DNA of 64,000 nt from Nitrospirota bacterium (GTDB lineage: Bacteria; Nitrospirota; UBA9217). The translations under genes and the position numbers were made by a program. Location: assembly GCA_963754875.1 (NCBI GenBank), contig CAVWHO010000019.1, forward strand, positions 1-64,000. The letters run 5' to 3'. The notes beneath the pieces are model-generated. The model saw only the letters and a list, made by a program, of their open reading frames with translations, made no database searches and was not told where the DNA came from. Shown one piece after another: positions 1 to 64,000 of this stretch; the first letter of the stretch is position 1, and each line of letters starts with the position of its first letter.

Positions 1-1207
1 AGTGTCTCCTAATTAACTGGTGTTATGCCATGATTTGTGATAGAGTGTCGCTCATGGCACGACACGCTTTAACAATAAACCTTGGTGAATCCGATCGGCA
101 AGAACTGGAGCGATGGGTACGCGCCCATCACACCCCACAACAAGTTGCCCTACGGTGTCGAATTATTTTAGCTGCTGCTAATGGCCAACAAGACAAGGCC
201 ATCGCAAATCAATTGCAAATCAACTACAAAACGGCTGCATTGTGGAGGCAGCGGTTCTGTAATGAAGGTCCCGACTGCCTTTGGGAAGTTGCAGCAGGAC
301 GCGGACGTAAACCAGAGCTATCGGCAACCAAAATTAACAAGATAATCAATGCCACGCTGCAAACACGGCCTGTCGGGGCCACCCATTGGAGTTGTCGTAC
401 AATGGCTGAAAAGCAGGGCGTGAGCAAGGCAACAGTCAATAGGATCTGGCAAAGTCATAATATTCAGCCCCACAGAACCACGGGATTTAAGTTATCACGC
501 GATCCACGGTTTCTGGAGAAGCTTACCGATGTTGTCGGGCTCTATCTCAATCCTCCAGAAAAAGCATTAGTGCTCTGTGTGGATGAGAAAAGCCAGATTC
601 AAGCGTTGGATCGTACACAACCGGGCTTGCCGCTAAAAAAAGGTCGTTGTGGAACGATGACCCATGATTACAAACGGAACGGCACGACGACACTTTTTGC
701 AGCGCTCGAATTGGCGCAAGGTAAAGTAGTCGGGCAATGCTATGCCCGGCATCGTCACCAGGAATTTCTCAAGTTCTTAAAGCGACTGGACACTGAATTT
801 CCGGTCGAAAAGCAGCTGCACATAGTGATGGATAACTATGGCACTCATAAGCATCCCAAAGTCCAGGGATGGTTAGCACGGCATCCGCGTTTTGTATCGC
901 ATTTTGTCCCGACCAGTTCAAGCTGGTTGAACTTGATAGAGCGCTGGTTCGGTGAACTGACGGGAAAACGAATCCGTCGCGGAGTCTTTGTCAGCGTGGA
1001 CGCGCTCAAGACTCGCCATCGAAGAGTATCTGGCTGCTTGGAACAAAGACCCAAAACCGTTTGTATGGACGGCAACCGTTGAATCGATTGTTAATAAACT
1101 TGGACGCTGCAAACAAACATTGGAGAAAATTCAGCCAGGCTGCACATTACCTCGCTCCCGCAAGAAAAAGGCTGATAACACCAGTCGTTTGTGAGACACT
1201 ACACTAG
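1..1207 (+). mobile_element. IS630-family insertion sequence (left end probably truncated by the window edge)
   Basis: Bases 1-26 (agtgtctcctaattaactggtgttat) match the reverse complement of 1175-1200 at 21/26 positions. The right end runs into ...acacTAg, consistent with a TA target. The element encloses a DDE transposase. Confidence 0.93.
54..1194 (+). CDS. IS630-family transposase, with one frameshift near 1011
   Basis: N-terminal HTH (THWSCRTMA) and DDE motifs VDEKSQIQAL, MDNYGTHK, SSWLNLIERWF. The conserved C-terminus AIEEYLAAWNKDPKPFVWT lies in the adjacent frame (ORF 988..1194). Confidence 0.9.
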
Positions 1208-1261
1208 CGTACTTGATGATCCTCCGTCTATTCGTCTTATTTTCGTGATACATTGGATGCT

Positions 1262-2309
1262 ATGATAACGATCGTCCTTCTTATAATTTTTCTACTGATA
1301 CTGGTCCTGCCGATAACCGTGAAGCGGGTGGAGCACAATCTGGAAGCGTTCCTGCTCGTCGTCGGAACGGTCACGCTTCTGTTCTCTCACTGGCTGGGTC
1401 CCGAGCGGCTCATCAAGTCTTGGGCTCATCGAGTCCGCGTTCCTGGAACCGGTGAAACTGACGATCGCAACGCTGATCTTCGGGCTTGCCTTCCGGGCGA
1501 TTCGTGAACCGCTCAAGCGAAAGATCGTTGCTGTCGAGACGCGGCTCGGGCCGCGGATGTTCGCCTTCCTGCTCATCTTTACGCTCGGGTTGGCATCGAG
1601 CGTGATCACGGCCATCATCGCAGCGCTGGTCCTATGCGAGGTCGTGAGCGCCATCAACCTCGATAAAAAATATGAAACTCGACTCGTCATATTCGCCTGT
1701 TTTTCTATCGGTATGGGCGCGGCACTTACACCCATCGGCGAGCCTTTGTCCACGATAGCCGTGGCCAAACTCAGGGGCGGGTCTCTGGACGGAGATTTTT
1801 TTATGCTCCTGCGCGTTTTCGGTATCTATATTCTGCCCGGACTTGTTCTGATCTCCCTTGTTGGAGGTTTCTTTCGCGGCACGCAGGTTGCCCGGTCCGA
1901 AAGCCTTAGTGAGGATTTCGCAGAGCCCTTCGGAGATATTGCGCTCAGGGCTTTTAAAGTCTATGTTTTCGTCATGGCGCTGGTCCTGCTCGGTACAGGC
2001 TTCAAACCGATGATCGATATGTACATATCAAAGATGCCGGCCCCGGTCCTCTACTGGGTCAATATCACGTCGGCAATCCTCGATAACGCCACACTCGCAG
2101 CTGCGGAACTCGGGCCTCTCATGACCGCGGCTCAGGTGAAAGGCATCATCATGGGCATTATCATATCCGGCGGAATGCTTATCCCGGGAAATATACCGAA
2201 TATCATCGCAGCGAACAAGTTGAAGATTTCGAGCAGGGCATGGGCGGCTGCCGGTATGCCCTTCGGGTTCATTCTGATGGCTGCCTATTTCGCGCTGCTC
2301 TACTTGTAG
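1262..2309 (+). CDS. DUF1646-family multi-pass membrane protein (ion-transporter-like), with one frameshift near 1416
   Basis: VEHNLEAFL in the first frame. GAALTPIGEPLSTIA, DNATLAAAE and GGMLIPGNIPNII in the second frame. Removing one 'a' joins the frames as LISLGLIESAFLEPVKL. Confidence 0.8.
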
Positions 2310-2544
2310 AAAAGTTTCACCTTCCTCCGGCCAACCAGCCAGCATCCTTACGAGGCGAGTCTCCGAAGTATGTCTTGTAAATATATACTGCTCTTGATTA
2401 AAGACCGGCTGGCGCTCACAAATTAGGCAAACGCCTAAAATATCATCTTCGCTGCGCCAAGGGAACGTGCGGTCTGGACCAAGACGCGCTTGGTTGCGGT
2501 TGTAAAATCAGCGAGATAACGCAACCATTGCTCGAAGTAAAGAG

Positions 2545-2560
2545 TGGCACAGGCCTTGCT
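2545..2560 (+). promoter_or_regulatory. Sigma-54 (-24/-12) promoter
   Basis: TGGCAC-AGGCC-TTGCT matches the TGGCAC-N5-TTGCW consensus and lies ~46 nt upstream of the P-II start codon. Confidence 0.75.
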
Positions 2561-2606
2561 ATAGTATTGTATGATCGAATACGCAGATCGTAGGAAGGAG
2601 ATTCAT

Positions 2607-2945
2607 ATGAAAAGGATCGAGGCAATAATCCGTCCGACCAAGGTTCCAGATGTATGCGCCGCATTGGACAAAGCAGGCCGTCCCGGGGTGACGATTTCCA
2701 ACGTTGAGGGACGGGGAAGTGAAGAGGGGTGGGTAAATCAGGTCCGGGGTGTTTCTTATGACGTGCGCTTGCTTCCGAAAAAACGGGTTGAAGTGATCGT
2801 TAACGACGAAGATGCTGACAAGATCGTCGCAGCCATACGTGACGCCTCGTTGACCGGAGCGGTGGGAGACGGCAAAATATTCGTACATGATATGGCAAAT
2901 GTCATTCGGATACGGACCAACGAAAGCGGTGTGGCAGCACTGTAA
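2607..2945 (+). CDS. P-II family nitrogen regulatory protein (divergent)
   Basis: MKRIEAIIRP...TGAVGDGKIFV...RIRTNE. RBS aaggag lies upstream of the ATG at 2607. Confidence 0.9.
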   Translation: MKRIEAIIRPTKVPDVCAALDKAGRPGVTISNVEGRGSEEGWVNQVRGVSYDVRLLPKKRVEVIVNDEDADKIVAAIRDASLTGAVGDGKIFVHDMANVIRIRTNESGVAAL

Positions 2946-2952
2946 AATATTC

Positions 2953-3070
2953 TTCACGGCAGCAGATAATGGTATTCCCGCGAAGGGGAACCAGCGTCTT
3001 ATCATGATAATGATGAATCCTGGATTCCCGACAGCGGCATTCGGGAATGACGTATCTGCTGCCACGTGAA
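2953..3070. repeat. Composite palindromic (REP-doublet-like) element
   Basis: Outer inverted repeat ttcacg-gcagcagata / tatctgctgccacgtgaa encloses two ATTCCC...GGGAA(T) hairpin units. Confidence 0.6.
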
Positions 3071-3082
3071 CGGAGAGTTGCC

Positions 3083-3765
<683 letters not shown>

Positions 3766-3849
3766 TGCTCCACCCCCTTCATTCCCGCCCGGGATGAAGG
3801 GACATCAACGCGGGTGACCGGCGATTTGAGAGATCGCCGCTATCCTCCC

Positions 3850-3884
3850 AGGGCCGGCATGTTCCATTGCATGTCGGCCCTTTT
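3850..3884 (+). terminator. Intrinsic terminator
   Basis: agggccggcatg / catgtcggccct stem followed by a T run, downstream of the second P-II gene. Confidence 0.65.
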
Positions 3885-3975
3885 CTGTGAAGCAGCCTGT
3901 AAGGCTTACCTATTTTTTCGGAATATCGGCTTGCGGTGGGACGCTATTTTTGCGAAACTTATTTGATCATTGAAG

Positions 3976-4022
3976 AAGCGGCTGAAGCACGGAGCAAAAC
4001 ACGTCCCGCCCTTCAGCCGCTT
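3976..4022. repeat. Perfect 12-bp inverted repeat between convergent genes
   Basis: aagcggctgaag ... cttcagccgctt. Confidence 0.5.
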
Positions 4023-4095
4023 GCACAGGATTTTTGATGCGGCCTTCTTACGTTAGTACAGAGTTTTCCCGATGCCCTTTTTCGGGTGTTTATCT

Positions 4096-5151
4096 TCAGA
4101 ACGAATAACGAACGCCGACAGAGGCCGTGTAACGCGGCGCAAGTTGAACCCCGTTAACATCCTGATAGAGTGGCAATTGATAGAAGGCGTATACAGACAC
4201 CTGCTTGCCGATCGGCGCAGTGATGCCGGGGCTGATATACAACAACGTCCCGCCGGTGCTGATCTGGTCCGCATTTGCCCCCACGTCATGCTGAACGTTT
4301 CTATAATTAAGCTGAATCTGGGGGAAAAAGCCAGTAATGCCGGCGTAGCGCAAACCCACGTTGAGGTTGAGACCGTCGCCGGGCTTGTAATCCTGTCTTG
4401 AGTCTAATGCCTTTTGATACATAGCGAGGGCGAAGTAATCCCAGTCCTGGTTCAGGCCGTCGGAATAATACGCTCCCACTATTGCATCGGTAGTGCCGGT
4501 CCCCGGCTGCAGGCCTCGGTCGATGGCAGCCGTATCACCAGGATTGGCCGGATCGGTCGAGGTCCCTGTTTGCGTGAAGCTGCCGGTAGGCAGTTTAAGG
4601 CCGTAGAGAACACCAAACTTGCACTGCTGGGTGAAGCCCTGGTAGCGGCCGATCACCTTTATGTCCCCCATATTTCTCGTATGCGAATCATATGCTCCGT
4701 CCGCCGGGGAGTACCCGTCCGTTCCGGTCCCCAGCGTACTGTGCTTGCGGTCTATATAGGGGACCTGAATGTTGACTCCCCAGTCATGATTGAAGCTGTA
4801 GTCGATCCCGAGCGTCAGATAGTTGTTCAGCGTGTCCTTCTCGACTTCCTGGGGATTGCCGTCATTCGTGACGAGACTGGCATCAGCAGAAGAAATCGCT
4901 TTCGTCCCTCTCCGCAGCTGGTTCTGATCCAGGTAATCGTAGCGCAGATCCATTTTGAGTCCCGTTGTGCTGGAGAATTGTAGGTTTTCCCAATCGGAAC
5001 TCAAGGTGCAGCCGCAGCTTGCACAGGCCTTTGCGTCTCCTGAAAAAAGCAATATGGTGCTTACAGCCATGATGAGCCCGGCAGCGCAGTTCAGTGACGT
5101 CCGCACAAATTTCCCTCCAATTTGCAGCGTGAAAAATTGCTTACCTAGCAT
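4096..5151 (-). CDS. Outer-membrane beta-barrel transporter-like protein
   Basis: Signal peptide followed by CASCGC. GLKLPTG and LQPGTGTTD motifs, alternating beta-strands, terminal aromatic residue (VRYSF). RBS agaggagg. Confidence 0.75.
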   Translation of the reverse strand: MLGKQFFTLQIGGKFVRTSLNCAAGLIMAVSTILLFSGDAKACASCGCTLSSDWENLQFSSTTGLKMDLRYDYLDQNQLRRGTKAISSADASLVTNDGNPQEVEKDTLNNYLTLGIDYSFNHDWGVNIQVPYIDRKHSTLGTGTDGYSPADGAYDSHTRNMGDIKVIGRYQGFTQQCKFGVLYGLKLPTGSFTQTGTSTDPANPGDTAAIDRGLQPGTGTTDAIVGAYYSDGLNQDWDYFALAMYQKALDSRQDYKPGDGLNLNVGLRYAGITGFFPQIQLNYRNVQHDVGANADQISTGGTLLYISPGITAPIGKQVSVYAFYQLPLYQDVNGVQLAPRYTASVGVRYSF

Positions 5152-5175
5152 GGTAAAGCCTCCTCTTTGAAAGTT

Positions 5176-5667
5176 TTACTGTTGTTTTAACAGCTCGCTG
5201 ATTTCTTTTTCATACATTTGTGAAAATTCCTGACCGAACCCCAGGTGCACGTATCGGATAACTCCGTCTCTGCCGATGACGAACGCTGTCGGCAACGTTC
5301 TGAAATTATATCCTCTTCTGATGATGCTCTTCTTGTCGCTTAAGATCGTAAACGTAACCGGGGCCTTCTGGAGAAATTCAGCGAGCTTTTTTTCGGAAGG
5401 GTCCATATCTATGCCGATTATTTCAAACCCGTCTTTGCTGTATTTCTTATAGAGCGTGTCCAACGCCGGAAGCTCTTCCCGGCAGATATCGCACCATGGC
5501 GCCCAGAAGTCGAGGAACACGACCTTGCCGTTGAACTGCTTCAAGGTGACTACGTTGCCGTGCACATCTTCGAGACTGAAGTCCGGCGCCAAAGTTCCGA
5601 CCTGACCGGCATTCGCAAAACCGGACAGGGCGAACGCCAGCAAAAGTGTTATTATGATGATTTTCAC
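5176..5667 (-). CDS. TlpA/ResA-like periplasmic thioredoxin
   Basis: APDFSL...FWAPWCDIC...LPTAFVIGRDG. GTG start with RBS caggag. Confidence 0.9.
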   Translation of the reverse strand: MKIIIITLLLAFALSGFANAGQVGTLAPDFSLEDVHGNVVTLKQFNGKVVFLDFWAPWCDICREELPALDTLYKKYSKDGFEIIGIDMDPSEKKLAEFLQKAPVTFTILSDKKSIIRRGYNFRTLPTAFVIGRDGVIRYVHLGFGQEFSQMYEKEISELLKQQ

Positions 5668-5953
5668 GGACTGATCTCCTGTCTTGCATTCAAGACACAT
5701 CGCTACTCGCAGGATAAGCAACCTTTTATAAAGTTGTTTATTTTAGCGTTGATCTTAACCGTATATGCGGCTACTCTCTAGAAATACCATACTTCGTAAA
5801 TTACTGATGGATTGGACATTGCCGAAGTGTTGCCCTGCTTAAAGGGGAGGATAGTGTATGAAAACAATCCTCAGAGATGCCATGCAGGCGCATGCGTGCG
5901 CCTTCCTTCTCGAGGCATCAAGCTGTCTCAAAAACTTCGGTTGTGATTGCAGA

Positions 5954-6238
5954 TCAGGCTTTTGGGGGGCGTTCGTCTTGAAAGGCAGTTATGAAGGGTT
6001 TAAAAAATGGATTAACGATTTCAGAAGTTTCTTGAAGAACCAGAGGAAGAGGATGACAAGAACACTCCTGTATACAGGGCATGTTTCCACTTGACGACAG
6101 TGATGGAGTCGCTGAATGACATATGTCAAGAGTACCGATCATGGCATGATCGGCATGGCCGTATGTGTAAGAGAAAGAAGGTGGAGTGGCGATGGTGAGA
6201 GCGATAGTTAGAAGCACTATGACAGCTTGGTATTTCAT
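5954..6238 (-). CDS. DUF2946-like short secreted leader protein ending in RPP
   Basis: N-terminal hydrophobic helix, GHADH, LDICH, PCIQECSC, C-terminal ERPPKA. Confidence 0.6.
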   Translation of the reverse strand: MKYQAVIVLLTIALTIATPPSFSYTYGHADHAMIGTLDICHSATPSLSSSGNMPCIQECSCHPLPLVLQETSEIVNPFFKPFITAFQDERPPKA

Positions 6239-6269
6239 GAAATTATTTTAAATTCAAAAGCGCATGATG

Positions 6270-6795
6270 TCAACATAAAGTTGCAATTTTAACTGAGTGT
6301 TGCAACACTTCAACCACACGACTTTCCGTCGCGTCCGTTTCTATGAAGTAATCATCACCGGGCAGCGCGAAGAACACTTTATGCGCGCCGGCTGAGAGCC
6401 TGACTCTTTTCTCAAGAGTATACTTTATTCCTTCTCCTGCCTCGGGATCGCGGCTCGTTTTCCCTGTATCGTCATAGCAGGGAATCGTCTCCTTTCGGCT
6501 GTCCACCTTCCACAGAACAGCTTGGCCGTCTATGTTGAGCAGGAAGGGCTAGACGGGCCTTCCGTGCAGGGATCCCTTGGATGCAAGGATATAATATCTT
6601 CAAGGGTTGTCTTAATGGATGACTTGATTATCAGATATCCGAAGCCCGTTGGAACTGTTCCTTCTGCGGACACCTCAGTGAAAACATCCGTTCTCGCGCT
6701 TTGACTCAGCCTCATTATTTCTTTTGTCGCTGTCAAGCAGCCTACAAAGTGATTACGATTGCGATTAATATCAACAATTTTGAACGTCTATTCAT
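6270..6795 (-). pseudogene. Fragmented putative lipoprotein gene
   Basis: The ATG overlaps the cbiM-like stop (ATGA). Signal peptide MNRRSKLLILIAIVIT...VGC. Coding-like pieces continue in several frames (ORFs 6530..6736 and 6270..6506). Confidence 0.5.
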
Positions 6796-7505
6796 CGTGT
6801 CTCCTTATGAAGACCATGAGCCAGAAGGTCAGGCCTTACTCGCGAAATAAACTGTATTACCGCGCCGGTAATGGCACCCTCAATGATCCAACCGATGCTG
6901 CCGAGCGAGAGCACAATCACCGCGAAGGTCCGAAGAGATGAACTCTCCGGTTCGTCGTGATGTTCCTGGGTTTGCTCGGTCACGCTGTCCTCATGTTCAT
7001 GATGGTGTGCAAACAACTCAGCGTCTACCTGTGAGACGCCGACGATACCTATCAGGAGCAGTGACGCGATAAAGAGCGATAACACCGTGGACAATGCAGC
7101 GCTCCAGAATACAGGCAATCTTTTTCTGAACAGATAAAACAGGGTGTGGCCCAGAAAGGCCTCAGCGCCAAGGAGCAGCGTATTGAGGCCGACGACGGTA
7201 ATGCCGCCGTGACCGACGAAGGCGAGCATGAGATTGACGATGAACGCTGCGATGAATCCGAGGGACGGCCCGAGCAGTATGCCGGCAGCGACCGACATAT
7301 TGAGGTGATAAGCGATAGGCAAAATTTCCAGGCTCATGGCAACGAGCATTACGGCAGCAATTGCCCCCAACAAGGGGACCTTTTTTTTCATGTCCGCTTT
7401 CCTCAAGCGGAACATGCTCAGAGCGAGGAATACCGACATAAGCAGAAATCCCGAAACCCAAAGCCAGACAGGAAGAACGCCGTCAGGAATATGAATATGC
7501 GTCAT
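6792..7505 (-). CDS. CbiM/NikM-like ECF substrate-binding (S) component
   Basis: HIPDG near the N-terminus, GHGGITVVGLN, IEGAITG, and a His-rich loop HHHEHED...EHHDE. Confidence 0.85.
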   Translation of the reverse strand: MTHIHIPDGVLPVWLWVSGFLLMSVFLALSMFRLRKADMKKKVPLLGAIAAVMLVAMSLEILPIAYHLNMSVAAGILLGPSLGFIAAFIVNLMLAFVGHGGITVVGLNTLLLGAEAFLGHTLFYLFRKRLPVFWSAALSTVLSLFIASLLLIGIVGVSQVDAELFAHHHEHEDSVTEQTQEHHDEPESSSLRTFAVIVLSLGSIGWIIEGAITGAVIQFISRVRPDLLAHGLHKETR

Positions 7506-7526
7506 ACCATAATCTCCTTTACGATT

Positions 7527-8411
7527 TTAAATCGTATGTTGTAAATCTCCGGAGATAAGTTTGGCGACAACCCAGCCTATCGCGTAGAGTGCGCCCAGGA
7601 GGACAACGTCAGTCGGGCCGACCGGTAAATCCCATTGATAAGCGATCCAGAATCCGAAAAAAGCTGTCGCGCCGCCGATCAAAGAGGCCAGCACCGTGAA
7701 CTGGCGCATGTTTCGCGCATATTGATGCGCAGTCAGCGCGGGAATCAGCAGAAATCCGAATGCGATGAGCGGACCCACGCTGAGCACTGCCATCGAGACG
7801 GTGAGCCCGATCAGGACATAGAGCAACACGTCCCAGAAGAGGACGTTCTTGCGAAGGATCGTTGCCGTGTCGCGGTCGAATGAAACAAGGAGCAACTCCT
7901 TGTGGAAGAGTCCTAATGCTGCCAGGACGAGCGTAAGCGTCGCCGCAGTCAGCAGAAGATCGAAATTGGAGATGGTGATGACCTCTCCCTTCAGCATATC
8001 GAGCCAGCCGATTTCGCCGTAAGGATTCTTTGATAATACAAGGATGCTGAGCGCGGCGGCCACAACGTAGGCGGTGCCGAGCCGGCCTTCAGGTTGTCCG
8101 CGCCCGCGCCGTTCCAGGAATGCCAGGACCAGAATCGCGATCAACGAGAAGGTTATCGAGCCGGCAAAGGCGAGCGCGTGCGCGCTGTGGGGGCCGTACT
8201 CGGTCAGTTTGAACCCGAGCCACAGAGGGAGCGAGAGAGCGATAGCAACGCCGGTCGAGGAAATCTGCGGCAAGGCCACGCCCATGAACACCAGACGGCG
8301 CATCACGAGAAACACCCCGACGAGCGGGCAAGCGAAGCCGACGAGGACGCTGGTGTAAAGCGAATTACGGAGAAGAAAATCAAAAGAAAGAATCTGGTGA
8401 AGCGTTTCCAT
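7527..8411 (-). CDS. Zn/Mn-type ABC transporter permease (ZnuB-like)
   Basis: VGVFLVMRRLVFMGVAL, LLVSFDRDTA, WDLPVGPT. True start is METLHQ at 8411. Confidence 0.9.
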   Translation of the reverse strand: METLHQILSFDFLLRNSLYTSVLVGFACPLVGVFLVMRRLVFMGVALPQISSTGVAIALSLPLWLGFKLTEYGPHSAHALAFAGSITFSLIAILVLAFLERRGRGQPEGRLGTAYVVAAALSILVLSKNPYGEIGWLDMLKGEVITISNFDLLLTAATLTLVLAALGLFHKELLLVSFDRDTATILRKNVLFWDVLLYVLIGLTVSMAVLSVGPLIAFGFLLIPALTAHQYARNMRQFTVLASLIGGATAFFGFWIAYQWDLPVGPTDVVLLGALYAIGWVVAKLISGDLQHTI

Positions 8412-8412
8412 G

Positions 8413-9126
8413 TTAACCCATCCCCATTTCAAATATTTCCGCCATGCTCTCGACGGTGAGCAGTTTGTCAGCCTCCCCGAGAAAAACCTTGCCCTCGTGA
8501 AGCCAGAGGACTTTTTCAGCGTAGTGACGGACGGCCGAAAAGTCGTGCGTAACGAGCAGGACGGTGATGTTCCTTTCCTTGCGGATCCGCGAAATAAACT
8601 CCAGCACAACAGCCGTTGCCTCGCGGTCCACCCCCGCCGTGGGTTCGTCCAGCACCAGGACGTCGGGGCGCGTGGCCAGGGCGCGGGCGATGAGCACCCG
8701 TTGCTTCTGGCCGCCGGACAGTTCGGCAAAGCGTTTCTGGGAAAAATCTTCAGCACCCATAGCATGCAGGCATTCGCGCGTGAAACCGCGCTCATCGGCG
8801 GAGATGCGGCGCCCCGGGCGTATGCGGCCATAAACGCCCATCAGTGCAACTTCGAACCCCGTGAGCAGATAAACCGGGTCGAACTGATTGGATTGGGGAA
8901 CATAGCCGAACATGAGCGGTCCGCCTGTTGATGCAGTATCGATGCGGCCCGCTACCGGCGGAAGCAATCCAAGTATTGTTTTGAGCAGTGTCGATTTCCC
9001 CGAACCGTTGGCGCCGAGAATGGCGGTAAAACTGCCGCGGGCAATAGAGAACGAAATCCCAGGCAGCACAGCCTGGCCGTTGTAGCCTATACTGAGGTTT
9101 TCGAGTGTGATCAGTGATTCATTCAT
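8413..9126 (-). CDS. Zn/Mn-type ABC transporter ATPase (ZnuC-like)
   Basis: GANGSGKST, LSGGQKQR, LDEPTAGVD, YVPQ. Confidence 0.93.
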   Translation of the reverse strand: MNESLITLENLSIGYNGQAVLPGISFSIARGSFTAILGANGSGKSTLLKTILGLLPPVAGRIDTASTGGPLMFGYVPQSNQFDPVYLLTGFEVALMGVYGRIRPGRRISADERGFTRECLHAMGAEDFSQKRFAELSGGQKQRVLIARALATRPDVLVLDEPTAGVDREATAVVLEFISRIRKERNITVLLVTHDFSAVRHYAEKVLWLHEGKVFLGEADKLLTVESMAEIFEMGMG

Positions 9127-9181
9127 GGCTTGTTAAGTGAGTGTCCGCCCGAGAACTTCGGACGGACACATTCTCCTGTCT

Positions 9182-10117
9182 TTATTGCCGTGCCTGCACG
9201 GCAGTTACCATCGTGTGAACGATGTAGTCCATCATCTTAATATACGTCTCCGTATTAGGCACGCCTCCGGGCATGATCGGCACAGTTATCATGGTTGCAC
9301 CGGTCTGTTCGGCGATGACTTCCGGCACCTTTTCCGGGAACTGCGGCTCGCGTACGACGAGAGGGACATGCGCGGCCTTCATTGAGGCTATCAGTTCCTC
9401 AATGTGGCGCGGGGTGGGATCGATGCCCGGCCTTAGTTCCACTGTTCCGAAGAAGTCCATTCCGAAGCGCCTTGCAAAATAGTTCCACTCTTCGTGGTAG
9501 GCTATGAACTTCACGCCCCGGAGCGGTTTGGCTTCCTTCTCCCATTCGTCGATCTTGGCGTTGAGCCTGGCGAGATAGGCGTCGCGGTTGCGCGTGAATT
9601 CCGCCTGATGCTCCGGAGCGAACCCTGCCAGCGCCTTGTAGATATTCTCGATTGCCGTCTTTGCTAATACCGGATCGAGCATGTAGTGCGGATTTCCGTA
9701 GGGATGAACGTCGCCAGCGTAGTGTTCAGTTGATTTCGGCACATCGAGCGGTACGACGCCCTGTGAGCAGTCCACATAGCCGGAGTGGCCCACTTGAATG
9801 CGCGGGTTTTTGCTTGCCTCCAACAGGGCCGGCAGGAAGGCGTGTTCCAGATCGAACCCCGCCGCGATCATCAGGTCTGCCCGGTTCATTATCGGCACAA
9901 AGCTCGGTTTCATCGGGACCCCGTGTGTGTCTTCGACGCCCGTCGCCAGGCTGCGGACCTCTACGCTCTCCCCTCCCACAGCGCGCGCAAAATCGGCAAG
10001 GTCGGTTAGCGTGGTAACGACCCGTATTTTGGCAGCATGAGCGGGCGTGGCCCATCCGTACAACGCGATGGTAAACGCCATGATCGATAGTAAATTGAAT
10101 ATTTTGGATTTCATCAT
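9182..10117 (-). CDS. Zn/Mn-type ABC substrate-binding protein (ZnuA/TroA-like)
   Basis: IRVVTT, EDTHG, GDVHPYGNPHYMLDP, YHEEW. Signal peptide present. Confidence 0.92.
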   Translation of the reverse strand: MMKSKIFNLLSIMAFTIALYGWATPAHAAKIRVVTTLTDLADFARAVGGESVEVRSLATGVEDTHGVPMKPSFVPIMNRADLMIAAGFDLEHAFLPALLEASKNPRIQVGHSGYVDCSQGVVPLDVPKSTEHYAGDVHPYGNPHYMLDPVLAKTAIENIYKALAGFAPEHQAEFTRNRDAYLARLNAKIDEWEKEAKPLRGVKFIAYHEEWNYFARRFGMDFFGTVELRPGIDPTPRHIEELIASMKAAHVPLVVREPQFPEKVPEVIAEQTGATMITVPIMPGGVPNTETYIKMMDYIVHTMVTAVQARQ

Positions 10118-10136
10118 AAATTTCTCCCTTCAAGAG

Positions 10137-11465
10137 TTAGCGCTGCTGCCAGCCATGCGAGTGTGAACCGATGATCCACGCCCATTGCAGATAAACAGCA
10201 TCATCAGGGCGCAGGCCCGTCGAGACATTGTTGTCGGTGTGCGTGTATTGAAGGCGCAGCTGGTTCCAGTGGCTCGTGGCCCAGGTTATGTTTGCGGATT
10301 CCGCGGAGGTTTTAGCCTGTTTGTTTGCCAGGTTCTCCAGCCGTTCATATTGAACTCCGCCTGACCATTGCCGATGCCACCTGTAAATGAGATACGAGTA
10401 TAGTCCATGAGAGCTGACAGATTGCTGGGATACAGGTCCGCCTGCAGGACCCACGTCGTAACGATTGTCACTGTAGAGCACTTCCGTGCCCCAGGTGACG
10501 GCCTCGAACTGATTATCGCGAAGAGGTTTCCAGCTCAGCACCATATCCACTCCTGCAAGGCGCCTCTCCCGTTCGGTAAACGTATTCCCATCGAATAGAG
10601 GAAATGGGTTGCTGCCGTTAGCATTAAGCGCAGGGTCCCACTGCGCAACTGTCCTCGGATTCCACAGGCCTGAAATACCTGGTTCGAGCGATACATTGGG
10701 TGTCAGGTCGAAATACGTTGACAAACGGCCCCAATAGTTCAAGCCCTGTTCATTGCGGTTATCTCCGACGAAGTTCGGGGGATTGTCGCCGCCGAACTGA
10801 TCGCCCGCGCCGAGCGTCAAGCTGATATAGTGCTCGACCGGAACGAGCCAATTTACCTGCAGTCCGTCCGTTCTGGACTCACCACCGATGTATTGCGCGA
10901 GCACGAGCGGACGGTTCACAAAGGGCAGCTCATGATCGTGGATGTAGCCCAGGCGGCCGAACTCTCCGAAGAACCGGCCCGCCTTCACCTCCAGGTTCCC
11001 CGGCAGCGACGTCGTCTGGAGCGCGGCCTCTTCGATCCCCCAGCTTTCTTCACCGGTAACCGGATCGGCTGATCCGTTGACCACTATATAACCCTTTGTG
11101 AACGGATCAATTGACGCTGCCGCATTTAGTTCCACCGAACGTTGAAATACATCAATCCCGCCGGGCCGGTCGCTGCCCGTTTCCGCCTGCCCCCTGCTGC
11201 GATAGGAGAAGATTGTCTCACCTACAAGCCCGATAGCCGGGTTGAACTCGCTCGGCAGGGACTTCTTCTGCGCATCAACCACCTGATCGACAGTGTCTTT
11301 CAGTTCGTTGATGGTTTTTTGCTGTTCATCAATTGTTTGTTGCTGTTTTTTCAGCGTATCTTCAATCGTCCCATGGTTTTGGTCAGCGTCAGCGGCTACG
11401 GCCGATCCCGCAAGCAGAACGAGCGCGAGCATCCATATGGCGTAAAAAGAAATTATTTTTTTCAT
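10137..11465 (-). CDS. Outer-membrane porin/receptor-like protein linked to the metal ABC operon
   Basis: Signal peptide, coiled-coil N-terminus, FNPAIG, HDHELPF, beta-strands, C-terminal IGSHSHGW. Confidence 0.75.
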   Translation of the reverse strand: MKKIISFYAIWMLALVLLAGSAVAADADQNHGTIEDTLKKQQQTIDEQQKTINELKDTVDQVVDAQKKSLPSEFNPAIGLVGETIFSYRSRGQAETGSDRPGGIDVFQRSVELNAAASIDPFTKGYIVVNGSADPVTGEESWGIEEAALQTTSLPGNLEVKAGRFFGEFGRLGYIHDHELPFVNRPLVLAQYIGGESRTDGLQVNWLVPVEHYISLTLGAGDQFGGDNPPNFVGDNRNEQGLNYWGRLSTYFDLTPNVSLEPGISGLWNPRTVAQWDPALNANGSNPFPLFDGNTFTERERRLAGVDMVLSWKPLRDNQFEAVTWGTEVLYSDNRYDVGPAGGPVSQQSVSSHGLYSYLIYRWHRQWSGGVQYERLENLANKQAKTSAESANITWATSHWNQLRLQYTHTDNNVSTGLRPDDAVYLQWAWIIGSHSHGWQQR

Positions 11466-11616
11466 TATTCCTCCCTACAGAAAACAGCAATATACGATTG
11501 CATGCTTTAAGCATACCCGAAAAGCGCGCTTCTTCAACAGAAAGAGGACAATATCGAGCTTTTCTGTCATGCGTTTCTGTGCTTTTATAGAAGTTTTAGT
11601 TGATCAAAAAGAGAGG

Positions 11617-11886
11617 TTATGCCGGAGGGCCGCGAGTGCTGAGAGAAACGTCAAAGAGATTTTCGGTAAAAGCAGGAGCGGAAATAACAACGGTAGTTTC
11701 CGTTAAACAGGGGGTTGTGTCGAAAACAGCTATTGACTGGCTGGTTGCAGATTGATGATTGACTGCTATACAGATGGGACAGTCGTGGTCGTCCGCGGTA
11801 TTTTCGTGGTGATGTGAAACGGCCACAAACGTGGAAAGAAGGACGACGAGTATAAGAAAAAATGTAAAGCGTTTGTAACGGCCCAT
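11617..11886 (-). CDS. DUF2946-like short secreted leader protein (His-rich, CxxC, RGPP)
   Basis: MGRYKRF, hydrophobic helix, SHHHE, HDCPIC, C-terminal STRGPPA. RBS agagga. Confidence 0.75.
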   Translation of the reverse strand: MGRYKRFTFFLILVVLLSTFVAVSHHHENTADDHDCPICIAVNHQSATSQSIAVFDTTPCLTETTVVISAPAFTENLFDVSLSTRGPPA

Positions 11887-11910
11887 GGATCCTCTTTCTA
11901 ACATAAACAC

Positions 11911-11939
11911 AGAATAGCCTGTACTGATCAAATTGTCAA
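11911..11939 (-). promoter_or_regulatory. Sigma-70 promoter of the leader/porin/ABC operon
   Basis: Minus strand reads TTGACA-N17-TATTCT, ~25 nt before the leader ATG. Confidence 0.65.
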
Positions 11940-12058
11940 TAAGCCGTTTGCATCTTCCGAATGGAGATGCAGCTTCTTGATCACGTGGTACCCGGGTTCC
12001 GCAGCAGGGGAGCTCGTGCATATCAACAGGCTGGAAAAAAGGAATACGAGTGTTCTCA

Positions 12059-12538
12059 TCAGGGTGCTTCCTTATCCTTCATTGCGACAACAGAGATCGC
12101 CCCGTTGTTCTCCAGGATGGCGGTGTGCACCTCTGCGACGGATGAACAACCCGACCGACGAAGAGCCGCATTAAGCTCATGGTGCGTGAGTTGTGCTTTT
12201 GCCATTACGTCCCCGAACAGCGTTCCGTTGTGAATCAGTACCTGCGGTCGTCCCTCAACGATGGCCTCCAGGAACTTGTTCCGATGGGTTACCGTGCTCA
12301 CCAGGAAGTTCAGACCGATCAGCGTGGCCGCAGTGATGAGCCCTCCGATCAGGGAATTGTCGCCCGCATTCATCGAGTTTTGAACAGCATTTGCCAGCAC
12401 AAGAAGCAGGACAAGATCGAACGGCGCCAGTTGCCCTACTTGCCTCTTTCCCGTAATGCGCAGCAGCGCTAGAAGAAAGATATAAACTACCACACCTCTG
12501 AAAATCAGTTCCCACCAGGGGACAGCCATATTCAACAT
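12059..12538 (-). CDS. DUF421 (YetF-like) membrane protein
   Basis: GKRQVGQLAPFDLV, EGRPQVLIHNG, AILENNGAISV. Confidence 0.88.
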   Translation of the reverse strand: MLNMAVPWWELIFRGVVVYIFLLALLRITGKRQVGQLAPFDLVLLLVLANAVQNSMNAGDNSLIGGLITAATLIGLNFLVSTVTHRNKFLEAIVEGRPQVLIHNGTLFGDVMAKAQLTHHELNAALRRSGCSSVAEVHTAILENNGAISVVAMKDKEAP

Positions 12539-13112
12539 ACTTAAATCTTCTCCTTTGATGCGCTACGAAGGGCCATTGTCAATGTGACTCTAGTTTACAA
12601 AAATAAGTCTATGCTTATCACGAATTTTTGTCAACGAAATGCAACGTAACCGTCGGAAGGACGTGAGACCGAGCCCACGATGGCATCTCAGCATCATTTT
12701 TGGGCCACTTCTTTATCTTTATCATCGTCGTTTTTCTGCCCTACTCCCCGCTACAATACCCTGATGCGCTTTTCCCTCTGGGGAGCGGATCCTTTTCGAC
12801 GAGTTCGATATGATGTTCGGCAACGTTTAGCCTGTCGATGCTTGTTTCCGCAATGATAAATGTGATCTCAAACGGGATGAACCGCGCAGGCTACCGGGAA
12901 ATCGAGCAAAAAATAACATTTTGTTCAGGTGGCAGAGGTGCAGTCTTGTATTATTATAAAATGAGTTTAAATTTTTCCGTTGGTAAAGTGTATAATGATT
13001 CTATCCTGGAGTCGCGTAGATTCAGACCGTCTTTCTGAATTGACACCTCTCTTCGAGCAGTCTCAAGTACAGACATCCGTCAGAAACGACACCGATACCA
13101 GGAGGAGGCAGT

Positions 13113-13523
13113 ATGCTGGAAAAGAATTCGGCAGGTCAAAATATTGACTCCTATTGCGGCAAGTGCAAATTGAATCTCGATCATACCATCATGGCGATGG
13201 AGGGAGAGACGATCTCCAGGGTGAGATGTAAAAGCTGCGGCAGTTCTCACAAATTCCGGGGCCCTCTTGACGTTCAAAAAGTCCGGAAACCGAAAACGAA
13301 AAACGGCGTCGGAGAAGCAGCGACAGCGGAGATCGTTTGGGCGGCCGGTCTTGCAGAGGCAAAGGGCAGAGAGCGCGATTACAGTATGTCCTCAAAATAC
13401 CGCATAGGAGACATTGTCAATCATCAGACCTTCGGCAAGGGCATTGTAATGAAGCTCTACGCCAATAAGTGCGAGATGCTGTTCAAGGACAGGGAACGGC
13501 TGATGGTCTCGGCCAATGAATAG
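13113..13523 (+). CDS. Hypothetical protein: Zn ribbon plus C-terminal Tudor/SH3-like domain
   Basis: CGKC and CKSC pairs, GDIVNHQTFGKGIV. Strong RBS ggaggagg. Confidence 0.75.
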   Translation: MLEKNSAGQNIDSYCGKCKLNLDHTIMAMEGETISRVRCKSCGSSHKFRGPLDVQKVRKPKTKNGVGEAATAEIVWAAGLAEAKGRERDYSMSSKYRIGDIVNHQTFGKGIVMKLYANKCEMLFKDRERLMVSANE

Positions 13524-13575
13524 ACGCACCTGTGCTGTATCCGTTTAAATCAGATGCCCTGAATACATAACTGTC

Positions 13576-14076
13576 ATGAACGAGAACTCTTTACTAGTCC
13601 TCAAAAACCTTACGTACACCCTGTTTATAGCAGGCACCGTAACGGTCCTCGCACCGTACGTGCTCTTAACCCGCAATGCGACAGTCATGCCGTCATCATG
13701 GGGATTGCCGCAAATCCTCTCACTTGCCTTACTGTCGCTGGGCCTAGGGATCTATGTGCGATGCCTCTGGGATTTCGCCCACGCCGGCCGCGGCACGCCT
13801 TCTCCCTTTGAACCTCCGCGCATTCTGGTGGTTCGAGGACTTTACCTGAATGTCAGGAATCCACTGTACCTTGGCTACCTTGCGGTGCTCTTGGCGGAAT
13901 CAGCTTTTTTTGAGTCATGGGCTCTGATACGCTATGCGGCTGGTTATTTTCTTACTGTGCATTTGTTTGTTGTTTTTTATGAGGAACCTCACCTGGGCCA
14001 CCGGTTCGGCAAAGCATATGATAACTATCGGAAGAGCGTGAGAAGATGGGTCCCGGGGAGAAAAGCTCAAATTTGA
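13576..14076 (+). CDS. ICMT/PEMT-family membrane methyltransferase
   Basis: GRGTPSP, LVVRGLY..VRNPLYLG, YEEPHL, Y..Y...VRRW. Confidence 0.88.
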   Translation: MNENSLLVLKNLTYTLFIAGTVTVLAPYVLLTRNATVMPSSWGLPQILSLALLSLGLGIYVRCLWDFAHAGRGTPSPFEPPRILVVRGLYLNVRNPLYLGYLAVLLAESAFFESWALIRYAAGYFLTVHLFVVFYEEPHLGHRFGKAYDNYRKSVRRWVPGRKAQI

Positions 14077-14537
14077 TGGCGACCACTCCCGTCGCTCCGG
14101 TTTCTTCAGAAATAAGAGGGTGCCTGTGACGTAAAAAAAGCGAATCTATCTGGTTCCCCCAGTTCAGAAAGACCATAACCCTTCAAAAAAGATTATCTAA
14201 GTCGGTCCGGTTTCTTCCTCTTTCCTGCTTCCAAAACATGTTGAAAGGCAAGCATAATAAATAAGTACTAATATGGCATTAGCGAGAAGCACCCGATCAA
14301 AGAACCCAGGCGGCAGATTGATCTCCATGAACACCTTCAGAAATCCTCCGACGCGGTATCAAAGAGCATGCCCTGTACAATACGGAAAACTGCAAAAGTA
14401 CATTTTGTAATTGCGGCATAATAACATCCTTAAAACTGCTATAATACTATCGTGCGGCAACGAGGAACCGCTGCGCGAAAGGTTGCACAATTGCATTGCA
14501 ATCTCTGGTAATGCCGGGATGAACATCAGGTAAATTC

Positions 14538-15461
14538 ATGAAAATACTGCTTGCGACAGATGGGTCTCCGTACTCCGAATATGCGGCGCAATTCCTGACC
14601 CGCATCAATTTGTCCAAGGATGACGCCATAACCGTATTTCACGCCATCTTCGCGGTCCCGTTCCGAAATGATGAGAAGTTCCATTTCAGCACGCTCACAG
14701 CGATAAAAAAGGAGATCGCACCCCGGATCCTTGATTCCGCCCTTGCCATTTTAAAACCGGTGAAGGCGACGGTAAGCGTTCAAATTGACGAGTTTTCACC
14801 GAACCAGTGCACACCGGAGCGGTGCATCATTGACGCGGCCGAAGCGTCGGACATGGACATTATAGCAATGGGCGCGAAGGGAATAAAGGGAATTGCATCG
14901 GTCTTTCTCGGGAGCGTCACGAGGCTGGTCACCATCAAATCGACGAAACCGGTCCTCGTCGTAAAGCCTTCGGAACGAACACATTCCGATAGTTTGAAAA
15001 TCCTTTTTGCCACTGACGGCTCCGACTGTTCCCGGGACACGGGGGAGCTCTTATCGTCCCTGCCGTTTCCCGCTTCCACGGAAGTGACCATTGTCAACAT
15101 ACTATCGTCGGGCTTTTCAGACATCCCCGAACGCTTTGTGCTGGAGATCAACGATCGGATCAAGGAAGCTGTGGCCGGCAGGAGAGAGATTGAATTTGCG
15201 GAATCCGCACAGGTCCTCGAACAGTCGAGAAAAATCCTGAGTAAAACGTACAAACGAATCCATGTCCTGTCCAAAGTCGGCGACCCTTCGACGGAAATCC
15301 TGAAAGCCGGGGATGAAATGGGCGCCGATATAATTGCCGTGGGCAGCAGGGGAGCCAGGGGGATCGAGGGTTTACTGGGAAGCGTGTCAAGGAATATCCT
15401 CACCCATTCGAAATGCTCCGTCTTGGTCGGGAAACGCTCAAAAAAGAAAAAGAGTGATTGA
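14538..15461 (+). CDS. Tandem-domain universal stress protein
   Basis: Two KIL.ATDGS starts and two G..G...LGSV motifs. Confidence 0.92.
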   Translation: MKILLATDGSPYSEYAAQFLTRINLSKDDAITVFHAIFAVPFRNDEKFHFSTLTAIKKEIAPRILDSALAILKPVKATVSVQIDEFSPNQCTPERCIIDAAEASDMDIIAMGAKGIKGIASVFLGSVTRLVTIKSTKPVLVVKPSERTHSDSLKILFATDGSDCSRDTGELLSSLPFPASTEVTIVNILSSGFSDIPERFVLEINDRIKEAVAGRREIEFAESAQVLEQSRKILSKTYKRIHVLSKVGDPSTEILKAGDEMGADIIAVGSRGARGIEGLLGSVSRNILTHSKCSVLVGKRSKKKKSD

Positions 15462-15676
15462 TCCCGCAGCTGTGCCCCATGACATTGCACGAATACATAG
15501 AGACGTATGATATACTCTAAGGGGGTGCGTGTGCCTTGCCGGATGAGAGCCCCACACCCCAATGCAGCTTCAGAACTATGAGTTTGACAATACCGGTTAG
15601 GCCAATGACCGGGAGCAGATTCATATGATCGTTATCCCGCGCAATTGGGATAAAGAGGAGAAGCGAGTCATCAAAA

Positions 15677-16132
15677 ATGATATCCAGCGAAAAAACACAA
15701 GAGCTCCTCATGTGCTCTACGTCCGGGCCTTGTGAGAGTGCCAATGCGCAGCCCACCCCGTCCGAGTGCAACCGACTCCTGTTCATGGATGATGACGAGA
15801 TCGTGAGGGACGTGGCTTTGGCCATTCTCGGCTCCGCTGGTTTCAGAGTTTTGACTACGGAGACAGGCAATGAGACCCTCGAAGCCTTCCGAAAAGCGCG
15901 CGAGGAGAATGATCCTTTCAATGTTGTTCTTCTGGACCTCAACGTACCCGGCGGCATGGATGGGAAGGAAACAGCCCGGAGGCTGCGGGAGGTCGATCCG
16001 AACGTCAGGACCATCCTGGTGACCGGAAACACAGCTGATCCGGTTTTTACCGATTTCGCATCCCATGGTTTCTGTTATGCCGTGGCGAAGCCGTTCACGT
16101 CCTCACAACTGCTCCGGTCAGTGATCGCCTGA
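15677..16132 (+). CDS. Single-domain response regulator (receiver)
   Basis: FMDDD, LLDLNVPGGMDG, AKPF. Start codon uncertain. Confidence 0.8.
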   Translation: MISSEKTQELLMCSTSGPCESANAQPTPSECNRLLFMDDDEIVRDVALAILGSAGFRVLTTETGNETLEAFRKAREENDPFNVVLLDLNVPGGMDGKETARRLREVDPNVRTILVTGNTADPVFTDFASHGFCYAVAKPFTSSQLLRSVIA

Positions 16133-16331
16133 TCCGTCCAGCCCGAACTGCCCTTTCCGGTCAGAGCTGCAGTACCGGGACCTGGAACGCAAACCGACAA
16201 CACGTTAATTGTATGGAATCTGACTTCACGACTAAAATAGTTTCTATTTCGATATCGACTGAATTGTTAAATTGTTGTTTCAGTCGTATCTATGAACACA
16301 ATATATTCTCTAACAAAATGAGGTGGATGCT

Positions 16332-16670
16332 ATGACCGGATTTTTCAGGAGTTTCAAGCTTAAGGCGATCCTGGTCTCTATCTTGGCTTGCATCCTGACA
16401 GTACTGTACAGTTACTTTATAGCGGACACCATCCAGACGAGAATAACCGACGCACAAATGACAAAGGTGGACGGAAGGTTCATGATCGCCACCGAGGACC
16501 GGCCGTTTGTGAACGAAGATGTCTGGTACCGCCTCAAGTTTGATTCTGGTACGGTCCAGAACGATGCGATACGGTTAAAGGGAAAAATTGTAAAGATCAA
16601 AAAGTACGGCTGGAGAATACCTGTCCTCTCTCAATACGAGAATGTCGTGAGCATCAAAGAGGCGAAGTAG
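16332..16670 (+). CDS. Small membrane-anchored protein (DUF1523-like)
   Basis: N-terminal TM, FVNED...KFDS, YGWRIP.LS.Y.N. Confidence 0.65.
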   Translation: MTGFFRSFKLKAILVSILACILTVLYSYFIADTIQTRITDAQMTKVDGRFMIATEDRPFVNEDVWYRLKFDSGTVQNDAIRLKGKIVKIKKYGWRIPVLSQYENVVSIKEAK

Positions 16671-16918
16671 AAAGCTTATTGCCCGCGAGCAATAGCAATA
16701 TAAGTAGTAGTACGCTATTTTCTCTCATCAAATCCATCCATACTCAAACATCATTCACGCTATAATTAAGTATAAAACCCATGAGGAAATAGGAATTGCT
16801 GCGATTGTCCGCGCCCTGCCGCTGCCCGGATATAATCTACCACGGCAAAATCGTAATTCTGATACCCATGTGCTGACTGGACGACAGGCAGCCCGCAGCG
16901 AGAAAGGAAAATATCGCC

Positions 16919-17332
16919 ATGAGAACACCTCCCTGGATGGCGCCAGCAGTGCTTGCAATGGTCCTGTGGGGCGTCTGGGGATTATTTCAGAAACTCGCCA
17001 CGAACCAGATGCCGCCGCGGAATGTCTACTTCGTATCGGCCCTCGGAGCGGTCTCGGTCGTCCTCACCCTGCTTGCCACGAGCAAATTCCCGGTTGCCAT
17101 GAATTTCGAAGGCGCGTTTTTCGGAGTTCTTGCTGGCGTCTGCAGTTCGCTCGGAGGCTTGTTGTTCCTTCAGGCCATGAGCAGAGGCGAGGCCGCGATC
17201 GTAATCACTTTCACCGCGCTCTACCCGCTCGTTTCAATCATCCTCTCCTTCGTCCTTTTGCATGAAACGATCACAATGAAGCAGGGCATCGGCATAGTCC
17301 TGGCATTGTTTTCGATGGTGCTGTTAGCGTAA
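16919..17332 (+). CDS. EamA-family (single-domain) transporter
   Basis: WGVWGLFQK, ALYPLV, LHETIT..Q.IGI. Confidence 0.88.
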   Translation: MRTPPWMAPAVLAMVLWGVWGLFQKLATNQMPPRNVYFVSALGAVSVVLTLLATSKFPVAMNFEGAFFGVLAGVCSSLGGLLFLQAMSRGEAAIVITFTALYPLVSIILSFVLLHETITMKQGIGIVLALFSMVLLA

Positions 17333-17455
17333 AGTCGCCGTGAGAAAACTGTCTATTATCCCGTCTGTGGCCATTTTCGGTAAAGGGAATCGAGCTGGGC
17401 TGCATACAAAGTATGAGCTGCCGCATGATGGGATAAGGATCCTACTGAAGTCGCA

Positions 17456-17484
17456 TTGACAGTATGAATGCCTGGTGATAAATT
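17456..17484 (+). promoter_or_regulatory. Putative sigma-70 promoter
   Basis: TTGACA-N17-TAAATT upstream of the 17550 ORF. Confidence 0.45.
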
Positions 17485-17549
17485 GAAGAAGGGCGATATC
17501 GCCCTAAAAAGCCCATAGGGGCTATGATCGGAAGTGAAAGGAGATCACC

Positions 17550-17819
17550 ATGAAAAAATACGTGATCGAAGCTCCTCACACCAAGGAAGAGTGTCTGAGA
17601 GCTCTTGATGAGCAATTAGCAAAAGGACCGGAGATTTTAAAGCAGTTTAACTATGGCTGCATGGCAGGGGACCATACCGCATATGCCCTTGTGGATGCCA
17701 GGGACGAGAAAGAGGCCCGTAATCTGGTTCCCGCCTTCCTGCTTAACAAGGCACGGATCATCGAGGTAGGCATATTCACCCCTGAAGTGATCAAGTCACT
17801 TCATGCCAAAGCAGCGTAA
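17550..17819 (+). CDS. Small hypothetical protein with His/Cys motifs
   Basis: RBS aaggag, HTKEEC and GCMAGDH motifs, followed by its own terminator. Confidence 0.7.
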   Translation: MKKYVIEAPHTKEECLRALDEQLAKGPEILKQFNYGCMAGDHTAYALVDARDEKEARNLVPAFLLNKARIIEVGIFTPEVIKSLHAKAA

Positions 17820-17849
17820 CTTAGTTGAGGGCTTGCGAGGAGATTGAGG

Positions 17850-17885
17850 AGTCCGGATGGGAGAGCGCCCTATCCGGACTTTTTT
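17850..17885 (+). terminator. Intrinsic terminator
   Basis: agtccggatggg / cctatccggact stem followed by a T tract. Confidence 0.75.
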
Positions 17886-18044
17886 GTTCCGTCTGCCTCT
17901 CCGTTCAACGATTCCCTCAGTTCCATCAGGCAAAGTCCTTATCCGGCGGTGAGCTATCGTGAGCGTTCAGCGCATTTCTTGACACGTTCCCTGTGCGGTG
18001 TTAGGCTCAAAAAAAGGACACATCCTGTCCTGAGAGGAACGCTG

Positions 18045-19007
18045 ATGAGCGGCTGGGAAGAGAAAAAAATATCGAGACCGTCTTCTGATTATCCATTCAA
18101 AAGCCGATACGTTTTCGTCGGCGGATACCGGATCCACTACGTGGAGGCGGGTAAGGGAGAACCGGTGCTTTTTGTTCACGGGAATCCGACTTCCTCCTAC
18201 CTATGGAGGAATGTCATGCCGCGGGTTGCGCGCGATCTGGGGAGGAGAGGGATTGCCCTCGATTTGCTGGGTTTCGGCAAGTCGGACCAACGTGACGACG
18301 TGGGCTACACCGCTCGTCTGCATGCGGACATCGTAGAGGCATTCATCGAAAAGCTTGATCTCAAGAACCTCATTCTTGTGCTGCATGATTGGGGTGGGCC
18401 GCTCGGGGCCGCCTACGCGGTCAATCATCCCGGCAATGTCTCAGGAATTGCGCTTATGGAAACTTTTGTCTGGCCCTTCGTATGGAAGGACTTGGGGAGA
18501 TTTGCGCCGGTGTTTCGGCTGTTCCGCTCCCCGCTGGGTTATATCGTGATCCAGGTGATGAACGTCTTCGTGAACACCATTCTTCCCCGGTCCGTGCTCC
18601 ATAGGGAGAACATGTCGGAGGAAGTAATGCGACATTACCGGGAGCCGTTCCCGACCATCGGTTCGCGTAAAGCGATCAGGGCTTTTCCGAAGCTCCTGCC
18701 GATTGCGGGCCGGCCGGTGGAAAGCGACGCCCTTATCGAGGAAGTACAGAACAGGCTGCAGGGTGTGAAGTTTCCCATTCTGTGGATTAAAGCGACGCCC
18801 GGTGCCATTGTTTCGAAGGAAACGGAATACCACCTGCACATTCTCCAAAAGATGCTGCCACAGCTCATCATCAAAGATTTCGGGCCAGGTTTTCATTATC
18901 TGCAGGAAGACGATCCGGAGAGGATTGCAGATTTGATCACGGAGTGGGTGCGTCAATCCAAGCGGAGGAGCGGCGCCGCTCCAATGGAAGTCAATCGTGC
19001 CGCATGA
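18045..19007 (+). CDS. Haloalkane dehalogenase-like alpha/beta hydrolase
   Basis: HGNPTSSYLWR, nucleophile motif HDWGG, catalytic HYLQED. Confidence 0.88.
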   Translation: MSGWEEKKISRPSSDYPFKSRYVFVGGYRIHYVEAGKGEPVLFVHGNPTSSYLWRNVMPRVARDLGRRGIALDLLGFGKSDQRDDVGYTARLHADIVEAFIEKLDLKNLILVLHDWGGPLGAAYAVNHPGNVSGIALMETFVWPFVWKDLGRFAPVFRLFRSPLGYIVIQVMNVFVNTILPRSVLHRENMSEEVMRHYREPFPTIGSRKAIRAFPKLLPIAGRPVESDALIEEVQNRLQGVKFPILWIKATPGAIVSKETEYHLHILQKMLPQLIIKDFGPGFHYLQEDDPERIADLITEWVRQSKRRSGAAPMEVNRAA

Positions 19008-19080
19008 TTGTTGCCATGAAGCCCGACGACTTCACGGTCGGAAGATCATATCATTTAAATAAACAAAAAGGGGTACTGCC

Positions 19081-19953
19081 ATGACAGCAGAAATATTAAT
19101 AACCGGGGCAACCGGCAATACGGGCCTTCCGCTGGTGAAGCACCTTGCTTCTGCGGGTGTTCCCGTTCGGGCATTGATCCATTCACCGTCCAAGAAGTCC
19201 CTCGTAGAGCAGAAGAACGTGGAAATCATTGTAGGAGATTTTGCCATTGCCGGTTTGATCGAACGGGCACTTGAAGGTATTTCGCGGGCCTACCTGGTTT
19301 CGCCCGCATCCTTGAACCAGGTAAAATACCAAATCAATTTTGTGAACTCAGCGAAGATCATGGGAATCAAGCACCTTGTCAAGTTATCTGCATTCGGCAC
19401 AGCGCCGGATTCACCGGTGGGCCTGCTCCGTTGGCACGCCGAGATAGAAGAGTATATACGGCAATCAGGGATCAATTATACATTCTTTCACCCGCACTTT
19501 TTTATGGAAAACCTGCTGAGCCATAGCGCGTCCGTGATCAAGGAGGGGGCAATCTATTCGCCTCTGGGAGAGACGAAGGCCAGTATGATATCGGTTCAAG
19601 ACATTGCGGCGGCCGCGGCCGTGGTCCTCACCGATGGAGGACATGTGGGGAAAACCTATACCCTTACCGGTCCGGAAGCGCTGAACTTTAGCGAAATCGC
19701 CGGGATTCTGGGAGATATCATCGGAAAACCGGTCAAATACGTTCACGTCCCTTATCAGGCAGCAAAAGCCGGAATGACCAAGTCGGGCACGCCCGCATGG
19801 CTGGCCGAGGACATGGTCAGGCTCATGCAGTCCTGGGGCAACGGGAAAGGGAGTATCGTGAGCAATTATGTAGAAAAGCTGACGGGGAGAAAGCCCATTT
19901 CCCTGCAGGAGTTTTTTCTGAAGCACAGGAACAGGTTCCTGGCTGCTGCCTGA
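19081..19953 (+). CDS. NmrA-like/atypical SDR NAD(P)-binding oxidoreductase
   Basis: ITGATGNTG, ISVQDIA, YTLTGPEAL. Confidence 0.9.
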   Translation: MTAEILITGATGNTGLPLVKHLASAGVPVRALIHSPSKKSLVEQKNVEIIVGDFAIAGLIERALEGISRAYLVSPASLNQVKYQINFVNSAKIMGIKHLVKLSAFGTAPDSPVGLLRWHAEIEEYIRQSGINYTFFHPHFFMENLLSHSASVIKEGAIYSPLGETKASMISVQDIAAAAAVVLTDGGHVGKTYTLTGPEALNFSEIAGILGDIIGKPVKYVHVPYQAAKAGMTKSGTPAWLAEDMVRLMQSWGNGKGSIVSNYVEKLTGRKPISLQEFFLKHRNRFLAAA

Positions 19954-19992
19954 GGAGATCTGCAGTAATGTTGCTGCTCCTCAACAGCATTC

Positions 19993-20531
19993 CTACTTAG
20001 GGCGCCTTTCACCGGTATCTCCAGACCCGTTTATCATGCGCTCGACGTCCCGATCCAGCCTGATGTAGGCTCTGACCTTTCCATCCCGCAGAGAGTAGGA
20101 GGTCAACAGGACATCGGGCTGACCGAATTCAAGGGGGAAATACAGGGGCCGCACTTCGTAGCCGACTGTCCCTCCGCTATCATCGGGGATCCGACGCAAC
20201 ACCGTTTGCCAGATGCGGTGGGTAGTGCACCGGAGGAAAGAGTCGGCTGTACGCTGAGTGCCTGCTGGGCAGGAACTTCTTTTTCTACTTTGTACGACGT
20301 GTCGATATCATAGATCTCGACGGGATATTTGCTCGAATCACTAACGAGGATGGCGAGGTTCTGTACATCATCGGGTAGTGGCACCCATAGAGCAAGCAGC
20401 GTGTAGGTCCCGGTTACTGAGCAGGTTCTGCTGCCGACGTGGTAGAGTTGTTTTCCGGCCATGCAACCGTCGAGTGCAGCGGCAAGGATCAGGAATGCCA
20501 CAGCGCTGAGTACTTTTTTACTGTTTTTCAT
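19993..20531 (-). CDS. Putative lipoprotein, frameshifted
   Basis: Lipobox-like LDGC after a hydrophobic signal. Coding-like pieces span ORFs 20103..20540 and 19993..20202. Confidence 0.5.
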
Positions 20532-20823
20532 ATGCACCATTCTCCTTTCTTTATACTGCTGAATAGTGCCGGTTCGGTTCGAACCGTTCCATCCCTATAG
20601 TATAAATCTCTTTTGCATATTGTGCAGCCTCCCGTAGCGGCCCTTCCGGACGGAGACTCCGGATTCGAGGCCTGCTCCCACAAAATATTGCCGTACCAGT
20701 TGACTTTGGTCTCCAATTGGGTATGATTGTAGGTAGCTCTTGTCAGGTGCGACCTCCGTGGACGGTCGTTCGCTGTTGGGTCACGAGGAAACAATTTAGA
20801 CTGATGAAGGATTTCAGGACAGT

Positions 20824-21204
20824 ATGATACCCTGGGCGAATAAGCGGATCCTTGTGGCCGACGACTCGCAGACAATGCGAATGCTGCTGCTGTTTCACGT
20901 CATAAAAATGATGCCGGGGGTCGGGGTCGTCGAGGCCGTGAACGGTGCCCACGCCCTGGAAAAGCTGAAACAACAGGACGTAGATCTAATTCTGACGGAC
21001 ATGAATATGCCGGAACTGGATGGCGCAGGGCTCATCCGCGCCGTGCGTCAGGATCTGAAATTGGATACGCCGATCATCATCATTACAACGAAAGGAAAGC
21101 AGCGCGACCGGGAGCGTGGGATGGATTTGGGAGCAAACGGATACATCACTAAACCCATTGATGTCCGGCACTTCAGGGAAACGATACGAAAGTTTATTTC
21201 CTGA
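20824..21204 (+). CDS. CheY-like single-domain response regulator
   Basis: VADDS, LTDMNMPELDG, YITKP. Confidence 0.9.
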   Translation: MIPWANKRILVADDSQTMRMLLLFHVIKMMPGVGVVEAVNGAHALEKLKQQDVDLILTDMNMPELDGAGLIRAVRQDLKLDTPIIIITTKGKQRDRERGMDLGANGYITKPIDVRHFRETIRKFIS

Positions 21205-21735
21205 GCCTGACTGAGTAGAGAATGACGGCTGCGGGCAATGCACGGAAGGGGAAATCGCAGTTCAACGTTCCGGATGCACCACGTGGGCCGGCTGCGTACA
21301 GGACGTACAATTTTTTTGGCAGGATAATCTGCGTGACAGCCTCTTTTTCCTGTGCGATTTTGATGCCCTCGGAATGCCCCCAGGTTCGTCTTCGCGATGG
21401 ACGAATAGAGGTGATAGGCACAGTCCGGTCCGACAAGCCTCATGGCTGCTTCGAAGGAAATCTTCGCTTTCCCATCTATTATCAGCCGCCGGTAGAGGTA
21501 ACGCAACCGGATCTCCTCGGACCGCATCGTCATCGTAACGCCTCCTGTATTCGGGTCAACAAGCGCTGGTATCATTCTAAAACTACATGACCGGTACCGC
21601 AAGAAAATTTCTTGGTCCCTTTTCGATGCCCCAAAATACCCCAAAGTATCTTTACATTTTATGGGGTTCCTGTATGATAGAGAGCGAGCAGTTTCGCCAT
21701 GACAGACTGTGAGACAGTCTCGTGGAGGTATTGTT

Positions 21736-23210
21736 TTGGAAAAAAGTAAATTTATCGTTATCCTGGGTTGGGTGCTCGTAAGCCTCTGCCTGCTGGTTAT
21801 GGCCGCTAGCCTGGCGACGGTCGCAGTCGATGGCTCTAATGCACTCAAGACGGTCGCCGTTGTCCTGTTCATCCTGTCGGTCCCCCCTCCCGTCATAGCA
21901 TTCGTCGTACTCAAGAACCTCAACGCTTTTGTCAGACAGGCCAAGCAATTTGAGACGCGCGACCCCTTAACGAACTTGTATAACCAGAAAACTTTCTGGG
22001 ATGTTCTCGGATACGAAATCGAGCGGGCAAAGAGGCACAAATACAGCTTCTCGATCATGCTTGTCGATCTTGACGATTTCAAAAACATCAATGATCTCCA
22101 TGGCCATGACGACGGGGGATGCCTATCTTTGCGAGTCCGCCGCACTGCTGAAAGCAGCCATCCGCAAGGGCGACATTGCGGCCCGATACAGTGGCGATAA
22201 TTTTGCCGCCGTCCTTCCGGTCTGCGATGAGGCCCAGGCATACATCGTGGCCAAGCGGCTCAACGAGAGCATCAAGGATTATGGGTTTCGCCTTCCGGAC
22301 GGCGCTCTGGCCAACATCACTCTCTCAATCGGCCTGGCGGTTTATCCGGACCATGGGCAGGATGCGTCATCCCTCTTTCAAGTCGCGGACTCCATGCTGC
22401 ACCAAGCCAAAGTCCTCGGCAAGGACCGGATCGGCATCCCCAGCAACGATCTGAATATCGATTTGCTCAAAAGTGCGGGCCGGACGAGTATTTTCATCAT
22501 GGAGTCGATCAGGCAAAAGCGTATCGTACCTTATTTCCAGCCCATCGTCGATGCTCAGAACAGATCTGTCATTGCCTATGAGGTCCTGACGCGGATCGTC
22601 ACGCCCGAGCGAATCGTTGCAGCAGCCGAGTTCATAGAAGAGGCAGAAGGAATGGGGGCAATCGGGAAAATCGACTATCTACTCATTGATCAAGCTCTGG
22701 ACGCGGTCGAGGCGGCACGCATATACCGGCAAGCTCTTCTTCAACCTGTCTCCAAAGGCCCTGGTAATGAACGAATTCATGCCCACGATGCGCGGCTTCA
22801 TGAACCACTACCGCGTTGAGCCGCAGCAGCTGGTTTTTGAGATCACGGAACGGGACACCGTAAAAAAATTGAGTCAGGTGGAGAACATCATCCACGGCCT
22901 GAAGGAGGACGGTTTTCAGCTTGCCATCGATGATTTTGGAGCCGGCTACTCGTCATTCCAGTACATCAAAACCTTTAAAGTCAACTTCCTGAAAATTGAC
23001 GGTGAATTTATCAAAAGCATGATCGGCGAAAACAGTAAAATGGAAAGGGCGATTGTCTCTAACATCGCGGCCCTTGCCGGGGAACTGGACATAAAAACCA
23101 TCGCTGAAAGCGTCGAATCCGTATCTATCCTGGACCACGTCCGGTCTGCGGGCATCGACTTTGCTCAGGGATACTTCATCCGCCATCCCCTGCCCGACCT
23201 GAATATGTAG
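21736..23210 (+). CDS. Membrane-bound GGDEF-EAL protein, with two frameshifts (~22119, ~22715)
   Basis: Two TM helices, RDPLTNLYN, DLDDFKNIND, SGDNF, FQPIV, YEVL, EITE and DDFGAGYSS spread over three frames. Confidence 0.85.
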
Positions 23211-23368
23211 AGGCCTCTCCTGACATCCCGTTCCTTCCTGAGCACACACGTTAATGTAAGCGTTTTTCCGATTGCCGGAAAAAGTGCTAGAATATAATTA
23301 TACGTCTAAGCACAAGGACCATGCAGGTATGTCCAACGTATGCGAATTCGGAAAGGAGAAACGCCGGT

Positions 23369-23837
23369 ATGTTAAAACACAGACTTACCAACCTGACCGT
23401 ACTCATGGCACTGTCAGCGCTGGTCGTGACCGGATGTTACAAAACACCGGAACAGCGGGCCGAACATTTTGTCCAGTACATGGAGAAAGAGCTTAAAATG
23501 GACGACACGCAGAAGGCAAAGCTGGAGAGGATCAAGGATGAATTCCTTGCCCGACGGCCCGAGATGGCCAGGATGAGAGAAGAAACAGTCAAGGAAGCCA
23601 ACGAACTGATGAGAAGCCCGGAAATCGACAAGACGAAAGTGGACGCATTGACGGCTGAAAAACCAGGCTCAGGCCGACGATATGATCCGGTTCGTGAGCG
23701 CGAAATTCACGGAAATCCATGATATGCTTACGCCGGAGCAGCGCGATAAACTGGTGGCAGTGATCGAGAAACACATGGGCGAGAAGCACATGGAAAAAAA
23801 GACCGGGACGGGCGGAGGATCGAAACCCGAGTATTAA
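23369..23837 (+). CDS. Spy/CpxP-like (LTxxQ) periplasmic lipoprotein, with one frameshift near 23660
   Basis: Lipobox VTGC and helical LKMDDTQ. The second frame gives HDMLTPEQRDKL. The shift falls in an A run. Confidence 0.75.
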
Positions 23838-23866
23838 AAAGAATTTGCTATTATGAAGTTCGAGGA

Positions 23867-23897
23867 AAGGCGGGGGAAATTTATCCCCGTCTTTTTT
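23867..23897 (+). terminator. Intrinsic terminator
   Basis: aaggcgggg / ccccgtctt stem followed by a T tract. Confidence 0.6.
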
Positions 23898-23947
23898 CTT
23901 ACTGCACCTGTTAGGGGAGCCGAGAACCGCAGCTTCCTTACTCGCCG

Positions 23948-24310
23948 TCATGCATCGCGGCGCACACTATGGGGCGAAAAGGCCGGCATGCAGATTGCGA
24001 TGTACTCCGCCCCCTCGTCTCCCGGAGTGCTGTACTGAACCCATTCTCCTTTGCGGCAGATGATCGCTTCGCCCTCCCGAACTTCAAACGAACCTTTCCT
24101 CGACGTCACCCTGAGCACGCCCCGGAGGACAACGGTGTATTCATCGAAATCCGGCATCTGGCCGGCCTCTTGCCATCCGCCGGGGCTTTTCATACGTGCA
24201 ATACTCAGGTCCGGCGTTCCCGTATTGACCCGACCGACGAACTCCTCGATGCTCTTCGGCCTGTTCCCGGAAGCTGCGATCACCGTCGGGGCTTTTACGT
24301 GTATCGGCAT
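23948..24310 (-). CDS. Cupin-domain protein (EutQ-like)
   Basis: IEEFVGRVN, QMPDFDEYTVVLRG, YSTP...AEYIAIC.PAFSP. Confidence 0.85.
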   Translation of the reverse strand: MPIHVKAPTVIAASGNRPKSIEEFVGRVNTGTPDLSIARMKSPGGWQEAGQMPDFDEYTVVLRGVLRVTSRKGSFEVREGEAIICRKGEWVQYSTPGDEGAEYIAICMPAFSPHSVRRDA

Positions 24311-24472
24311 TTGCTCCTCCTTGAACGACAACGCATGTGCCGCGTCATCCTGTATATAATGGAACTGCGATCAAATGTCAAATTCTTTTGCCGGCGGGGT
24401 TGATGAATCATCGGGAACGGGTTATAATTGGTCCGTCGTGCCAATACCATGCAGCATATCGAGGAGGTTTGC

Positions 24473-25024
24473 ATGCCGAGAGTAGCAGTCATACTTGCAG
24501 ACGGTTTTGAGGAGGTTGAAGCCATTGCCGTCATCGACGTACTGCGGCGGGCCGAGATTGATACCGTCATTGCCGGGCTGCATGCTGGCCCTATCACGAG
24601 CGCCCGGAACGTGAAGGTCGTCCCTGACACGGTCATCGACACGGTCAAAGCCGATGACTTCGACATGATCGTACTACCGGGCGGACAGCCGGGTTCGGAC
24701 AACCTGAACGCAGACCCGCGGGTGCACAAACTGGTGAAAAGTTTTTCAGAGAAAGGCAAGCTCACGGGCGCTATTTGCGCCGCTCCCTACGTTCTCGCAA
24801 ACGCAGGCGTACTGCAGGGAAAACGCGCCACCGCATATCCCTCGTACAAAGACAAGCTGGGCGGAGCGAAGTACGAAGAAAAATCCGTCGTGGTCGACGG
24901 AAGAGTGCTGACCAGCAGGGGGGCGGGAACAGCGCTTGCCTTCGGCCTCGCCATCGTTGAAAAGCTCATCAGCAAGGAAAAGGCGCTCAAGATCAAAGAC
25001 TCGATGCTGGTCGCTGGTGATTGA
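24473..25024 (+). CDS. DJ-1/PfpI (YajL/ThiJ-like) protein
   Basis: DGFEEVEA, LPGG, AICAAP, TSRGAGTA. Confidence 0.92.
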   Translation: MPRVAVILADGFEEVEAIAVIDVLRRAEIDTVIAGLHAGPITSARNVKVVPDTVIDTVKADDFDMIVLPGGQPGSDNLNADPRVHKLVKSFSEKGKLTGAICAAPYVLANAGVLQGKRATAYPSYKDKLGGAKYEEKSVVVDGRVLTSRGAGTALAFGLAIVEKLISKEKALKIKDSMLVAGD

Positions 25025-25123
25025 GAGAGCGCGGTCACGAGACCGGGACAAGCGAAGCACGGAGGACCGCTACGGTTCAAGCGCCCAGAGACAGATCACC
25101 TACTGCCACGAAGGAGACTTACG

Positions 25124-25464
25124 GTGAAAAAAGTCATCCCCTATTCGCCGCAATAACAACTGCACTGATCATCGTTTCGTTCTCGTTCGCATAAATGGAT
25201 ACGAGGGTGGACCCACAAGGGACGACGAGCGCCGAACCTATGATGGGCGATATGATGATGAACATGACAGGGATGATGAAAGACTTGAGCCTTGGAAAAA
25301 TGGAGAAAATGTCAGTGACGAAACACCTGGCAAAGGAAATGATGAACATGTCTGGCGTGATGGGCAGCGGCATGATGTCGGACAGGGAATTGGAAAAAAT
25401 GCACGTCAGAATGGCGAAGATCCAGAAAAAGATGTCGGAGATGGAGATAAAGAAGTCAGAATGA
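25124..25464 (+). CDS. Small Met-rich secreted protein (5' part disrupted)
   Basis: RBS aaggag plus GTG. A signal-peptide-like LFAAITTALIIVSFSFA is followed by TAA, then by an in-frame 89-aa ORF with 21 Met. Confidence 0.5.
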
Positions 25465-25655
25465 GACACTCGCATCTCCGCACTTCGTAGTCGCAGTCCG
25501 CGATTGTTCCCCCCTCGTTTCTCAAAAAAATTTGATACAATTAAGCCAGCAACAAGCGCAGGCAGGCGACGTATGCGTACCGCATTTACATTTACGCGAA
25601 TGTCGAACGGCGAGATGAGGGATGCTAAGCCACGTTGGACGGCCAGGGAGGAGCA

Positions 25656-26711
25656 ATGGTGAAGATTGTGTTTGAGTCCGTTGAGTCCTGCCTCACGATC
25701 CTGAACCCACAGAATAATTTTATTGAAGAAACCCATAAAGTGGAAGTGCGTAAAGACCCGCTTCTCAAGGACACGAGCGTCTATAATCCCTTTCTCCGGG
25801 ACAAAGCAAAGGCATTCTTCGGAGACAATGACCCTGAGCTGGTCCGGCGGCTCGTGGACGAAAGCTCCAAAACCTGCATCTTTTGCGGCGATCGGATCGA
25901 GAAAACCACGCCGAAATATCCGCCTGCCGTGGTTCCGGAAGGACGCATCAGACGGGGCGAAGCGCTTTTATTCCCGAACCTTTTTGCGATCGGGAAATAC
26001 CATGCCATTGTAGCGCTCAGCGCAGCCCACTTCCTGAAACTTTCAGAATTTACGGCCGAGATCGTCGGGGACGGTCTGACTGCGGCGCGTGACTTTATCC
26101 AGGCAGTATACCGCAACGATGAATCAGTGCAGTTCGCCGCGATCAACGCTAATTATCTTTTCCCCGGGGGCGCCAGCCTGGTCCATCCTCATTTGCAGGT
26201 TTTGCTGACACCTGTGGCCTATTCCTACCATGGTCGTATGATCGAAGCCTGCAGGTCTTATCACAAACGGAATTTGACGGCCTACCATGCAGATTTGATC
26301 GAAGAAGAAAAGAACCTCGGCATGCGGTACGTTGCGCACTGCGGGAACTGGCACTGGATGACCGCGTTCTCTCCCCTGGGAAGCAATGAAGTGACTGCTG
26401 TGCACGAGACCGTCAGCGATTTCGCGTACCTCACTGATGCGGACATCGGTTCCCTGGCAGCGGGTACCTCGAAGGTGCTGGCTTTCTATGAAAGCCTCGG
26501 CCATTTAAGCCACAATTACTCGCTCTATAGTGTCCGGCAGCCGCAGGCAGGAGAAGGACATCGGTGCGTCCTGAAAATAGTCAACCGACAGAACCTCTAT
26601 CCCAACTACCGGAACGACGATTATTTCCTTCAAAAAATGCTCCAAACGGAGCTGATCATCAACCTGCCGGAGGATCTTGCAGTGAAGCTTCGCGTTTTTT
26701 TTGAGTGCTGA
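25656..26711 (+). CDS. GalT-like (galactose-1-phosphate uridylyltransferase family) protein
   Basis: VRKDPL, CIFC, FPNLF, active-site GASLVHPHLQ. Confidence 0.8.
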   Translation: MVKIVFESVESCLTILNPQNNFIEETHKVEVRKDPLLKDTSVYNPFLRDKAKAFFGDNDPELVRRLVDESSKTCIFCGDRIEKTTPKYPPAVVPEGRIRRGEALLFPNLFAIGKYHAIVALSAAHFLKLSEFTAEIVGDGLTAARDFIQAVYRNDESVQFAAINANYLFPGGASLVHPHLQVLLTPVAYSYHGRMIEACRSYHKRNLTAYHADLIEEEKNLGMRYVAHCGNWHWMTAFSPLGSNEVTAVHETVSDFAYLTDADIGSLAAGTSKVLAFYESLGHLSHNYSLYSVRQPQAGEGHRCVLKIVNRQNLYPNYRNDDYFLQKMLQTELIINLPEDLAVKLRVFFEC

Positions 26712-26788
26712 AGTTTTCTCAGAGAGTTCACAGAGCCAGAGAGAATTAAAGAAGTGATGGTTTGAAAATGTTTTGAAAAGGAGAACAG

Positions 26789-28006
26789 ATGGAACAGCAG
26801 GTGGTCATCATCGGCGGCGGTTTTGGAGGACTTGAGGCCGCTTTTATGCTGAAGGAGCTGCTGGGACCTCTGTGCACGATAACGCTTGTGGACAGGAACG
26901 CCTGCCACTCCTTCATCCCTTCTATCCATGAGATCGTTTCAGGTAAAATCAGCGCCGAGAGCATCCGGATCCCCTTTGCTGCCGTACTCGGCTCGGCGGG
27001 CATCCGGTTCGTGCAAGACGAGATGATCTCGTTGAACAGGGAGAACAAGGGGGTCCTTTGCCGCGGCAAGATGCTGAAGTATGATTACCTGGTCATCAGC
27101 ACGGGCGCGGAAAACAATTTCTTCGGTATTCCGGGTGCAGAGGAGTTCTCCTACTGTTTTCGCAGACCAGACGATGCAGCGCGTATAAAAAGCGAAGTCG
27201 GACGTCTGCTCGAAGATCCTATCTCCTCCTGCCGCGTGGTCCTGGCGGGAGGGGGCACGGAAGGTGTTGAAGCGGCTGGAGAGCTGCTTGATTTGATCAA
27301 AGGGCGGGGCAGGGAAAACGATATGAAGACGGGAGCAATCTCGATCGATCTTATTGAGGGGAATGGGCGCCTGCTCATGGGTTTTCCGCCAAAAGCGCAG
27401 CAGTGCGCTGAGGATTACCTGCGTGCCCGGGGAGTGAACGTCATGACCGGAAACTCTATCGTTGCCGTCCGGAAAGACAGCGTAATGCTCGAGAGCGGAG
27501 AGCAACGGGCGGCGTCAGTCCTGATCTGGACCGGCGGCATCCAACCGGCGAAAATGATCAGAGACCTCCCGCTGCAGAAGGACCCGCGAGGATGGCTTAA
27601 GGTCACGACCCATCTTCATTCTCCTGACGACGACCGGATCTTCGGGATCGGAGACGCCGTCAGCATCTATAATGAAAAGGGGCCGCTCCCGCTGCAGCGG
27701 CTTGCCTCCCATGCGCAGGACCAGGCACGCATAGCTGCGCTGAATATCGACAATCATATGAACGGCCGGGACCTCGTTGCGTATACGCCGAAAAGCAGAC
27801 CGCAGCTCATTTCCGTGGGCAAGGACATGGGGATTTTTTCCCAGGGGGACAGGGTCCTCTTCGGCGCGTGGGTCGTAGCATTAAAAAAAGCCGTAGAGCG
27901 TAAGTACCTTATGAGCTGCCTGACCAGACCCGTTACTTCTTCAATCCGGGCCCGGATCCCGGGAGCAGGTTTTCTTCAGAGATTGAGAATGCGTTTGCCA
28001 TTCTGA
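26789..28006 (+). CDS. Type II NADH dehydrogenase-like FAD oxidoreductase
   Basis: IIGGGFGGL, YDYLVISTG, GGGTEGVE.AGEL, IFGIGDA. Confidence 0.85.
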   Translation: MEQQVVIIGGGFGGLEAAFMLKELLGPLCTITLVDRNACHSFIPSIHEIVSGKISAESIRIPFAAVLGSAGIRFVQDEMISLNRENKGVLCRGKMLKYDYLVISTGAENNFFGIPGAEEFSYCFRRPDDAARIKSEVGRLLEDPISSCRVVLAGGGTEGVEAAGELLDLIKGRGRENDMKTGAISIDLIEGNGRLLMGFPPKAQQCAEDYLRARGVNVMTGNSIVAVRKDSVMLESGEQRAASVLIWTGGIQPAKMIRDLPLQKDPRGWLKVTTHLHSPDDDRIFGIGDAVSIYNEKGPLPLQRLASHAQDQARIAALNIDNHMNGRDLVAYTPKSRPQLISVGKDMGIFSQGDRVLFGAWVVALKKAVERKYLMSCLTRPVTSSIRARIPGAGFLQRLRMRLPF

Positions 28007-28093
28007 AATTGAGGATGCTTTCCTGAATAAAGAACCCGGGGAACGTGTTCGGGCTTGCCGAATACCGGGAAGCATCTGGATTGCCGTTGCGGC

Positions 28094-30733
28094 TCAACTG
28101 TCCAGCGTTTCCCGGACCTTCTTTAAAAACTCCGTCGGTGAAATCGGTTTTGCCACGATATTTAAGTCCCGGTCGGAGATGTTCTTTTCCTCGAAAATGT
28201 CCGCCGCGTATCCGCTCATGAAAAGGATTTTGATGCCCGGACGGAATTTTTGGATTTCTTCAAACGCGTCCTTCCCGTTCATTTTCGGCATGATCACATC
28301 AAAAATGAGCAGACGAATCCGGCTTTCATTCTCAATGAATTTTGCCAATGCCTGTTCTCCGTCGGGTGCGCCTATTACTGTGTACCCGGCTTCGGCAAGA
28401 ATGGTCATGGTCAATTCTCTGACCGATTCGTCGTCCTCGGCAACCAGCACCGTTTCAGTGCCTCCGAGGGCATCTGAAGTCCTCGCTGCTTCGGTTTCCT
28501 GCACCGATGACCGGACCAGGGGAAAGTATATTTCGAAGGTCGTACCGATCCCCGGCGCGCTCGATACCGCAATGTAGCCGTCGTGTTGTTTAACGATTCC
28601 ATAGACCATGGAAAGGCCGAGCCCCGTGCCTTTCCCCATTTCTTTTGTCGTAAAAAAAGGCTCGAATATTCTCGCCTGTGTCATTCCATCCATACCGGCC
28701 CCGGTGTCCGAAACGGTGATCAGCGCAAAGTTCCCGAGGCTGCCGTAGCCGTGACTATTGATGAATTTCTTGTCGAGCTCGACCCGTTCCGTCCGTATGG
28801 TCAGCGTGCCGCCTTCGCTCATGGCGTCCCGTGCATTCGTGGCGAGGTTCATGAAAACCTGTTCGAGCTGTCCCGCATCCGCGAGGACCGTTAAATCGCG
28901 GCCTGCGAGGTCCATTTTGAATTCGATATCCTCACCGATGAGCCGGGCAAGGAGCTTGCCGACGCCGGCTATGACCTCGTTGACGTTCACGGGCTGGGGA
29001 TTGATGATCTGTTTCCTGCTGAATGCGAGGAGGCTGTGGGTCAGATTGGCGGCGCGTTCCGAGGAGGAAAGGATCTGGTCGACATAGTTCTGAGCGGGAT
29101 CATTGGCAGCGAGCTTCATTTTCACGAGGTTGCCGTAACCGATGATGGCAGTGAGGATGTTGTTGAAATCATGAGCGACGCCCCCCGCCAGCAGGCCCAC
29201 TGCTTCCATCTTGTGGGACTGCCGAAACTGCTCCTCGAGTTTTTTGCGTTCCGTGATGTCGTAGGCAGTTCCCAGCGACGCGGGCTTCCCATCGAATTCT
29301 ATGGTGCCCGAGGTGAAATCCACCCAGCGTTCCTCCCCGGCCTTCGTGACAATTTTGAATTCAAACCGGGACGAGCGCTTTTCAGACCGCCTCAGAGCGA
29401 TGCTGCGGTCGTTTACAAGTTGACGATATGCGGGGTGCACGAGGTCCGTGATGTTCATGTGCAAAAGCTCGTACCGCGAGTAGCCGGTCATCTTTTCCAT
29501 CGCAGCGTTGAAATAGCGCAGTGAGGTCCCCTGATAAATGATGATGGCCGCTGCCACGGTCTCCGTCAGCATCCTGAACTTTTTTTCTCCCTCGCGCAGT
29601 GATGTTTCCGCGCGCGTGTGTTCGGCCAGAAGCTGCGCATTTTCGATGGCAACGGCAGCGCCCGCGGCCAGTCCTTCCAGTATTTCTACATGGTGTTCGG
29701 TGAAAGGTTTGCGGTCAGCCGTGTCGTGGACAATGAAACAACCGAGGAGTTTCCCGCTCCGGTCGAAGATCGGGACTCCGGCGAAGTTGTAGAACCCTAG
29801 TTTCTCGCGAATCTCGGGCGTGGCAACGGCGTCGTGCAGCGCATCGTTGGAAATATAAGGCTTTCCCGTCTGCATGATCCGGCCCGGAACACCCGAGCCC
29901 GGCTCGTAGGTGTATTCGAAGGGGACAAGTGTCCCGCGCTGGTTGAATTCCCGGAACACCATGTTCCCGTTTGTAACGACGCCCGCGAGCCCGGACGTCG
30001 CACCTGTCAGTGCGAGAGCTGTTTCTATAAGGGTGCGCATCACCACCGGTGTTTCGAGGACCGTATTGATCTGCCTTATGCTGCTCAAAAGAAGTTCGAG
30101 CTGGCGACTGCGGTGTGCAAGCATTTCATCCTTCTTGCGGTACTCGCTCACGTCGCGCACGATCGCGAGAAACCGTCCGCTCTTCAACATCTTGCCGCTG
30201 ATCTCGGCCGGGAATCGCGTCCCATCTTTGCGGCGAAGCCGCCGCTCGCTCAAAATGGTCCTGCCGGCGAGCATTTCTTCGAAACGAAGGGGCGTAGCGA
30301 TAAGATCTTCGGGCGGAAAAGCGTCCTGAATATTCAGCTGCAGGAGTTCTGCTTCCGTGTAACCCAGCATTTTGCATTCATGCTCATTGACCGCGAGGTG
30401 GTTTCCCTGCTGGTCGAATATGACGATGCCGTCCGAGGCCTGTTCCATAAGCTCCCGGTATTGGTTTTCGCTTGCGATATGTGTTTTCTCGAAGCGACGA
30501 ATCAGCAGAAAGAGAACGTACGCGGTACCGGCCACGTAGGCCCAGCCTTTTATGATCGCGATATGCATAATGGTGGAGGGATCATGGACTATTGCGTTGA
30601 CAATAGAATCGGACAGGAATATCCACAGCCCGCCGAACACGGCGTAGAGCAGGGTGATTCTCAGCGGGGTCAGTTTCAAGAGAGAGACGACCAGCGGTTT
30701 TCGGGTATCGGCCGTATTCGACATTTTCCCCAT
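28094..30733 (-). CDS. Hybrid sensor histidine kinase (TM-PAS-GAF-PAS-HisKA-HATPase-REC)
   Basis: AHDFNNIL, NARDAM, FFTTKEMGKGTGLGL, DVIMPKMNG. Confidence 0.93.
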   Translation of the reverse strand: MGKMSNTADTRKPLVVSLLKLTPLRITLLYAVFGGLWIFLSDSIVNAIVHDPSTIMHIAIIKGWAYVAGTAYVLFLLIRRFEKTHIASENQYRELMEQASDGIVIFDQQGNHLAVNEHECKMLGYTEAELLQLNIQDAFPPEDLIATPLRFEEMLAGRTILSERRLRRKDGTRFPAEISGKMLKSGRFLAIVRDVSEYRKKDEMLAHRSRQLELLLSSIRQINTVLETPVVMRTLIETALALTGATSGLAGVVTNGNMVFREFNQRGTLVPFEYTYEPGSGVPGRIMQTGKPYISNDALHDAVATPEIREKLGFYNFAGVPIFDRSGKLLGCFIVHDTADRKPFTEHHVEILEGLAAGAAVAIENAQLLAEHTRAETSLREGEKKFRMLTETVAAAIIIYQGTSLRYFNAAMEKMTGYSRYELLHMNITDLVHPAYRQLVNDRSIALRRSEKRSSRFEFKIVTKAGEERWVDFTSGTIEFDGKPASLGTAYDITERKKLEEQFRQSHKMEAVGLLAGGVAHDFNNILTAIIGYGNLVKMKLAANDPAQNYVDQILSSSERAANLTHSLLAFSRKQIINPQPVNVNEVIAGVGKLLARLIGEDIEFKMDLAGRDLTVLADAGQLEQVFMNLATNARDAMSEGGTLTIRTERVELDKKFINSHGYGSLGNFALITVSDTGAGMDGMTQARIFEPFFTTKEMGKGTGLGLSMVYGIVKQHDGYIAVSSAPGIGTTFEIYFPLVRSSVQETEAARTSDALGGTETVLVAEDDESVRELTMTILAEAGYTVIGAPDGEQALAKFIENESRIRLLIFDVIMPKMNGKDAFEEIQKFRPGIKILFMSGYAADIFEEKNISDRDLNIVAKPISPTEFLKKVRETLDS

Positions 30734-30987
30734 GTGTTGCCCGGCAAAAATTTTTTTCGAAGAAGAGTAACTTTTGTATGACGGCGCTGCCGGAGTTGCC
30801 GCACACTATGTTGCATATTATACCGCAAATAAGAAAGAAAAAGGGAATTGAAAGCGAGTGCGTGAAAAAACAGGCTATCTGCATGCCGAGAGTAAAGAGC
30901 CGGTGCAAAGGCGACTTGCCTGCAGCGCTCATCGCGTTGAACTCTGGATAAACAAAAACGGGATTATTTCGGCTATCGTGCCGTTTT

Positions 30988-33201
30988 CTACGGTTTCTCC
31001 GCTGCTCCTTTTGCAAGGGCCGCGAGCGGCCCGCGTGGCGCGAGCCTGGCCATTGCAGGGTTTGTGGTCCCGGTTTTTTTGCCGGAAATAAAGACGGTGA
31101 GGGGAGATTCGCCAACGCGCCATGTGCCCTTTGCGATGTTCGTTGGCTCGTTTCCCTCAAAAACGAGGTAGCTGTACTTGTTATAATGAGGCAGCTTCCT
31201 GGCCAGACCGGGCAGGGCTTCGGGCAGATCGGAGGCGATGAAGAGCAGCGCAAAATTGCTGTCTTGTGCGGGACGCGCGGAGAGCACGACTGCGTGGTTC
31301 TTTCGCCGGATATCATCTTTCCCGATCGTGACCGACTTCGGGTTAAAGGCAACTCCATAGGAGGACAAGAGACGCGCCGCGCTGTTCGCGAAGCGGTTCT
31401 CCCAACCGATGACCGCGATTGCGCGGTCCTGCGGGAGGTCCTCGATGTCCGAATCGAGCTTCACTACGGCCTCATCGGGACCGGACCCTGCAAGGGTCTT
31501 GGCGAACACCCGATAGGCGCTCAAAAGCTCTTCATCGACGGTATCGGGCAGGACGATCAGCATCTTTCGCGCTCCGAGCGCCTGGGAGATGGACGGCGGC
31601 GTTTCACGCCGGTCGAGTCTGCGGAAGACGTCGAATTCGGGGTCAACGTCGAGTCTCATCGGCGGCGCCGGAACCGTGATTGTGAAATCGGACTTCATGT
31701 CCTTCATCTCAACGATGGTTTGAAATGCCTGCTTCTGTCCGGCAAGCGTCACGGCGACAGGAACGCGCAGATGATAGGCGTCTCCGGGTTGGGTCTGCTC
31801 GAGTCGTGCGGTCAAGATGTACTTTTTGTCCACGATCGAAACGGTCGGCGCGTCGATCTTCAACCGGGGCGCTCCAGCACGCGTTACCCACTGCTCGAAT
31901 TCCTGCTTCAAGTCCCGGCCGGACGCGGCCTCGAAGCTGGTCCGGATATTGCTGAAAGAAGCGTATTGAAATTGGTGATCTTTGTAGAACTCCCGGAGAC
32001 CCTTCTTGAACGCGGCGTCGCCGAGTTGCAGCCGCAGCATGTGAAAGAACATGAGCCCCTTGCCGTAGCCGATGGCTTCTGTGGACGGGCTGTGGCGCGA
32101 CCGGAACTGTGTGAGCGGGAAGTCCTTGCTTCCCAGCACATAGTCGGCGTACTTTTGGAGCGTGGCCATGCGGTATTCCCTGCCTTCGCCCTGCTGTTCC
32201 TTCATGAGGTGGTCCGCGAGATAGGCCGTCAGCCCTTCCGACCAGTTGCCCTGCTCATAGTCGGGATAGACGCTGTTGCCCCACCAGTTGTGCAGGATCT
32301 CGTGAGGATAGGAGGTGTTGATGATGAAAGGAAGGCGGATGACCGTGGGCCCCAGGAGCGTGAACGACGGCATGCCGTAGCCTGTTTCCCAGAAGTTCTC
32401 GACAAGGGCGAACTTTTTATAGGGGTAGGGGCCGATGAGCTTGCTGTACAGGTCGAGATACCGCGCCGTGGCATAGAGATACCTTTCCGCAAGCGCCTGG
32501 TCTGGCGTGCGCAGGAACACCATCGCTTTGGCACGGCCTCCTGGTCTCGCGTACTCGAAGAACCTGTTGGCCGCGAGATAGATCTCTTCCTGCGGTTCCG
32601 GTGACATCCAGTGGACAAAGGTCATATTTCCGCCTTGATCGTGGCGAGTGCGCTCTCCCTGGCTGACCGCGTCCCAGCCGGGAGGCAATTGAACCTCCAT
32701 AGTAAAGGTCAGCAGACCCGGCCCGAGATCGGGATACCACGATGAGGACCCGGAAAGAAAAACGCCGTTTTCGAAGACGATGCCTGTTTCAAATCCCTGC
32801 GCCTGTCCCTTACCCTGGTGTTCAATCGCTTCGTATATGCTCCCTTCATAAGAGACCGTGAAGGCATGAAGCCCGGAAGGAAGGACGACTTTATACAATT
32901 CAAGCGGGACAGCTCCGTCCTTCTGACCCAGTCTCACGATCCGCACGAGGGGAGACGAGGGGATCGGTTGGAGCCCGCTGCGGAGAACAAAGGTGAACGT
33001 CTGCGGAAAGTCTTTCGGCAAACTGACCGTATCGATAACGCTGATGAGCCGTTCGTTGGGGGCAAGCGTCACCTTGAGGTCGTGGTGGGGGTAGCCCTCC
33101 TGAGCATGTGCGGCAAGAGGCATTAACGCAATTAAAAAAAACAGCGCCCTCGGCAACAGGACTTTCCGGACACAGCCCCGGTAAAAGCGAAAACTCCGCA
33201 T
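30988..33201 (-). CDS. Secreted M1-family (gluzincin) aminopeptidase
   Basis: GPYPY, HEILHNWWGN, NWSEGL, YGKG. Signal peptide ending AHA-Q. Confidence 0.88.
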   Translation of the reverse strand: MRSFRFYRGCVRKVLLPRALFFLIALMPLAAHAQEGYPHHDLKVTLAPNERLISVIDTVSLPKDFPQTFTFVLRSGLQPIPSSPLVRIVRLGQKDGAVPLELYKVVLPSGLHAFTVSYEGSIYEAIEHQGKGQAQGFETGIVFENGVFLSGSSSWYPDLGPGLLTFTMEVQLPPGWDAVSQGERTRHDQGGNMTFVHWMSPEPQEEIYLAANRFFEYARPGGRAKAMVFLRTPDQALAERYLYATARYLDLYSKLIGPYPYKKFALVENFWETGYGMPSFTLLGPTVIRLPFIINTSYPHEILHNWWGNSVYPDYEQGNWSEGLTAYLADHLMKEQQGEGREYRMATLQKYADYVLGSKDFPLTQFRSRHSPSTEAIGYGKGLMFFHMLRLQLGDAAFKKGLREFYKDHQFQYASFSNIRTSFEAASGRDLKQEFEQWVTRAGAPRLKIDAPTVSIVDKKYILTARLEQTQPGDAYHLRVPVAVTLAGQKQAFQTIVEMKDMKSDFTITVPAPPMRLDVDPEFDVFRRLDRRETPPSISQALGARKMLIVLPDTVDEELLSAYRVFAKTLAGSGPDEAVVKLDSDIEDLPQDRAIAVIGWENRFANSAARLLSSYGVAFNPKSVTIGKDDIRRKNHAVVLSARPAQDSNFALLFIASDLPEALPGLARKLPHYNKYSYLVFEGNEPTNIAKGTWRVGESPLTVFISGKKTGTTNPAMARLAPRGPLAALAKGAAEKP

Positions 33202-33757
33202 TTCCCCCCCGCTCCTGTCGCAATTGTTTCCGCGTACGTCTCGATATTCTCTGCTGTTGACTGCACCTGTCATAGGAACCACTCCTCTGCTTGCATCTGT
33301 ATGCTCTTTCCCGTCGGCGATAAAGACGTCCGTCTCATGTGCTTATGCGGGTTCGGTCCAGGCTCAGGCCGGTTTCCTTTCGTCCGTCGAGAACGGAAGC
33401 TGTCGAAGACGCTGTTGAAGCGATCTCCGGCTCCCATGGCACAGTATTGATCAATTATAGTCGTAGGCAACAGTGAAGTAAAGGGCCTCTGCCGGGGATC
33501 AGGACAGCAGTCAAATTTCCGGATTCCCGTCCGGATTCCCATCTCCAATTATTCGTGCGAGGAAGACGCTCGCAAAACAGGGCAAAGAGAACTGTGCAAC
33601 AAAGTGCATTGATCGCGGTGTGCCGCTTTTCATCTCCCATAATCATTGAGATTTCGATATACTTTAGCAGAGTGTTGAAAAAGTGTTTCGATCGTTTTGC
33701 CGAGGTCTTCCCGGCGATTTTCACGTCGCGTGAAAGAGGGGGGAATAATCTATTTTT

Positions 33758-34219
33758 ATGCACAGGACAAGCGCCGGCATATTACTTTACAGAAAAGAAA
33801 ATGAAGGATTGCGCGTTTTCCTCATCCATCCCGGCGGGCCCTTTTTTGCGAAGAAGGACGCGGGAATTTGGTCCATTCCGAAAGGCGAGATCGGCAAAGG
33901 CGAGGACCCGCTTGCAGCCGCGCTCAGGGAATTTGAAGAAGAAACCGGATGCAGACCTCGGGGCGCGTTCATTTCTCTTTCGCCCGTCACGCAAAAAGGA
34001 GGCAAGACCGTCATTGCCTGGGCAGCGGAAGGAGGCTGTGATGCGGAAACGATCAGGAGCAATACCTTTACGCTCGAATGGCCGCCCAGGTCCGGCAGGA
34101 CGCAGGAATTCCCGGAAGTGGACCGGGCGGGATGGTTTACCATCGGTGAGGCGAAGCAAAAATTGCATCCCGCTCAGGTCGCGCTCGTGGACGAATTGCT
34201 CGACAAATTGTCATCCTGA
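33758..34219 (+). CDS. NUDIX hydrolase
   Basis: Nudix box GEIGKGEDPLAAALREFEEETG, plus HPGGP and FPEVDR. Confidence 0.9.
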   Translation: MHRTSAGILLYRKENEGLRVFLIHPGGPFFAKKDAGIWSIPKGEIGKGEDPLAAALREFEEETGCRPRGAFISLSPVTQKGGKTVIAWAAEGGCDAETIRSNTFTLEWPPRSGRTQEFPEVDRAGWFTIGEAKQKLHPAQVALVDELLDKLSS

Positions 34220-34290
34220 TGCCGATGAGGGGAGCTCAGAATCCCGGAATTGCCACGGCCTAAGGTCACTAATACTTCGCCGGAGTTAAC

Positions 34291-34794
34291 TTGAAGTCAA
34301 AGAGTATGTTTGTAACTACGTTTCTCATTATTTGCGCCCTATGCTTCATTCAAGCTGCGTATTATTATCCCTTGCTCCCGGAAACGGTACCGTCACATTT
34401 CGGAGCATCAGGTCGGCCGGATGCATGGTCGCCCAAAAACTTTTTTGTGACGTTCTATCTCATTACTGTTGCCGTATGCTCTGTTCTCTTTTTAAGTTTG
34501 TCCTTCGGATTGTCCCGTATGCCGGTTTCGCTGATCAATCTGCCTCACAAGGAGTTTTGGCTCGTGCCTGAACGAAAGGAGAAGACTTTCGCGTATCTGT
34601 CCCAATACTTTCTTCTGTTTGCATCAGCCACCCTATTGCTCCTTTTCGATGTTTTTCATCAGTCTTTTCAGGTTGCTCTTGGCAAAGCGCAGGCGCTTTC
34701 CCACCCGTTGGTTAGTCTTGTTGTTTATCTCGCGTTGATATCGGTATGGACCATTCGAATGGTCGTCAAATTCAGCAGCACTCACACTGCATGA
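34291..34794 (+). CDS. DUF1648-domain membrane protein
   Basis: LPETVPSHFGASGRPDAW and four TM segments. Confidence 0.85.
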   Translation: MKSKSMFVTTFLIICALCFIQAAYYYPLLPETVPSHFGASGRPDAWSPKNFFVTFYLITVAVCSVLFLSLSFGLSRMPVSLINLPHKEFWLVPERKEKTFAYLSQYFLLFASATLLLLFDVFHQSFQVALGKAQALSHPLVSLVVYLALISVWTIRMVVKFSSTHTA

Positions 34795-35054
34795 CGTGAA
34801 AATGCTAAATGGAGGCTGATCCCGTCCCGTATTCTGAATAGCTTATCGGATAAGGTGGTTTAAAACTTTAAATAAGCTGAAAAAAAGTTTAGGCGGATTT
34901 TAAAACTTCGTTGACAGGACGTTTTTTCAATGATAATGTTCCCCCATGTTGCGCCGTATAGTGTCCATTGCCCTTCCATTCATTGACGGACTGCGCTATC
35001 TTGCTTTTATAATCGGTATACGAATATTCGGAAAGAGGAGGACCTGGACTGGTC

Positions 35055-35756
35055 ATGAAAAAAATTATCATCGCCGAAACGCTTAAACTGATGCTGCACA
35101 AAGAAGAAGGCTTTCTTCGCAGGAATGGGGTGACCGTGTTCACCGCGGCAACGAACGACGATATCCTTGCCCTTCATCAGGCGGAGAACGCAAACCTCAT
35201 CATCACACAGCTCGACATGCCCGGAATCAGCAGCGAACAGCTGTGTTCCACGATCAGGAAAGACGGGCGCTTGCGCTGGGTCTCCCTCCTTCTCCTTTGC
35301 AGTGACACGGCAGCAGGCCGGGAGCGCGCCTCGCGTTGCAATCCGAACGCGGTTCTCACGCATCCGTTTGACGTGCATGCGCTCCTGGATAAGGCGCAGC
35401 AGCTCTTGGACATTCCCTGGCGGGGGGCCTTTCGGGTCCTCCTGAGCGTGAACATCGAGGGGAACAGCAAGGAAAAGGCTTTTTTCTGCAAGTCGGAGAA
35501 CATTAGTGCTTCTGGCTTCCTGATAGAAACAGACCGTACTCTCGTAAAAGGTGATCACGTGACCTGCTCGTTCTTTTTGCCTGATTCCCGGCAGCTCGTT
35601 GCCCATGGCGAAGTCGTCAGGGCACTCACACAGACCACGCAGAAGTCCCTCAACCGCTACGGCATCAAGTTTTTCGAACTTGCACCCGAGGTCAAAACGG
35701 CAATCGAAGCTTTTGTTGAAAAAAAATACCAGCAGTCTTTTTGGAAGCCGGCCTGA
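35055..35756 (+). CDS. Receiver-like plus PilZ-domain protein
   Basis: Degenerate REC N-terminus. PilZ motifs RxxxR (WRGAFR) and NISASG, plus YGIKF. Confidence 0.85.
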   Translation: MKKIIIAETLKLMLHKEEGFLRRNGVTVFTAATNDDILALHQAENANLIITQLDMPGISSEQLCSTIRKDGRLRWVSLLLLCSDTAAGRERASRCNPNAVLTHPFDVHALLDKAQQLLDIPWRGAFRVLLSVNIEGNSKEKAFFCKSENISASGFLIETDRTLVKGDHVTCSFFLPDSRQLVAHGEVVRALTQTTQKSLNRYGIKFFELAPEVKTAIEAFVEKKYQQSFWKPA

Positions 35757-35862
35757 TCGGCCGGGACCGGTAAGAGGATCGCTTTTCCGGCCCTTTCCCA
35801 TGACCCTGCCGTTTGACTGGGAACACTCCTGCGGAGAATTCTTCAATCTGCGTTTCCCCTCC

Positions 35863-35891
35863 TTGACAGCGATATGACTCGGTGGTATCTT
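35863..35891 (+). promoter_or_regulatory. Putative sigma-70 promoter
   Basis: TTGACA-N17-TATCTT. Confidence 0.55.
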
Positions 35892-36078
35892 AAAATAAGA
35901 TAGGATTTGTCCTGATAAGCCAGGAATATTCCATGGCACTGGCTGGAAAGTCTCCCGGGGGGAAAACCGGCATAAAGGACCAGAGACGGGGAACGGCTCC
36001 ATACCGGCTTCGTTTCTCATCTGAAGTGCCGGTTTGTTTTTTGAGGAATGAAGGCGGGCCCCGGAGGACAAGGAGGTC

Positions 36079-36528
36079 ATGATGTCATATGCACGAAAAA
36101 CAGGGACGTCGAGCATAACCGATAAAATGGTTACGATCCGGCACGCGACGGACACGGACCGGGTGCGGGTAGAAGAATATCTTGCGAAACACGGGAAGAG
36201 CCAAAACCTTGCCGATGCCGAGGTCGTGATCGCGGCAGAAGATGAACGCATCATCGGATTTGGAATCATGAAAAAAGAGCAGGACGCAGGATGTGTATCG
36301 CTTTTCGAGGACAGCAGGCGGAAAGGGATCGGCTCGCCGATCGTGAAGCACCTCCTGTCCGACGAGCCTTTGAAGAAGGTCTACGCGGCGCATTATGCGA
36401 GCTATTTCACTAATTCCGACTTTGCGCGGGCAAAGCAGCAGCATGCCGCCCGATCGCGAAAGGGCGGCGCGCCCTGCCGCATGCCGTTGATGGAACGTAT
36501 GGCTATTCCGGCATATGAAAAACCGTAG
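36079..36528 (+). CDS. GNAT-fold protein
   Basis: TIRHAT, IIGFG, acetyl-CoA loop RRKGIGS. RBS aaggagg. Confidence 0.65.
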   Translation: MMSYARKTGTSSITDKMVTIRHATDTDRVRVEEYLAKHGKSQNLADAEVVIAAEDERIIGFGIMKKEQDAGCVSLFEDSRRKGIGSPIVKHLLSDEPLKKVYAAHYASYFTNSDFARAKQQHAARSRKGGAPCRMPLMERMAIPAYEKP

Positions 36529-36547
36529 CTTGCCGGGGGAGCAGGCG

Positions 36548-37480
36548 ATGAAAGAACATGTCTATGACTGTATCATCATCGGCGCCGGGCCCGGGGGGCT
36601 GCAGGCCGCCATTTATCTCGGCAGGTACAACCGGGACGTCCTGCTTCTCGACCGCAGCGGCGGGAGGACATGGCACGCACGGCGGATCGAAAATGTTCTC
36701 ACTCACCGGGAAATAGCGGGAAACGAAATTATCGAGCGCGGGATGGAGCAGGCGAGGAGCTTCAACGTCCGCATCGAACGGAAGCTCGTCGTGACCGTGC
36801 AAAAGGACGGTGTGTTCATCGTATCAACAGCGGAAATGGTCTACCGGTCCCGCTATATAATTGTTGCGTCAGGCGTGTATGATATCCTTCCGCCCATCGA
36901 AAATATCTTCCGGTTCCTGGGCATCAGCTACTTTACGTGCATTGATTGCGACGGACATAAGACCACGAACAAACGCACCATCGTGATGGGGGACCATCTT
37001 GAGAGCGTGAATATTGCCCTTGCGATGAAGCAGATGTTTACCAAGGACCTCACGTATATTCCGTACCGGTTCAGCTTGCCTGATGCTGCGGAGGAAGTGC
37101 TGGAGGAGGAAGGGATCAAGGTCGTCACGGTCGATCCGGTGAGGATCATCGGCGAGCAGGAGATGGAGGCCCTCGAACTTAGGAGCGGGAACAGCGTGCC
37201 CTGCGAGGCGATCATGGCTTCATTCGGAATCAAATTGAACGATCAGTTTTTAACGGATCTGCCTCTCAAGAAGGACTCCCTGGGATTCAAATACGTCGTC
37301 AACAATGCCTACGAATCGTCGATGCGGGGGCTCTACATCGTAGGCCCCCTGAACACCGGCCAGGACCAGGTCGTGATTTCTGCAGGCGAAGGGGCCGTGG
37401 CCGCCATCGACATCAACAAGCGGCTTTTGGAAGAGAATTATGTGAGCAAGGAAAGGGCCGTGGAAGCAGGGTCCCGCTGA
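36548..37480 (+). CDS. Thioredoxin-reductase-like FAD oxidoreductase
   Basis: IIGAGPGGLQAA, redox motif CIDC, ISAGEGAVAA. Confidence 0.88.
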   Translation: MKEHVYDCIIIGAGPGGLQAAIYLGRYNRDVLLLDRSGGRTWHARRIENVLTHREIAGNEIIERGMEQARSFNVRIERKLVVTVQKDGVFIVSTAEMVYRSRYIIVASGVYDILPPIENIFRFLGISYFTCIDCDGHKTTNKRTIVMGDHLESVNIALAMKQMFTKDLTYIPYRFSLPDAAEEVLEEEGIKVVTVDPVRIIGEQEMEALELRSGNSVPCEAIMASFGIKLNDQFLTDLPLKKDSLGFKYVVNNAYESSMRGLYIVGPLNTGQDQVVISAGEGAVAAIDINKRLLEENYVSKERAVEAGSR

Positions 37481-37496
37481 TAATGACGTGCTGTTG

Positions 37497-38357
37497 CTAA
37501 AAACCGTTCTTCTGCAGCAGAAAAACAACGAACGAAGCGCAAAGGCAGTAGATGCCGAAAAAATGCCAACGGCCGCGTTCCAGCCAGCTTGAAAGCCAGC
37601 GAAGGGCAACAAGTCCGGCGACAAAGCTCAATACCATACCCAGAAGACTAGGATAAAAAAGACCTGCCGTGCCGGTGAAGTTCAACGAAGACGTATGTTG
37701 TGCCTTCAGCAATCGCAAGACTTCCCGTGCGATGACCGGCGGCGTCAGAACGACGGCAAGGGCGAAACTGAACTCCTCGGCCCGCGCTTTTGCGATCCCC
37801 AGCAGGAGCCCCGTGGATATCGTTGCCCCGGAACGCGAGAACCCGCGAAAGGGCAGGCAGATGCCCTGCACGACTCCGATCAGCGAGGATCCCTTCACAT
37901 CCAACGAATTTTTTCCGACAGCACCACGGCTTCTCCGGCCGGCAACGATGATCAATATCCCCACGACTGCAAGCGATGCGGAGATCAAGGTCAGGTTGCC
38001 GAACAATAGCTCGATCTCCGCATGGGCATGGCCTGCCATGAAGAATTTCTCGATTATGTATTTCAACGATAAACCCACAACGCCCGTCAGGCCGGTGGCG
38101 ATTATGATGAGCTTCACGGAGGCCCAAAAAACCTGTTGTGAGGCAAAGAAGCTTACCTTCCATGATTTCCAAAAATAAAAGATGACCGCGAACATCGTGC
38201 CGGTGTGCAGCATCACCAGGAGAAGCGTCATTTCCGGGCTCGTAGGGTCGAGCCCCATCAATTTTTCGGCAACGATGACGTGGGCTGAACTGGAGACCGG
38301 CAAGAGCTCGGCCGCCCCCTGGACAACGGCAAGTACGAGAATCTGAAATAGCGTCAT
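37497..38357 (-). CDS. uppP: Undecaprenyl-diphosphate phosphatase
   Basis: QGAAELLPVSSSAH, GFSRSGATI, AEEFSF. Confidence 0.92.
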   Translation of the reverse strand: MTLFQILVLAVVQGAAELLPVSSSAHVIVAEKLMGLDPTSPEMTLLLVMLHTGTMFAVIFYFWKSWKVSFFASQQVFWASVKLIIIATGLTGVVGLSLKYIIEKFFMAGHAHAEIELLFGNLTLISASLAVVGILIIVAGRRSRGAVGKNSLDVKGSSLIGVVQGICLPFRGFSRSGATISTGLLLGIAKARAEEFSFALAVVLTPPVIAREVLRLLKAQHTSSLNFTGTAGLFYPSLLGMVLSFVAGLVALRWLSSWLERGRWHFFGIYCLCASFVVFLLQKNGF

Positions 38358-38475
38358 GTGGCAACCTCGATTCGATTAATTATGAAAACATGTAACCACG
38401 GGTCTCGATAAAGCCGGGATGCACGGATGAATACGGCCTGAAATGGTTTTTAAAGGCAACAGTTGCAGCCTCATT

Positions 38476-40209
38476 TTAGTATGCAAAGTAGGGAGCCCTA
38501 CCTAGGCTTTCTATTCCTACGTATATGTTTCGGCCGAAATAAAACGGGAGCCCCCAGTCGAACCAGACCGAAGTATAACCGCCAATATTGGAGAATACCT
38601 GGTTGGTTGGCGAACTCGTAAGGCTGACGAAATTATCAACCTGGAAGAAAACATCGATGCCCGGTGACCCGGCTGAGGCCCCGGAATTTGTTGCGGATAG
38701 TGTTACGGGGGACGGGGATGGACAGAACCAGGGCGAAGCAGAGCTACAGATCGGAAGCTGGACTAATGACGGCGGTGTGAAAAAAAGTCCGTTCGAGCCG
38801 CTGTCTACGATGCTGCCATAGAGTTTTCCGTTAAGAATCGTGCGGATTTGGCCGAACTGGTCCGCGTTGTAAGTAGTAACATTGGCAGGGGGCGTATTGT
38901 TCGTACTGGTCCCGATCCCGAGCACAAGGATACCATTGACCGAGGGTGCCCCGCTCGTTGGAGCGGTCGGCAGCTGAACGATCACACCGTTGTTGTCTGT
39001 GGGCAGACTCACTACGGGATTTGTAACCTGATTGGAAAGAGGAACCGTAACAGGGCTGCAGACTGCTCCGTTACATGAATAATATACCCCGATTGCGCCG
39101 GTCTCGCATTTAGAACCACAGTCTTGGGGGAAGACGCCGACGCCGAGTATGCCGTTAAATCCCGCAGCTGCCGGATTCAGGTCAGGACTACCGCATGACG
39201 AGGGGACAGTACCGAAGGTGGCATCGATGACCTGGATCGGGACGTTGACTGCCCGCTCGCTGTCGCTACCCAGGACTACGTCAGCTAATTTCACCGGCCC
39301 CCAGTCAGTTGAGCCATCACCGAACCGGGCGCAGTTGGCCAGAAAGCCCGAACCGCTTGCTACTGTTGGTAGAGAAACAGTCAAAAGGGTCGGCGTCGCG
39401 TTCGAGAATATCCGCAGGCCATAGCTTCCCGTATCCAGAAGGATGTCATCGATCGTTTGGCATGTTGTCGTTCCTGGTGTACAGACCTTGACGGTGACGC
39501 AGGGTTTGTTAAGGTAGCCGCTGGACGTGTTTGCGTTGCAGAGAGAACCATTTACCGTTATAGGCATCACATTAACGGCAACAGCGGGTGTCCCGCCGGT
39601 GACTGTCAGTGTTGTAGCTGCCGAGACGCTTCCTGATTTAGCCATTATTATCGTCATTCCGGCGGCAGCGGCAGTGACCAGGCCAGAGCCGCTGATAGTT
39701 GCAGCATCGGTGGTCGATGAACTCCAGGTTGCAGATATTGTAAGGTCCTGAGTGGAGCTGTCCGAGTACGTACCGGTGGCAGTAAACTGCTGCGTTGTGC
39801 CCATCGGAATGCTCAGGTCCGCCGGCGTAACCTCAATGGATACGAGCGCTGGTGCGGTCACTGTCAGGGTTATGGAATTGGAGGTAATATTCCCTGACGT
39901 GGCCGTAATGGTCGCAGTGCCCGTGGATTTTGAACTAGAACTAACGAGTCCGGCGTTGCTGATGGTTGCGACAGCCGTGTTTGATGAACTCCAGGTCACC
40001 GATGCAGTTATGTCCTTATTGGATGAATTCGAGAAAGTCCCCCGGGCAATAAACTGCTCGGTCAGTCCAAGGGCAATGCTCGGATTTGACGGCGTCACCG
40101 CGATGGATACCAGCGTTGGTGAAGGCGTGCTCGACCCTCCTCCTGTGCTGCCGCAACTCGTGAGCAATATAATAATCAGGAATAAAAAGGGCACTCTATT
40201 TGATTTCAT
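38476..40209 (-). CDS. DUF3443-family lipoprotein with two N-terminal Ig-like (Big_2) repeats
   Basis: Lipobox LTSC and two LVSI.VTP...TWSSS repeats. VC.PGT..CQTID.ILLDTGSYGLR and FDWGLPFYFGR. Confidence 0.85.
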   Translation of the reverse strand: MKSNRVPFLFLIIILLTSCGSTGGGSSTPSPTLVSIAVTPSNPSIALGLTEQFIARGTFSNSSNKDITASVTWSSSNTAVATISNAGLVSSSSKSTGTATITATSGNITSNSITLTVTAPALVSIEVTPADLSIPMGTTQQFTATGTYSDSSTQDLTISATWSSSTTDAATISGSGLVTAAAAGMTIIMAKSGSVSAATTLTVTGGTPAVAVNVMPITVNGSLCNANTSSGYLNKPCVTVKVCTPGTTTCQTIDDILLDTGSYGLRIFSNATPTLLTVSLPTVASGSGFLANCARFGDGSTDWGPVKLADVVLGSDSERAVNVPIQVIDATFGTVPSSCGSPDLNPAAAGFNGILGVGVFPQDCGSKCETGAIGVYYSCNGAVCSPVTVPLSNQVTNPVVSLPTDNNGVIVQLPTAPTSGAPSVNGILVLGIGTSTNNTPPANVTTYNADQFGQIRTILNGKLYGSIVDSGSNGLFFTPPSLVQLPICSSASPWFCPSPSPVTLSATNSGASAGSPGIDVFFQVDNFVSLTSSPTNQVFSNIGGYTSVWFDWGLPFYFGRNIYVGIESLGRAPYFAY

Positions 40210-40669
40210 CGATTATCACCCCTGGAGGGACCAATGCAGGCACATAAGCCCGGCCTTGCAGGTTCCGCATGTGCCCCCATGTCTCCACAACCACGCGGTT
40301 TGTTTTCACCTGCTGGGACCGTCGGCCGTGCTTACGGGGCATCTGACGTCGGGCCTCCCGGTATTCCCCTGAGTAGGAACCGAGAAGCTGTGTCAGATCA
40401 GGGTTGACCATACCGTTCCAAGCGACGGCGAAGACGATGCCGGAGGGTGATATATATTCCCGAACAGTAACTGCATCGGACTCAACCTGTTGAACTGTGT
40501 AGTTTGCATGGGTCGTCGTCGCAGCGCTCCGTATGGCTGAGAGGGCATTTCGGTCCGCCGCAACCGAGTCAGCGGGTTCTCCGAGTACTGCTTCGGCGGG
40601 TGGGGCCGCCGCGAGAACGGCAGTGAACAGGCTTAAGCCGAGAACCACGGCGTAATGCGTTCTTTTCAT
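40196..40669 (-). CDS. DUF2844-family secreted protein
   Basis: VREY.SPSG.VFAV.W.G...PDL..LLG.Y and GHMR...GRAY.P. Overlaps the DUF3443 start. Confidence 0.88.
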   Translation of the reverse strand: MKRTHYAVVLGLSLFTAVLAAAPPAEAVLGEPADSVAADRNALSAIRSAATTTHANYTVQQVESDAVTVREYISPSGIVFAVAWNGMVNPDLTQLLGSYSGEYREARRQMPRKHGRRSQQVKTNRVVVETWGHMRNLQGRAYVPALVPPGVIIDEIK

Positions 40670-40841
40670 GATCAAAGGGTCACCTCCCGCTTTTCTGACT
40701 GCCACTACAAGAACCGGCATTTTCTCGGCACGTCCCCGATAACACAGCCGGCTTTCCGGTTTTTTCCCTTCAATGATACAATGTATCCCATCAACAATTC
40801 AAGATAAATATCATCAATGTAGCGCATCACAGGGCAAAATG

Positions 40842-41852
40842 CTATTCCCATCTAAATATAAATGATCCGATAAGGAGAAAAACCGCGGCCATGATGCCGA
40901 GTGCCGTGAGTTGCGGGGCTATGGCGACGAGCCCTGCGCCATCGGTCATGATGGCACGGGCCGCATCAACGATGTGCGTGAGGGGCAGGAACCAGGCTAT
41001 CTTCTGAACGACCGGGTTCGTGCCTTCGAGCGAGAACCAGACGCCGGAGAGGAGCATCATGGGCCAGGTGAGGAGGTTCAATATTCCCCCGGCAAGCTCT
41101 TCACTCGACAGCCGCGACGAGACGAGAAGCCCCAGCGAGATAAGGCAGATTGCGCCGAGAAGGGAAACGAGAAAGAGGTTCACATAGGAGCCGCGCATCT
41201 CGAAATGGATGAAGTAGTTGCAGCCCGCGTACACGAGAACGGTGATGGTCTGGATCAGGATCAGGCGGGAGACCATCTGCGCGGAAAGGAACTCGAAAGG
41301 ATTGAGCGGCGTTGCCTTGAGCCGCTTGAGGAACCCGTTCTTCCGGTACCGGACGATCACGTACCCGACGCCGAAGAGGCAGGAAAACATCATGTTCATG
41401 GCCAGAATGCCGGGCACGACCCAGTCCACGTAGCGGATCTGGCGGCCCTTGACCGTGCGGCGCTCATATCCCGTCCTGCCCCCCGTACTCCGGAGCATCC
41501 GTTCGAGCACGTATCCATTGGGCGCGTTCTCATTGATCCAGTAGCGCATGCCCGAGCGCACGTCCACAAGCATGTCGAGTTGAAAATGTTCGACCTTGTC
41601 GAGCGCTTTATCGAGGTCATCCACGGTGATGAACTGGACGTATTTCGTGCTAAAAAAATCCTGCTCCGATTTCGTGAGCCGGGACGTGTCGCCGATGACG
41701 CCGACCTTGAACATGGGCTTGGCCTCGCCGGAGAAGACGAAGGCAAAACCCAGCACGAGCAGAAGCGGGAAGAGGATGTTCCAGCCCAGGGACGATTTGT
41801 CGCGGATGAATTCCATGTTCCTGGCGTGCAGGATGGCGAAAAATCTTTTCAT
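40842..41852 (-). CDS. ABC-2 type exporter permease
   Basis: YVDWVVPGILAM, LKRLKATPL, LSGVWF, PLTH. Confidence 0.9.
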   Translation of the reverse strand: MKRFFAILHARNMEFIRDKSSLGWNILFPLLLVLGFAFVFSGEAKPMFKVGVIGDTSRLTKSEQDFFSTKYVQFITVDDLDKALDKVEHFQLDMLVDVRSGMRYWINENAPNGYVLERMLRSTGGRTGYERRTVKGRQIRYVDWVVPGILAMNMMFSCLFGVGYVIVRYRKNGFLKRLKATPLNPFEFLSAQMVSRLILIQTITVLVYAGCNYFIHFEMRGSYVNLFLVSLLGAICLISLGLLVSSRLSSEELAGGILNLLTWPMMLLSGVWFSLEGTNPVVQKIAWFLPLTHIVDAARAIMTDGAGLVAIAPQLTALGIMAAVFLLIGSFIFRWE

Positions 41853-41903
41853 GAAAACCTCAAAAGCAAACTAACCCAGTAGACAAAAGGCAAAGCTCTT
41901 TTT

Positions 41904-41998
41904 TAACCACGGATGAACACGGTAAAGATCACAGAAAATGCCACGTCGCCGAAGTTTAAGATAAAATTATTTGCTTTAAACGTGTTCATCCGTGGTTA
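41904..41998. repeat. Perfect 18-bp inverted repeat (small palindromic dispersed element)
   Basis: taaccacggatgaacacg (41904-41921) and cgtgttcatccgtggtta (41981-41998). Confidence 0.8.
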
Positions 41999-42045
41999 CT
42001 CAGTCTTTTCTCCGTGCCTCAGTGTCTCCGTGGTGAAAGCTTTTC

Positions 42046-42930
42046 TCAGCTCCTCAAGTCCTTGCCGGTGAGCGCGATGAACAGGTCTTCGAGGCTCCAG
42101 GAGCGCATGTTCATCCGCTTGAGCGACACGCCCCGGTCCATGAGGGTCCTGATGGTATCGTCCACATCATGGGTCTGGATCTCGCACCACCCCGGCTGTT
42201 TCGACGTACAAAGGCCGAAGCCGTCGAGCTTTCCGTTCACGTCCTCTTCCGGGAGCTGCAGAATGACGTTCCCGAAGTGTTCCTTCAGCAGTTTTTCCGG
42301 CGTGCCCTGAGAAATGATCCTGCCGCGGTCCATGATGGCGATCTCGTCGCAGAGCGTGTAGGCTTCGTCCATATAATGGGTCGTCAGCACGATGGTCTTG
42401 CCTTTGGAGCGGACCATGGAGATGAGGTCCCAGAAGTTCCTGCGTGCCTGGGGGTCGAGGCCCGTTGTCGGCTCATCGAGAAAGAGGACTTCCGGATCAT
42501 TTACGAGCGCGAGGGCCATGAGCAGCCGCTGCCGCTGGCCCCCCGAAAGTTTGCGCGTATCGCGGTCGAGGAATTCGTCGAGGCTCAAAAGCCGGACTAC
42601 CTCGTCGAACGGCATTGTCCGGGGGTAAAGGTTCCTGAACAGCCGCAGCGTTTCGCGGACCGTCAGGAACTCCTGGAGCGACGTGACCTGGAACTGGATC
42701 CCCGCCTCTTTCCGGAACCGGCTGCCGACAGGTGTTCCCTTGTACAGCGTGACGCCGGCATCCGGCTTCAGGATACCCTCGACGATCTCGATGAGCGTGG
42801 TCTTACCGGCGCCGTTCGGGCCGAGCAGACCGAAGCAGATACCGTGAGGGATGGCAAGGCTCACGCCATCTACGGCCCGTATGCCGGGATAGGTTTTGAC
42901 CAGGTTTTGTATCTCGATAATAGGAGGCAT
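42046..42930 (-). CDS. ABC exporter ATP-binding protein
   Basis: GPNGAGKTT, LSGGQRQR, LDEPTTGLD, TTHYMDEA. Confidence 0.93.
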   Translation of the reverse strand: MPPIIEIQNLVKTYPGIRAVDGVSLAIPHGICFGLLGPNGAGKTTLIEIVEGILKPDAGVTLYKGTPVGSRFRKEAGIQFQVTSLQEFLTVRETLRLFRNLYPRTMPFDEVVRLLSLDEFLDRDTRKLSGGQRQRLLMALALVNDPEVLFLDEPTTGLDPQARRNFWDLISMVRSKGKTIVLTTHYMDEAYTLCDEIAIMDRGRIISQGTPEKLLKEHFGNVILQLPEEDVNGKLDGFGLCTSKQPGWCEIQTHDVDDTIRTLMDRGVSLKRMNMRSWSLEDLFIALTGKDLRS

Positions 42931-43158
42931 GATGGAAATGATCTCATTCAAAAGAGTGAAAGCCCAGAATGCAATATCTCTTGCCCGCTTCTCGGTTGTT
43001 GTCAATTGCGCTCGATACAGTATCACGCGGCTACTACACTGTCAAGTCGGGACGCAGGAGTCAAGCGCGATCATTATTAAAAATCCGGCGTGCGCGGCCA
43101 ATGTCCGGGAGTGATATAATTTTATCATATATCTGGAGAGAAACTGCTGGAGGAACAC

Positions 43159-43953
43159 GTGAACGCAAAAATGCCGGTACTCTTCATCGGCCACGGTTCG
43201 CCGATGAACATTATCTTCGATAACAGCTACACCAGGAGCCTTGCGGCGCTCGGCAAGAGCCTTCCGAAGCCCAAAGCGGTCCTGGTGGTTTCCGCGCACT
43301 GGCTCACGAAGGCTACCTCGGTCACCTGTACGGAGAAGCCGAAGACCATCTACGATTTTTACGGCTTTCCGGACGAGCTCTACGCCATGCGCTATCCCAG
43401 CCCCGGTGCGCCGCGCGAAGCCCGGCTGGTGACGGACATGGTGAAAAGTGTAAAGGTAAGCTGCGGCGACTGGGGGCTTGACCACGCTTCATGGGCGGTT
43501 CTCAAGCATGTCTATCCCGCTGCCGATATACCGGTGTTCGAGATGAGCCTTGCCTACACGTACAATGAATGGCACCCGAAACCGCTCCAGTATCATTATG
43601 ATCTTGCACGTGAGCTGTCCGGGCTGCGGGGCCAGGGCGTGCTGATCATCGCGAGCGGGAACATCGTGCATAATCTCGGGATGCTGGACTTCGAAAATAT
43701 TGATGCCCCGGTATTTGATTGGGCAGGCGAATTTGACGAGAATGTGAAGAAACATCTGGTCAGCGGAAACCACGACGCCCTGGTCCACTATCAGAACATC
43801 GGGCGCACGTCGCCCCTTGCCGTGCCCACACTCGACCATTATCTCCCGATGATCTACGCCATCGCTCTGCAGGAAAAAAACGAGCCCCTCAAGTTTACTC
43901 ATGAAGGATTCCAGTACGGTTCGGTTTCGATGCGCTGTTTCCAAATCGGCTAA
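43159..43953 (+). CDS. ygiD: 4,5-DOPA extradiol dioxygenase (LigB family)
   Basis: FIGHGSPMN, SAHW, IYDFYGFP, WGLDH, SGNIVHNL, PTLDHYLP. Confidence 0.9.
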   Translation: MNAKMPVLFIGHGSPMNIIFDNSYTRSLAALGKSLPKPKAVLVVSAHWLTKATSVTCTEKPKTIYDFYGFPDELYAMRYPSPGAPREARLVTDMVKSVKVSCGDWGLDHASWAVLKHVYPAADIPVFEMSLAYTYNEWHPKPLQYHYDLARELSGLRGQGVLIIASGNIVHNLGMLDFENIDAPVFDWAGEFDENVKKHLVSGNHDALVHYQNIGRTSPLAVPTLDHYLPMIYAIALQEKNEPLKFTHEGFQYGSVSMRCFQIG

Positions 43954-44027
43954 GCGCAGACAGTACTCAACACCTTCCGTTCCAATTTATCCAGCTCTGC
44001 ATCAGAGAAACATACGGCACCATCATC

Positions 44028-45174
44028 TCAGAAATGCCCCCGGTCCCGGCGCTTCTCGCGCGCGGCGCGCTGTCTGAAGCCCGGGCTTCTCCCCCATGCG
44101 CTCATCTGCCAATTGTCGGTCCTGCTCATTTCGGGTATCCAGTGCGGAAGCGCCAATCGTAGCCTCAAGGACAGGGCATAGACGTAGGGTTCGTACATCC
44201 GGCGCAGTTCAATGAGACGCTGCTCGGTAGTCGGCCCCGGCCTGAAGACGCAGCGCTTCCCGGTCCAGAAATTCGCGCAGGGTTTCGAAGTCCTCCCGGG
44301 GGAGGCGGTCGATCTGCGGTTCCTGCGGCGGCGTGTGCAGGACGAGGGCGAGGTCTACGATCGCATGACGCGCAATGGCAAAGGTCAGCTGGGCCTGGCG
44401 CGCGCTCTCACCCTCGAGGTTCGTGATTACGAAAGCGCAGGTATCCAGGATCGACGTGAGCGCAGCGAGCCAGGACTGATTGTCATGCTGGGAGCGGAAG
44501 TAGACGAGCACGGGAAAAGACAAATGGCTTTCGAGCAGTTCCGCGGACCAGCGTTCCCATTCATGCAGCAGTCCGGTCAGTGCGCCTATCGCGTGGTCCC
44601 GGCTGTGGCGCCGGATGATCTCCAGGGCAGAGGGCGGAGAGCCGGCCCGCGCATCGAGAAGCGATATGTTGATTTCTCTGCGCGAGAATGACTGGTTCAG
44701 CGCAGGCAGGTAGCTGATGACGATCGCCAGGAACGCAAAGCCCATGCCTACCTGGAACACGATGAGCACTCTCGCGAATGCCGTGTTAGGAACGACATCA
44801 CCGAGGCCGAGCGTGAAAAACGTCGTGCCGCTGAAATAGAGACAGGATCCGAACGTAATGACGTGCTCCGGGGTCTTGATGGCGTCGCCCGGCGCCCAGT
44901 ACAGGAACGCATAGCCGAAAACGAGGACCACGGCCCAAAAGCAGAGGAGCGCCGGAAGAGACAGCGGGCCGTAATAGCTCAAAAACGTTTCCTGGGCCTT
45001 GGCGCTGGAAAACACACTGGCAAGCCTCGACCAGACCGGCCAGGTAAGCCGGTAGAAGAGGCGCACGAGACGGACCCGGCGCGTGACGCGGCGCGGGAAC
45101 ACGACAGTCTCGAAGGCGTCCACGAGGACGATCACGATGAGGGCTGCGCCCACGATGTATGCAAGTAGCGCCAT
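44028..45174 (-). CDS. Potassium-channel-family membrane protein, with one frameshift near 44230
   Basis: Filter-like TFFTLGLGDVVP, LLESHLSFPVL.YFRSQH. The C-terminus ELRRMYEPYV...DNWQ is in another frame. Confidence 0.8.
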
Positions 45175-45361
45175 AAAAACATCCCCCTGAACCAGACCAT
45201 TTTCAATGAATCATGCAGCATATGGTCTTTCACAATCAGGTGCAATCAGGAACCTCAGCACCATAGATGATTAGATTATATCAAAGGAGGATGTTTTGCA
45301 TCCCGATTGGGATCGGCCTGCAAGGAAGGGTGCTACAATAGTACGAGAGGACCTTTCGGTT

Positions 45362-47377
45362 TCACTTCAATATCTGGAACAGGTTGTTATAGTCGTCCGT
45401 CCAGGCACGGAGCCCGGGCCGCGTGGTTAGTTCTTCCGCGACGTTCTCGATGGCCGGATCTTCGATGGGCTGCGACGATACGAGCGCCCACTTTGAGCGG
45501 TAGAGATTGTGCTGCTCGTCGGAATCCGTCGAGATAAGAATAGCCTGTTTGCCGAGTTCGTCAGAGAGCTTTCGCACGACCGGTTCGAGGTCCAGGTGGG
45601 TATTCGTTATATGGAGCGCCAGGACGCCGCCCGGTTTCAGATGGCGGAAATAAAGCTCCAGCGCCTGTTTGGTGATCAGGTGCACGGGAATGGCGTCGCC
45701 GGAGAAAGCATCAACCACGAAGAGGTCGTACTGCTGGTGCGGTTCGCGTTCGAGCGAGAGGCGGCCGTCGCCCAAAACCACATCGACCTTACCACGGCAG
45801 TCCCCCAGATAGGTGAATTCGCTCCGCGCGAGCTGCTCTGCCAGCGGGTTTATCTCGTAGAACCGGAACACGTCCCCGGGCCGGGCATAGGCGGCAAGAG
45901 AACCGGCGCCGAGCCCGATGACGCCTACGCGCAGGGATGAGTGACGGAGATAGTGCTCGGCGAGAGCGACACCGGACCCGGGGCCATAGTACGAGAGTGG
46001 CGCGTTGCGGCGGGCCGGCGGCGTGTACTGAACGCCGTGTGTGACGGTCCCGTTAACGAGGACCCGTATTTCGTTGTTCGTTCCCTTATGATATTCATTC
46101 ACCCGCAGGCCGCCGTAAAAATTTCTTGCCATCACGAGGACCTGGTGTCCGTAGGAGGTCATGTAATACGATGATGTGAGGATGACCGCGGTCGCCGTAA
46201 TCCAGCCTATCACAAGGACTATGTGCGATCTGCGATACTCCAAAACGACGAGCAGAAGGAGTGAACAGAATATAAGGGTGAGGGGAAGCTCGAAGTATGC
46301 GGGCAGGACTTTGGGCGCAATGAGTCCCACGAACAGGCCGCCGAGCGCTCCGCCGATCGAGAGCATGAGATAAAAGGACGTCAGGTGCTGCGGCGCAGGT
46401 TTGCGCTTTACGAGTTCGCCGTGAAAGAACAGGCAGGAAATGAAGAGGCCCGAGGAGAAGGTCGCTATGACCAGCCCGATGTTGGCATGCGAGTTCCATC
46501 TCAACAGCCCGTAGGACATGCCGCCGAGAGCGAGGACGAAAAGCCAAACAAAAAACTTCCGGTTGTAGAGCCGTTCGTAGTTAAAGGTCAGGATAAAGGT
46601 AAGGAGATAGAGGCTGAGCGGAAGCACCCAGAGGAACGGGATAGATGCTACGTTCTGCGTCAGGTGGTTGGTAACGGAAAGCAGGAGCGTCGAGGCGCAT
46701 CCCGCGAGCAGAAGCCAGAGGACATGTTCCCGCACTCTTGGCGGAGAACAATCCGTGATTGCGGATTTTGCTGGATCATCGCAGACAGCGGGGGCCGCAG
46801 TTCGCCGGCTCCGGAAGGCCGTCGTAATGCCGAGCGCGACAAAAAGTACAAAGGCCGTTGACCAGCCCAGGGACTGCTGCCTGAGCGTAACGTGCGGCTC
46901 GACAAAGACCGGGTATGCCAGAAGCCCCAGGAGCGAGGCGAGGTTGGAGAGGCCGAAGAGCCTGTAGGGCAGAGCAGCTTTGTTCGTTCGCGCATACCAG
47001 GCCTGGACGAGCGGGCTGGTCGTCGAGAGCAGGAAGTACGGCAGGCCGATCGAGACGGTCAACAGGCCGAGGATGCGCAGGACCGGATCTTCAGTGCCCG
47101 CAGGCTTCCACGCCAGCGACGGCGCCACGGGCAGGAGCAGGAGGCTTGTTGCGAGCAGGGTTATATGCACGGCAGCCTGCGACTTCGGCCTGAGCGTTCG
47201 GACGGACCAGTGTGCATAGAGATAGCCGCCGAGCAGCGCTGTTTGGAAAAAGAGCATCGCCGTGATCCAGACAGACGCAGAGCCGCCGAACCAGGGCAGG
47301 ATCATCTTCGCTATCATGGGCTGGATCTGGAAGAGCAGGAAGGCGCTCAGAAATATGGTAAGGGCAGAGAGAAACAT
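45362..47377 (-). CDS. Fused membrane (MFS-like)/spermidine-synthase-like SAM-fold protein
   Basis: Multi-TM N-terminus (LPWFGGS..VW). VIGLGAGSL, YEINP, GDGRL, DAFSGD, WTDD. Confidence 0.88.
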   Translation of the reverse strand: MFLSALTIFLSAFLLFQIQPMIAKMILPWFGGSASVWITAMLFFQTALLGGYLYAHWSVRTLRPKSQAAVHITLLATSLLLLPVAPSLAWKPAGTEDPVLRILGLLTVSIGLPYFLLSTTSPLVQAWYARTNKAALPYRLFGLSNLASLLGLLAYPVFVEPHVTLRQQSLGWSTAFVLFVALGITTAFRSRRTAAPAVCDDPAKSAITDCSPPRVREHVLWLLLAGCASTLLLSVTNHLTQNVASIPFLWVLPLSLYLLTFILTFNYERLYNRKFFVWLFVLALGGMSYGLLRWNSHANIGLVIATFSSGLFISCLFFHGELVKRKPAPQHLTSFYLMLSIGGALGGLFVGLIAPKVLPAYFELPLTLIFCSLLLLVVLEYRRSHIVLVIGWITATAVILTSSYYMTSYGHQVLVMARNFYGGLRVNEYHKGTNNEIRVLVNGTVTHGVQYTPPARRNAPLSYYGPGSGVALAEHYLRHSSLRVGVIGLGAGSLAAYARPGDVFRFYEINPLAEQLARSEFTYLGDCRGKVDVVLGDGRLSLEREPHQQYDLFVVDAFSGDAIPVHLITKQALELYFRHLKPGGVLALHITNTHLDLEPVVRKLSDELGKQAILISTDSDEQHNLYRSKWALVSSQPIEDPAIENVAEELTTRPGLRAWTDDYNNLFQILK

Positions 47378-47510
47378 GACGAGCCGCGATTATACCACAA
47401 CGCTTCGTGAGAATCTCAAAAAAAGAGGAAATCAAACAGTCAGAGGAAAACATTTAGCCGCATGAACGCCGATATGTTATACTCTAGTTCATCATTCGGA
47501 GGAACGCCGC

Positions 47511-49445
47511 ATGAAAGCCAAAGGCACCAAGAAAAAAGCAAATGTCATCCACGGCGTGAGCCTGCTCACGGAGCACGATATCTATCTCTTTAAAGAGGGG
47601 AACCATTTCGGCCTCTACGAGAAACTCGGCTCGCATATCCTGCATGTCGACGGAGTCGACGGCACGCTCTTCGCGGTCTGGGCGCCAAACGCTGCAAAGG
47701 TCTCGGTGATTGGCGACTTTAACGGCTGGAACAGGGACAGCCATCCTCTTGCCGCGCGGCACGACGAGTCGGGCATCTGGGAAGGATTCCTTCCGGGGTT
47801 AACCGAAGGGACACTCTACAAGTACCAGATCATCTCGCGGTATAACCAGCACGCTGGCGAGAAAGGCGATCCTTTTGCGTTTTCCTGGGAAGTCCCCCCG
47901 AGGACAGCGTCCGTGGTACGGCAACTGGATTACGAGTGGAATGACGGCGCGTGGATGAAGGACCGGCATGCGCGGAATTCGCTGAATGCGCCCTTCTCCG
48001 TGTACGAGCTTCACATCGGCTCATGGCGCCGGGTGCCGGAAGACAACAACCGGTCGCTCACCTACCGGGAACTGGCGGACTATCTCCCCGAATATCTCAA
48101 AGACACGGGCTTCACGCACGTTGAATTCATGCCTGTGATGGAACACCCTTTTTACGGGTCCTGGGGTTACCAGGTCACCGGTTTCTTCGCGCCCACGAGC
48201 AGGTATGGGACGCCGCAGGACTTCATGCATCTGATCGACCGCCTGCATCAGGAGGGGGTCGGCGTGATCCTGGACTGGGTGCCGTCGCACTTCCCCGGCG
48301 ACGCTCACGGGCTCGTGTATTTCGACGGCACGCACCTGTACGAACACGAAGACCCCAAGAAGGGCTTCCATCCCGAATGGACGAGCCACATCTTCAACTA
48401 CGGCCGGTACGAGGTGCGTAACTTCCTCATTTCGAGCGCGCTCTTCTGGCTCGACAAATATCACGCAGACGGGCTCAGGATCGACGCCGTAGCGTCCATG
48501 CTCTACCTCGATTACGCGCGCAGGGACGGCGAGTGGATCCCGAACCAGTATGGCGGCAAGGAGAACATCGAGGCAATCGATTTTCTGAGGAGCCTGAACC
48601 GGGAGGTGTACCGGGCCTTCCCCGACGTCCAGACCATTGCCGAAGAGTCTACCTCGTGGCCCATGGTGTCGCGGCCGGCGCATGTGGGTGGGCTCGGCTT
48701 CGGCATGAAGTGGAACATGGGATGGATGCACGACACGCTGGAGTATTTTTCTCAGGACCCCGTGTTCCGCAAGTATCATCACAACGACATCACTTTCAGC
48801 ATCTGGTATGCGTTTTTCGAGAACTTCATGCTGCCCTTGTCCCATGACGAAGTCGTGTACGGCAAAGGCGCCCTTGCAGGCAAGATGCCCGGCAGCGGTC
48901 TGCAGAAGATGGCGAACCTCCGGCTCCTCTTCGGCTACCTCTATACTCATCCGGGAAAGAAGCTCTTGTTCATGGGCGGCGAACTGGGCCAATGGGCGGA
49001 GTGGAGCCACGAACAGAGCATTGAATGGCACCTCCTCCAGTATCAGTCCCACTACGGCGTCTGGAAATGGGTGCGCGACCTGAATCATCTCTACCGGAGC
49101 GAGCCCGCGCTCTACGAGGTCGACTTCGAGAACGCGGGATTCGAGTGGGTCGATTTCAGCGACCAGGAGTCGAGCGTCATCAGTTTCATCAGGAGGGGGC
49201 GCTCGCAGGGCGAAACGATCCTTGTTGTGTGCAACTTTACGCCGGTGCCGCGCCTGAATTACCGGGTGGGCGTTCCCGAAGGCGGCTTCTGGAGAGAGCT
49301 GTTGAACAGCGACGCCAACGATTACGGAGGAAACGGCTTCGGGAACTTCGGCGGACGGGAAGCATTGGCAGAGCCGTACCATCATCGGAGCCATTCGCTT
49401 TTGCTCGCGCTGCCGCCGCTCGGGATCGTGGTGCTTAAAAAATAA
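47511..49445 (+). CDS. glgB: 1,4-alpha-glucan branching enzyme
   Basis: FAVWAPNA, SWGYQ, DWVPSHF, GLRIDAVASM, AEEST, LSHDEVV. Confidence 0.97.
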   Translation: MKAKGTKKKANVIHGVSLLTEHDIYLFKEGNHFGLYEKLGSHILHVDGVDGTLFAVWAPNAAKVSVIGDFNGWNRDSHPLAARHDESGIWEGFLPGLTEGTLYKYQIISRYNQHAGEKGDPFAFSWEVPPRTASVVRQLDYEWNDGAWMKDRHARNSLNAPFSVYELHIGSWRRVPEDNNRSLTYRELADYLPEYLKDTGFTHVEFMPVMEHPFYGSWGYQVTGFFAPTSRYGTPQDFMHLIDRLHQEGVGVILDWVPSHFPGDAHGLVYFDGTHLYEHEDPKKGFHPEWTSHIFNYGRYEVRNFLISSALFWLDKYHADGLRIDAVASMLYLDYARRDGEWIPNQYGGKENIEAIDFLRSLNREVYRAFPDVQTIAEESTSWPMVSRPAHVGGLGFGMKWNMGWMHDTLEYFSQDPVFRKYHHNDITFSIWYAFFENFMLPLSHDEVVYGKGALAGKMPGSGLQKMANLRLLFGYLYTHPGKKLLFMGGELGQWAEWSHEQSIEWHLLQYQSHYGVWKWVRDLNHLYRSEPALYEVDFENAGFEWVDFSDQESSVISFIRRGRSQGETILVVCNFTPVPRLNYRVGVPEGGFWRELLNSDANDYGGNGFGNFGGREALAEPYHHRSHSLLLALPPLGIVVLKK

Positions 49446-49763
49446 AAGAAGGAACGAAGTTGCACTCCCGCGACTTGGAATCCCCGGCTCCTGCCGGAAG
49501 GGGCTCCAGTGTTCATGTTCTGTTGATTTTTTCAAGCACCTCCAAAATATCCAATCTCTCAAATCAAAAAGCGGAGTTACCTTGAAACCAGGGACCGCGA
49601 GGCGTTTGTGTGTACGGGATAATACTATGGGGAAACCGTTGAAGGAAGTGACGGTCTGCGCACGAAAGTTGGCGACAAACGGCTTTGCGCTGTGGTAAGG
49701 TGTGTGCAGATGATGCCTTTGGGCTGGCTGTCTCTTTGATGGCAGTCTGGAAAGGAGCCCTTC

Positions 49764-50360
49764 ATGGAAGATCATTTACTGGCCAAGGCCGGTTTCCTGC
49801 GGGAAGTGTTTGATGCCATACCCGCCATGCTGCTCATTCTCGATGATGACGTCCAAATTTTACACCTCAATGCTACGGCGTCTGCCGGTCTCGGCGTCGA
49901 TCTTAAAGATGTTTACAAGAAAAGGGGCGGCGAAGCTCTGCATTGTATCCACTCGACTGATGTTCCCGGGGGATGCGGCAGGGCAGCGGCATGCAGGGAC
50001 TGCATCATCAGAAACTCCGCTATGAGCGCCATGCAGGGAGGCAAAACATACCGGAAGGCGACGCGGATGGAGTTCGTGAACGGCGGCAAAAAGACAGAAA
50101 TGCATCTCCTGGTCACGGCAGCGCCGTTCAAGCACGAAGACAAAAGCTATGTTCTGCTGACCCTGGAGAACGTGAGTGAGTTGATACGGCTGAGAAGTCT
50201 GCTGCCTATCTGTATGCACTGCAAGAGGATACGGAACGACGAGGGCTACTGGAGCGACGTGGCCGTGTACTTCAGCGAGCGCCTGGATGTGGATTTTTCC
50301 CACGGAATTTGCAGCGAGTGTGCGGAAAAATTGTATCCGGAATATAGGAAACGCGACTGA
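49764..50360 (+). CDS. Cys-rich PAS-domain protein with C-terminal Zn-finger-like domain
   Basis: PAS (FDAIP...LN) carrying CIHS..GCG...CRDC. C-terminal LPICMHCKRIR...FSHGICSEC. Confidence 0.8.
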   Translation: MEDHLLAKAGFLREVFDAIPAMLLILDDDVQILHLNATASAGLGVDLKDVYKKRGGEALHCIHSTDVPGGCGRAAACRDCIIRNSAMSAMQGGKTYRKATRMEFVNGGKKTEMHLLVTAAPFKHEDKSYVLLTLENVSELIRLRSLLPICMHCKRIRNDEGYWSDVAVYFSERLDVDFSHGICSECAEKLYPEYRKRD

Positions 50361-50424
50361 AAATCATTTATCGCCAGAAGGTGAAGGCCGCAGAGAAGAA
50401 AGAGGACAGTGCCCTCCTGAACGA

Positions 50425-50970
50425 TCAGAAAATCACCGCAAACAGAAGTTCCGGATAGGTCTCCGAGCAGGACGAATACACGGTCCTGTCGCAATTCAGA
50501 TGGACCTCCTGCGCCAGGCCCGCGCCGAAGTAGGCGCTTCTTCCCGTTAAAAAAAAGACGCCTGCCCGGGCGCCGATGGTGTCGCGGCCCGGGTAACCCT
50601 CGATCAAGGTACGGCGGTAGAACGCGCCTGCATAGGGTTGGACGGTCCCCTCCCTCGTGAGGACGACGCGCACCTGGGGGCTTACCTGTTCAATACGCGG
50701 TGAATTTCCCGACCATTCTTCGGCATCAAGCCCCACCTCGACACCGTCTGCAATGAAATAACCTCCTCCGATGCCGAAGATCGAATAATTCCGGTTAAAG
50801 GCAGTCGCTCCGCCGAATGAAATAGACAGCCGCGCATTGCCGGCTGTGAAGGGAGCCGTCGAGAGGCCCGATTCGGCATGCACCGTCGTTGACAGTATGA
50901 CAAGCGCCAGGAAGACGAAGACCGCTTTTCTGAGCCTGCAAGCAGGACTGTACCGCGCAAGTCCGTTCAT
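50425..50970 (-). CDS. Putative small outer-membrane beta-barrel protein
   Basis: Signal peptide (VHA-E), GGGYF, VQPYAGAFY, C-terminal F. Start uncertain. Confidence 0.6.
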   Translation of the reverse strand: MNGLARYSPACRLRKAVFVFLALVILSTTVHAESGLSTAPFTAGNARLSISFGGATAFNRNYSIFGIGGGYFIADGVEVGLDAEEWSGNSPRIEQVSPQVRVVLTREGTVQPYAGAFYRRTLIEGYPGRDTIGARAGVFFLTGRSAYFGAGLAQEVHLNCDRTVYSSCSETYPELLFAVIF

Positions 50971-50989
50971 GAAGGTCATGGTTGTTTCG

Positions 50990-51204
50990 TCCCTTCGCCG
51001 CACACCTTGTTTTGACCATCGGATCACCCAACGGGGGACCGGCTTCCCCTCGGCCGAGAGCTTTTTTTCGATTCTCTCCAGCACCTGGGAGGAAGGTGCG
51101 AACCCTCAGAGAGAAAATTTTTTATTGAAGCCGTACCACAGGTTGATGGCCGTTGCGCCGTAGAGAACGGCGAGGACGACAGCTAAGATGAATACAAGCG
51201 TCAT
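50990..51204 (-). CDS. Small membrane protein, probably frameshifted (3' end uncertain)
   Basis: RBS aagggg plus MTLVFILAVVLAVLYG. A coding-like continuation follows in another frame. Confidence 0.35.
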
Positions 51205-51248
51205 AGTGCCCCCTTTTTTTCCGGATGCCTGTGATGTCAAGGTTCTTT

Positions 51249-52483
51249 TTACTTCGTTACAACCACGATGCCTGACTTGGTAACAATGCATCCCCGCATC
51301 CGGTCCTCTTCGGGGTCGAAGCCGATCTCCATGCCTTCGGGGATGGAGATATTTTCGTCGATGATGGCGTTCCTGATCCGGGCCTTCCTGCCGACGTCCA
51401 CGTTCTCGAAGAGGATTGATCCTTCGACCAGGGCATAGCTGTGCACCCGGCAGGATGGTCCCAGGATGGAGCGACGCACGGTAGCGCCGCTGGTGATGCA
51501 GCCGCCGCAGACGAGGGAGTCGAGGTTCTGGCCGCGCCGGCCCTCGTCGTCGAACACGGTCTTGGCCGGCGGGAGGTTCCCCTGATTGGTCAGGATCGGC
51601 CAGCTGTAGTTATAGAGGTTCAACTGGGGGCTGACGCTGACAAGGTCCATGTTCGCCTCGTAGTAGGAGTCGATCGTGCCCACGTCTTTCCAGTAGCCCC
51701 GCTCGTTCGGTCCCATGCCGGGCACGCAGTTGTCGAAGAAACTATAGGCGAAAACTTTGTCCTCTCTGTTCGAGCATCATCGGGATCACGTGTTTGCCGA
51801 AGTCGAGGTCGTCATGTTTGTGTTTGCCTTTTTTCAGGATCTCGATCAGCTTGCCCGTGGAGAAAATGTAATTTCCCATGGACGCGAAGCAGGTGTTGCG
51901 GCCGGGGACCCGCGGCGGCTGTTTCGGTTTTTCCTCGAACGCGGTCGACCCTCAGGTCCTCATCGACGCAGAGGACGCCGAACCGCTCCGCCTCGGCAGG
52001 CGAGACCTCGAGCGCGGCAATGGTGATGTCCGCCTTGTTCATGCGGTGGTAGGCCATCATCTGGGCAATGTCCATCTTGTAGATATGGTCGCCGCCGAAG
52101 ATCAGGACAAAATCGGCGCCCGACGATTCGATGAACCGGAGGTTGTGATAAATGGCGTCGGCCGTGCCGGTGTACCACTGCTCGCCGATGTGGGTCGTTT
52201 CCGGAGAGATGGTATCGTAGAACTCGCCGAGGCCGACCCACCGGCCCCAGGAGTCCTTGATGTGCTTGTTCAGGGAATATGCATGGTACTGGGTGAGGAT
52301 GTAGGTCTTCCGGATGCCGGAATTGAAGAGGTTGGAGAGGACGAAATCGATGATCTTGTACTTTCCGCCGAAGGGGACCGCGGGCTTGGGCCTGCCGACC
52401 GTGATGGGGCTCAATCGCTCGCCTTTGCCGCCGGCAAGGACCATGGCGATGGTGTTTAGCGTTACGTTGCCGATCGTATACAT
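51249..52483 (-). CDS. glgC: Glucose-1-phosphate adenylyltransferase, with several frameshifts between ~51740 and 51960
   Basis: LAGGKGERL, KPAVPFGGKY, WYTGTADA, GGDHIYKMD, YWKDVGTIDSYYEANMDL, and a beta-helix C-terminus. Confidence 0.93.
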
Positions 52484-52633
52484 GAGGCCCTCCTCGTTTT
52501 TTCAAGTATAGTGTATTTTTTAATGTTCTGCAATGTTTGCAGCCTTCATACGACAAACATTTAATTGACAGTGGTCAGCCGGTGTGTTATTCATATATCC
52601 TTCCTTGACGCACTCGCTCGTGACGGGAGAACC

Positions 52634-54107
52634 ATGTCCGCACTCATTTCCAAAAAAACTATTATATTCCCGATGCCGTCCGACAACGACCGCCGTGCCC
52701 ATGACCAGCGACTGCAGGAAGCACTCGGCCTCGGGCTGGTCGAGATTCCTCTTTCCGTCATGAAGCGGTTGCCTGCCCTTGTCCTGAGGAATACTCCGTT
52801 TCCGGGCATCATCGGCAGGATCGGGCACCGTCATCGGTTGATCGATATTGACGCCGAGCGTTCCTTCTCTATCGCGCTTGACCTCGGGACCACGAACCTC
52901 GTGGCGCTGTTGTACGATAACGTCGCGAAAAAAGACGTGTGCACGCGCAGTGTGGAGAACCCCCAGATCGCTTTCGGCAGCGATATCCTGACCCGCATGC
53001 ACCACGCCATGTCTGAGCAGTGCCGCCGAAGTGTACCAGTCCCTCACTGACGGCATCAACAACCTCATCACCCTGATCTGCCGGGAGGCCGGGATCGAAC
53101 AACGCGACATCCACGCCATGACCGTTGCCGGAAACACGGTGATGACCCATTTTTTTCTCGGCCTCGATATCAGCACGATTCCCGTTGATCCCTTTGTGCC
53201 TGTGGTGAGGACGCCGGGATTTTTTGCTGCATCGGAGCTGTCGCTCAACATCAATCCTGAGGCGATAGTGTACGTGTTCCCGAATGCGGGGAGCTATGTG
53301 GGCGGTGACATTACGGCAGGCATTGTTGCGTCAGGCATGTCGCAGTCGGACCGGACGTCCATTCTGATCGACGTGGGAACCAATGCCGAAGTCGTGATCG
53401 GAAATAAGGAGTGGATGATCGTGGGCGCGGGGGCAGCAGGTCCTGCGCTCGAAGAGGGGATATGCCGAATCGGGAAGCGGGCCAGGAAAGGCATCGTCTA
53501 CGATATCGAAATCACCGAGGGGAACATCGCTTGCAAGACTTTTGATGAGGGGACACCCGAAGGGATCTGCGGCTCGGGCATGGTGAGCCTGCTCTATGAG
53601 CTCTACCGGGTCGGGATGGTAGACAAGAGCGGCACCCTGGTGGACAGCGAGCATATCACGACCGTTGGCAACGAGAGGGCGTTTTCCATAGATTGCGACT
53701 GCAGCGACGCGTTGTACATTACCCAGGCCGAAATCCAGAACTTTATGAAGTCCAAGGCCGCCATGTTCACGCTGCTTCTCGTGCTGACACGGTCCGTCGG
53801 TATTTCGTTCGGCGATATCAGCAACGTCTATGTCTCGGGGGCATTGGGTACGGGGATCAATCCCGCAAAGGCCGTCGGCATCGGGATGCTGCCTGCGTGG
53901 CCCGCGGAGATCGTGAAACACCTCGGCAATTCTTCCCTGGAAGGCGCCCGCATGGTGCTTGCTGACGCTGAACTGGTGAATACGGTCAATGCCGTTGTGG
54001 AGAGGATCACGTACAAGCATATGCACGACGACCCGGAATTCATGAAAGAGTTCCTCGGCGCCGTTTTCATTCCCCATACCAATCCGGACCTGTTGAAGGT
54101 TTCCTGA
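52634..54107 (+). CDS. ASKHA-domain DUF4445 protein (RACo/RACE-like corrinoid activator), with one frameshift near 53025
   Basis: ALDLGTT, ENPQIAFGSDILTR, VAGNTVM, YVGGDI, DVGTNAE, AAGPALE, GICGSG. Confidence 0.85.
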
Positions 54108-54230
54108 ACCGCTTCCTTCATGTTCCCTGCCTGTTGTTTTTTCAGAAGAGCTGTGGTAGTGTGCAGCATTGTCGTACCGAGGCGGGCACGGCAGGCGCTC
54201 CGGTGGATTGCGCGCCAGTACTGAGCATTC

Positions 54231-54884
54231 ATGAAGAAGATAAAAAGGAATACAACCAGCGGCCTTTCACGACGGCAGCACTTTCCTGAGGAGGAAAAGA
54301 AACTTCCCTGGCTCCCTCTTTTGCTCGATGCCTATGCCATTGCCGACACCGGCGTGTCCGTCGCCATACGGGGCGAAGAAAAACGCAGGAGCGTAAAGCT
54401 TGCCTGCGCGAAAGGCTGCGGCAATTGCTGCGTCCACCAGAAAGACCTGCCGTTCTATCCCCATGAGCTCGTCGGCATCTACTGGTATGTGTCGGAGAAA
54501 ATGGCGCCGCCCCTGAGAGATATTCTGCGGGACCGTCTCGACAAACACGCTGCTGGTTCGGCCTGCCCCTTTCTGATCGACAATTCCTGCTCCATTCATC
54601 AAGTCCGGCCGATCGGGTGCAGGCAGTTCAACGTTTTCCAGAAGCCCTGCGTGGAAGGCGAGGACCCGTACTACACGAGGCGCGATGACGTTCTGGTCCC
54701 GATCCCGGATTATATTGACCGCGCTTTTTCCGCGGTCCTTCCTTTCTATAATATAAAGAAAGAAGGCGATCCGGCCAAGGCCGTCAGGATTGTCCGATCG
54801 CAGATCATGAACCTCCAGACCTATGATTGGAAAAAGCTGGTTGTTCTGCTGGACCAGGCAGACACGGGAAAAACAGCCGGCTAA
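54231..54884 (+). CDS. YkgJ-family cysteine-cluster protein
   Basis: CAKGCGNCC, CPFL...CSIH..RPIGCR. Confidence 0.88.
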   Translation: MKKIKRNTTSGLSRRQHFPEEEKKLPWLPLLLDAYAIADTGVSVAIRGEEKRRSVKLACAKGCGNCCVHQKDLPFYPHELVGIYWYVSEKMAPPLRDILRDRLDKHAAGSACPFLIDNSCSIHQVRPIGCRQFNVFQKPCVEGEDPYYTRRDDVLVPIPDYIDRAFSAVLPFYNIKKEGDPAKAVRIVRSQIMNLQTYDWKKLVVLLDQADTGKTAG

Positions 54885-55301
54885 TTTCCAGCGGCAGTGA
54901 CCTGCCGTACTACCTTCCCGAAAGCGGCCGATTCCCCACGTTTATAAGAGCCCACCATTTTCGCGGCCACTTAAACACAGCCATATAATCTATTGTATAA
55001 TTAAAAACATTTTTTTTGTGAAATAAAAAAAATACTTGACATCTCCCGGAAAATGTGTTAAAAGCAAGGACAAATACAAACCAATATCCTTCCGGACCGG
55101 GAGATACTGAAAAATCCCGGATGGATGTGCGTCTTCATCAGCGGGTTGTTGCTTCCTCCGATCCACAGACCGATTAGCGTGAAAAATAATTGTCGACAGC
55201 ATCACGATAGTGATTATCAGAACAAACAAAAAAAACGGTCACGATGAGGGTGTCATGGGGCGCCGCTTTTCGGTGATGTCCCGGATCAAGGTGATTGCCA
55301 A

Positions 55302-58166
55302 ATGAAGCGGAAGATTATACTATCTTTGCTCGCAGTTTTTATTATTTCAGCAGTCGGCGCGGCCTTTGCCGTTGTGTATGTCGGAGACACGACCTCAACG
55401 CTCGGCCAGCTTATAGACCTGCACCAGAACGAGGGCATGAGACAACAGTTTATCATATCGATCCAGAGGGTGCAGTCTGATCTCAATTCCACCCCCATGA
55501 ATCTTGACCGCATAACGAACAATGCCAAAGACCTTGAGCAAAGGGCCAAACAATGCTCCGCGTGCCACCATTCACCGGATATAGCAGGACAGATCAAGGG
55601 GCTGCAGTTACGCCTCAGCGACTATCAACAGGCCCTGAACCGGTCGATAAGCGCTTCGGCAAACCCCGGTAAAAGCGGCAAGCTGAAGCGTAAAGCTGAC
55701 GCCATTGGAGACGATCTTCTCGACAGGGCCAAAGCCATGTCCGCACGGGCGAGCGCCAAGCTCGATCTTATGACGAAGCTGGAAATGAGAAAGATCGAGC
55801 GCGTCTGGGCGATCCTCTCGGCGGCGGTCACATTGACTTTTCTCCTGGGAGCCCTAGTTGCCGTTCGCCTGACGAGGTCCATTACCGGTCCCATCAGCAC
55901 ATTGGTCGCCGCCTTGCGGATGATCGCGGCAGGCGACCTCGGTTATACGATAGACTACAAGAACAGGACCGAGTTCGGCGAGCTCGCGAAGCATTTTAAC
56001 ATTATGAGCAGGTCGCTAAAGAACAGCTACCGCAAACTTGAACAGGAAATCAGCGTGCGGGCAGCGACCGAAGCGGTACTCAAGAAATCCGAAGCGTTCT
56101 TAAACACGATTTTCAACAGCATCGATGACCCTTTTTGCATCATCGACCGTGACTATCGGATCGTGCGGGCCAACGAAGCCTATGCGCAGATGCAGGGGAT
56201 GACGCTCGCCGACCTCATCGGCGGAACCTGCCGCGAGGCCTTCCAAGCAAGGGGCAACACCTGTGGTGAGTGCAGCGTGCGGATGACCTTTGCATCTGGA
56301 GATCCCTGCGCCAAGGAAAAAGAAGCGCTCTCTGCTGATGGCGTCAGCACATGGCTGGCGATCTCTACCTACCCGATCTTGGACGGTGCGGGGAACATCT
56401 CCCACGTCATTGAATACACCAGGGACATAACGCAGCGGAAGAGATCCGAACAATCACTGCAGGAAAGTGAAGAACGGTACGCACTTGCAGCGCGCGGCGC
56501 GAACGACGGCCTGTGGGACTGGGACCTGAGGAGCAGTAAAATACATTATTCGCACCGGTGGAAAGCGATGCTGGGTTACGACGAACCGGAGATCAGCGAA
56601 CACCCTCAGGAGTGGTTCAGCCGGGTCAATCCCGATGACCGTGACGAGTTGGAAGCGAAAGTCGCAGCGCACATCCACGGCGGGAACCCGCGCTTTGAAG
56701 CCGAATATCGCATCATGCACCGAGACGGAACGTTCCGCTGGGTGCTGAACCGCGGGCTCGCCGTACGGAACAGCGACGGCCAGGCCTACCGCATGGCGGG
56801 TTCGCAGACTGATGTTACGTCAAGGAAAAAGGCGGAGGAACAACTGGTCCATGACGCTTTCCACGATGCGTTGACGGGGCTGCCGAACCGCGCCCTCTGC
56901 CTGGATCGTCTCCAGCATGCAGTTTTGGCAATGAAACGGCGGCCCCATTCCCTCTATGCCGTTTTGTTCCTCGACATGGATCGTTTCAAGATCGTCAACG
57001 ACAGCCTCGGCCATACCGTTGGGGACCTGTTCCTCATAGCCGTCGGCCGCAAACTCGTCGACTGCGTTCGTCCGGGAGATACGGTCGCGCGTCTGGGCGG
57101 CGACGAGTTTGCGGTCCTGCTGGAGAACATCGGCGACCTGGGCGACGCTATTGATGTTGTTGAACGGATCCGGAGCAAAATGGCGGTCCCGCTCCATATC
57201 AAAGGACACGAAATTTTTACGTCCGTCAGCGTCGGCATTGCGCTGGGATCGGACCGTTATGAACGGCCGGAGCAGGTCCTGCGTGATGCGGATATCGCCA
57301 TGTACCAGGCCAAGGGGAGGGGAAGCGCGCACTACGAGATCTTTGACTCGAAGATGCATGCCAACATCCTCGACCGGCTCCGGCTGGAGTCCGATCTCCA
57401 CGGAGTGCTGGACCGCCGCGAGTTGGTCCTTTTCTATCAACCCATCATCCACTTGAAAACGCAGAGACTGACCGGTTTTGAAGCGCTCGTCCGGTGGAAC
57501 CACCCCACGCGGGGCCTGCTCTATCCCCGGGAGTTCATTCCCTTGGCCGAAGAAAGCGGGCAGATCGCGGCCATTGGGGAATGGATCTTCGGGGAAGCCT
57601 GCCGCGGTCTGATCGCAGTGCAACAGCAGTACCCGATGCAGCCGCCGCTTACCATGAGCATCAATATTTCCGCCAAGCAGTTCGCGCAGCCGGATATGGC
57701 CGATAAGACCGCCATGATCGTGATGGAAGCCGGAGTCGATCCCCGTTCCCTTGTACTCGAGATCACCGAGAGCATGATCATGGAGAACGTTGAATCGGCG
57801 GTAGCGACGATGCATAAGCTCCGGGACATGGGCATTAACATCCATATTGATGATTTTGGGACGGGATATTCTTCGCTCGGTTATTTGCATCGTTTTCCGG
57901 TCAACGCGCTGAAAATTGACCGGTCGTTCATCAATAAACTTACAGCGGACGGCCGCAACAATGAAGTGATCCTTTCGATTATTTCGCTCGCCAGCAGCCT
58001 GAACTTCGAGGTTATTGCGGAGGGCGTGGAAATGGCACACCAGTTACGCAACATCAAGGATTTGCAATGCCAGTACGGGCAAGGGTATTTGTTTGCCCGG
58101 CCCATGGAACCGGGCGAACTCGATGGGTGGCTGAAGGCTGAGAAAGTTCACGCAGGAGTATCCTGA
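55302..58166 (+). CDS. Membrane sensor HAMP-PAS-PAS-GGDEF-EAL protein with periplasmic CxxCH
   Basis: Two TMs flank CSACHH. HAMP domain, ANDGLWDWD PAS, RLGGDEF, FEALVRW, DDFGTGYSSL. Confidence 0.93.
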   Translation: MKRKIILSLLAVFIISAVGAAFAVVYVGDTTSTLGQLIDLHQNEGMRQQFIISIQRVQSDLNSTPMNLDRITNNAKDLEQRAKQCSACHHSPDIAGQIKGLQLRLSDYQQALNRSISASANPGKSGKLKRKADAIGDDLLDRAKAMSARASAKLDLMTKLEMRKIERVWAILSAAVTLTFLLGALVAVRLTRSITGPISTLVAALRMIAAGDLGYTIDYKNRTEFGELAKHFNIMSRSLKNSYRKLEQEISVRAATEAVLKKSEAFLNTIFNSIDDPFCIIDRDYRIVRANEAYAQMQGMTLADLIGGTCREAFQARGNTCGECSVRMTFASGDPCAKEKEALSADGVSTWLAISTYPILDGAGNISHVIEYTRDITQRKRSEQSLQESEERYALAARGANDGLWDWDLRSSKIHYSHRWKAMLGYDEPEISEHPQEWFSRVNPDDRDELEAKVAAHIHGGNPRFEAEYRIMHRDGTFRWVLNRGLAVRNSDGQAYRMAGSQTDVTSRKKAEEQLVHDAFHDALTGLPNRALCLDRLQHAVLAMKRRPHSLYAVLFLDMDRFKIVNDSLGHTVGDLFLIAVGRKLVDCVRPGDTVARLGGDEFAVLLENIGDLGDAIDVVERIRSKMAVPLHIKGHEIFTSVSVGIALGSDRYERPEQVLRDADIAMYQAKGRGSAHYEIFDSKMHANILDRLRLESDLHGVLDRRELVLFYQPIIHLKTQRLTGFEALVRWNHPTRGLLYPREFIPLAEESGQIAAIGEWIFGEACRGLIAVQQQYPMQPPLTMSINISAKQFAQPDMADKTAMIVMEAGVDPRSLVLEITESMIMENVESAVATMHKLRDMGINIHIDDFGTGYSSLGYLHRFPVNALKIDRSFINKLTADGRNNEVILSIISLASSLNFEVIAEGVEMAHQLRNIKDLQCQYGQGYLFARPMEPGELDGWLKAEKVHAGVS

Positions 58167-58172
58167 AGCGGC

Positions 58173-59219
58173 TCAGGCTTTTTGCATCAGTTTTTTCATT
58201 GCAGTAAGAAAATCCTCTGCACTTTTTTTTGTCCAGTAGATGTTCACGATTTCAGCTCTCTCCCGTACAAATCGCTCGTACCCCTCACGCCGCGCCCTTT
58301 CCAGCGCGGTCCAGTCCTGGTGAAGGGAAAAGTCGGCATATGCCTCTTTTAGCTCCGGGTAGAGTGCTTTTCGGTATCCCTCCATAAGCGCAACCGACAA
58401 CCCGAGAGCGCCGCGGTCGCGGCTTTCGATGATCTTTTTGAAAGGGCCCCGGTCAGACGTATCGGCGATGAGGTCTTTAACTGCGCGCAAATAGTGCTCC
58501 ACTTGCCGGTCTCCCGCCAGGGTGAGGATGTCCTTCCATTCCACGAGCTCTTCCGAGGCTTCGGCGATTTCATGGCAGAGCAGCACTTCGGCATAGCGTT
58601 CGGTCATTTCTTCCAGCCTCTGGTAAAACGTAACGTCGATAAGCTGCCGGTGCTGAAAGCCGTAGTGCGCAAAGGCGTTCTCCAGAGCTGCTCCGCGCCT
58701 GACATTCAACTCCGAATGTTTGTACAGCAGGAGCGTCATGAGCGGTTCGAGCCGCAGAAACACGGTTTTATCCTGGAGCATGGCCGGGGCCGTGAAAAGA
58801 TCGCGCACGTGTTCCGTTCCCGAAGTGAAAGCCGTCAGGCCGGAGATGAGGCGGACAGAGCGCAGTTCCGCAAGAAAGAAGGTGGGCTTCATATACATGC
58901 CGTAGCCGGCGCCGTAGGTGAGGCCCTCCTTATTCAAGGCCTCGTTAATTTTCGCGACATCGAAGGGATGATACGTTCTGCCGCCGATGGTAAGATTTCT
59001 GAACGCCTGCTGCTCCAATTCGGGCCATCGCGATTCCTTCTGTCCTATCCACGAACCGATCGCATCACGCCGGATATCCGCCCAAGGCTTCAGCCCCTTT
59101 TCCGAACGAAAAAGGTCGCGATACCGCATCAGGAGACCGCAGACCGAATAATACCCCCAGAATTGTGCATCGGAAACATCACAGTTGAATTTTATGTCTT
59201 CGAGTAAAGCCTCATTCAT
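58173..59219 (-). CDS. Sfum_1244-like hypothetical protein
   Basis: NCDVSDA...YSVCGLLMR, YGAGYG...KPTFFLA, CHEIAE, RAVKDLIAD. Confidence 0.7.
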   Translation of the reverse strand: MNEALLEDIKFNCDVSDAQFWGYYSVCGLLMRYRDLFRSEKGLKPWADIRRDAIGSWIGQKESRWPELEQQAFRNLTIGGRTYHPFDVAKINEALNKEGLTYGAGYGMYMKPTFFLAELRSVRLISGLTAFTSGTEHVRDLFTAPAMLQDKTVFLRLEPLMTLLLYKHSELNVRRGAALENAFAHYGFQHRQLIDVTFYQRLEEMTERYAEVLLCHEIAEASEELVEWKDILTLAGDRQVEHYLRAVKDLIADTSDRGPFKKIIESRDRGALGLSVALMEGYRKALYPELKEAYADFSLHQDWTALERARREGYERFVRERAEIVNIYWTKKSAEDFLTAMKKLMQKA

Positions 59220-59424
59220 ACCGCATTTTACCATTGCAATGGCATGAAGTCCATGTCCGATGAAAGAGCTGCCGAAGCTTGCCTCTGCGCCATGACTCAT
59301 GACCTTGTCCCGGTTTTTCCCCAGACGCAGGAAACACCCCCATTTCCATTCCCAAAAAGTCCTTGCAACTGCTGAAAAAATAAACTATAATTCCCAAATC
59401 CCCTTCAGACAGGTTATTACCGCT

Positions 59425-60498
59425 ATGTCAAATAACAAAATACCTGAACTCCGCAAGAAGATCGACGAGATCGATGACAAACTGGTCGATCTCTTGAACG
59501 AGCGCGCCAAGATCGTCATCGAGGTCGGGAACGTAAAAAAGACCGAGAAGCTCGACTTCCATTCTCCATCGCGAGAGAGGGAGATCCTCGAGCGCCTAAC
59601 TGCACGGAACAAAGGGCCGTTCCCGCAGGACACGCTCAAGGCCGTGTATCACGAGATCCTTTCTTCGTCGCTCTCACTGGAACGGCCGATGAAAGTCGCT
59701 TACCTAGGACCGCGCGCCACGTTCACGCACCAGGCCGGTATGCAGCAGTTCGGTTATGCCGCCCAGTATGTGCCGACGGGGAGCATACGGGAAATCTTCG
59801 GCGAAGTGGAGCGCGGGCGCGCCGATTTCGGCGTCGTACCCATTGAAAATTCGACCGAGGGCGTCGTGAACTACACGCTCGATACGTTCATCGATTCGGA
59901 CCTCAAGATCTATGCTGAAATCCTGCTCGAAGTGTCTCAGAACCTCATGAACAAATCAGGCAGGATCGAAGACATCAAAAAAATCTACACCCATCCCCAG
60001 GTCCCGGGACAATGCCGCCTGTGGCTGGAGAAGAACCTGCCCGGGATCCCCATCCTGGATGCGGCCTCCACAGCGCGCGCCGCGGAAATGGCGGCAGGTG
60101 ACTCGTCCCTGGGCGCCATCGCGAGCGAAATGGCGGCCATGCTCTACGGCCTCCAGATGGCGGCCTGCAGGATCGAGGACAATCCCCACAACTTTACCCG
60201 GTTCCTGGTCATTGCGCCGAAATCGCCGGGCAGGACGGGCCGAGACAAAACCTCGATCATGTTCTCGATCAAGGACCGCGTCGGAGCGTTGTACGATATG
60301 CTCGCGCCCTTTGCCGCACACGGCATTAATCTGAACAGGCTCGATGCCCGTCCGTCGGGAAGGAAAGTATGGGATTATGTTTTTTTCCTTGATATGGAAG
60401 GCCACATCGAGGACGAAAAGGTCGCCGCGGCAATCGAACGTCTGCGGCAGGACTGCATGTTTCTGAAAGTGCTCGGGTCCTATCCGCGGTGCGGATAA
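59425..60498 (+). CDS. pheA: Chorismate mutase/prephenate dehydratase
   Basis: LRKKIDEID, YLGP, VPIENSTEG, NFTRF, and an ACT domain. Confidence 0.95.
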   Translation: MSNNKIPELRKKIDEIDDKLVDLLNERAKIVIEVGNVKKTEKLDFHSPSREREILERLTARNKGPFPQDTLKAVYHEILSSSLSLERPMKVAYLGPRATFTHQAGMQQFGYAAQYVPTGSIREIFGEVERGRADFGVVPIENSTEGVVNYTLDTFIDSDLKIYAEILLEVSQNLMNKSGRIEDIKKIYTHPQVPGQCRLWLEKNLPGIPILDAASTARAAEMAAGDSSLGAIASEMAAMLYGLQMAACRIEDNPHNFTRFLVIAPKSPGRTGRDKTSIMFSIKDRVGALYDMLAPFAAHGINLNRLDARPSGRKVWDYVFFLDMEGHIEDEKVAAAIERLRQDCMFLKVLGSYPRCG

Positions 60499-60586
60499 TT
60501 ATGGAGCAAGCCGACCGTGTGGACCAAGCCATCCGTGATGGCGTGAATCACGGCAACATGGTTGCCTTGGTTCAAACAAACGGCAA

Positions 60587-60630
60587 CACCCTGCACTCGC
60601 GCTAGCGCACTCGTAATCGCCGGGCGCAGG
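60587..60630. repeat. ~44-nt miniature element, copy 1
   Basis: caccctgcactcgcgctagcgcactcgtaatcgccgggcgcagg, near-identical to 62859-62901. Confidence 0.75.
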
Positions 60631-60668
60631 CATGGTTGCCTCGGTCCAAAAAGGAGTAAGAAACAATC

Positions 60669-61745
60669 ATGATCACGGTTTCGGACAATATCAAAAACAT
60701 CACACCCTATGTCCCGGGAAAGCCGATCGAGGAGCTTGAGCGGGAGCTCGGGATCAGCGGGAGCATCAAACTCGCATCGAACGAGAACCCCCTCGGGCCG
60801 TCGCCCAAGGCGATGGCGGCGATCAAGAAGGCAGTCGAAGGTCTCAACCGCTATCCCGATGGCAGCGGGTTCTACCTTTCCCAGGCGCTGGCGAAGAAGT
60901 TCAAGGTGGACCTTTCTCAGATCATTCTGGGCAATGGTTCGAACGAACTGATCGAGTTGCTGGTCCGTACCTTCGTGCAGCCGGGTGATGAGGTCGTATC
61001 CGCTGACCCGTCGTTCGTCGTGTACAAGATGATCACGCAGGCGGCTTCAGGCGTGAACGTCATCGTCCCGTGTAAAGACATGAGGCATGATCTCGATGCC
61101 ATGGCAGAACGGATCACGCCGAAGACGAAGATCGTGTTCATCGCAAACCCGAACAACCCGACCGGGACCATGAATACCTTGGCCGAGATGGACCGGTTCA
61201 TGGGCCGCGTTCCCGATCACGTGATCGTCGCTGTGGATGAAGCATACTTCGAATATGTTACCCATGCCGACTATCCCGATTCCCTGGACTACCTGAAGGA
61301 AAATAAGAACGTGGTCGCGCTCCGGACGTTCTCAAAAATTTACGGCCTCGCAGGCCTCCGCATCGGCTACGGCATCACGACCGCGGAGATCGCGGAACTG
61401 TTGAACAAGGTGCGCCAGCCATTCAACACCAATACGCTTGGCCAGATCGGCGCCCTCGCGGCTCTTTCGGACAGGAAGCACGTGGACAAGTCCGTTGCCG
61501 TAAATAATGAAGGAAAGCAGTTTCTCTATAAGGCATTTCAGCGGCTCGGCATATCCTTTGTCCCCACGGAAACCAATTTCATCATGTTCGAAACGCAGCT
61601 CGACGGCAGGGACCTGTACGGCGGGCTTCTCAAAACAGGCGTGATCGTCCGGCCCATGGGCGGCAAGAGGCTGCGGGTTACGATCGGGCTCCCTGAAGAG
61701 AATGCCCGGTTCGTGGCCGAGCTGGAGAAGATCGTCAAGGCGTAA
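60669..61745 (+). CDS. hisC: Histidinol-phosphate aminotransferase
   Basis: KLASNENPLG, NPNNPTG, DEAY, RTFSKIYGLAGLRIG. Confidence 0.95.
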   Translation: MITVSDNIKNITPYVPGKPIEELERELGISGSIKLASNENPLGPSPKAMAAIKKAVEGLNRYPDGSGFYLSQALAKKFKVDLSQIILGNGSNELIELLVRTFVQPGDEVVSADPSFVVYKMITQAASGVNVIVPCKDMRHDLDAMAERITPKTKIVFIANPNNPTGTMNTLAEMDRFMGRVPDHVIVAVDEAYFEYVTHADYPDSLDYLKENKNVVALRTFSKIYGLAGLRIGYGITTAEIAELLNKVRQPFNTNTLGQIGALAALSDRKHVDKSVAVNNEGKQFLYKAFQRLGISFVPTETNFIMFETQLDGRDLYGGLLKTGVIVRPMGGKRLRVTIGLPEENARFVAELEKIVKA

Positions 61746-61748
61746 TTT

Positions 61749-61810
61749 TTTTCACCGCGGAGGATAAGTTCCAAAAATCTACTCTGCGGTTCTGCGCCTT
61801 CCGCGGTAAA
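61749..61810. repeat. Intergenic palindromic element
   Basis: Imperfect inverted repeat ttcaccgcggagg ... ccttccgcggtaaa. Confidence 0.55.
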
Positions 61811-61831
61811 TTATTTTAAGAAAGGATCACC

Positions 61832-62845
61832 ATGATCATCGTTGTAAGACCCGATGCGACCGAAGAGCAGGTCGACCACATTATTAAAAAGATTAAGGAC
61901 CATGGTTTGCAGGCTCACGTTTCCAAGGGTACGGAACGGACGATCATCGGCGCGATCGGCGACGAGGCGATCCTGCAGAGCCTGCCGCTTGAAGCCATCC
62001 CCGGCGTCGAGAAGGTGCTCCCGATCCTGAAGCCTTTCAAGCTGGCAAGCTGGGAGTTTAGAAAAGAAAAAACGGTCATCACGGTGGGCGGTCAGAAGAT
62101 CGGCGGGAAGCGGATCGCGGTCATGGCCGGTCCCTGCGCCGTAGAAAACAAAGCACTCCTCATCGAGATCGCGAAAGAGGTCAAGAACGCCGGGGCAAAT
62201 TTCATCCGCGGCGGCGCGTTCAAGCCGCGTACTTCACCGTATGCCTTCCAGGGGCTCGAAGAAGAGGGGCTCAAGTATCTTGCCGAGGCGCGCGACCGCG
62301 TGGGTCTGCCGATCGTAACCGAGGTGATGGATCCCCGGGACATCGATATGATCGTGAAATACGCCGATGTGCTCCAGATCGGCGCTCGGAACATGCAGAA
62401 CTTCCGGCTGCTCAAAGAAGTGGGGTTGTGCAAGAAGCCCGTGCTCCTGAAACGCGGAATATCGGCCACGATCAAGGAATGGCTCATGTCGGCCGAGTAC
62501 ATCATGGCCGGCGGCAATCACAACGTGATCCTGTGCGAGCGCGGCATCCGCACCTACGAGACTGCGACGCGGAACACGCTCGATCTCTCTGCGATCCCGG
62601 TCTTAAAACAGATGACGCATTTGCCGGTCATTGTTGATCCCAGCCATGCAGTGGGCAAATGGGACCTCGTGGCGCCCATGGCAAAGGCGGCGGTGGCGGC
62701 CGGTGCCGACGGCCTCATCATCGAGGTGCACTCGAACCCCGAAGAAGCGCTCTGCGACGGCGAACAGTCGCTGAAACCCAAGAGCTTCAAACAGCTGATG
62801 GAAGAAATGAAACCTATTGCCGCGGCAGTAGGAAGAGAAATCTGA
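61832..62845 (+). CDS. aroF: DAHP synthase (type I-beta, N-terminal ACT-like domain)
   Basis: [42 protein letters not shown]. Confidence 0.95.
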
Positions 62846-62858
62846 CGAATACGGAATT

Positions 62859-62901
62859 CACCCTGCACTCGCGCCAGGCACTCGTAACCGCTGGGCGCAA
62901 G
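62859..62901. repeat. ~44-nt miniature element, copy 2
   Basis: caccctgcactcgcgccaggcactcgtaaccgctgggcgcaag. Confidence 0.75.
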
Positions 62902-62925
62902 CGGAATGCAGTGTGCGGAGTATTA

Positions 62926-62949
62926 GCAGTCGCAGGCGTTAGCCTGCGT
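62926..62949 (+). repeat. REP-like hairpin
   Basis: A GCAG tetranucleotide followed by cgcaggc-gtta-gcctgcg. Confidence 0.45.
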
Positions 62950-63059
62950 TGAAAATATGATGGCCAAAGGGAATGGATCGTTTAATCAAGAAGACTGTAC
63001 TAATATCCTCTTATTCCCTTAATTCTACTCCTTGCATCGTCTTATATCAGTAAATAATT

Positions 63060-63920
63060 ATGATTCACTTTAATAAAGTCACCATCATCGGCGTAGGGCT
63101 TATCGGCGGTTCTCTTGCCAAGGTCCTCAAGACCTCCGGACTGGCCGGTTCGATCACAGGTTCGGGCAGGAGCAAGGAAACGCTCGAACTGGCGCTCCGG
63201 CTAGGTGTAATCGACCAAATAGGGCAGGGGCCCAAGCATGCCGTCGAAGGGGCTGACCTCGTGGTGCTTGCATCGCCGGTCGGAACTTTCGAGGACGTCG
63301 TGCGCGAGATCGGGCCGTACCTGAAAACAGGCGCAATCCTTACCGATGTGGGGAGCGTCAAGGGTAAACTGGTGCACAGGATCGAGGAAATCCTTCCCAC
63401 GGGAATTTACTTCGTGCCGGGACACCCAATAGCGGGTAAGGAAAAATTCGGCGTATCCGAAGCAACCGAGACGCTGTTCCGGGGTGCTAAGTGCATTCTG
63501 ACTCCGACGGACAGAACCGAAAATGCCGCCGTCGATGCTCTCCGGGAGGTCTGGACCAAAGCTGGCGCGAATGTGATTATCATGGATCCGGACCTGCACG
63601 ATACGATATTTGCCGCCGTGAGTCACATGCCTCACGTCGCTGCTTTTGCCATGATGTGCGCAGTGGCTGAGTTGAACACGGGGACTGAAAATTACCTCAA
63701 TTTTTCCGGAGCGGGGTTCAAGGATTTTACACGTATAGCCGCGAGTTCACCGGAGATCTGGAGTGATATCTGCCTCATGAACCGGGATAATATTGTCCAT
63801 ATGCTCGACCGGTTCCTCTTCTCGCTGAACCGGCTAAAGCGGGACCTGGTCGCGAATGATGCCAAAAATTTCGAAAAGCATCTTAAGATCGCGAGCGATG
63901 CGAGACGAGGTTTGGGCTAG
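63060..63920 (+). CDS. tyrA: Prephenate/arogenate dehydrogenase
   Basis: IIGVGLIGGS, TDVGSVK, HPIAGKE, HD...A..SHMPH, GFKDFTRIAAS. Confidence 0.95.
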   Translation: MIHFNKVTIIGVGLIGGSLAKVLKTSGLAGSITGSGRSKETLELALRLGVIDQIGQGPKHAVEGADLVVLASPVGTFEDVVREIGPYLKTGAILTDVGSVKGKLVHRIEEILPTGIYFVPGHPIAGKEKFGVSEATETLFRGAKCILTPTDRTENAAVDALREVWTKAGANVIIMDPDLHDTIFAAVSHMPHVAAFAMMCAVAELNTGTENYLNFSGAGFKDFTRIAASSPEIWSDICLMNRDNIVHMLDRFLFSLNRLKRDLVANDAKNFEKHLKIASDARRGLG

Positions 63921-63923
63921 CCG

Positions 63924-64000
63924 ATGTCGGATCTCGTCATAAAGCCGTCGTCCGGACTCCGCGGTACGATCATGCTGCCGGGAGACAAGTCACTTTCTCA
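63924..64000 (+). CDS. aroA: EPSP synthase, 5' fragment (runs off the window)
   Basis: MSDLVIKPSSGLRGTIMLPGDKSLS carries the PGDKS.S motif and directly follows tyrA. Confidence 0.85.
   Translation, partial: MSDLVIKPSSGLRGTIMLPGDKSLS

Follow-up and report, generated by a model that had tools for sequence, protein, structure and literature searches.

A putative metal-sensing ribosome-arrest leader, most likely for zinc, at the head of a porin–ZnuABC operon in Nitrospirota

The stretch of DNA analysed here (the window) comprises 64,000 nucleotides from a Nitrospirota bacterium and carries, entirely on its minus strand, a porin-type operon together with a small leader ORF, P0001. The features of this region, in the direction of transcription, are listed below with the evidence for each.

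11911..11939 (-): sigma-70-type promoter-like site, TTGACA-17-TATTCT; 10/12 matches in a consensus scan
11887..11904 (-): putative, optional 6-codon N-terminal extension of the leader from an in-frame ATG at the predicted +1
11617..11886 (-): leader ORF (P0001), 89 aa; ORF reading and homologue conservation
11818..11868 (-): predicted hydrophobic export/anchor helix, F7-V23, after a basic N-terminus; sequence and AlphaFold2
11803..11817 (-): SHHHE histidine cluster (H25-H27), 57-59 residues before R85; invariance of H25 and H27
11770..11787 (-): HDCPIC with CxxC (C36, C39), 45 residues lying between C39 and R85; homologue spacing
11623..11634 (-): RGPP arrest motif codons (R85-P88), one codon 5′ of the stop; ORF reading
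11557..11679 (-): C>G stretch, candidate Rho-loading region; skew +0.33/+0.33
11466..11616 (-): spacer, 151 nt, from sequence; its second pyrimidine tract lies in a predicted hairpin of its own
11442..11478 (-): porin RBS AGGGAGGA and AUG, held by the opening codons of the porin in the predicted fold; P=0.89-0.98
10137..11465 (-): outer-membrane porin, 442 aa, with an N-terminal coiled coil and an invariant HxH (H176, H178); AlphaFold2 and Foldseek
9182..10117 (-): ZnuA-family binding protein; PF01297 E=1.2e-54, best PDB matches zinc-uptake binding proteins
8413..9126 (-): ABC ATPase (ZnuC/AztA-like); Pfam above cut-off
7527..8411 (-): ABC-3 permease (ZnuB-like); PF00950 E=1.6e-42
6792..7505 (-): CbiM-like membrane protein; PF01891 E=1.5e-37, under all NCBIfam CbiM cut-offs
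6270..6795 (-): remnant of a frameshifted gene, similar to the gene that ends related operons; three-frame reading and by-eye comparison

The promoter TTGACA-N17-TATTCT of the initial annotation is present at 11939-11911. The scan returned two promoter-like sites against 1.3 ± 1.1 in shuffled sequences, which is by itself not above chance; across the family, a -35 hexamer (TTGACA in nearly all) lies 5′ of the leader in 56 of the 62 loci with enough flank. This conserved promoter-like site directly 5′ of the leader and the 151-nt spacer behind it fit the first gene of an operon. The leader itself reads at 11886-11617 as had been described, an 89-aa ORF with an export helix, SHHHE/HDCPIC and a terminal RGPPA, in the layout MGRYKR-hydrophobic-SHHHE..HDCPIC..RGPPA-stop. 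A basic start followed by 17 hydrophobic residues supplies the N-terminal export or transmembrane segment typical of DUF2946/CruR proteins, and AlphaFold2 models a helix over residues 2-30 (pLDDT 83-93 for residues 1-20), with low confidence and disorder past residue 39. Initiation at the ATG at 11904 would yield a 95-aa leaderless form; an in-frame ATG at this place, +6..8 of the -10 box, recurs in 20 of 56 loci, in some of them with no second ATG, which makes a leaderless start possible.

The operon proposed downstream, porin-ZnuABC-CbiM, is borne out by a porin fold and by matches to ZnuA, ATPase, ABC-3 permease and CbiM families above the Pfam cut-offs. The 442-aa product, for which no Pfam or NCBIfam family scored above cut-off, is called a porin because its AlphaFold2 model (pLDDT 68.6) matches porins, best of all OprP (Foldseek, 2o4v, E=8.6e-13). 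The binding protein, the sole ZnuA-family match in the genome, has ligand positions His65, His144 and His208, and its fourth position has no acidic residue in the alignment with Lbp. The CbiM-like protein has an atypical N-terminus, MTHIHIPDG, and a His-rich loop; CbiQ and CbiO do not adjoin it. The remnant 3′ of this gene, at 6795-6270 (-), resembles intact ORFs of 202-218 aa in loci L002 and L013, and is either an assembly error or a pseudogene. Elsewhere in the window, on the plus strand, lie what we take from their motifs to be an IS630-like transposase ORF with a frameshifted end (30-1194) and two P-II (GlnB/K)-like genes (2571-3765).

The leader is a real, conserved gene rather than a chance ORF. 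A protein search found 54 leader proteins, including the query, at 57-100% identity, and the RGPP and CPIC motifs singled out in the initial annotation proved conserved, in that H25, H27, C36, C39, R85 and P87 are invariant among them. From 93 profile matches, nine that were partial or lacked the C-terminus and 18 duplicates were dropped to give 66 loci, eight of which had no typed downstream gene, leaving 58 typed loci. The tails in the 66 loci are RAPP (44), RGPP (20) or RPPP (2), and the CxxC-to-arrest-Arg spacing is 45 residues in 55 loci, 44 or 46 in eight, and unreadable through frameshifts in three. Between the His/Cys and RxPP motifs the linker varies in sequence and is constant in length. 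The named relatives are Nitrospirota MAGs in 13 of 14 loci, the other being a Geobacter. A broader profile search gave 282 representatives at E≤0.001; among the 150 of these that were listed, 137 end in R[AGSP]PP, and of the 137 all have at least two His 54-66 residues before the Arg and 136 have CxxC 43-47 residues before it. The profile itself contains the motifs, such that these matches show the reach of the family and are not independent support.

The assignment to a DUF2946-type family fared less simply. Whilst 46 of the 54 homologues match DUF2946 at E≤1 (best 1.6e-5) and PF11162 is annotated on one of them, P0024, P0001 itself scores 14.5 bits (E=0.062), short of the 23.7-bit gathering cut-off, and no NCBIfam family for the leader was found. 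Because of this shortfall we describe the leader as working like CruR and do not file it in PF11162.

Linkage to the porin is tight. In the 58 typed loci the next gene encodes a porin in 47, a TonB-dependent receptor in nine, and ZnuA and a beta-lactamase-like protein in one each; the leader-linked porins fall into two subtypes, approximately 30% identical. In loci with longer flanks, ZnuA and/or permease genes come after the porin, and ExbB/ExbD/TonB-like genes after the receptor. A less circular test than these counts, which start from the leader profile, is to start from the porin. A porin profile found 67 loci in 64 of the phylum's 401 genomes, and a profile-detected leader adjoins 36 of the 67 (coordinates read by hand). 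Twenty of the 31 remaining loci were fetched, and in 19 of these distant loci an RxPP leader (R[AGSP]PP) lies 62-200 nt 5′ of the porin; the one fetched locus with no such leader upstream of the porin is L098. All 19 distant leaders have a Cys 45-48 and a His 59-66 residues before the Arg, most also have a His at 38-44 residues, and just two keep CxxC; the counterparts in the window leader are C36/C39, H25 and H44. On this sequence comparison the constant core is His-Cys-His rather than CxxC, since every distant leader keeps Cys and His and 17 of 19 have no CxxC.

Several loci are unusual. L019 (G173:C1:816353-818231) has two leader copies on the same strand, approximately 1.6 kb apart, in a genome with four matches. 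In L001 (7001-8482), L062 and L083 unrelated genes follow the leader, that of L001 being a class A beta-lactamase-like ORF below cut-off, which suggests that the cargo behind the leader can be swapped. Loci L002-L006, L008 and L012 form a subtype with spacers of 180-380 nt and a conserved core found in porin-linked and TonB-receptor-linked loci alike; where a receptor follows, what looks like a porin start seems to have decayed. This subtype gave no Rfam match and a weak consensus structure.

How the leader might act on the genes behind it depends on the RNA around its stop codon. Pairing had been proposed between pyrimidine tracts of the spacer (cctctct, 11616-11610; tcctcttt, 11548-11541) and a porin RBS given as agaggga. 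The letters at 11476-11469 are in fact AGGGAGGA, to which the first tract can pair over 7 bp with one G-U, and the predicted folds of the window speak against either tract doing so (P≤0.10 for the first, P≤0.04 for the second). When the region was folded with and without a ribosome footprint, the RBS was held by the porin's first codons either way and its accessibility hardly altered, the opening cost moving from 7.7 to 7.2 kcal, a background-like drop of 0.5 kcal. A three-way switch working through the second tract was also considered and, given its low pairing probability with the RBS, found unsupported. The whole 221-nt region is no more stable than shuffled sequence (z=0.47), and at -11.5 kcal/mol the window's duplex between stop region and RBS is ordinary, 31% of background pairs being as strong.

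Many relatives present a different picture. With the pairing segment defined as the codons around the stop plus the next 15 nt, and gene pairs of the window's genome as background, mean stop-region/RBS pairing is -13.8 kcal/mol in the 58 loci and -17.1 in the 19 distant ones against -9.7 in 537 background pairs. In 21 of 58 loci the probability of long-range pairing is above 0.3 (3 of 60 in the background), and a footprint eases RBS opening by at least 1 kcal in 43 of the 58 and makes it harder in two (36 and 18 of 90 in the background). A 12-bp helix that ties the RBS and AUG to the last codon and stop is 86.5% paired over 28 loci, compared with 43-56% when slid; its counterpart in the window is degenerate. 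These family figures and their p-values overstate the case, because the loci share ancestry and Pro codons are rich in C. Covariation in the 12-bp helix does not go beyond shuffles (80 and 150 of 500), and RNAalifold found no RBS-masking consensus helix from the stop region in 28 short-spacer or 15 long-spacer loci. Footprints for stalling and for termination lead to the same RBS accessibility.

In the window, a different feature stands out. The C>G stretch covers the last 63 nt of the leader and the first 60 nt of the spacer, the cctctct tract included, and its skew compares with a genome background of -0.12/-0.05; it is reached by 1% (coding) and 4% (spacer) of 423 background pairs, the coding part owing something to Pro, Ser and Thr codons. 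Just 13 of the 58 loci reach the window's spacer skew. We found no intrinsic terminator-like site in the spacer, and Rfam matched nothing there or in the spacers of the four loci tested. A rho gene is present (G000:C7:119952-121194), under its family cut-off and split over two frames, likely by an assembly frameshift; single frameshifts similar to this one occur in the leaders of L007, L010 and L013. The sequence thus suggests Rho attenuation in the window, with RBS masking favoured in many relatives. Either output would make a stall switch the operon on, which suits an importer.

Taken together, these features led us to a reading to which we give a probability of roughly 0.55: the 89-aa ORF would be a metal-sensing ribosome-arrest leader, most likely for zinc, through which scarcity of the metal causes a stall and the stall turns on porin-ZnuABC. 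The CruR/CutF-like architecture put forward in the initial annotation stands, with conserved RGPP/RAPP, CxxC, the 45-residue spacing, the first position and the long spacer, and the parts of the reading differ in strength. That the leader is a regulatory arrest leader is very probable on this analysis, and that it senses a metal is probable; zinc as that metal is, overall, a little better than an even bet. A ribosome-jamming motif and a His/Cys cluster at a fixed distance from it make a built-in import switch likely. The anatomy, the conservation of motifs and spacing and the close linkage to the porin are established here, and the stalling logic is taken from relatives.

Mechanistically, a ribosome translating the leader would stall at RGPP when the metal, most likely zinc, is scarce, leaving the operon on. 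When zinc is available, H25/H27, C36/C39 and H44 would bind it, and the resulting folding would pull the chain free. Release of the stall would uncover the C-rich stretch around the stop codon, which in the window would more likely load Rho, as in CruR, and turn the operon off; in many relatives the same stretch may also pair with the RBS and AUG of the next gene.

The proposal that the metal is other than copper holds up, in that the cargo and the pattern of His residues point away from copper and most likely to zinc. Inferred from cargo and by elimination, zinc is our best guess, marginally favoured, because the genome's sole ZnuA has three His ligands and zinc-protein relatives, no Zur is recognised and nickel has systems elsewhere. 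The downstream genes, a porin, ZnuA/C/B and a CbiM-like gene, are not the copper genes expected behind DUF2946/CruR. Neither do they form a recognisable Zur-regulated znuABC operon, as neither a Zur box nor a zur gene was recognised in this 90% complete genome. Of its three Fur-family proteins, one scores best as Fur and two as PerR, all of them under cut-off and with Zur far lower. A Zur may have been missed, given the 90% completeness and the lack of any Fur-family protein above a curated cut-off. For the 6-3-6 core there are at least four mismatches at all 63 leader promoters; the best Zur-box match at the window promoter has five mismatches in 12, and no Zur-, Fur- or NikR-like box lies within 150 nt 5′ of the window promoter. 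Consensus motifs were used for Fur and NikR, and the Zur core agrees with a published table. One of two genome matches at one mismatch, a near-palindromic Zur-like site at G000:C2:34731, lies 5′ of a nitroreductase-like gene and may be chance. A DtxR-family regulator is also present in the genome. Manganese is less likely because the ZnuA ligands are three His.

Nickel and cobalt stay open as sensed metals because of the CbiM-like gene in the operon. The same arrest switch might respond to Ni or Co, or to several divalent metals, and serve their uptake, and CbiM-like genes follow in L002, L005 and L010 as well as in the window. Cleavage of the N-terminal helix would moreover leave an X-X-His N-terminus, which is a Ni/Cu-binding motif, and His-only CutF-like proteins are linked to HupE/UreJ Ni/Co genes (PMC9973294). 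However, L003 and L013 have no CbiM-like gene behind the permease, and in the window that gene stands without CbiQ/O. Elsewhere in the genome NikR adjoins a distinct NikM-type system, and a third CbiM comes with a CbiQ-like gene. The best structural relatives of ZnuA are zinc proteins, and we consider this reading unlikely. Rfam detected no riboswitch in the four CbiM/ZnuA loci of this genome. In L002 (478-664), a cobalamin riboswitch stands before a canonical CbiM cluster that itself lies 5′ of the leader operon.

Somewhat less likely again is an ordinary copper-sensing CruR in which the His residues are incidental. The CxxC stands at exactly the spacing of CruR, where CxxC binds copper, the DUF2946 matches among the homologues point the same way, and TonB receptors follow the leader in nine of 58 relatives, as in CruR. 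Set against this are a ZnuA-type importer in place of the copper genes listed for CruR and the 17 of 19 distant porin-linked leaders that have no CxxC and keep His and one Cys.

Where the metal would be met is a separate question. The His cluster directly follows the hydrophobic helix and would face the periplasm if the chain were threaded N-in, C-out. Some 60 residues from the arrest site would be about enough to reach across tunnel and translocon. Regulation by CruR, whose CxxC spacing is identical, survives loss of the export signal (PMC9426467), whereas CutF requires its own (bioRxiv 10.1101/2025.02.05.636593), which makes the 'periplasmic' part of the initial proposal a coin toss, with sensing in the periplasm and at the tunnel exit about evenly matched. 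The export helix also invites the idea that the stalling leader reads export or envelope state, by SecM/ApdP-like translocon pulling or disulfide formation, rather than metal occupancy. ApdA/ApdP follow this plan of export helix and RGPP, disulfides and EF-P figure in the CutF model (bioRxiv 2025.02.05.636593) and the first cargo gene encodes an exported protein; yet His and Cys stay at fixed distances from the Arg across distant families and the cargo is metal import, not sec/yidC, and we judge this idea improbable. Least probable is that the leader undergoes no regulated stalling and is either a secreted small metal-binding protein or a spacer for translational coupling: a ribosome terminating at the stop would likewise unfold the stop-region helix, but C-terminal RxPP recurs in 137 of the 150 listed representatives although proteomes avoid the motif (PMC12992588), the linker between motifs is constant in length and not in sequence, and the model is disordered past residue 39.

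A metal-sensing arrest leader, most likely for zinc, is thus the reading we carry forward, and it admits a wider and more tentative form. In many Nitrospirota, a His/Cys arrest leader may replace Zur, with a nascent His-Cys-His at the translocon exit reading zinc and gating porin-ZnuABC. The leader would then be the first arrest peptide to sense zinc; distant branches would have cut CxxC down to a single Cys, and Rho attenuation and RBS masking would be interchangeable outputs. No riboswitch is known for Zn or Cu, according to the CruR paper (PMC9426467). Arrest leaders fill this gap for copper and, if our reading is true, a zinc version would show how zinc uptake is controlled in bacteria with no recognisable Zur. 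Natural leader variants with and without CxxC offer a direct way to ask what sets the metal choice of a nascent chain, and the uncharacterized OprP-fold porin with its invariant HxH is likely to be a zinc channel.

The genome also holds an internal contrast, a second, Cys-rich leader type of 94 aa, encoded in the window at 6238-5954 (-) behind a promoter at 6273-6245, with a paralogue at G000:C10:288096-288380. It ends in FQDERPPKA/V, carries H..H, D[IV]CH and CxxxCxC with the first Cys 49 residues before the Arg, and follows a TTGACA-17-TAAAAT site with its ATG 6 nt later (leaderless). A TlpA/AhpC-TSA gene comes after both copies, followed in the window by a Cys-rich beta-barrel gene (5151-4096). 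Relatedness between the two leader types was undetectable by hhalign (probability 0.3%). The second leader is possibly a copper or redox version.

Sensing of a metal other than copper, of which the initial annotation was not aware of any demonstration, had already been proposed in 2023, when Ni/Co sensing was suggested for His-only CutF-like proteins (PMC9973294); its demonstration is another matter, and a literature search with sparse coverage of subscription papers turned up no demonstration of a zinc-sensing arrest leader. The pairing of leader and porin may already stand in the supplementary neighbour tables of PMC12992588 or PMC9973294. Ribosome arrest at RGPP and RAPP occurs in several contexts, and it was shown for seven Streptomyces RAPP/RGPP proteins, with metal sites predicted in two (PMC12992588). 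Our leader resembles SLIV_16130 and SLIV_18480 of Fujiwara et al. 2025 in having RGPP near the C-terminus of a small exported protein followed by metal genes; metal sensing by those peptides is a prediction, and the word 'zinc' is absent from the main text (PMC12992588). Caulobacter CC2720 is likewise a DUF2946-type gene placed first in a zinc-related operon, but it heads the Zur-activated czrCBA-zntA, an efflux operon under transcriptional control by Zur (PMC4176598).

CutF of Rhodobacter capsulatus, in which Cu prolongs arrest and opens the next RBS (PMC9973294; bioRxiv 10.1101/2025.02.05.636593), is also a small exported uORF with metal ligands and a C-terminal PP. As in the CutF-like proteins of Ozturk 2023, P0001 is shorter than 150 aa, has PP within its 15 C-terminal residues and has a same-strand neighbour within 1000 nt. 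Unmasking of the next RBS fits many relatives of the window leader, whereas the window itself yielded no structure that masks the RBS and opens under a footprint. CutF differs further in having CxxxC, stalling when Cu is bound and inducing a detoxifying oxidase, and the sign of the response is likely opposite here because the cargo is import.

The closest precedent is CruR (Bp2923; DUF2946/PF11162) of Bordetella pertussis, in which Cu relieves arrest and Rho terminates (PMC9426467); its arrest has been demonstrated, with two prolines in the P and A sites (PMC12992588). CruR has 45 residues from CXXC to RAPP, five more blunting the copper response, and a C>G skew is described in its rut region (PMC9426467). 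The window leader is shorter (89 versus 145 aa), has an invariant His cluster and RGPP in place of RAPP, falls below the Pfam cut-off, belongs to a Nitrospirota host and precedes a plugless porin and ZnuABC rather than a Cu TonB receptor, with Rho as a candidate only. Both come first in an uptake operon, with an export signal and CxxC 45 residues before a C-terminal RxPP, and both are followed by a long spacer (151 versus 162 nt) with a C>G region and then an outer-membrane transporter. The logic predicted for the window leader is also that of CruR, in which a stall means on and metal means off.
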